This document shows positions 1-15,162 of a stretch of 15,162 bases of DNA, in pieces (position 1 is the stretch's first letter; every line of letters begins with the position of its first letter). The notes beneath the pieces are model-generated. The model saw only the letters and a list, made by a program, of their open reading frames with translations, was not told where the DNA came from and did no database searches. Source of the DNA: a candidate division FCPU426 bacterium (GTDB lineage: Bacteria > Oederibacteriota > JAAXVQ01 > JAUVAV01); NCBI GenBank assembly GCA_030637655.1, contig DAOWGI010000081.1, positions 1-15,162 of the forward strand, given 5' to 3'. The translations under genes were made by a program, and so were the position numbers.

Positions 1-145
1 ATGACCACGGCCAAAGATCGAAAAATCAAGGAAAGGGGGTAATTGCAGCATCTAAAAACCGGAAATTTTAATTATCGTTAGAGGGAAAATATAATTGACG
101 CTGATCAATAATCATGCATTGAGAGATCAATATGAGTGGGTGTAA

Positions 146-214
146 GTAAAAAGTATACGGTATCAGGTACCGGCCGCGGGGTTTATATTACCAACACATT
201 AAGCAACAAAAAAT
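146..214 (+). repeat. Cassette-boundary repeat copy 1 (core ATCAGGTACCGGCCGCGGGG at 162-181; flanks GTAAAAAGTAT...ACAAAAAAT shared with copy 2)
   Basis: Direct comparison with 1225-1296 and 2255-2292: shared core GGwATCAGGTrCCrGCCrCkGGkTT in the same orientation. Copies 1 and 2 also share GTAAAAG-TAT upstream and ACAAAAAAT about 25 nt downstream. Confidence 0.6.
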
Positions 215-215
215 G

Positions 216-243
216 TTGACAACAAATATTGTAGTGATAAAAT
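216..243 (+). promoter_or_regulatory. Sigma70-type promoter for the TA operon: -35 TTGACA (216-221), 16-nt spacer, extended -10 TGaTAAAAT (235-243). The spacer contains the small inverted repeat ACAA-ATA-TTGT.
   Basis: Consensus -35, near-consensus -10 with TG extension, and a Shine-Dalgarno site AAGGAAGGTGA at 252-262 ahead of ATG 270. Confidence 0.55.
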
Positions 244-269
244 AAGTATGAAAGGAAGGTGACTTAGTA

Positions 270-611
270 ATGGCCAAACTTGCCAACCTGTATATTTCTG
301 AGATTGCGGTTTTACAAAAAATATTTGGTAACAGCGCCCGGGTGGCAGATATGCTCAATGTCAATAGATCGTGCGTTTCCCGTTGGCATAAAGGAGAAAT
401 ACCGGATGCTGCCAATAAAGTGAAGATAACTTCACTATTACTGGTTATGGAGATGTTACAAAAGCGATTTAATGAAGAAGGCTCCAATCTATGGCTGCAT
501 GCCAACAATCCCCGGCTGGGACACCGGAAACCTATTGATCTTATCAAAACCGGAAACATTATTAATATTTTGCAGGCAGTTGAAGATATGGAAATAGGTA
601 CTTATCATTAA
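270..611 (+). CDS. Xre/MbcA/ParS-family antitoxin. N-terminal HTH-like segment (SARVADMLNVNRSCVSRWHKGE) and C-terminal DUF2384-like toxin-binding segment (WLHANNPRLGHRKPIDLIKTGN...).
   Basis: Architecture and motifs typical of Xre antitoxins of Xre-RES modules. A 2-nt gap separates it from the downstream RES ORF. Good SD. Confidence 0.65.
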   Translation: MAKLANLYISEIAVLQKIFGNSARVADMLNVNRSCVSRWHKGEIPDAANKVKITSLLLVMEMLQKRFNEEGSNLWLHANNPRLGHRKPIDLIKTGNIINILQAVEDMEIGTYH

Positions 612-613
612 GT

Positions 614-1177
614 ATGAAACTTTATAGAGTTTTTGATTGGGACAATAGTAAAAAACATTATTCCAATAAACCCGGAAGCCCGGTTTATATACCGAGAGAT
701 AAGCAGGGACGAGGCAGGCATGATATACCGCAAATAGACGGTATGTTTTACTGTAGTTTTTCATCACATTCCGCAATTGCCGAACAGCTTTATGACTTCA
801 TGAATATAAAAATAAATGATTCTATTTTTAATCTCAGCAATGGCTGGACGCAAGCTTTGGCTGAAATTGAAATAAAGGGCACTATCAAACTAGCTGATTT
901 GAATGATTCGAAATTATTGGTAAAATATGATATTAAACCATCAGAGGTTGTTACTTCTGATATAGAAAGGACCCAACAGTTAGCTGAATTTTTTCACAGA
1001 AAAAAATATGATGGAATTAAATGGTTTTCATCAATAGAATCTTCCTGGACTAATGTCAGCTTATTCGCGAGCCGCACACACAGCATATTAAAAAAGTCGG
1101 TGAAAGAAATAACCCCACTCTCCATCCGGATGCAGTTGGTACGTGAAACTTGTGATTTTATTAAAGTGAAATATTAA
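614..1177 (+). CDS. RES-domain toxin (ParT/MbcT-like NAD-targeting toxin family)
   Basis: N-terminus MKLYRVF... and block GRGRHDIPQIDGMFYCSFSSHSAIAEQ match the RES-domain pattern (Arg..Tyr..Ser..Glu; GRWN-like then YxSxxxxxAxxE). It sits immediately downstream of the Xre antitoxin. Confidence 0.65.
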   Translation: MKLYRVFDWDNSKKHYSNKPGSPVYIPRDKQGRGRHDIPQIDGMFYCSFSSHSAIAEQLYDFMNIKINDSIFNLSNGWTQALAEIEIKGTIKLADLNDSKLLVKYDIKPSEVVTSDIERTQQLAEFFHRKKYDGIKWFSSIESSWTNVSLFASRTHSILKKSVKEITPLSIRMQLVRETCDFIKVKY

Positions 1178-1224
1178 AAGTGAATAACGGGGCGATTAGA
1201 TAATACGATATTGATAATAGTCAT

Positions 1225-1296
1225 TGTAAAAGCTATTGGAATCAGGTGCCAGCCACTGGTTTCATAAAAAACTCATTGAAATGTACGACAAAAAAT
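1225..1296 (+). repeat. Cassette-boundary repeat copy 2 (core GGAATCAGGTGCCAGCCACTGGTTTCAT at 1238-1265). Begins 61 nt after the RES stop codon.
   Basis: Same motif and orientation as copies at 146-214 and 2255-2292. Contains the CCAG-CCA-CTGG mini-hairpin. Confidence 0.6.
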
Positions 1297-1387
1297 CAAA
1301 GACCGCATTGCCAAAGTCAGCCATCCTTGGCAGGTCGATTATTATAGTAGATGAATAGTATTTGAAATAAATTCATTTGGAGTAATT

Positions 1388-2218
1388 ATGGGATATGTAT
1401 TAATCTGTGTTATTCTTTTTATATTAGTTAGCATTGGTATTTATGTAAAAAAATCTTTTGAAGATTCTATTATTAAAACAATACAATATGATAATAATCT
1501 AAAAATATACGTTGGAGGAGGTTGTAATTCAATAGTTTTAACATCAGAAGATGGAAAAAAAGCACTTATAGTTGATACCAAATACTTCAAAGGTTCACAA
1601 GAATTAAGGAAAGAAGTTAACGCCCCTGACATTATTATTGTTAATACTCATTTTCACATGGATCATGCTCGCGGAAATAAACTTTATCCAAATGCTTATG
1701 TTATTTCTGGAACTTGTTCTTGGAAGCAATGGGATTTTGATACAGCTCATAGCAAAAGACCTGATAAAGTTATGAATCCAGGAGAAGAAATTAGTTTAAA
1801 AATTGGAAATGAAAATGTCCGTATAATGAATATGGGTAGTGCACATTCATCTAATGATTGTGTTGTCTATCTTGGAAATAGAAAAATATTAATTACTGGT
1901 GATCTTATATGGGTTAAAATTCATCCTATGTTATTAGATTCAAATTGTAATATTTCATTATGGTTAAAAGCTCTGGATAAAATGGATACGGTATTTGATA
2001 TAAATACAATTGTTCCTGGTCATGGTGATGTTTCAAATAAATTTGCCTTAATTGAAATGCGTGAATATTTTCTTTCAATTACAAAAGCTTTAAATGATCC
2101 AGCTGAACTGAAACTACTGAAAAATAAATATAAAGACTTTAAAACAGTTCCAATATTTGGTGGTTTCGACAAAACTGTTAAAAAAATAAAAAATGAAATA
2201 GATAAGTTTCAAAAGTAA
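1388..2218 (+). CDS. Membrane-anchored metallo-beta-lactamase-fold hydrolase
   Basis: HFHMDH (HxHxDH) zinc-binding motif, downstream His/Asp (GDLIW, GHGD), and an N-terminal hydrophobic helix (YVLICVILFILVSIGIYV). The ORF is extremely AT-rich compared with genes downstream of 2546. Confidence 0.7.
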   Translation: MGYVLICVILFILVSIGIYVKKSFEDSIIKTIQYDNNLKIYVGGGCNSIVLTSEDGKKALIVDTKYFKGSQELRKEVNAPDIIIVNTHFHMDHARGNKLYPNAYVISGTCSWKQWDFDTAHSKRPDKVMNPGEEISLKIGNENVRIMNMGSAHSSNDCVVYLGNRKILITGDLIWVKIHPMLLDSNCNISLWLKALDKMDTVFDINTIVPGHGDVSNKFALIEMREYFLSITKALNDPAELKLLKNKYKDFKTVPIFGGFDKTVKKIKNEIDKFQK

Positions 2219-2254
2219 ACGCCATCCGTGGTATTGCTTTATATGTTGACTTTC

Positions 2255-2292
2255 AAGGAAATAGGAATCAGGTGCCGGCCGCTGGTGTAAAG
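2255..2292 (+). repeat. Cassette-boundary repeat copy 3 (core GGAATCAGGTGCCGGCCGCTGGT at 2264-2286). Begins 46 nt after the MBL stop codon.
   Basis: Same core motif and orientation as copies 1 and 2. Flanked by the direct repeat GCTTTATA. Confidence 0.55.
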
Positions 2293-2448
2293 CTTTATAG
2301 GAGTAAGAATTAGTTGGATTGAAGGATTTAGTATCAGAGAAATATTAGATTATTTGCCGACAATACGGGTACAATCGGTCTGGCGAGCGGTGCTTACGGG
2401 GGTTAGATGACTATACCTTATTTAGAAGCAGTTACATTTCAGCGGAAC

Positions 2449-2486
2449 CTGCCCTCCGGCAGAACCAAGTTCTGTTTATTTTATTG
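2449..2486 (+). terminator. Overlapping hairpins CTGCC-CTCC-GGCAG and CAGAAC-CAA-GTTCTG followed by TTTATTTTATTG; rho-independent terminator-like
   Basis: Perfect 6-bp stem plus a T-rich tract. It lies between the cassette region and the DUF4062/Fic pair. Confidence 0.35.
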
Positions 2487-2545
2487 TGAATCACAAAACA
2501 GTGATGATGCCGGGGAAGATCGCCAAATAATGTAGGTGTTGAGTA

Positions 2546-2794
2546 ATGAAAAAATACCAAATTTTCATAAGCGCAGTACAGAAAGAACTTAAAGCCGAAA
2601 GACGTGCGGTGAAGGATTTCATCTTCGGTGATGTTTTGCTATCAGAGTATTTTGATGTTTTCCTGTTTGAGGACGCGTCCGCTAAGAGTAAGTCCGCGGA
2701 AAAAGCCTATCTTGATGAAGTAGGAGACTCTGATGTGTATATCGGGATACTGGGAAGGAACGCATATTACGAAACAGGAGATGATCCGTTATGA
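2546..2794 (+). CDS. Small DUF4062-like protein (82 aa), possibly a truncated domain
   Basis: IFISAVQKELKAERRAVKDFI ... FEDASAKS ... DSDVYIGILGRNAY resembles the DUF4062 signature (vFISS..dL.eER... sDvyvlilg.rYG). Its stop codon overlaps the Fic start (ATGATGA). Confidence 0.5.
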   Translation: MKKYQIFISAVQKELKAERRAVKDFIFGDVLLSEYFDVFLFEDASAKSKSAEKAYLDEVGDSDVYIGILGRNAYYETGDDPL

Positions 2795-3855
2795 TGACCA
2801 TGCAACGCTTTGCCCGAAAATTCGAAACCGTTCCGGCGACAACCTCCTGGTATTTGGCTGATCTTGGAGAGGCGCGGGGCAAACAGGAATTATTCACGCG
2901 ACAAGCTCCGCAACGCCTCAAAGCACTTCGTGAACACGCTCTCATCGAAAGTGCCGTATCCTCCAACCGGATTGAAGGCGTGGAAATCGACAAATCCCGT
3001 ATTGCTACTGTTATCTTTGGAAAGCCGCTTTTACGTGACCGGGATGAGGAGGAAGTTCAAGGTTACCGGCAAGCCCTGTCTCTGATCCATGAACAAGGGG
3101 CTGGACTCCCGATTTCAGAACAAACTGTTTTGAAACTGCATAGTTTGGCGCGCGGTCATATTTGGGACGCGGGAAAGTACAAGGAGAAAGACAGCGATAT
3201 AATCGAAAATTATCCAGACGGCCGTTCCCGGGTGCGCTTTAAAACAGTTCCCGCGGATCAGACACCGGTCTTTTTAAGAGAAATGTTGAAACTTTATAGT
3301 GAAATTATTAGAGATCACAAGATTCCTCCACTTGTACTATTGGCGGCATTTAATTTGGATTTTCTTTGCATCCATCCTTTTCGTGACGGCAATGGCCGTA
3401 TATCACGCCTCCTGTTTCTTCTGCAAACTTATCACCTGGGATTTGAAGCCGGGCGATATATCAGCCTGGAGCGTCTTATCGAACAGCACAAAGAGAGATA
3501 TTACGAAACCTTGGAGCAGAGTTCCATCGGGTGGCACGAGGGAAAACATGATCCCTGGCCCTATATCAATTACCTGCTATTCATCATAAAGACCGCCTAT
3601 AAGGAATTCGAGGAGCATCTTGGCCGGGTAGGAACTGCCAGGGGAGAAAAAACAGAACTGGTGCTCAGGGCCATTGACCGGTTTCCAGGAGGATTTCGCG
3701 TCGCTGATATTCAAAAACAGTGTCTCGGCGTGAGCGTGGACATGATCAGGAGAGTCTTGAAAAATTTACGGGTAAAAAAGCAAGTCGAGTGCCTGGGGCG
3801 CGGGCAAACTGCCCAATGGCGCAAGGCGAAAAAATGGGAATTGGGTAGTACCTAA
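2791..3855 (+). CDS. Fic family protein (AMPylation/nucleotidyltransferase fold), class II auto-inhibited, with Fic_N-like N-terminus and C-terminal winged-helix-like region
   Basis: Canonical Fic motif HPFRDGNGRISR. The inhibitory-helix motif SNRIEG (S/TxxxE[G/N]) is N-terminal to the active site. About 354 aa, typical size. Confidence 0.85.
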   Translation: MMTMQRFARKFETVPATTSWYLADLGEARGKQELFTRQAPQRLKALREHALIESAVSSNRIEGVEIDKSRIATVIFGKPLLRDRDEEEVQGYRQALSLIHEQGAGLPISEQTVLKLHSLARGHIWDAGKYKEKDSDIIENYPDGRSRVRFKTVPADQTPVFLREMLKLYSEIIRDHKIPPLVLLAAFNLDFLCIHPFRDGNGRISRLLFLLQTYHLGFEAGRYISLERLIEQHKERYYETLEQSSIGWHEGKHDPWPYINYLLFIIKTAYKEFEEHLGRVGTARGEKTELVLRAIDRFPGGFRVADIQKQCLGVSVDMIRRVLKNLRVKKQVECLGRGQTAQWRKAKKWELGST

Positions 3856-3890
3856 TGAAATGGGTAATGAAATGGGTAATGAAAGTAATG
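3853..3890 (+). repeat. Tandem 12-nt repeat TAATGAAATGGG x about 2.7, starting at the Fic stop codon
   Basis: Read directly: TAATGAAATGGG TAATGAAATGGG TAATGAAAG TAATG. Every unit carries in-frame TAA/TGA. Confidence 0.6.
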
Positions 3891-3979
3891 CAAATTCCCT
3901 GAAAATTTCCACGGGAACTATAATTTATTTAGACAGGGATGATTATTGACCATTTCACAAAACGAAAGGTGATTCAATT

Positions 3980-4438
3980 ATGGAAATAACCAAAATATTA
4001 TATTACCTGGCCTGCGCATTCCTGTGGTCAGGTTTGATGTCCCTGGTGGTCATGGCCTGGCGGCCGGGATTTCCGGAATGGCTCACAGCGCATCCTAAGG
4101 TTATGGTGCTGTTGTTGGGCACTGATCAACTCCCTCGGCGACCGGTCCTTACCTTGCGGCGTTTTTATCTTTTTTTAACCTGCGGATTTACCTGGTTGCT
4201 GGTCTGGTCCTGGTGGCTGATGCCGGTCATTAAAGACTTCTTTTTTCGTTCCACGCCCACTCCAACAGCCTGGCAGGTGGCCAGAATTTCCAGTATTATC
4301 GTGGTTTTGGGCTATGCGGCAGTCGGATTTTACGGGATCGGCAAGGCGATTACCATTTGGTTCAAAGAAATTTACAGTCCAACGGTAAAAGACGAAATTG
4401 CCAAAAACCAGGGAAAAGAAAGCCGAAAAAAAAACTAA
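3980..4438 (+). CDS. Hypothetical integral membrane protein (about 4 predicted TM helices, Trp-rich)
   Basis: Hydrophobic segments LYYLACAFLWSGLMSLVVMAW, VMVLLLG, LFLTCGFTWLLVWSWWLMPVI, ISSIIVVLGYAAVGFYGIG. SD AAAGGTGA. No recognisable domain. Confidence 0.45.
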   Translation: MEITKILYYLACAFLWSGLMSLVVMAWRPGFPEWLTAHPKVMVLLLGTDQLPRRPVLTLRRFYLFLTCGFTWLLVWSWWLMPVIKDFFFRSTPTPTAWQVARISSIIVVLGYAAVGFYGIGKAITIWFKEIYSPTVKDEIAKNQGKESRKKN

Positions 4439-4460
4439 GTGATATTTTTCTCAATTGCTT

Positions 4461-4488
4461 TTCAAACTATGTAATTATCTAGTATAAT
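4461..4488 (+). promoter_or_regulatory. Sigma70-like promoter: -35 TTCAAA (4461-4466), 16-nt spacer, -10 TATAAT (4483-4488). It is followed by a ~75-nt leader before ATG 4567.
   Basis: Perfect -10 hexamer with acceptable -35 spacing. Confidence 0.4.
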
Positions 4489-4566
4489 CACGGTTGGCTT
4501 GAAAGCGCGTTGGTCTGCATGAACTAAGGGAAAATAGTTAGTACGTGAAACGGGGGATGTGTTCAG

Positions 4567-5124
4567 ATGGCTCAGATTAAGGGTTCTGCTTTGGTTCCGA
4601 GATTTAAGTATTTGGATGAGAAAACTTCACCCGGGATAAAGGAAAAGGTGATTAGCGAATTGAGTGAAAGATTTCAAGAGGTAGTTGAACGTTCGATCTT
4701 TGTGGGTAGGTGGTACCCGTTTGAATACTATGTTGAAATCAACCGTGCCATGGATAAGGTTTTAGGGAAAGGGGACTTGAGTATGATCCCGTCCTTTGGC
4801 GCTTATTCTGCCGACCAGGCCTTTACCGGGGTCTATAAATTCTTTTACAAACTCGGCTCGCCGGATTTTATTATTACGCGGGCGACTAAAGTGTGGAATC
4901 AGTATTTCCAAAACGGTTGCCTCGTGATTGAAAAAATTGGAAAGAAACGGCGGCGGCTGGAAATGCGGGATGTTGAGATTTCAGCGGAGGAACACTGTCT
5001 CTCGGTTTTAGGTTGGGTGAAAAGAACATTGGAATTATCCGGCGGTAAAAATGTTAAGGCACAAATAACGCAATGCCGGCAGCAGGGCGCCACGGCCTGT
5101 GAAATTCTCGCAGGCTGGGAATGA
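4567..5124 (+). CDS. Hypothetical protein with a Cys-rich, V4R-like C-terminal region (HCLSVLGW ... QCRQQGATAC). Possibly a small-molecule-binding or DUF2378-like protein.
   Basis: The C..G...G / C...G...C spacing is reminiscent of V4R domains. Assignment by memory only. Confidence 0.35.
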   Translation: MAQIKGSALVPRFKYLDEKTSPGIKEKVISELSERFQEVVERSIFVGRWYPFEYYVEINRAMDKVLGKGDLSMIPSFGAYSADQAFTGVYKFFYKLGSPDFIITRATKVWNQYFQNGCLVIEKIGKKRRRLEMRDVEISAEEHCLSVLGWVKRTLELSGGKNVKAQITQCRQQGATACEILAGWE

Positions 5125-5194
5125 AATTCAGTATTCCGGCGGAGGTTTAAACTATGGATGATCCATCCCCAGCATACTACAAATAAGGAGAAAT

Positions 5195-6508
5195 ATGAAA
5201 AAATCCGCCACTGTCCGTTCCGGTCATGTTATTGATTTGCAGGAGCATCCGGAATCTCTGTATTTTGCCGATCTGCATATTCATTCACGTTTTTCACGTG
5301 CCACCTCCAAACAGATGGAAGTGCAAACCCTATATTATTGGGCCCAGCGCAAAGGGATTCAACTAATGGGCACTGGTGATTTCACTCATCCTGAATATTT
5401 TAAAGAATTGAAAGAACATTTGGAAATGGATCCCAGTGGTTTCTACCGGGTACGCGGCTGTGATGACAAGGTTATGTTTGTGCCCTCCGCGGAAACCTCA
5501 CACATTTATAAACAGGGTGGGAAAACCCGTCGTGTACATATGCTTATTATTGCGCGTACTCTGGAAAGTGTACAGGAGATCAACCGCGCTTTGGCAGCGC
5601 GGGGCAACGTGGCATCTGATGGACGTCCGATTTTTGGTTTTTCCGCGCGGCATTTATGCACTTTGGTACGTGAAATTGATCCGGACACGCTGATGGTTCC
5701 GGCCCATATCTGGACGCCCTGGTTTTCAGTACTGGGTGAACGTTCGGGTTTTGATTCTTTGGCCGAGTGTTTTGAGGACGAATTGTCTTTTATTTCAGCT
5801 ATTGAGACCGGACTATCTTCTGATCCGGAAATGAATTGGCGTTTATCCCAGTTGGACAACTTGGCCATTATTTCCAACTCAGATGCGCACTCACCTTCGA
5901 AAATTGGGCGCGAGTGCAATGCCTTTCGGGGACCCATGACGCGGACCAAACTGTGGGAAACCCTGCGCAACCGCGATACGGACACCTTTCGGTTCACAGT
6001 GGAATTTTTTCCGGAAGAAGGCAAGTATCACTGGCCGGGACATAGCAATTGCAAAGTCTCGCTCTCGCCGGAAGCCTATCGCGAAGCGCAGGGCATCTGT
6101 CCGGTATGCCGCAAACCCGTTACCGGCGGGGTAGCGTCGCGTGTTGAAATGCTGGCCGACCGGCCGGAAGGGTACATCCCGGAAAAAGCTGTGCCGAGTG
6201 TGCATCTGGTTCCTCTGGATGAGGTCATTTCCGAAGCCATGGGAAAAGGTCCGGCTACCAAGGGAGTACAAATGGTGTGGGATCGTTTGATAGAAGAGGG
6301 TCGAAATGAGATGAATATACTCATGTTTATGCCCGCAGGGCAAGTGCGTGAAATTGCCGGAGAAAAAGTAGCGCGCGCTGTGATGCAAATGCGACAGGGT
6401 GAGGTACAAGCCATTGCCGGATATGACGGTATTTACGGCCGGGTAAAAATCTTTGGTCACGAGGCTGAACCAACAGACCCCTCCAAGCAATTATCTTTTA
6501 TAAAATAA
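5195..6508 (+). CDS. Endonuclease Q (EndoQ) family protein: N-terminal PHP domain plus C-terminal zinc finger
   Basis: DLHIHSRFSRA PHP motif, GTGDFTHP, PAHIWTPW, SNSDAHSP, GKYHW. Zinc-finger C-x14-CPVC (CKVSLSPEAYREAQGICPVCRKP), PLDEVI, GKG, C-terminal GYDGIYGRVKIF. These parallel archaeal EndoQ blocks (DLHIHS, PAHAFTPW, SNSDAHSP, CPKCGG, GGGGKYGEIRI). Strong SD AAGGAGA. Confidence 0.8.
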   Translation: MKKSATVRSGHVIDLQEHPESLYFADLHIHSRFSRATSKQMEVQTLYYWAQRKGIQLMGTGDFTHPEYFKELKEHLEMDPSGFYRVRGCDDKVMFVPSAETSHIYKQGGKTRRVHMLIIARTLESVQEINRALAARGNVASDGRPIFGFSARHLCTLVREIDPDTLMVPAHIWTPWFSVLGERSGFDSLAECFEDELSFISAIETGLSSDPEMNWRLSQLDNLAIISNSDAHSPSKIGRECNAFRGPMTRTKLWETLRNRDTDTFRFTVEFFPEEGKYHWPGHSNCKVSLSPEAYREAQGICPVCRKPVTGGVASRVEMLADRPEGYIPEKAVPSVHLVPLDEVISEAMGKGPATKGVQMVWDRLIEEGRNEMNILMFMPAGQVREIAGEKVARAVMQMRQGEVQAIAGYDGIYGRVKIFGHEAEPTDPSKQLSFIK

Positions 6509-6517
6509 CAAATTAAA

Positions 6518-6545
6518 GTAGAGACGTACGATCGTACGTCTCTAC
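6518..6545. terminator. Perfect 28-nt palindrome GTAGAGACGTACGA|TCGTACGTCTCTAC (14-bp stem, GATC centre) between EndoQ and M16. Terminator or regulatory hairpin.
   Basis: Read directly. It sits 10 nt after the EndoQ stop codon and lacks a strong U-tract (followed by GAGGAACGGATTTCTTTG). Confidence 0.4.
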
Positions 6546-6560
6546 GAGGAACGGATTTCT

Positions 6561-9191
6561 TTGAAAACACATCATTTCAAATTAAAAAATGGTTTAACCG
6601 TAATTGCCAAACCTATCCAGGCCGTACCCGTGGTATCAGTCTACCTCTGGTACCAGGTCGGATCGCGAAATGAACCGGCCGGGCAATCCGGTCTGGCTCA
6701 TTTTTTAGAACACATGCTCTTTAAAGGGACCAAACAGTTTCCTAAAGGAGAGATTGCGCGCCAGGTGGAAAGAACCGGTGGGCAACAAAACGCGTTTACC
6801 AGTTATGATTATACTGCCTATTTTGCAACCGTCCCGGCGCAGTATCTTGAATTGGTTTTGAAAATCGAAGCAGATCGTATGCAACAGGCAAGCTTGAATG
6901 CCAAGGAATTTGAACAGGAACGGACAGTTATTTTGTCTGAGCTGAAAGGGAATCGCAATCATCCCCAAGTTCGCTTTCAGGAATTAATTAACGCGCAAAC
7001 CTGGATTACCCATCCGTATCGGAGACCGATCATTGGTTGGCAAGAGGAAGTTGAAACTCTGACTTTAAAACAACTACAAGATTTTTATGCTGCCTATTAT
7101 CAACCGGACAATGCCACTCTGGTAGTGGCAGGTGATTTTACTATTCCGCAACTCCGGAATCTGCTCAGACGCTATTTTTATAAAATACCCGGTGGAAAAA
7201 AGATTGCTGCCAAGCAACTACAAGAAGAGCTGCCCAGCGGAGAACGTCGCGTGCATTTGAAAGACCACGGATCCGCAGCGATGTTTCAAATTAATTTACC
7301 TATACCCGCAGCCGGTGATAAGGATCATTATGCCATTACGGTTTTAAATGAAGTGTTGAGTAAGGGGAAAACAGCACGTATGTATCAGGCCTTAGTGGAT
7401 ACCGGCTTGGCTACCGCAGTGGTGGGTTCGCCCTATGAAATGATTGATCCCGGAGTATGGACCTTGCGTGTTCATTGCCAGCGCGGGGTACAACCACAGC
7501 AGGTTGAAAAAGTAGTGTTGGCAGAACTGGAAAAAGCCAAGAACCAATTGCTCTCGGAAAAAGAATTTCACAAAGCCGTCAATCAAACCCGGGCGGAATT
7601 GATCTATGCGAAAGACAGCATTACGGATCAGGCCATGTTGTTGGGTTTTTATCAGACCGTGGCCCAAGATTGGAAATTGCCGGACTTGTATCCGGAACGC
7701 GTTGCCGCGGTTACGCGGCCGGCGGTTCAGCTGACAGCTAAAAAATATTTTGTGCGTGATCGCATGACCATTGGACATTTTATACCACATACAGCAGAAC
7801 GCTTTGGATCTGAACCAAGACTAAAATCCGATATTGCATCATTGAAACCGATTCATACCCCGGAAAATATGCCGGTCCTGCCGCCCATCTCTCAACCGGT
7901 ACGACGAGGAGCAAGCGCAAAGCCGAGCCGGCGGAAAACAGCGGCAGGTCGGAAATATGTGCTATCCAATGGTCTGACAGTGTTGGTACAAGCCAATCCC
8001 GGCAATCCGATGTTTGTGCTCACAGGTTTAGTGCGCGGCGGCATTGCGCAGGAACCCGAAGATTTGCCCGGATTAGCTGCTGTGCATGCGCACATGTTGG
8101 ATCGCGGTGATAAAAAACGCACTGCCAGGCAAATTGCTCAGGCCCTGGAGTTTAAAGGCGCGGTGCTTAGTTTTGCCGCCAGGCCTGAAATGCTTAATAT
8201 TTCCGGAGAAGCCTTGAGTGAAGATTTGGATATGCTGCTGGAAATTTTAGCCAAGGCCTTGTGTCAACCGGTTTTTCCCAAAAGGGAATTGGAAAAGGTT
8301 CGTCAAAAAACATTAACTGCTTGTTTGGCGGCGCAGGACAATTCCGATCTGCAAGCTTGGCAGGGATTTTATGAACTGGCCTATCCGGCCGGGCATCCCA
8401 GGCGCCGCAGTTTGATCACTGCTGAGGCAGGCGTGAAAAAGATCCAACAGCAGGATCTGCTGAAATATCACCAAAACACCATAGTTCCCAGTAACACCAT
8501 ACTATCTATTTCCGGAAACGTTATGCCCGCTACAGTAGCACAGCTGGTAAAAAAATATTTCGGGAATTGGCAGAGTGTCGGACGGATTTCCCCAATGGTG
8601 CCTTTGGCAGCTATGCCGCGTGTGAAAAAAAGCAGACAAAAAAGCCTGGCCTTGCCGGGCAAGAGCGAGAGTATCGTGGTCCTGGGGCACGAAGGAATTC
8701 ATCGTAAGGATCCGGAATACTATCAGGCCTTTGTGGCCAATCAAATTTTGGGCGGCGCCGGGCTTTCCAGCCTCTTGATGCGGGAAGTGCGGGAGAAAGC
8801 TGGGTTGACATATTCGATCTATTCGCATTTTAAACTCATGGCAGGTGAACGGCCCTGGTGTCTGGTGCTGCAGGCAAATCCCCGGCAGGTGAAAAAGGCG
8901 GTGCGATTGTCATTGACTCAAATTGAATACTTGCAAGCCGGGAAAATATCTCCCAAACTGCTGGAAGATAACCAGGAACGGTTGGTGGGAGGATTAGCCA
9001 TGAGCCAGGAAAACAATTCCGGGATTGCCTATTTGAATCGGGAAGTGGAATATCATAATTTGGGACCTGATTATCCCGCGGCCTATGCCCGCGGCATCCG
9101 GGAAGTCACCTTTAAAAGCATGGTTCGTGCCGCGCGTGATTGGCTGCACCCGGACCGGGTGTTGATGTCAGTGGCTGAGCCGGAAAAATAA
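6561..9191 (+). CDS. Peptidase M16 (pitrilysin/insulinase family) zinc metalloprotease, tandem M16 units fused (876 aa); TTG start
   Basis: Inverted zinc motif HFLEHMLFKGT (HxxEH) with downstream NAFTSYDYTAY and glutamates. A second inactive-type M16 repeat in the C-terminal half. SD GAGGAA upstream of TTG 6561. Confidence 0.85.
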   Translation: MKTHHFKLKNGLTVIAKPIQAVPVVSVYLWYQVGSRNEPAGQSGLAHFLEHMLFKGTKQFPKGEIARQVERTGGQQNAFTSYDYTAYFATVPAQYLELVLKIEADRMQQASLNAKEFEQERTVILSELKGNRNHPQVRFQELINAQTWITHPYRRPIIGWQEEVETLTLKQLQDFYAAYYQPDNATLVVAGDFTIPQLRNLLRRYFYKIPGGKKIAAKQLQEELPSGERRVHLKDHGSAAMFQINLPIPAAGDKDHYAITVLNEVLSKGKTARMYQALVDTGLATAVVGSPYEMIDPGVWTLRVHCQRGVQPQQVEKVVLAELEKAKNQLLSEKEFHKAVNQTRAELIYAKDSITDQAMLLGFYQTVAQDWKLPDLYPERVAAVTRPAVQLTAKKYFVRDRMTIGHFIPHTAERFGSEPRLKSDIASLKPIHTPENMPVLPPISQPVRRGASAKPSRRKTAAGRKYVLSNGLTVLVQANPGNPMFVLTGLVRGGIAQEPEDLPGLAAVHAHMLDRGDKKRTARQIAQALEFKGAVLSFAARPEMLNISGEALSEDLDMLLEILAKALCQPVFPKRELEKVRQKTLTACLAAQDNSDLQAWQGFYELAYPAGHPRRRSLITAEAGVKKIQQQDLLKYHQNTIVPSNTILSISGNVMPATVAQLVKKYFGNWQSVGRISPMVPLAAMPRVKKSRQKSLALPGKSESIVVLGHEGIHRKDPEYYQAFVANQILGGAGLSSLLMREVREKAGLTYSIYSHFKLMAGERPWCLVLQANPRQVKKAVRLSLTQIEYLQAGKISPKLLEDNQERLVGGLAMSQENNSGIAYLNREVEYHNLGPDYPAAYARGIREVTFKSMVRAARDWLHPDRVLMSVAEPEK

Positions 9192-9204
9192 CAGAATGAA
9201 TTAT

Positions 9205-9240
9205 AGGGGCGACCGGCGGGTCGCCCCTACGTTGATTTCT
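9205..9240 (+). terminator. Rho-independent terminator AGGGGCGACC-GGCG-GGTCGCCCCT followed by ACGTTGATTTCT
   Basis: 10-bp GC-rich stem, 4-nt loop, T-rich tail. Immediately after the M16 stop codon. Confidence 0.6.
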
Positions 9241-9368
9241 AACATCACAGATGTGATTAGAAATGTTCCCATGATCCACTGTCAAAAAAATAATATTCTT
9301 TAATAAAAAGGAGAATCCAGAAAAACGGTATCACGCTACAGCAGGTATATAACTGCCAAACAACCACT

Positions 9369-9453
9369 CGTCATCCCAGCATGGTCGTAGCTGGGATCCA
9401 GGACTCTTGTAAACAAAGACTTTTCTGGATCCCGGATCGAGTCCGGGATGACG
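9369..9453 (+). other. 85-nt cloverleaf (four-way junction) element. Outer stem CGTCAT/ATGACG encloses three adjacent 6-bp hairpins (CCCAGC-9nt-GCTGGG; ATCCAG-23nt-CTGGAT; CCCGGA-TCGAG-TCCGGG). tRNA-like but non-canonical structured RNA or DNA element.
   Basis: Base pairing read directly from sequence. The arms abut with no linker nucleotides. Loops contain GG (D-loop-like) and ATCGAGT (T-loop-like), but the middle arm is 35 nt and no canonical anticodon arm can be drawn. Confidence 0.3.
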
Positions 9454-9570
9454 GCGAGGTAGGATCCGAATTAGGCGGTGGATTTCGGGTTCCATTATGA
9501 GTTGACTTCTGTGCCCAGATCAGTATACTGGCGGGAAAGAAAAAAAGAACAGTATCAAAGGAGGAAAAGA

Positions 9571-10392
9571 ATGGCAGAAGAATTTGAGATGAAAAAAGCA
9601 TTTAGCAAGGATTCTATGAAGGGTGTTAGTGGCTTGGTCATTGCCGGGGTAATTATCTTGTTGCTGTTTGTGCTAAATCCCATTGTTATTATTGGGGCCG
9701 GTGAACGCGGTGTGGTGTTTTCGCGCTTTAGTGGTGTGCAGCAAAATGTCATGATGGAAGGATTGAATTTCCGGATTCCGGGTATTGAAAGTATTATTAA
9801 ATTTGATATCAAAACCCAGAAATTAGAACGGCTCAGTCAAGGCGCTTCCAAGGATTTACAGGAAGTCAATCTGCGGACTGTGGTGAATTATCATTTGCAG
9901 GCTGATAAAGTATCCAAACTCTATCAAGAAGTGGGTGTTGATTTTGAACGCAAGGTGATTGAGCCCTCGATTCAAGAGGCAGTCAAAGCCGGAACCGCTC
10001 AGTTCCCGGTGGAAAATATTATTGTGGAGCGTCCGAGATTAAAAGCCATAATCGCGGAAATTCTTAGGAAGAAACTCGTGGAATACGATATCATTCTGGA
10101 AGATGTCAATCTGACAGATATTGAGTTTTCTGCTGAGTTCAATCGCGTGGTTGAGCAAAAACAGATCGAAGAGCAGAAGATTAAAACTGCGGAGTATAAA
10201 AAGAAACAGGCGGAACAGCATAAAGCCACGGTTATTCTGGCAGCCCAGGGCGAGGCGGAGAAGCAGCGCCTGATTCGTTTGCAGGTTACCAAGGATATTG
10301 TGGCCCTGGAGTGGATTAAAAAGTGGGATGGTAAATTGCCGGAGACTGTTATGGGCGGTGACGCCGTACCTATGATTAATTTAAAGAAGTAG
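9571..10392 (+). CDS. SPFH/band-7 (prohibitin/HflC-like) membrane protein
   Basis: Strong SD AAAGGAGG 6 nt before ATG 9571. N-terminal TM helix (LVIAGVIILLLFVLNPIVII), SPFH core (GERGVVFSRFSGVQ...NFRIPGIES), C-terminal coiled-coil (EQKQIEEQKIKTAEYKKKQAEQ). The longer 9478 start would run through the structured element and lacks an SD. Confidence 0.8.
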   Translation: MAEEFEMKKAFSKDSMKGVSGLVIAGVIILLLFVLNPIVIIGAGERGVVFSRFSGVQQNVMMEGLNFRIPGIESIIKFDIKTQKLERLSQGASKDLQEVNLRTVVNYHLQADKVSKLYQEVGVDFERKVIEPSIQEAVKAGTAQFPVENIIVERPRLKAIIAEILRKKLVEYDIILEDVNLTDIEFSAEFNRVVEQKQIEEQKIKTAEYKKKQAEQHKATVILAAQGEAEKQRLIRLQVTKDIVALEWIKKWDGKLPETVMGGDAVPMINLKK

Positions 10393-10429
10393 GGGCGGTC
10401 ATGTTCATTGTGTACACAGGAGATACCAA

Positions 10430-10792
10430 ATGAATGATCCTCTTTTTGCGGGAATTAACCGGGTCAAAGATCCGAAGGCGCTGACAGATCTGGAGAAAAA
10501 GCATCAACCCACGATTGCCGCGCCGGCCCAGGTCAAAGCCAGGGAACCTTTTGCTGTGACCATTACCGTAGGCCAGAGCATGCCCCATCCGGATGAGGGC
10601 GGTCATTGGATTCAGTGGGTGGAACTATATGCCGGTGAAGCTTATTTGGCTCGGGCTGATTTAAGTGCCACCGTATCCGGCACTCCGGTGACCTTTACGC
10701 TTAAGTTGAATCAGGATACGGATTTGGTCGCACGTGCGCGCTGCAATCTGCACGGGATTTGGGAAAATCGCATTCCCATTAAGGTGGAATAA
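10430..10792 (+). CDS. sor: Superoxide reductase, 1Fe type (neelaredoxin/desulfoferrodoxin domain II-only)
   Basis: EKKHQP (Glu-Lys-His motif), HPDEGGHWIQW and CNLHGIW iron ligands (His x4 + Cys). About 120 aa. SD AGGAGA. Confidence 0.8.
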   Translation: MNDPLFAGINRVKDPKALTDLEKKHQPTIAAPAQVKAREPFAVTITVGQSMPHPDEGGHWIQWVELYAGEAYLARADLSATVSGTPVTFTLKLNQDTDLVARARCNLHGIWENRIPIKVE

Positions 10793-10797
10793 ACAGT

Positions 10798-10835
10798 AGG
10801 GGCACAAAATTTTGTGCCCCTACGTTATTATTTTC
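10798..10835 (+). terminator. Rho-independent terminator AGGGGCACAAAA|TTTTGTGCCCCT followed by ACGTTATTATTTTC
   Basis: 12-14-bp perfect stem plus a T-tract, 6 nt after the sor stop codon. Confidence 0.65.
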
Positions 10836-10886
10836 AAAAAACACATTTAACAACCTGCCGAATTGAGTACCTGGGAGGAAGCACTT

Positions 10887-11831
10887 GTGAAAATGCTAAG
10901 TGGTCGTCGGACGAAAAACGCTTTGCTGGCTGGTATTTCATGGTTTGGACATTTTCGGAAACACATTGATAAGATAAACGTATTTCCTGTGCCGGATGGT
11001 GATACCGGTAAAAACATGTATCATGCCTTTCAAGCTGCCCAAAAAGAGCTGGAAGCAGTTCCGGGAAAAACTGCTGCTGAAGTGTCTTGGGCAGCAGCCC
11101 GGGGTGCTTTGATGGGTGGCCGGGGATGCTCAGGCATGATCTTGTCCGGTTTTTTTTCCGGTTTTGCAGAAGGAGTTGGAGATAAAAAAGCGCTTTCCGC
11201 CCACGATCTGGCCCTGGCTTTTCAAGTGGGTTGTTTGCGCGCGCGTGAGCGGATTGATCATCCGGTGGAAGGGACGATTCTTACCGTGGGCGAGGCGGCA
11301 GCGCGTCACGCCCTGGATGAAGCGGACAAATCGAAAAATTTGATTGATGTTATTGTTTCAGCCTGGAAGGGCGCAGAAGCAGCCTTGCGGAATACTCCCG
11401 AGCAATTAAAAATTTTAAAAGAGAATCATGTGGTGGATGCCGGTGGTATGGGCTTGGTTTATTTTCTGGAAGGTATGGTGCGTTTTAATTTTAGGCAGTC
11501 CTTGAACTCTGCGGCTGCGCTAGCCCTGGCGCCGGGCCGGCACGCGAAAATCATGTCACGATCGCGCCAAACCATTACGTTTAAATATTGCACGGAATTT
11601 ATCGTTCGTGGCGAGGGCTTGACCCGCCAAGCGCTGCAGGAAGTCTTGCAGCCTTTGGGTATTGAATTGATGATTGCCTCAGCCGAGAGCGGAATCTATA
11701 AGGTACACGTACACACTAAAAAACCGGAGATGGTATTGAAAAAAGCAGCCCAACTGGGAACCATCTCCTGGCAAAAAGTAGATGATATGGAAAAACAGCA
11801 TCAGCATGCCAGGCAGGAGTTGGCAGAATAG
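10887..11831 (+). CDS. DAK2-domain protein (FakA N-terminal-like, lacking the C-terminal DegV-like domain of full-length FakA/YloV). The start is probably GTG 10887; the ORF is open from TTG 10863.
   Basis: PVPDGDTGKNM (DGDTGxNM Dak2 signature), conserved HPVEGTILTV. GGAGG at 10874-10878 is 8 nt upstream of GTG 10887. Confidence 0.7.
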   Translation: MKMLSGRRTKNALLAGISWFGHFRKHIDKINVFPVPDGDTGKNMYHAFQAAQKELEAVPGKTAAEVSWAAARGALMGGRGCSGMILSGFFSGFAEGVGDKKALSAHDLALAFQVGCLRARERIDHPVEGTILTVGEAAARHALDEADKSKNLIDVIVSAWKGAEAALRNTPEQLKILKENHVVDAGGMGLVYFLEGMVRFNFRQSLNSAAALALAPGRHAKIMSRSRQTITFKYCTEFIVRGEGLTRQALQEVLQPLGIELMIASAESGIYKVHVHTKKPEMVLKKAAQLGTISWQKVDDMEKQHQHARQELAE

Positions 11832-11856
11832 CATGCTGTCAAAGGAGCGTTGACCC

Positions 11857-12714
11857 ATGACTGAACGAATTGCCATTGTAACCGACTCGACAGGTGATTT
11901 GCCGGATTGCCAATTTCAAGCAGCAGGGATTCATCGCGTTCCGCTGTCTGTTTTTTTTGATGATGAAGAGTTCTTGGATTGGGACACGCTAAAGCCCGAA
12001 CAATTTTATGAAAAACTTCAAACCTCACCCCATTTCCCTACTACTGCCCAGCCGGCTCCTGGGAAATTTTTGCAATTATTTCAGAAACTCCAACAGGACG
12101 GCTATACCCATATTCTGTGTATTCATATCTCGCGAAAATTATCCGGCACTTCCCAGTCGGCGATTGTTGCCTCGAAGATGATTGCCGGCATGACCATTGA
12201 GGTCATTGATTCCCGGACCGTATGCCGGACCTTGGGGAGCTTGGTTTTGTATGCTCAGCGTTTGGTACAGGAGGGGCATTCCTTTCAGACTATTGTGGCC
12301 AAGATCAACGAACAGATTTCTAAAACCGCAGTATTTTTTTCCGTGGACAGTTTGGACGCGTTGGCTCGAGGCGGCCGTATTGGCAAAGCGCGCGCGCTGA
12401 TTGGCAAATATCTTGGGATTCGACCGGTGATGACCATACGGGCCGGCCATGGTGAGATCGAGGTGGTGGATAAAGCCCGTTCAGCGGAAGCTGCCGCTGA
12501 GCTGATGGCCAAATTGGCCGGCGCACATATTAAAAAACAGGAGCATTGCCCGCAAGTTACTGTGGTCTATGCGGCCCTTGACCGCTATCGGGATATTCTT
12601 TTCGACTCCCTGCGTAAACAAAATTTTAATATTGATTCCATTCAGCAAGGTCGTATTGGCAGCGTGATTGGCGCGCATATGGGGCCCACTAGCTGGGGCA
12701 TTACCATCTGCTGA
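11857..12714 (+). CDS. DegV-family fatty-acid-binding protein (FakB-like)
   Basis: N-terminal IAIVTDSTGDLP hallmark, about 285 aa. Sits directly downstream of the DAK2 protein (FakA/FakB-like pairing). Confidence 0.8.
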   Translation: MTERIAIVTDSTGDLPDCQFQAAGIHRVPLSVFFDDEEFLDWDTLKPEQFYEKLQTSPHFPTTAQPAPGKFLQLFQKLQQDGYTHILCIHISRKLSGTSQSAIVASKMIAGMTIEVIDSRTVCRTLGSLVLYAQRLVQEGHSFQTIVAKINEQISKTAVFFSVDSLDALARGGRIGKARALIGKYLGIRPVMTIRAGHGEIEVVDKARSAEAAAELMAKLAGAHIKKQEHCPQVTVVYAALDRYRDILFDSLRKQNFNIDSIQQGRIGSVIGAHMGPTSWGITIC

Positions 12715-12800
12715 TTTTATCCTTTAGCATACTCCTGCCCAGCCGATAATGTTACTATGTGAAAAATAAGGATAAACCGCCGGCTTTTTGGAGGGCAGTT

Positions 12801-13169
12801 GTGAAAAAAACAATAGTGGTTGTGGATGATGAGGAAGATATTTTAGGTTTAATTGAAAAAATCCTTTCCAGCAACAGTTATTCCGTTTTGTTGGCCAAAA
12901 ATGGAAAAGAGCTTTTTGAACTACTAAGCCGGATCAAGCCGGATTTGATTGTGCTGGATGTTATGATGCCGGGAAAAGACGGTTACGCTATTTGTGGACA
13001 CCTGAAACAGAAGCTGGAAACCAAAGACATCCCAATAATGATGCTCACGGTATTGGCGGATTCCTCGCATGTTGAAAAAGGAAAAAAAATGGGTGCCGCG
13101 GCATATTTGACCAAACCCTTTGAACCCCGCGAACTGGAACGGCAGATTAAAAAAATCCTGTCTGAGTAA
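12801..13169 (+). CDS. Stand-alone response-regulator receiver domain (CheY-like). The start is probably GTG 12801; the ORF is open from ATG 12759.
   Basis: VVVDDEEDIL, phospho-acceptor Asp in LIVLDVMMPGKDG, LTVLADSS, conserved Lys in YLTKPF. SD GGAGGG 5 nt before GTG 12801. No output domain and no kinase adjacent. Confidence 0.75.
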   Translation: MKKTIVVVDDEEDILGLIEKILSSNSYSVLLAKNGKELFELLSRIKPDLIVLDVMMPGKDGYAICGHLKQKLETKDIPIMMLTVLADSSHVEKGKKMGAAAYLTKPFEPRELERQIKKILSE

Positions 13170-13293
13170 GTATCTACGGTTATCTTTTGAAAAATCGGCT
13201 TGCAGATTTATTCCCGAACTTATAAACTGAGGCACTGAAAAAAGCAAGGAGGAAAGTATACTGAAAAAATATCGTCTTTTAAATATACTGTGC

Positions 13294-14268
13294 TTGCTGG
13301 GATTGGCCGCGTGTTCGCAGCCTGACATTACCCCATACCAATTGAAATATAAATTTACTGATGGTGGAGTGTATCGAGTAGACGCGCGCTACACCTTGGA
13401 TCATCAGCTAAGAAAAATGCATGACAACAGAGTATTTTCGGACAAGCAGGAAGGCCTGCTTGTGAAAACTTCTTTTGAACTGAGGATTGAGCAAAAGAAA
13501 ACGGATTTGCTGCAAGCGAGCTACACCATAAGAAATATCAGTATTCATGATCAAGCAGGTAATTTTCGGTTGGAACTGGGTCCGGACAATGGCCGGATTT
13601 TTTGGTATGGACAAGAGGAAAGCGTGGAGGAGTACTTAGGCCGGCAAGGATTTAGGCAATATCACCAACATATGTCACGGCCGCTGGCGATTTTTAAGAT
13701 TACGCCTTTGGGAGTACAGGTTTCTGACTCAGACGCCACCAGGGAAAATTTTAATTATACCTTTATCCAATTGTTAGGGAAAAACCGGGTGCTTGGTCAA
13801 ATTATTATGAAAAGCATGAAAATCCCACCGGTCTTGATGACGATTTTTAGTGAAGAACCTGTAACCAAAGGTAAAAAGTGGATGTATCAAGGTCCCTATA
13901 CCCGGCGCTTTACGGAATGGGACAAGCCGATGACCACGGTTTTTCAAATTACAGCTGTTGAGCAGGATGGGCTAACCGTTGTTTTTGCCAGTGAGTTAAA
14001 ATTCAGTGGTGAAGAATTAACTTCTTTGGGAAAACAATTTGGTTTAAAAGAATTTGAAAAGGTGGAATTTGAGAGTAGCTGGTTTACGGTGGACGGCAGG
14101 GTTCAATACCAGCCGGATAAAGGACGGCCCGAATCCGGTTCCCTGCTCATTCAGAAGCAGTACGGTATGACCACCAGAGAAGAAAAATGGGAGTTGATTG
14201 AGAAAGAGACGTATGAATTTACGCTGACACTTGAACCTGCGCTGGAAAAACAGGGAACACCGCAATAA
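13294..14268 (+). CDS. Hypothetical lipoprotein. The lipobox L-A-A-C is at codons 13303-13314. The true start is probably upstream at 13258/13261.
   Basis: SD AAGGAGGA at 13246-13253. The in-frame upstream reading (I)LKKYRLLNILCLLGLAAC| is a textbook lipoprotein signal peptide, but the only nearby initiators are CTG 13261 or ATA 13258. The first canonical start is TTG 13294, as in the ORF track. Confidence 0.5.
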   Translation: MLGLAACSQPDITPYQLKYKFTDGGVYRVDARYTLDHQLRKMHDNRVFSDKQEGLLVKTSFELRIEQKKTDLLQASYTIRNISIHDQAGNFRLELGPDNGRIFWYGQEESVEEYLGRQGFRQYHQHMSRPLAIFKITPLGVQVSDSDATRENFNYTFIQLLGKNRVLGQIIMKSMKIPPVLMTIFSEEPVTKGKKWMYQGPYTRRFTEWDKPMTTVFQITAVEQDGLTVVFASELKFSGEELTSLGKQFGLKEFEKVEFESSWFTVDGRVQYQPDKGRPESGSLLIQKQYGMTTREEKWELIEKETYEFTLTLEPALEKQGTPQ

Positions 14269-14333
14269 AAGATTGCTTTTGTCCGGCTGGAATTTTATAC
14301 TGAAACAAAAGTTCTTAATTTTGAGGTGAAAGA

Positions 14334-14807
14334 ATGCGCTGGCTTTTTAAAATAGCACTACTGCAGAGTTTGTTTTTATTAGGAATGGCAGCCATGGCCA
14401 TGGCGGTTACAGCAACGTTTACGCCAATCAATTCGCCAACTACAACTCCGACGCCAACCGTTTCTCCCACCGAGACTGTTTATCTTACTTTTACGCAGAC
14501 CTCGACGGCTACTGAAGTGGTTAACGCTCTGGTAGCTGTGAATCATAATTACTTTAATCCCAAGACCGGGCAAACCCTGGAAATTCGCAATTTGAATACG
14601 CAACACGGTGATATGACGATTCGTGTGTACAATCAAGACGGTTATCTGATCAAGGTATTATTGCACAAGCAATCCCTGACACGGGATACGGTGGTTTCCT
14701 GGGATGGCCGCAACAGTTCCGGGCAGGTTGTGGCCTCCGGCGTTTATGTGATTGTTGTCAATGGCAGCAAACTTAATAAACGATTTCGGGTGGCGGTTAT
14801 TAAATAA
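14334..14807 (+). CDS. Secreted protein: signal peptide, Thr/Pro-rich linker, and a C-terminal FlgD-Ig-like / T9SS-type sorting domain
   Basis: N-terminal MRWLFKIALLQSLFLLGMAAMAMA. The linker is TPINSPTTTPTPTVSPTETVYLTFTQTST. The C-terminal VYNQDGYLIKVLL...VVSWDGRNSSGQVVASGVYVIVVNGSKLNKRFRVAVIK matches the T9SS CTD pattern (vYN..G..V..l......v.WdG.n..G..vasGvY...K....l.K). Confidence 0.5.
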   Translation: MRWLFKIALLQSLFLLGMAAMAMAVTATFTPINSPTTTPTPTVSPTETVYLTFTQTSTATEVVNALVAVNHNYFNPKTGQTLEIRNLNTQHGDMTIRVYNQDGYLIKVLLHKQSLTRDTVVSWDGRNSSGQVVASGVYVIVVNGSKLNKRFRVAVIK

Positions 14808-15010
14808 TGAAACGAAATATCGGTGTTTTAGACAAAGGTGTGCGGATCTTTGCCGGTACGGTATTCGGGATGATTGGTTTTACGCGGGAACCACGCACTG
14901 CTTTGAATGCAGTACTTTTACTGGCTGCCGCCTATCTCTTGATCACTGCTTTGGCCGGAGTGTGCGGCCTCTATTCAGCGTTCGGATTGAATACCAGGGA
15001 AAAAGATTAA
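14807..15010 (+). CDS. DUF2892-family small membrane protein (YgaP-like)
   Basis: DKGVRIFAG...GVCGLYSAFGLNT matches the DUF2892 pattern (D.i.R...G...GxCxxYxxxGxxT). The start overlaps the upstream stop (TAATG). Confidence 0.5.
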   Translation: MKRNIGVLDKGVRIFAGTVFGMIGFTREPRTALNAVLLLAAAYLLITALAGVCGLYSAFGLNTREKD

Positions 15011-15021
15011 GCTTACTCTCC

Positions 15022-15162
15022 CAAAAAAATAAAAACATTCACCACAGAGACACGGAGGACACAGAGTAATAAAATTGATAAAATCATAAATCTCAAAACC
15101 CCAATACTATACATTCAAAAAAATAAAAACATTCACCACAGAGACACGGAGGACACAGAGTA
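15022..15162 (+). repeat. 47-nt direct repeat CAAAAAAATAAAAACATTCACCACAGAGACACGGAGGACACAGAGTA present twice (15022-15068, 15116-15162), separated by a unique 47-nt spacer. Truncated by the window end.
   Basis: Exact identity read directly from sequence; period 94 nt. Confidence 0.7.

What the first reader, a model, noticed from the sequence alone, without database searches (positions are those of the whole stretch)
140..2300. Cassette-like array: two AT-rich gene cassettes, each bounded by a conserved site (three copies) reminiscent of, but not matching, integron attC
Three co-oriented copies of GGwATCAGGTrCCrGCCrCkGGkTT occur at 162, 1241 and 2267. Copies 1 and 2 extend to about 70 nt (GTAAAAG-TAT ... 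ACAAAAAAT). A copy sits 46-61 nt after the stop codon of each cassette ORF (TA pair; MBL hydrolase), and one more precedes the first cassette.

The cassettes are visibly much more AT-rich than everything beyond 2546. The first carries its own promoter and a TA module, which is the classic content of chromosomal integron cassette arrays.

I cannot find R''/R' core sites (RYYYAAC / GTTRRRY) or the attC bulged-hairpin symmetry. This may therefore be a different family of recombination sites used by an unseen recombinase, or a lineage-specific attC variant.
Basis: partly seen in the sequence, partly recalled or inferred. Interest (0 to 1): 0.7.

Follow-up and report, generated by a model that had tools for sequence, protein, structure and literature searches.

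The report
Short repeated junction site bounding gene modules
Three copies of a lineage-specific 25-base site separate a toxin-antitoxin module and a foreign hydrolase gene at the edge of a highly variable island, and natural populations gain or lose the hydrolase module exactly at that site, so it acts as a recombination joint; it is not an integron, and the enzyme, if there is one, is unseen.

Summary
They bound an Xre/RES toxin-antitoxin module and a foreign MBL-fold gene (GC3 0.14 against about 0.5 in host genes).

It is not an integron. There is no R''/R' pair in the whole window, no hairpin, and no recombinase among the window ORFs scanned. It is also not a dif site, and no further copies appeared in the sequence I could search.

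The key new evidence comes from independent assemblies of the same population. Their contigs break exactly at the edges of the 13-nt core shared by copies 2 and 3 (1250|1251 and 2263|2264, at k=55 and k=31). The 1026-bp MBL unit is therefore present, absent or replaced between strains, by recombination at the site.

The motif recurs in two related metagenomic lineages. There it flanks the same toxin-antitoxin block inside non-homologous spacers, and it abuts truncated genes.

The region is a mosaic of gene relics: an hsdS tail, a HipA_2 head, and a Fic block that is 96% identical elsewhere.

Best reading (about 0.45): a new simple recombination site that bounds recombinase-less modules. The main rival is homology-driven shuffling at a conserved cis element.

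The parts
159..183 (+). Motif copy 1 (GGTATCAGGTACCGGCCGCGGGGTT). It lies 13 nt after the stop codon of a gene-3'-end remnant.
1238..1262 (+). Motif copy 2 (GGAATCAGGTGCCAGCCACTGGTTT), 60 nt after the RES stop. Its first 13 nt (1238-1250) are identical to those of copy 3.
   Evidence: contigs L003, L013 and L014 break at 1250|1251
2264..2288 (+). Motif copy 3 (GGAATCAGGTGCCGGCCGCTGGTGT), 45 nt after the MBL stop. Its core is 2264-2276.
   Evidence: contigs L013, L014, L015 and L016 break at 2263|2264
103..145 (+). Relic of the last 14 or so codons of an unidentified gene (...HALRDQYEWV*). The gene continues upstream in variant contig L004. A population branch point lies at 109|110.
200..1179 (+). 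Toxin-antitoxin block: promoter 216-243, Xre/ParS antitoxin 270-611, RES toxin 614-1177. It is 93% identical to L023 and L021. The homology stops 2 nt after the RES stop and 17 nt after copy 1.
1264..1318 (+). Frameshifted relic of the 3' end of a type I hsdM-S fusion gene, 96% identical to L006 1240-1185. It directly abuts copy 2.
1388..2218 (+). MBL-fold hydrolase gene with an apparently hydrophobic N-terminus (read from the sequence; no transmembrane prediction was run). GC is 0.277 and GC3 is 0.137. Homologs at 74-78% amino-acid identity sit in ordinary chromosomal contexts without the motif.
1251..2276 (+). The 1026-bp unit that is present, absent or replaced in the natural population. 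It is bounded by the identical 13-nt cores.
   Evidence: contig ends at k=55 and k=31
2342..2520 (+). 'X' fragment: the tail of an unknown gene plus the first 38 or so codons of a HipA_2 kinase gene. Two further copies (80-82% identical) with the same truncation point lie in L006, next to motif copies.
2546..2794 (+). Short DUF4062 ORF (82 aa). Its last 15 or so nt belong to the Fic block, so it is probably truncated.
2776..3894 (+). Fic block (Fic gene 2791-3855). It is 96% identical to contigs L024-L029, where the neighbours are unrelated. Another sample (L017) diverges inside it after 3164.

Best explanation
The three repeats are copies of a lineage-specific double-stranded recombination (junction) site of about 25 bp. 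Its most conserved part is GGTGCCRGCCRCTGG, preceded by GGAATCA. The site bounds small modules that carry no recombinase, inside a hypervariable toxin-antitoxin/defence island at the edge of otherwise ordinary chromosome.

Shown:
- The site is discrete, with sharp edges and unrelated flanks on both sides.
- It recurs in related lineages.
- The module between copies 2 and 3 is polymorphic in nature, with breakpoints exactly at the 13 nt the two copies share.
- Truncated genes abut the site.

Inferred:
- A site-specific recombinase encoded elsewhere (off this contig) pairs two directly repeated sites. It exchanges strands inside the identical core.
- This excises or integrates the intervening module, and occasionally uses secondary sites, which would produce the truncated genes next to the motif.
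- In function this resembles an array of att-flanked cis-mobilizable elements or dif modules, not an integron. The site is recognised by sequence, not as a folded attC hairpin.
For: 1. Three copies against none expected by chance. No further copy appears in the remaining 13 kb.

2. Contigs of the same population from independent assemblies end exactly at the core edges.
- L003 covers window 55-1250, L013 covers 1196-2318 and L015 covers 2264 onward. All three come from one sample, with 55-nt overlaps.
- L014 covers 1221-2293, with 30-nt overhangs, which fits k=31.
- The NCBI MAG contig L016 starts at 2264.
- Other samples read straight through.
- Copies 2 and 3 share only 13 identical nt, so an assembler at k=31 or more cannot be confused by them. 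The breaks therefore need a real allele that joins the left of copy 2 to the right of copy 3, or another module at that position.

3. The motif is conserved where its flanks are not.
- L023 carries the toxin-antitoxin block at 93% identity, with a full copy (GGAATCAGGCGCCCGCCACTGGGCT) about 58 nt after the RES stop.
- L023 also has a partial copy upstream. Both sit in spacers unrelated to the window's.
- L006 has a perfect copy after a type I R-M operon, plus a 5-nt-deleted copy.

4. Gene fragments end at the motif. A KilA-N gene is cut at Pfam profile position about 62 of 107 and runs into the motif (L006). An hsdS tail starts right after copy 2.

5. All copies are co-oriented with the flanking genes, and the full copies lie downstream of an ORF end.
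Against: - No recombinase domain was found among the window ORFs scanned, nor in the L006 ORFs scanned or the called genes of L023 and L024.
- The motif has no convincing dyad symmetry or hairpin, and what little symmetry exists is not kept in copy 1.
- Only the pair with a perfect 13-nt identity shows polymorphism, which short-homology deletion would also give.
- Other polymorphic junctions in the same island (109|110, and 3164|3165 in L017) are not at a motif.
- Block homologies to relatives end at gene borders, not at the motif.
- The alternative allele itself was never seen. It is inferred from contig ends.
- Only about 6 copies are known in all.
Confidence: 0.45

Rival explanations
1. The motif is a conserved cis element with some other function, such as a protein-binding or 3'-UTR/regulatory signal placed after genes of this island. 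Being repeated, it merely provides short homology. The MBL unit would then be lost or swapped by RecA-dependent or slippage-type recombination between the 13-bp identical stretches. This resembles the promoter/stem-loop repeats that mediate modular shuffling in T4-type phages (Arbiol et al. 2010, cited from memory, not read here).
For: - Only the two copies with a perfect 13-nt identity show a polymorphic junction.
- No recombinase is in view.
- The full copies sit in intergenic DNA downstream of an ORF end and are co-oriented with the genes.
- Other junctions in the island are not at the motif, so general illegitimate recombination is clearly active here.
Against: - No terminator-like or other conserved fold, and no Rfam match.
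- No promoter consensus lies in the motif.
- A regulatory element would be expected after other genes of the genome too, but none occurs in 13 kb with a dozen or so intergenic regions.
- Truncated genes fused directly to the motif (KilA-N head, hsdS tail) are better explained by breakage and joining at the site.
Confidence: 0.27
2. The copies are non-functional relics. They would be fragments of one ancestral sequence, perhaps a protein-coding segment reading [N/Y]Q[V/A]PA[A/T]G[F/V/L], or an old att scar. These fragments were duplicated and carried along while the island decayed. On this reading the array has no present mechanism.
For: - The region is full of relics: hsdS tail, HipA_2 head (X, three copies with the same truncation point), a gene-C tail and probably a truncated DUF4062.
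- Five of nine variable motif positions fall on third codon positions of one frame (read from the sequences).
Against: - The codon-phase bias is not significant (about p = 0.4 by my binomial estimate).
- No ORF or start codon covers the motif.
- A peptide query found no protein containing it, although 8 residues could not reach significance in that search.
- Relics should have ragged, differing edges and residual flank homology. Here all full copies share the same 25-nt edges and the flanks are unrelated.
- The motif keeps 84-100% identity in lineages where adjacent spacers are unalignable.
Confidence: 0.15
3. The array is a true integron cassette array, or a CALIN (a cluster of attC sites lacking an integrase), with a lineage-specific attC variant.
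For: - Gene-sized, AT-rich, co-oriented units, each followed by a repeat.
- A toxin-antitoxin module with its own promoter, as in sedentary chromosomal integrons.
Against: - No RYYYAAC...GTTRRRY pair on either strand anywhere in the window (0 against 3.8 expected).
- 141-nt stretches around the copies do not share a fold, and most fold no better than shuffles.
- The conserved part is 25 nt of sequence, not structure.
- No IntI in the window.
- The toxin-antitoxin and MBL homology blocks do not end at the repeat.
Confidence: 0.03

Closest known systems
Tandem arrays of att-flanked cis-mobilizable elements (CIMEs) and decayed integrative elements (reviewed in PMC5704250, surfaced by the search; only its title and abstract were seen, so the description of CIMEs rests on my own knowledge)
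   Same: Directly repeated short sites bound units that lack their own recombinase. Units are gained or lost by recombination between the repeats. The cargo is toxin-antitoxin, defence or foreign genes. Relics of neighbouring genes are present.
   Different: The units here are only about 1 kb. No tRNA or intact target gene and no integrase-bearing partner element is visible. The site sequence matches no known att.
dif modules of Acinetobacter plasmids (XerC/XerD pdif sites; PMC13141974; PMC6449649, abstract only)
   Same: Small modules without a recombinase, including toxin-antitoxin and resistance genes, are separated by conserved short sites of about 28 bp. Recombination occurs only between sites with identical central bases.
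   Different: pdif sites consist of an 11-bp XerC arm, a 6-bp spacer and an 11-bp XerD arm (TTATGTTAAAT), and they alternate in orientation. Here the sites are all direct, have no XerD-like arm, and are chromosomal.
Integron attC cassette arrays
   Same: A co-oriented array in which each gene unit is followed by a repeat, with AT-rich foreign genes and a toxin-antitoxin cassette.
   Different: No R''/R' or L''/L' architecture, no hairpin, sequence conservation rather than structure conservation, no IntI or attI seen, and modules with internal mosaic joints.
PeSL regulatory repeats of T4-type phage hyperplastic regions (Arbiol et al. 2010, from memory)
   Same: Short conserved intergenic repeats flank small accessory genes and mediate modular gain and loss.
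   Different: Those repeats contain a recognisable promoter and stem-loop and act through homologous recombination. No such signals are seen in this motif.

Membership tests
Integron (attC cassette array) | R'' (RYYYAAC) and R' (GTTRRRY) core sites 50-150 nt apart | tested here: not met
   0 pairs on either strand in the whole window, against 3.8 in shuffles.
Integron (attC cassette array) | Imperfect palindrome that folds into a bulged hairpin as single-stranded DNA | tested here: not met
   DNA folds of 141-nt stretches around the three copies, on both strands, gave z = -1.7, -0.6, +1.8, -2.8, -0.7 and +1.8. No common stem spans the motif.
Integron (attC cassette array) | Adjacent IntI tyrosine recombinase with attI and Pc | tested here: inconclusive
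   No recombinase domain among the window ORFs scanned. The window is a whole contig that starts 158 nt before copy 1, so the upstream side is unseen.
dif / pdif modules (Xer) | 28-bp site made of an 11-bp XerC arm, a 6-bp spacer and an 11-bp XerD arm (TTATGTTAAAT-like) | tested here: not met
   By inspection of the copies against the pdif table in PMC13141974, there is no TTATG-type arm and only weak dyad symmetry.
dif / pdif modules (Xer) | Sites alternate in orientation around each module | tested here: not met
   All three copies, and those in L006 and L023, are direct.
REP/BIME-type dispersed repeats | Many copies dispersed over the genome, in both orientations, and palindromic | tested here: inconclusive
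   No copy in the other 13 kb of the window, in the other loci of relatives, or in 660 kb of control loci. One true hit in the GTDB representative genomes and none in JGI metagenomes with the strict pattern. No palindrome. The source genome as a whole could not be searched.
att-flanked cis-mobilizable elements (CIME-like tandem arrays) | Directly repeated att sites bound units that lack an integrase | tested here: met
att-flanked cis-mobilizable elements (CIME-like tandem arrays) | Excision or integration by recombination between the repeats | tested here: inconclusive
   Contig ends at 1250|1251 and 2263|2264 in several assemblies imply an alternative allele joined in the shared core. The junction itself was not observed, and no sign of a circular form was seen.
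att-flanked cis-mobilizable elements (CIME-like tandem arrays) | A cognate integrase-bearing element and a defined target gene or tRNA at one end of the array | not testable with these tools
   The upstream side is off-contig. No tRNA is present in the window.
CRISPR array | Short regular repeats with 25-70 nt spacers | tested here: not met
   The spacing is 1079 and 1026 nt and contains complete genes.

The most novel reading that the evidence does not exclude
A previously undescribed cassette platform in an uncultured anaerobic bacterium. In it, a double-stranded 'simple' site of about 25 bp, rather than a folded attC, is used by an unidentified recombinase. The recombinase would capture, excise and shuffle single-gene or toxin-antitoxin modules next to type I R-M, Fic and HipA-type defence genes.
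Probability: 0.3. Interest if true: 0.75.

Novelty: new variant of a known kind. Interest (0 to 1): 0.5.

Why it matters
If the site is a genuine recombinase target, it defines a new way of building small-module arrays outside integrons and Xer/dif modules. The lineage is uncultured and known only from metagenomes. It would also give a searchable signature, the 25-nt site, for finding the enzyme and further arrays.

It bears on an open question as well: how single genes move in and out of defence and toxin-antitoxin islands without carrying their own mobility genes.

If the rival is right, this is a clean natural example of short-repeat-mediated module loss. That is useful but ordinary.

Tried and rejected
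- Rfam at E<=1 gave nothing at the motif, and ARAGORN found no tRNA or tmRNA.
- DNA folding of all three copies on both strands showed no shared hairpin.
- Scans of public collections with the strict motif gave little.
  - GTDB representative genomes: 2 hits, 1 true (L006).
  - JGI metagenomes: 3 hits, all high-GC chance matches.
  - IMG/VR: 1 chance hit, and none with a relaxed pattern.
- A scan for the X fragment in IMG/VR gave chance hits only.
- blastn of 1-2600 against plasmids and phages returned nothing relevant.
- A concatenated peptide query tried to find an intact gene containing the motif-encoded peptide, the gene-C tail or the gene-A tail. Only the HipA_2 head found a partner.
- Neighbourhoods of MBL homologs showed no motif and no shared flanks.
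- I considered that copies 1 and 2 share a unit of about 70 nt, or that every copy is followed by an hsdS tail. Shuffle tests rejected this.
- I considered a coding origin for the motif (frame NQVPAAGF). The third-position bias is not significant, and Pfam found nothing for the longest such ORF in L023.
- I considered a sigma-54 promoter on the minus strand (TGGCAC is present). The -12 element is absent and copy 1 lacks GGCAC.
- I considered a dif site. The GC skew is monotonic and genes point away from the array.
- A covariation fold of the X fragment was uninformative.
- A literature search for the motif string returned 0 papers.
Full report
**The observation**

The 25-nt pattern GGWATCAGGTRCCRGCCRCKGGKTT occurs three times, all on the + strand. 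The copies lie at 159-183, 1238-1262 and 2264-2288, with none expected in 200 shuffles. Neither half of the motif nor a profile HMM built from five copies finds another copy in the remaining 13 kb.

The units between the copies are 1079 and 1026 nt long.
- The first holds a TG-extended sigma-70-like promoter at 216-243 (11 of 12 matches), an Xre/ParS-type antitoxin (270-611) and a RES toxin (614-1177).
- The second holds an MBL-fold hydrolase (1388-2218).

Composition differs sharply. GC is 0.328 for 270-2218 against 0.470 downstream. The GC3 of the MBL gene is 0.137, against 0.45-0.57 for the host genes.

The claimed 70-nt extension of copies 1 and 2 does not hold. The flanks of the copies are no more alike than shuffled sequence.

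**What the array is not**

- Not an integron. There is no RYYYAAC...GTTRRRY pair anywhere in the window (0 against 3.8 in shuffles). The DNA around the copies shows no shared hairpin on either strand (z from -2.8 to +1.8).
- No known RNA family or tRNA is present.
- No recombinase domain occurs among the window ORFs scanned. Beyond the island these ORFs are ordinary chromosomal genes: M16 peptidase, Band 7, desulfoferrodoxin, FakA/DegV, a response regulator and a protein with a T9SS-type tail. The organism is an unclassified '[bacterium]' MAG.
- Not a Xer/dif site. It has no XerD-type arm, the copies are direct rather than alternating, and the GC skew does not switch.
- It did not behave as a dispersed REP in what I could search. 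The strict pattern gave one true hit in 185,579 representative genomes. It gave only high-GC chance hits in JGI metagenomes and IMG/VR. The HMM found nothing in 660 kb of control loci.

**Population evidence**

The window is a whole 15,162-nt NCBI contig. Exact-protein look-ups recovered other assemblies of the same population.

- In one sample, three contigs tile the region with 55-nt overlaps: L003 (window 55-1250), L013 (1196-2318) and L015 (2264 onward).
- A Logan contig from another run is L014 (1221-2293), with 30-nt overhangs as expected for k=31.
- An NCBI MAG contig, L016, starts at 2264.
- Other samples read straight through.

Position 1250 is the last base, and 2264 the first base, of the 13-nt stretch GGAATCAGGTGCC. 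That stretch is the only sequence copies 2 and 3 share exactly. A de Bruijn graph at k=31 or more cannot branch there because of the two copies themselves. So the samples must contain an allele in which the left flank of copy 2 continues with the right side of copy 3, or with another module.

The direction of the branches (out-branch after 1250, in-branch before 2264) fits an empty or replaced site, not a circular or tandem form. This is an inference from contig ends. The alternative junction itself was not recovered.

Two further branch points in the island are not at a motif: 109|110, and inside the Fic gene after 3164 in L017. General structural turnover is therefore high here.

**The motif in relatives**

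*L006*, from a MAG of another sample, has a perfect copy about 276 nt after a type I hsdR / hsdM-S operon. A second copy, with a 5-nt deletion, lies further on, and a KilA-N gene cut at about profile position 62 of 107 runs into it.

*L023* carries the toxin-antitoxin block at 93% identity (window 200-1179).
- A full copy (GGAATCAGGCGCCCGCCACTGGGCT) lies about 58 nt after the RES stop.
- A partial copy lies upstream.
- Both are embedded in spacers that cannot be aligned with the window's.

The 25-nt unit therefore keeps the same edges and 84-100% identity while the sequence on both sides is exchanged. That is the pattern expected of a recombination joint.

**A mosaic of relics and mobile blocks**

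- 1264-1318, directly after copy 2, is a frameshifted, 96%-identical remnant of the 3' end of the L006 hsdM-S gene.
- 2342-2520 ('X') is the tail of an unknown gene plus the first 38 or so codons of a HipA_2 kinase gene. An intact homolog, P0001 (L018), is followed by an ORF whose N-terminus I read as DUF3037-like; I did not test that assignment. X occurs twice more in L006 with the same truncation point.
- 103-145 is the tail of a gene that continues upstream in variant contig L004.
- The Fic block 2776-3894 is 96% identical to contigs L024-L029, where its neighbours are unrelated.
- The MBL gene resembles, at 79-80% nucleotide identity over about 1424-2200 only, genes in ordinary chromosomal contexts of AT-richer organisms with no motif nearby.

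The modules are therefore not clean cassettes. Their inner blocks have their own joints.

**Interpretation**

The best-supported reading is that the motif is a lineage-specific, sequence-recognised recombination site. It bounds recombinase-less modules, much as in att-flanked cis-mobilizable elements or dif modules (PMC5704250, abstract only; PMC13141974, read).

Four things are shown:
- the discreteness and recurrence of the site;
- its association with ORF ends and its co-orientation with the genes;
- the polymorphism at the shared core;
- the truncated genes that abut it.

Two things are inferred: that a dedicated recombinase, encoded off-contig, acts on it, and that strand exchange occurs inside the identical core. 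I put this at about 0.45.

The main rival (about 0.27) is a conserved cis element of other function. Its repetition would simply allow homology- or slippage-driven loss of the MBL unit. Only the pair with 13 identical bases is seen to recombine, and no enzyme is in view.

A pure-relic reading (about 0.15) draws on a third-codon-position bias in the frame [N/Y]Q[V/A]PA[A/T]G[F/V/L]. That bias is not significant. The identical edges and unrelated flanks of all copies also argue against it.

An integron proper is essentially excluded (about 0.03).

**Verdict**

The integron analogy fails on every defining feature tested, and the evidence for an active, enzyme-driven system is indirect.

I rate the novelty as a new variant of a known kind: site-flanked, recombinase-less modules with a new site family.

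Interest is moderate (0.5). It would rise sharply if read-level junctions or a cognate recombinase were found.

Noticed in passing
window 15022-15162 (continues in L030 10216-10560): A unit of about 94 nt (CAAAAAAATAAAAACATTCACCACAGAGACACGGAGGACACAGAGTAATAAAATTGATAAAATCATAAATCTCAAAACCCCAATACTATACATT) is tandemly repeated at least three times after the YgaP-like gene. An inverted partial copy (TCTCTGTGTCCTCCGTGTCTCTGTGGTGAA) follows downstream. The window contig ends inside the array, and the longer scaffold has a run of N there.
   Followed up: partly
window 2342-2520; L006 974-1152 and 283-431: The 'X' fragment (unknown-gene tail plus HipA_2 head) exists in three copies at 80-82% identity, all truncated at the same codon of HipA_2 and all next to motif copies. 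A relic propagated after truncation is odd. It may itself be a functional part of the array, such as a leader or a second site.
   Followed up: partly
window 2776-3894; L024-L029: The Fic gene, with 15 nt upstream and 39 nt downstream, is 96% identical to contigs of another assembly, where it sits behind a hydrolase gene and an ORF I read as a PLD-helicase N-terminal remnant (that reading is from memory; Pfam found nothing). The gene moves as a block. A short GGGTAATGAAAT-type tandem repeat follows the stop codon in both versions.
   Followed up: partly
window 3164|3165 (L017): In another sample the contig diverges inside the Fic gene, giving a 124-aa truncated product followed by an 8-bp hairpin (CAAAGGTGCCAACCACCTTTG).
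   Followed up: no
window 109|110: Contigs L001 and L003 (k=55) and L002 (k=31) all start with the k-mer that ends at 109. This implies a further population branch point 49 nt upstream of copy 1, at the left edge of the gene-tail relic and not at a motif. L004 shows yet another upstream sequence.
   Followed up: partly
window 6518-6545 and 10796-10823: Perfect 28-nt palindromes lie immediately after the TIGR00375-family gene and the desulfoferrodoxin gene. They are probably strong terminators.
   Followed up: no
L024 about 4960-5100: A palindromic insertion of about 150 nt with inverted ends (CCTAGGAGCCTGTCGGACTTAAG ... CTTAAGTCCGACAGGCTCCTAG) interrupts the ORF upstream of Fic. It looks MITE-like.
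   Followed up: no
window 172-158 (minus strand): On the minus strand, copy 1 forms a 5-bp hairpin (CGGTACCTGATACCG) followed by a T-rich run and scores as terminator-like. Copies 2 and 3 keep the T-rich run (the A-rich left flank on the plus strand) but not the stem.
   Followed up: partly

What the first reader, a model, noticed from the sequence alone, without database searches (positions are those of the whole stretch)
2546..4438. DUF4062-like small ORF translationally coupled (ATGATGA) to a class II Fic protein, followed by a Trp-rich 4-TM protein: candidate conflict module
The Fic enzyme has the complete HPFRDGNGR active site and an N-terminal inhibitory SxxxEG motif (auto-inhibited class II).

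The 82-aa upstream ORF looks like an isolated or truncated DUF4062 domain. That domain is usually the N-terminal module of large STAND/ATPase conflict-system proteins. Here it ends exactly at the Fic start codon in a different frame. This is either a coupled two-gene unit or a frameshifted/decayed fusion.

The block lies between a cassette region and a DNA-repair nuclease. A 12-nt tandem repeat full of stop codons follows Fic.
Basis: partly seen in the sequence, partly recalled or inferred. Interest (0 to 1): 0.55.

Follow-up and report, generated by a model that had tools for sequence, protein, structure and literature searches.

The report
Mobile Fic cassette with own operators
An intact Fic (protein-AMPylating) toxin/defence gene sits as a self-contained 1.1-kb cassette behind the dead first 71 codons of an unrelated NADase defence gene, so the proposed three-gene module is an accident of juxtaposition; the 12-base repeats after Fic, however, are a family-wide array of sites that co-evolve with Fic's own DNA-binding domain.

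Summary

- **DUF4062 ORF.** The 82-aa ORF is a genuine DUF4062 match. It covers only residues 1-71 of a ~490-aa DUF4062-Schlafen/HATPase_c_4-wHTH protein and lacks the family-invariant Glu (E87). It is a dead stub.
- **Fic.** This is an intact class II, wHTH-bearing Fic of the SoFic-like kind.
- **Cassette.** A 96%-identical DNA copy lies in an unrelated context. Homology runs exactly from 15 nt before the ATG to 39 nt after the stop (window 2776-3894). Many other pairs show the same gene-sized boundaries.
- **No conserved partner.** Among about 165 Fic-homolog loci, none has an adjacent DUF4062 and none has the 4-TM gene. Upstream neighbours are heterogeneous.
- **ATGA overlap.** It comes from the family's conserved ATG-ATG-AC start and recurs with many different upstream genes.
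- **4-TM gene.** It is chromosomal backbone.
- **The repeat.** The "12-nt repeat" is the real find. A three-site array with spacing 19/20 then 12 straddles the stop codon in 120/147 homologs, against 5/735 control windows. Its bases covary with the wHTH recognition helix.

The array is most likely the wHTH's own operator. A promoter-independent roadblock function is my inference.

The parts
2546..2794 (+). 82-aa ORF. It is the 5' stub of a DUF4062 (TIR-like NADase)-Schlafen/HATPase_c_4-wHTH gene, read through into the Fic leader.
   Evidence: Pfam DUF4062 matches at E=4.9e-12, covering profile positions 1-62 of 82. The ORF is 70% identical to residues 1-71 of the 492-aa P0191, and the similarity ends there. 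The family-invariant S82/T84/E87 (SPTEREF) lie beyond the break. No [ST]xxxE[GN] motif is present.
2546..2758 (+). The homologous part of the stub (codons 1-71).
   Evidence: The BLASTP alignment to P0191 ends at residue 71. Alignment A1 shows divergence after ILGR.
2759..2775 (+). 17-nt junction of unassigned origin, encoding NAYYET.
   Evidence: It lies between the end of the DUF4062 homology and the start of the Fic-cassette homology.
2776..3894 (+). Fic cassette. This 1,119-bp unit has a 96.2%-identical copy in an unrelated context (L093-L097). It has no promoter of its own.
   Evidence: The blastn boundaries are -15 relative to the ATG and +39 relative to the stop. Flanks are unrelated even by tblastx.
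2776..2780 (+). AGGAG Shine-Dalgarno for Fic, 10 nt before the ATG. It is the first bases of the cassette.
   Evidence: Read directly from the sequence. It is conserved in the L093 copy. The last five codons of the stub (GDDPL*) are encoded by this leader.
2791..3855 (+). Fic protein, 354 aa. [quoted passage not shown]
   Evidence: Pfam Fic matches at 5.8e-16 and PADLOC SoFic at 1e-30. PDB 8UQU_A matches at E=1.7e-90 over residues 17-345. There are more than 7,900 homologs; the best 120 are 348-382 aa and about 75% identical across phyla.
2962..2979 (+). Inhibitory-helix motif SNRIEG (residues 58-63).
   Evidence: Regex match on the translation. S58, N59, R60, I61, E62 and G63 are invariant in alignment A3.
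3373..3408 (+). Fic active-site motif HPFRDGNGRISR (residues 195-206).
   Evidence: Regex match. Invariant in A3.
3634..3825 (+). C-terminal wHTH (residues ~282-345). The recognition helix spans residues 316-328, with S315 as N-cap (nt 3733-3774).
   Evidence: The AF2 model gives H282-296, H304-310, H316-328 and a beta hairpin at 332-345, with local pLDDT 80-88.
3832..3890 (+). Direct-repeat array straddling the TAA stop (3853-3855). Cores: GGGTAGT at 3843-3849, GGGTAAT at 3862-3868 (+19) and GGGTAAT at 3874-3880 (+12). A degenerate copy lies on each side.
   Evidence: TRF result. The same architecture is present in 120 of 147 homologs against 5 of 735 controls. The stop codon lies inside the array in 106 of 120. 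Bases covary with the recognition helix.
3980..4438 (+). 4-TM membrane protein. It is NOT part of the module; it is chromosomal backbone.
   Evidence: Relatives L178-L181 have radical-SAM, 4-TM, 185-aa and PHP genes in order with no Fic. DNA homology to L178 resumes at window 3964. No homolog lies near any of the ~165 Fic loci.

Best explanation
The region is a patchwork and does not form a module.

**1. The small ORF is a dead stub.** It is the first 71 codons of a DUF4062(NADase)-Schlafen/HATPase_c_4-wHTH defence gene. It lacks the family-invariant Glu, which I take to be catalytic, and all downstream domains.

**2. A Fic cassette is joined to it.** The cassette is 1.12 kb, self-contained and promoterless (2776-3894). 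It carries a Shine-Dalgarno, an intact class II Fic AMPylase with a C-terminal wHTH, and a 3' repeat array. This gene-sized unit is found at 85-96% nucleotide identity in unrelated genomic contexts, often behind other defence genes.

**3. The ATGA overlap is generic.** The family's conserved ATG-ATG-AC start contains TGA. Any upstream ORF in that frame therefore ends there, and Fic becomes translationally coupled to whatever lies upstream.

**4. The 12-nt repeats are the wHTH's own DNA sites.** Three sites, spaced 19-20 nt and then 12 nt, straddle the stop codon.

**Inferred function, not shown.** Fic bound at its own stop codon would block RNA polymerase before the stop is transcribed. That would give negative feedback that works under any foreign promoter, as LacI does at O3. 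Alternatively, the site tethers or tunes the enzyme, by analogy with the DNA-stimulated CbFic2. By analogy with SoFic and EcSofic, the enzyme itself is an auto-inhibited AMPylase acting as a toxin or abortive-infection effector.

**5. The 4-TM gene is unrelated backbone.**
For: **Stub**
- The Pfam match is partial.
- The ORF is 70% identical to residues 1-71 of the 492-aa P0191 and not beyond.
- Full-length relatives of 485-530 aa carry DUF4062 plus HATPase_c_4, with or without Fic-like_C or an HTH.
- E87 in SPTEREF is invariant across 20 full-length members.
- Other contigs have the DUF4062 N-terminus followed by HATPase_c_4 ORFs, not by Fic.

**Cassette**
- Window versus L093 is 96.2% identical over 1,119 bp, with edges at -15 and +39.
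- More than a dozen further pairs have edges at -1 to -92 and +8 to +79.
- At least six pairs have no tblastx similarity in either flank.

**No partner**
- See for DUF4062 and the 4-TM gene, and for the heterogeneous upstream genes.

**Start and overlap**

**Array**
- It is present in 120/147 loci against 5/735 control windows. Spacing is 19 (88 loci), 20 (23) or 18 (9), then 12 (117/120).
- The motif is absent elsewhere in the +/-5 kb flanks.
- The stop codon lies inside the array in 106/120 loci.

**Covariation with the recognition helix**
- First helix residue R/K goes with A before GGGTA in 38 loci, with G in 4 and with T in none.
- A hydrophobic first residue goes with T in 25 loci.
- N-cap S goes with TAAT in 45 loci, and G with TATT in 14.
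- On a tree built from the Fic domain alone, the amino-acid state changes about 15 times and the base about 16 times. The joint state changes only 19 times.

**Structure**
- The wHTH and its helix 3 are placed by AF2 at local pLDDT 80-88.

**Literature**
- The wHTH of the Fic enzyme CccR binds AGATAATCAT boxes (PMC9755527).
- SoFic binds its own promoter and AMPylates EF-Tu (bioRxiv 10.64898/2026.07.09.737422).
- DNA binding stimulates CbFic2 (PMC10628234).
- LacI autoregulates by a roadblock at O3 (PMC3711431).
- Roadblocks placed before the stop codon lead to trans-translation (PMC13584721).
Against: - No binding, expression or toxicity data exist for this protein.
- The covariation is partly confounded by phylogeny and rests on a quick NJ tree.
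- Characterised relatives (CccR, SoFic) bind sites in their promoters, not at the 3' end.
- Plasmid homologs at 45% identity or less show no array, so the array is a subfamily trait.
- How the cassette moves is unknown. I saw no recombinase, no target-site duplication and no attC-like site.
- Tight homology edges can partly reflect faster decay of intergenic DNA. Unrelated flanking genes argue against this for several pairs.
- The global AF2 model is poor (pLDDT 57.5).
- The stub could still provide a promoter or coupling, and so be "used" without being a partner.
Confidence: 0.75

Rival explanations
1. One reading: the small DUF4062 ORF and Fic form a functional, translationally coupled two-gene conflict unit. 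The small protein would act as regulator, antitoxin or sensor, and the 4-TM protein as a third component.
For: - The ORF is intact and has a plausible RBS.
- It overlaps Fic by ATGA.
- The arrangement is identical in six assemblies.
- Both domains belong to defence biology (the DUF4062 preprints).
- A small antitoxin ORF next to EcSofic has been reported, though downstream of the gene (PMC12249575).
Against: - None of ~165 Fic-homolog loci has an adjacent DUF4062, and none has the 4-TM gene.
- The stub stops before the invariant Glu.
- It has no inhibitory (S/T)xxxE(G/N) motif.
- The closest Fic copy (96%) is preceded by a different truncated ORF that ends at the same TGA.
- The six assemblies are one population (99.2-100% identity).
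- The 4-TM gene is syntenic backbone.
Confidence: 0.06
2. A frameshifted or decayed single gene that once encoded a DUF4062-Fic fusion protein.
For: The two ORFs abut in different frames. DUF4062 is usually the N-terminal module of longer proteins.
Against: - The Fic frame has a stop 2 codons upstream of its ATG.
- The best 120 Fic homologs are 348-382 aa with no N-terminal extension.
- Full-length DUF4062 relatives continue into Schlafen/HATPase_c_4, not into Fic.
- Independent Fic homology starts at -15.
- The sequence is identical in six assemblies.
Confidence: 0.02
3. The 3' repeat array is not an operator for Fic. Instead it is the recombination or attachment site that moves the cassette, like an attC. 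Or it is an RNA element in the 3' UTR acting on stability, termination or reinitiation.
For: - The right-hand homology edge of cassettes falls just after the array in many pairs.
- The unit is promoterless, like an integron cassette.
- Some clades have an inverted copy that could form a hairpin.
Against: - The bases track the amino acids at the start of the wHTH recognition helix. A trans-acting recombinase or an RNA fold would not explain that.
- Left edges share no sequence.
- The inverted copy is absent in several clades.
- The RNA fold of the window's array is unremarkable (z=-0.79).
- Rfam gave no hit.
- The hydrophobic-to-T correlation suggests contact with a thymine methyl, which points to DNA.
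Confidence: 0.15
4. The repeats are a coding or termination by-product: a repetitive C-terminal peptide, or back-up stop codons.
For: The first copy is translated, giving tails such as ...KKG* and ...ELGNT*. The units contain TAA and TGA.
Against: - Site 3 lies wholly downstream of the stop in 115/120 loci, and site 2 usually does too.
- The fixed 19/20+12 spacing and the conserved GGG core are not needed for stops.
- The position of the stop slides within the array.
Confidence: 0.03

Closest known systems
SoFic / EcSofic: class II Fic with C-terminal wHTH, and the single-gene anti-phage system "SoFic" in PADLOC/DefenseFinder
   Same: - Same domain order: N-terminal helix with (S/T)xxxE(G/N), Fic core with HxFx(D/E)GNGRxxR, then a C-terminal wHTH.
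- The PADLOC SoFic model matches at 1e-30.
- Same defence-island context.
- SoFic dimers bind specific DNA and AMPylate EF-Tu (bioRxiv 10.64898/2026.07.09.737422).
- EcSofic is toxic and protects against T5 (PMC12249575).
   Different: - Only distant in sequence. Against PDB SoFic the E-value is 2.6e-8 over the core. The NCBIfam SoFic equivalog scores 45.6 bits against a cut-off of 550.
- SoFic's known site is in its promoter. Here the conserved sites straddle the stop codon and none is found upstream.
- No AS1-like ORF follows the gene.
PDB 8UQU chain A, "Fido domain-containing protein"
   Same: It is the closest solved relative, at E=1.7e-90 over residues 17-345. It includes SSNRLEG, HPFPDGNGR and GVSRDMVRLVL in the wHTH.
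   Different: I found no functional description. Its recognition helix is of the S-R-D-M class, whereas the window's is S-V-D-M.
CccR (Yersinia pseudotuberculosis T6SS Fic effector and autorepressor) and CbFic2 (Coxiella)
   Same: - wHTH-Fic enzymes whose HTH binds DNA.
- The CccR box AGATAATCAT resembles the G(G/A)TAAT core found here (PMC9755527).
- DNA binding changes CbFic2 activity (PMC10628234).
   Different: - CccR binds two inverted boxes 26 bp apart in its promoter.
- CbFic2 binding appeared non-specific.
- Neither is reported with a 3' direct-repeat array.
DUF4062 / NIR TIR-like NADase defence proteins (Swarozyc, Evangelion Eva01)
   Same: The stub matches the N-terminal two-thirds of the DUF4062 core. 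Its parent family has the conserved acidic S-x-T-E motif (bioRxiv 10.64898/2026.05.01.722283, 10.64898/2026.06.25.731849, 10.64898/2026.09.04.749371).
   Different: The window copy ends before the Glu and has no auxiliary region, which Evangelion needs for defence. The parent family's auxiliary part is Schlafen/HATPase_c_4 plus wHTH, an architecture I did not find described in those papers.
Class I Fic toxin-antitoxin pairs (VbhT/VbhA, FicT/FicA)
   Same: A small ORF immediately upstream of, and overlapping, a Fic gene.
   Different: The antitoxin supplies the (S/T)xxxE(G/N) helix in trans. Here that motif is inside Fic, making it class II, and it is absent from the small ORF.
LacI autoregulation by a roadblock at the O3 operator at the 3' end of lacI
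   Same: A DNA-binding protein whose operator overlaps the end of its own gene. RNA polymerase is blocked before the stop codon and the product is reduced (PMC3711431; PMC13584721).
   Different: This is a functional analogy only and is untested here. The array has three phased direct repeats and travels with the gene.
Integron gene cassettes
   Same: A promoterless, single-gene unit with a specific 3' element, found in many contexts and expressed from upstream.
   Different: No attC-like R''/R' cores or integrase were seen. The 3' element covaries with the encoded protein, which attC does not.

Membership tests
Fic/Fido AMPylase, class II (SoFic-like, wHTH-bearing) | Active-site motif HxFx(D/E)GNGRxxR | tested here: met
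   HPFRDGNGRISR at residues 195-206. Pfam Fic matches at 5.8e-16. The motif is invariant in 35 homologs.
Fic/Fido AMPylase, class II (SoFic-like, wHTH-bearing) | Inhibitory motif (S/T)xxxE(G/N) in the same chain, N-terminal to the Fic core | tested here: met
   SNRIEG at residues 58-63. It aligns with SSNRLEG of 8UQU and is invariant in A3.
Fic/Fido AMPylase, class II (SoFic-like, wHTH-bearing) | [quoted passage not shown] | tested here: met
   AF2 gives three helices plus a beta-hairpin at residues 282-345 with pLDDT 80-88. There are weak Csa3/CasR HTH hits. Pfam Fic-like_C did not score.
Fic/Fido AMPylase, class II (SoFic-like, wHTH-bearing) | AMPylation activity, auto-inhibition relieved by E->G, and toxicity | not testable with these tools
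   Needs biochemistry or genetics. It is inferred from SoFic and EcSofic (PMC12249575; bioRxiv 10.64898/2026.07.09.737422).
SoFic orthologue (NCBIfam NF046030 equivalog) | Score at or above the curated equivalog cut-off | tested here: not met
   45.6 bits against a cut-off of 550. It is a related subfamily, not an orthologue.
SoFic anti-phage defence system (PADLOC) | Match to the system's single-gene HMM; defence-island context | tested here: met
   PDLC03963 matches at E=1e-30. The homologs' upstream genes are mixed. The most frequent are helicase, R-M and CRISPR families (ResIII/Helicase_C/SNF2/PLD, Methylase_S, Cas7). Many others are housekeeping genes seen only once. Phage protection itself was not tested.
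DUF4062 / NIR TIR-like NADase | HMM match to PF13271 | tested here: met
   E=4.9e-12, 46.3 bits, but only profile positions 1-62 of 82.
DUF4062 / NIR TIR-like NADase | Complete core including the acidic S-x-T-E(Y/F) motif with the catalytic Glu | tested here: not met
   Homology ends at residue 71. S82, T84 and E87 are invariant in 20 full-length relatives and are absent here. The role of the Glu is taken from the Evangelion preprint.
DUF4062 / NIR TIR-like NADase | Auxiliary C-terminal region required for function | tested here: not met
   The ORF is 82 aa. Relatives are 485-530 aa with HATPase_c_4 and an HTH.
Class I Fic toxin-antitoxin (VbhA/FicA-type antitoxin upstream) | Small partner protein carrying the (S/T)xxxE(G/N) inhibitory helix | tested here: not met
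   The motif is absent from the 82-aa ORF.
Conserved DUF4062+Fic(+4-TM) gene module | Co-occurrence of the genes next to Fic homologs in other genomes | tested here: not met
   None of ~165 loci has an adjacent DUF4062. One has a distant intact gene 3.5 kb away. None has the 4-TM gene. The 4-TM gene is backbone.
Integron cassette | attC site with R''/R' cores at the 3' end; integrase nearby | tested here: inconclusive
   I checked only by eye, at the cassette edges and at the intergenic repeats, and saw no GTTRRRY cores. I ran no attC model.

The most novel reading that the evidence does not exclude
A portable protein-plus-operator design. Defence-island toxins that end in a wHTH carry, across their own stop codon, a phased array of direct repeats. 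The array co-evolves with the recognition helix. This holds for the Fic subfamily here and, independently, for Schlafen/HATPase_c_4 proteins including the DUF4062-tipped ones. The array would give promoter-independent self-control, by a roadblock before the stop codon or by DNA-tethered inactivation. That would let a toxic, promoterless single gene hop into any operon. As far as I could find, this has not been described.
Probability: 0.4. Interest if true: 0.7.

Novelty: new variant of a known kind. Interest (0 to 1): 0.5.

Why it matters
The proposed DUF4062+Fic+4-TM module would be a false lead for anyone mining defence systems. It is a gene stub, a hitch-hiking cassette and a backbone gene.

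The useful result is about Fic biology. wHTH-Fic enzymes (SoFic, CccR, CbFic2) are known to bind DNA, but why a toxin needs an HTH is unsettled.

Here, a large and phylum-spanning subfamily keeps three phased sites across its own stop codon. The amino-acid-to-base correspondences are simple: R/K with A, hydrophobic with T, Ser with A, Gly with T. This gives ready-made, testable operator sequences. It also gives a specificity code and a hypothesis for how a toxic, promoterless gene stays safe wherever it lands.

The same layout behind Schlafen/HATPase_c_4-wHTH genes suggests a wider design rule in defence islands. It may also bear on the report of a small "antitoxin" region downstream of EcSofic.

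Tried and rejected
- **Sequencing frameshift at 2785-2800.** Rejected. The junction is identical in six assemblies.
- **Structured RNA.** Rfam gave no hit on the whole window. The RNA fold of the array has z=-0.79. No support.
- **Extra operator copies.** I searched the window and the +/-5 kb flanks of homologs for more copies of the motif, for example at promoters. None exceeded chance.
- **Repeat D3.** The similarity between 2540-2563 and 3873-3896 is judged a chance match.
- **More distant homologs.** Plasmid Fic homologs at 45% identity or less (Acidovorax, Paenisporosarcina, Lactiplantibacillus) have no array. The array is therefore subfamily-specific.
- **E. coli genomes.** blastn found no match.
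- **Structure.** The AF2 model of the whole Fic has poor global confidence (57.5). I did not run a fold search and used only the well-predicted wHTH.
- **The ORF upstream of the 96% copy (L093/L097).** Pfam, PADLOC and NCBIfam gave no family. There is only one weak tblastn hit, so its identity is unresolved.
- **Viral-contig scans.** P0191 alone found nothing. The alignment A7 worked.
- **Wasted literature queries.** "Fic"+"GGGTAAT" returned only noise.
Full report
**Observation**

The ORFs and motifs are as described. The 82-aa ORF lies at 2546-2794, Fic at 2791-3855 (354 aa) and the 152-aa membrane ORF at 3980-4438. Pfam supports DUF4062 for the small ORF at E=4.9e-12, but covers only profile positions 1-62 of 82. 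Pfam supports Fic for the second ORF at 5.8e-16.

SNRIEG is at Fic residues 58-63 and HPFRDGNGRISR at residues 195-206. The two ORFs overlap by ATGA in different frames. The Fic frame is closed by a TGA two codons upstream of its ATG. TRF finds TAATGAAATGGG repeated 2.7 times at 3853-3884. The junction is identical in six independent assemblies, so it is not a read error.

**The small ORF is a stub**

A word-indexed search returned only short relatives of 47-144 aa. They share the first ~70 residues. Many then continue as ...YG.......SPTE.EF..AKK..ILIYIKGEN..., whereas the window ORF diverges after ILGR.

An exhaustive HMMER search with a 144-aa relative found full-length proteins of 485-530 aa. 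These carry DUF4062 plus HATPase_c_4, with or without Fic-like_C or an HTH. Their middle part resembles Schlafen/PNTD modules.

The window ORF is 70% identical to residues 1-71 of the 492-aa P0191, and the similarity stops there. In an alignment of 20 full-length members, S82, T84 and E87 (SPTEREF) are invariant or nearly so. Recent preprints show DUF4062 is a TIR-like NADase with a catalytic Glu in an acidic S-x-T-E(Y) motif. The stub lacks that motif.

In other contigs the DUF4062 N-terminus is followed by HATPase_c_4 ORFs, not by Fic.

**Fic is a gene-sized cassette**

The Fic protein has thousands of homologs. The best 120 are 348-382 aa and about 75% identical across Desulfobacterota, NC10, Nitrospirota, Verrucomicrobiota and other phyla.

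A 95%-identical protein (P0054) lies in a different context. At the DNA level the two loci are 96.2% identical over exactly window 2776-3894. That span runs from the AGGAG Shine-Dalgarno, 15 nt before the ATG, to 39 nt after the stop.

The upstream ORF in that other context is unrelated to DUF4062. It nevertheless ends ...GADPL* at the same TGA. The last five codons of the window's stub (GDDPL*) are therefore encoded by the Fic leader.

I fetched 80 genome loci and 80 metagenome loci. More than a dozen further pairs are 85-95% identical only across the gene. Their edges fall at -1 to -92 and +8 to +79. At least six pairs have no similarity in either 2-kb flank, even by tblastx.

**No conserved partners**

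tblastn with the stub, with longer relatives, with P0191 and with the 4-TM protein found almost nothing across ~165 loci. There was one DUF4062 gene (L126), which is intact and 3.5 kb upstream. The 4-TM protein had no hit outside the window's own sequence.

The nearest upstream ORFs are heterogeneous. ResIII/Helicase_C appears in 11 of 121, partly together with SNF2 and PLD domains. Cas7 appears in 6, NOV_C in 5 and Methylase_S in 4. Many housekeeping singletons make up the rest.

The 4-TM gene, by contrast, sits in conserved synteny in relatives that lack Fic. The order there is radical-SAM, 4-TM, 185-aa gene, PHP/MJ0043_C gene. Backbone DNA homology resumes at window 3964.

**The ATGA overlap is generic**

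The family's start is ATGATGA in 59 of 140 loci, and nearly always ATGA. An upstream open frame of at least 80 codons ends in exactly this 4-nt overlap in 23 of 140 loci. It ends within 40 nt in 53 of 140, and the upstream genes vary.

**The repeat array**

Printing the 3' ends of homologs showed repeats like the window's almost everywhere. A three-site pattern is present in 120 of 147 non-redundant loci, against 5 of 735 control windows from the same loci. The pattern is an 8-mer that recurs at +18 to +21 and again at +11 to +13. Spacing is 19 (88 loci), 20 (23) or 18 (9), then 12 (117 of 120).

The stop codon lies inside the array in 106 of 120 loci. Site 3 is fully untranslated in 115 of 120. 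The motif does not recur elsewhere in the flanks. Some clades add an inverted copy between sites 1 and 2. Others do not.

Copies within a locus agree, while loci differ. The differences track the C-terminal domain:

| Recognition-helix class | Repeat unit |
|---|---|
| GVS-V-DMIR | GAATTGGGTAAT |
| GVS-R-DMIR | AAAGAGGGTAAT |
| GVG-R-EWIR | AGTGAGGGTATT |
| GVG-L-DLIR | AAACTAGGTATT |

The covariation can be counted:
- R/K at the first helix position goes with A before the core in 38 loci, with G in 4 and with T in none.
- A hydrophobic residue there goes with T in 25 loci, with C in 1 and with A in 1.
- Ser at the N-cap goes with TAAT in 45 loci, and Gly with TATT in 14. There are 12 exceptions.
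- On an NJ tree built from the Fic domain alone, the residue state changes about 15 times and the base about 16 times. The joint state changes only 19 times.

AF2 places these residues at the N-cap and start of helix 3 of a well-predicted wHTH (residues 282-345, pLDDT 80-88). The global model is poor.

The window's array shows no notable RNA fold and there is no Rfam hit. I conclude the array is the wHTH's cognate DNA site.

**Comparison with known systems**

The protein is a class II wHTH-Fic. The closest solved structure is 8UQU (E=1.7e-90). SoFic itself is distant. PADLOC's SoFic defence model matches at 1e-30.

Published relatives bind DNA through the wHTH:
- CccR represses its own promoter through AGATAATCAT boxes.
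- SoFic binds its promoter and AMPylates EF-Tu.
- DNA stimulates CbFic2.
- EcSofic is toxic and reportedly has a small downstream antitoxin ORF.

None of these papers describes sites at the 3' end. The nearest functional precedent is LacI blocking transcription at O3, at the end of lacI. Roadblocks placed before a stop codon trigger trans-translation. I propose, as inference only, that the array gives promoter-independent negative feedback. Alternatively it tethers the enzyme. Either would suit a promoterless toxic cassette.

**Generality**

Arrays of 10-12-nt direct repeats follow Schlafen/HATPase_c_4-wHTH genes too. Examples are L012 (AAGGGGACATA, 5 copies), L008 (ATATCGGACAT, 4), L126 (TATCCGCAAC, 5), L186 (GGTTACTGGC, 7), L195, L202, L204 and L210.

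The enrichment in that sample is modest. Four of 31 loci have at least 4 copies, against 3 of 155 controls. Fic homologs at 45% identity or less on plasmids lack an array.

**Verdict**

The module interpretation is not. The genes themselves are ordinary members of known families. The stop-straddling, co-evolving operator array on a mobile single-gene Fic cassette is, as far as I could find, undescribed, and it is directly testable.

Noticed in passing
L012 ~1740-1810; L008 7447-7490; L126 1600-1700; L186 2558-2630; L195, L202, L204, L210 just after the stop codons: Genes for Schlafen/HATPase_c_4 proteins ending in a wHTH are followed by tandem 10-12-nt direct repeats right at or after the stop codon. 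Some of these proteins have an N-terminal DUF4062. Examples are GGTTACTGGC in 7 copies and AAGGGGACATA in 5. The repeat sequence is specific to each locus. This is the same design as the Fic array, but with an unrelated wHTH.
   Followed up: partly
window 156-181, 1235-1260, 2261-2286: Three copies of a GC-rich ~23-26-nt element (GGAATCAGGTGCCGGCCGCTGGT) sit in successive intergenic regions about 1 kb apart. They lie before Xre, between RES and MBL, and between MBL and the DUF4062 stub. Contigs L001 and L002 begin at window 2264, inside the third copy, which suggests a multi-copy repeat. No attC-like cores were seen by eye.
   Followed up: partly
window 270-611 and 614-1177: A Xre/ParS-type antitoxin (Pfam Xre_MbcA_ParS_C, NCBIfam Xre_ParS_antitoxin) is followed 3 nt later by a RES-domain toxin. 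This is a typical type II RES-Xre toxin-antitoxin pair at the left of the islet.
   Followed up: no
L009 6001-7590; proteins P0002-P0053: N-terminal fragments of this DUF4062 subfamily (47-144 aa) are strikingly common in metagenomes. Some are visibly split genes, for example L009, where a 59-aa ORF is followed 18 nt later by the 463-aa remainder. Others have frameshifted tails. Frequent inactivation of a toxic NADase gene is one possible reading. Short contigs explain part of it.
   Followed up: partly
L093 4985-5440 / L097 2-484: The 96%-identical Fic cassette in the other context is also preceded by what looks like a truncated gene. It is a 151-160-aa ORF (LLVGYFYTSGF...IRILIGIS, possibly PLD-like) that matches no HMM. 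Full PLD-SNF2 helicases precede Fic in several other loci.
   Followed up: partly
L025, L027, L036 (about 70 nt upstream of Fic); L025 about 70-90 nt downstream of the Fic stop: The Verrucomicrobiota copies have a run of 7-nt repeats (CTTTAGC/TTTCAGC) just upstream of the Fic start. In L025 a similar ~20-nt sequence (GGGAAYAGTGCGCTTCA) occurs on both sides of the cassette. That could be a duplicated target or a repeat-bounded array.
   Followed up: no
literature: PMC12249575 (EcSofic AS1): A 47-aa ORF downstream of E. coli Sofic was reported to neutralise toxicity, but the protein could not be purified. Given the 3' operator arrays found here, the DNA of that region might contribute to the effect. 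E. coli genomes had no blastn match to the window's cassette, so I could not check.
   Followed up: no
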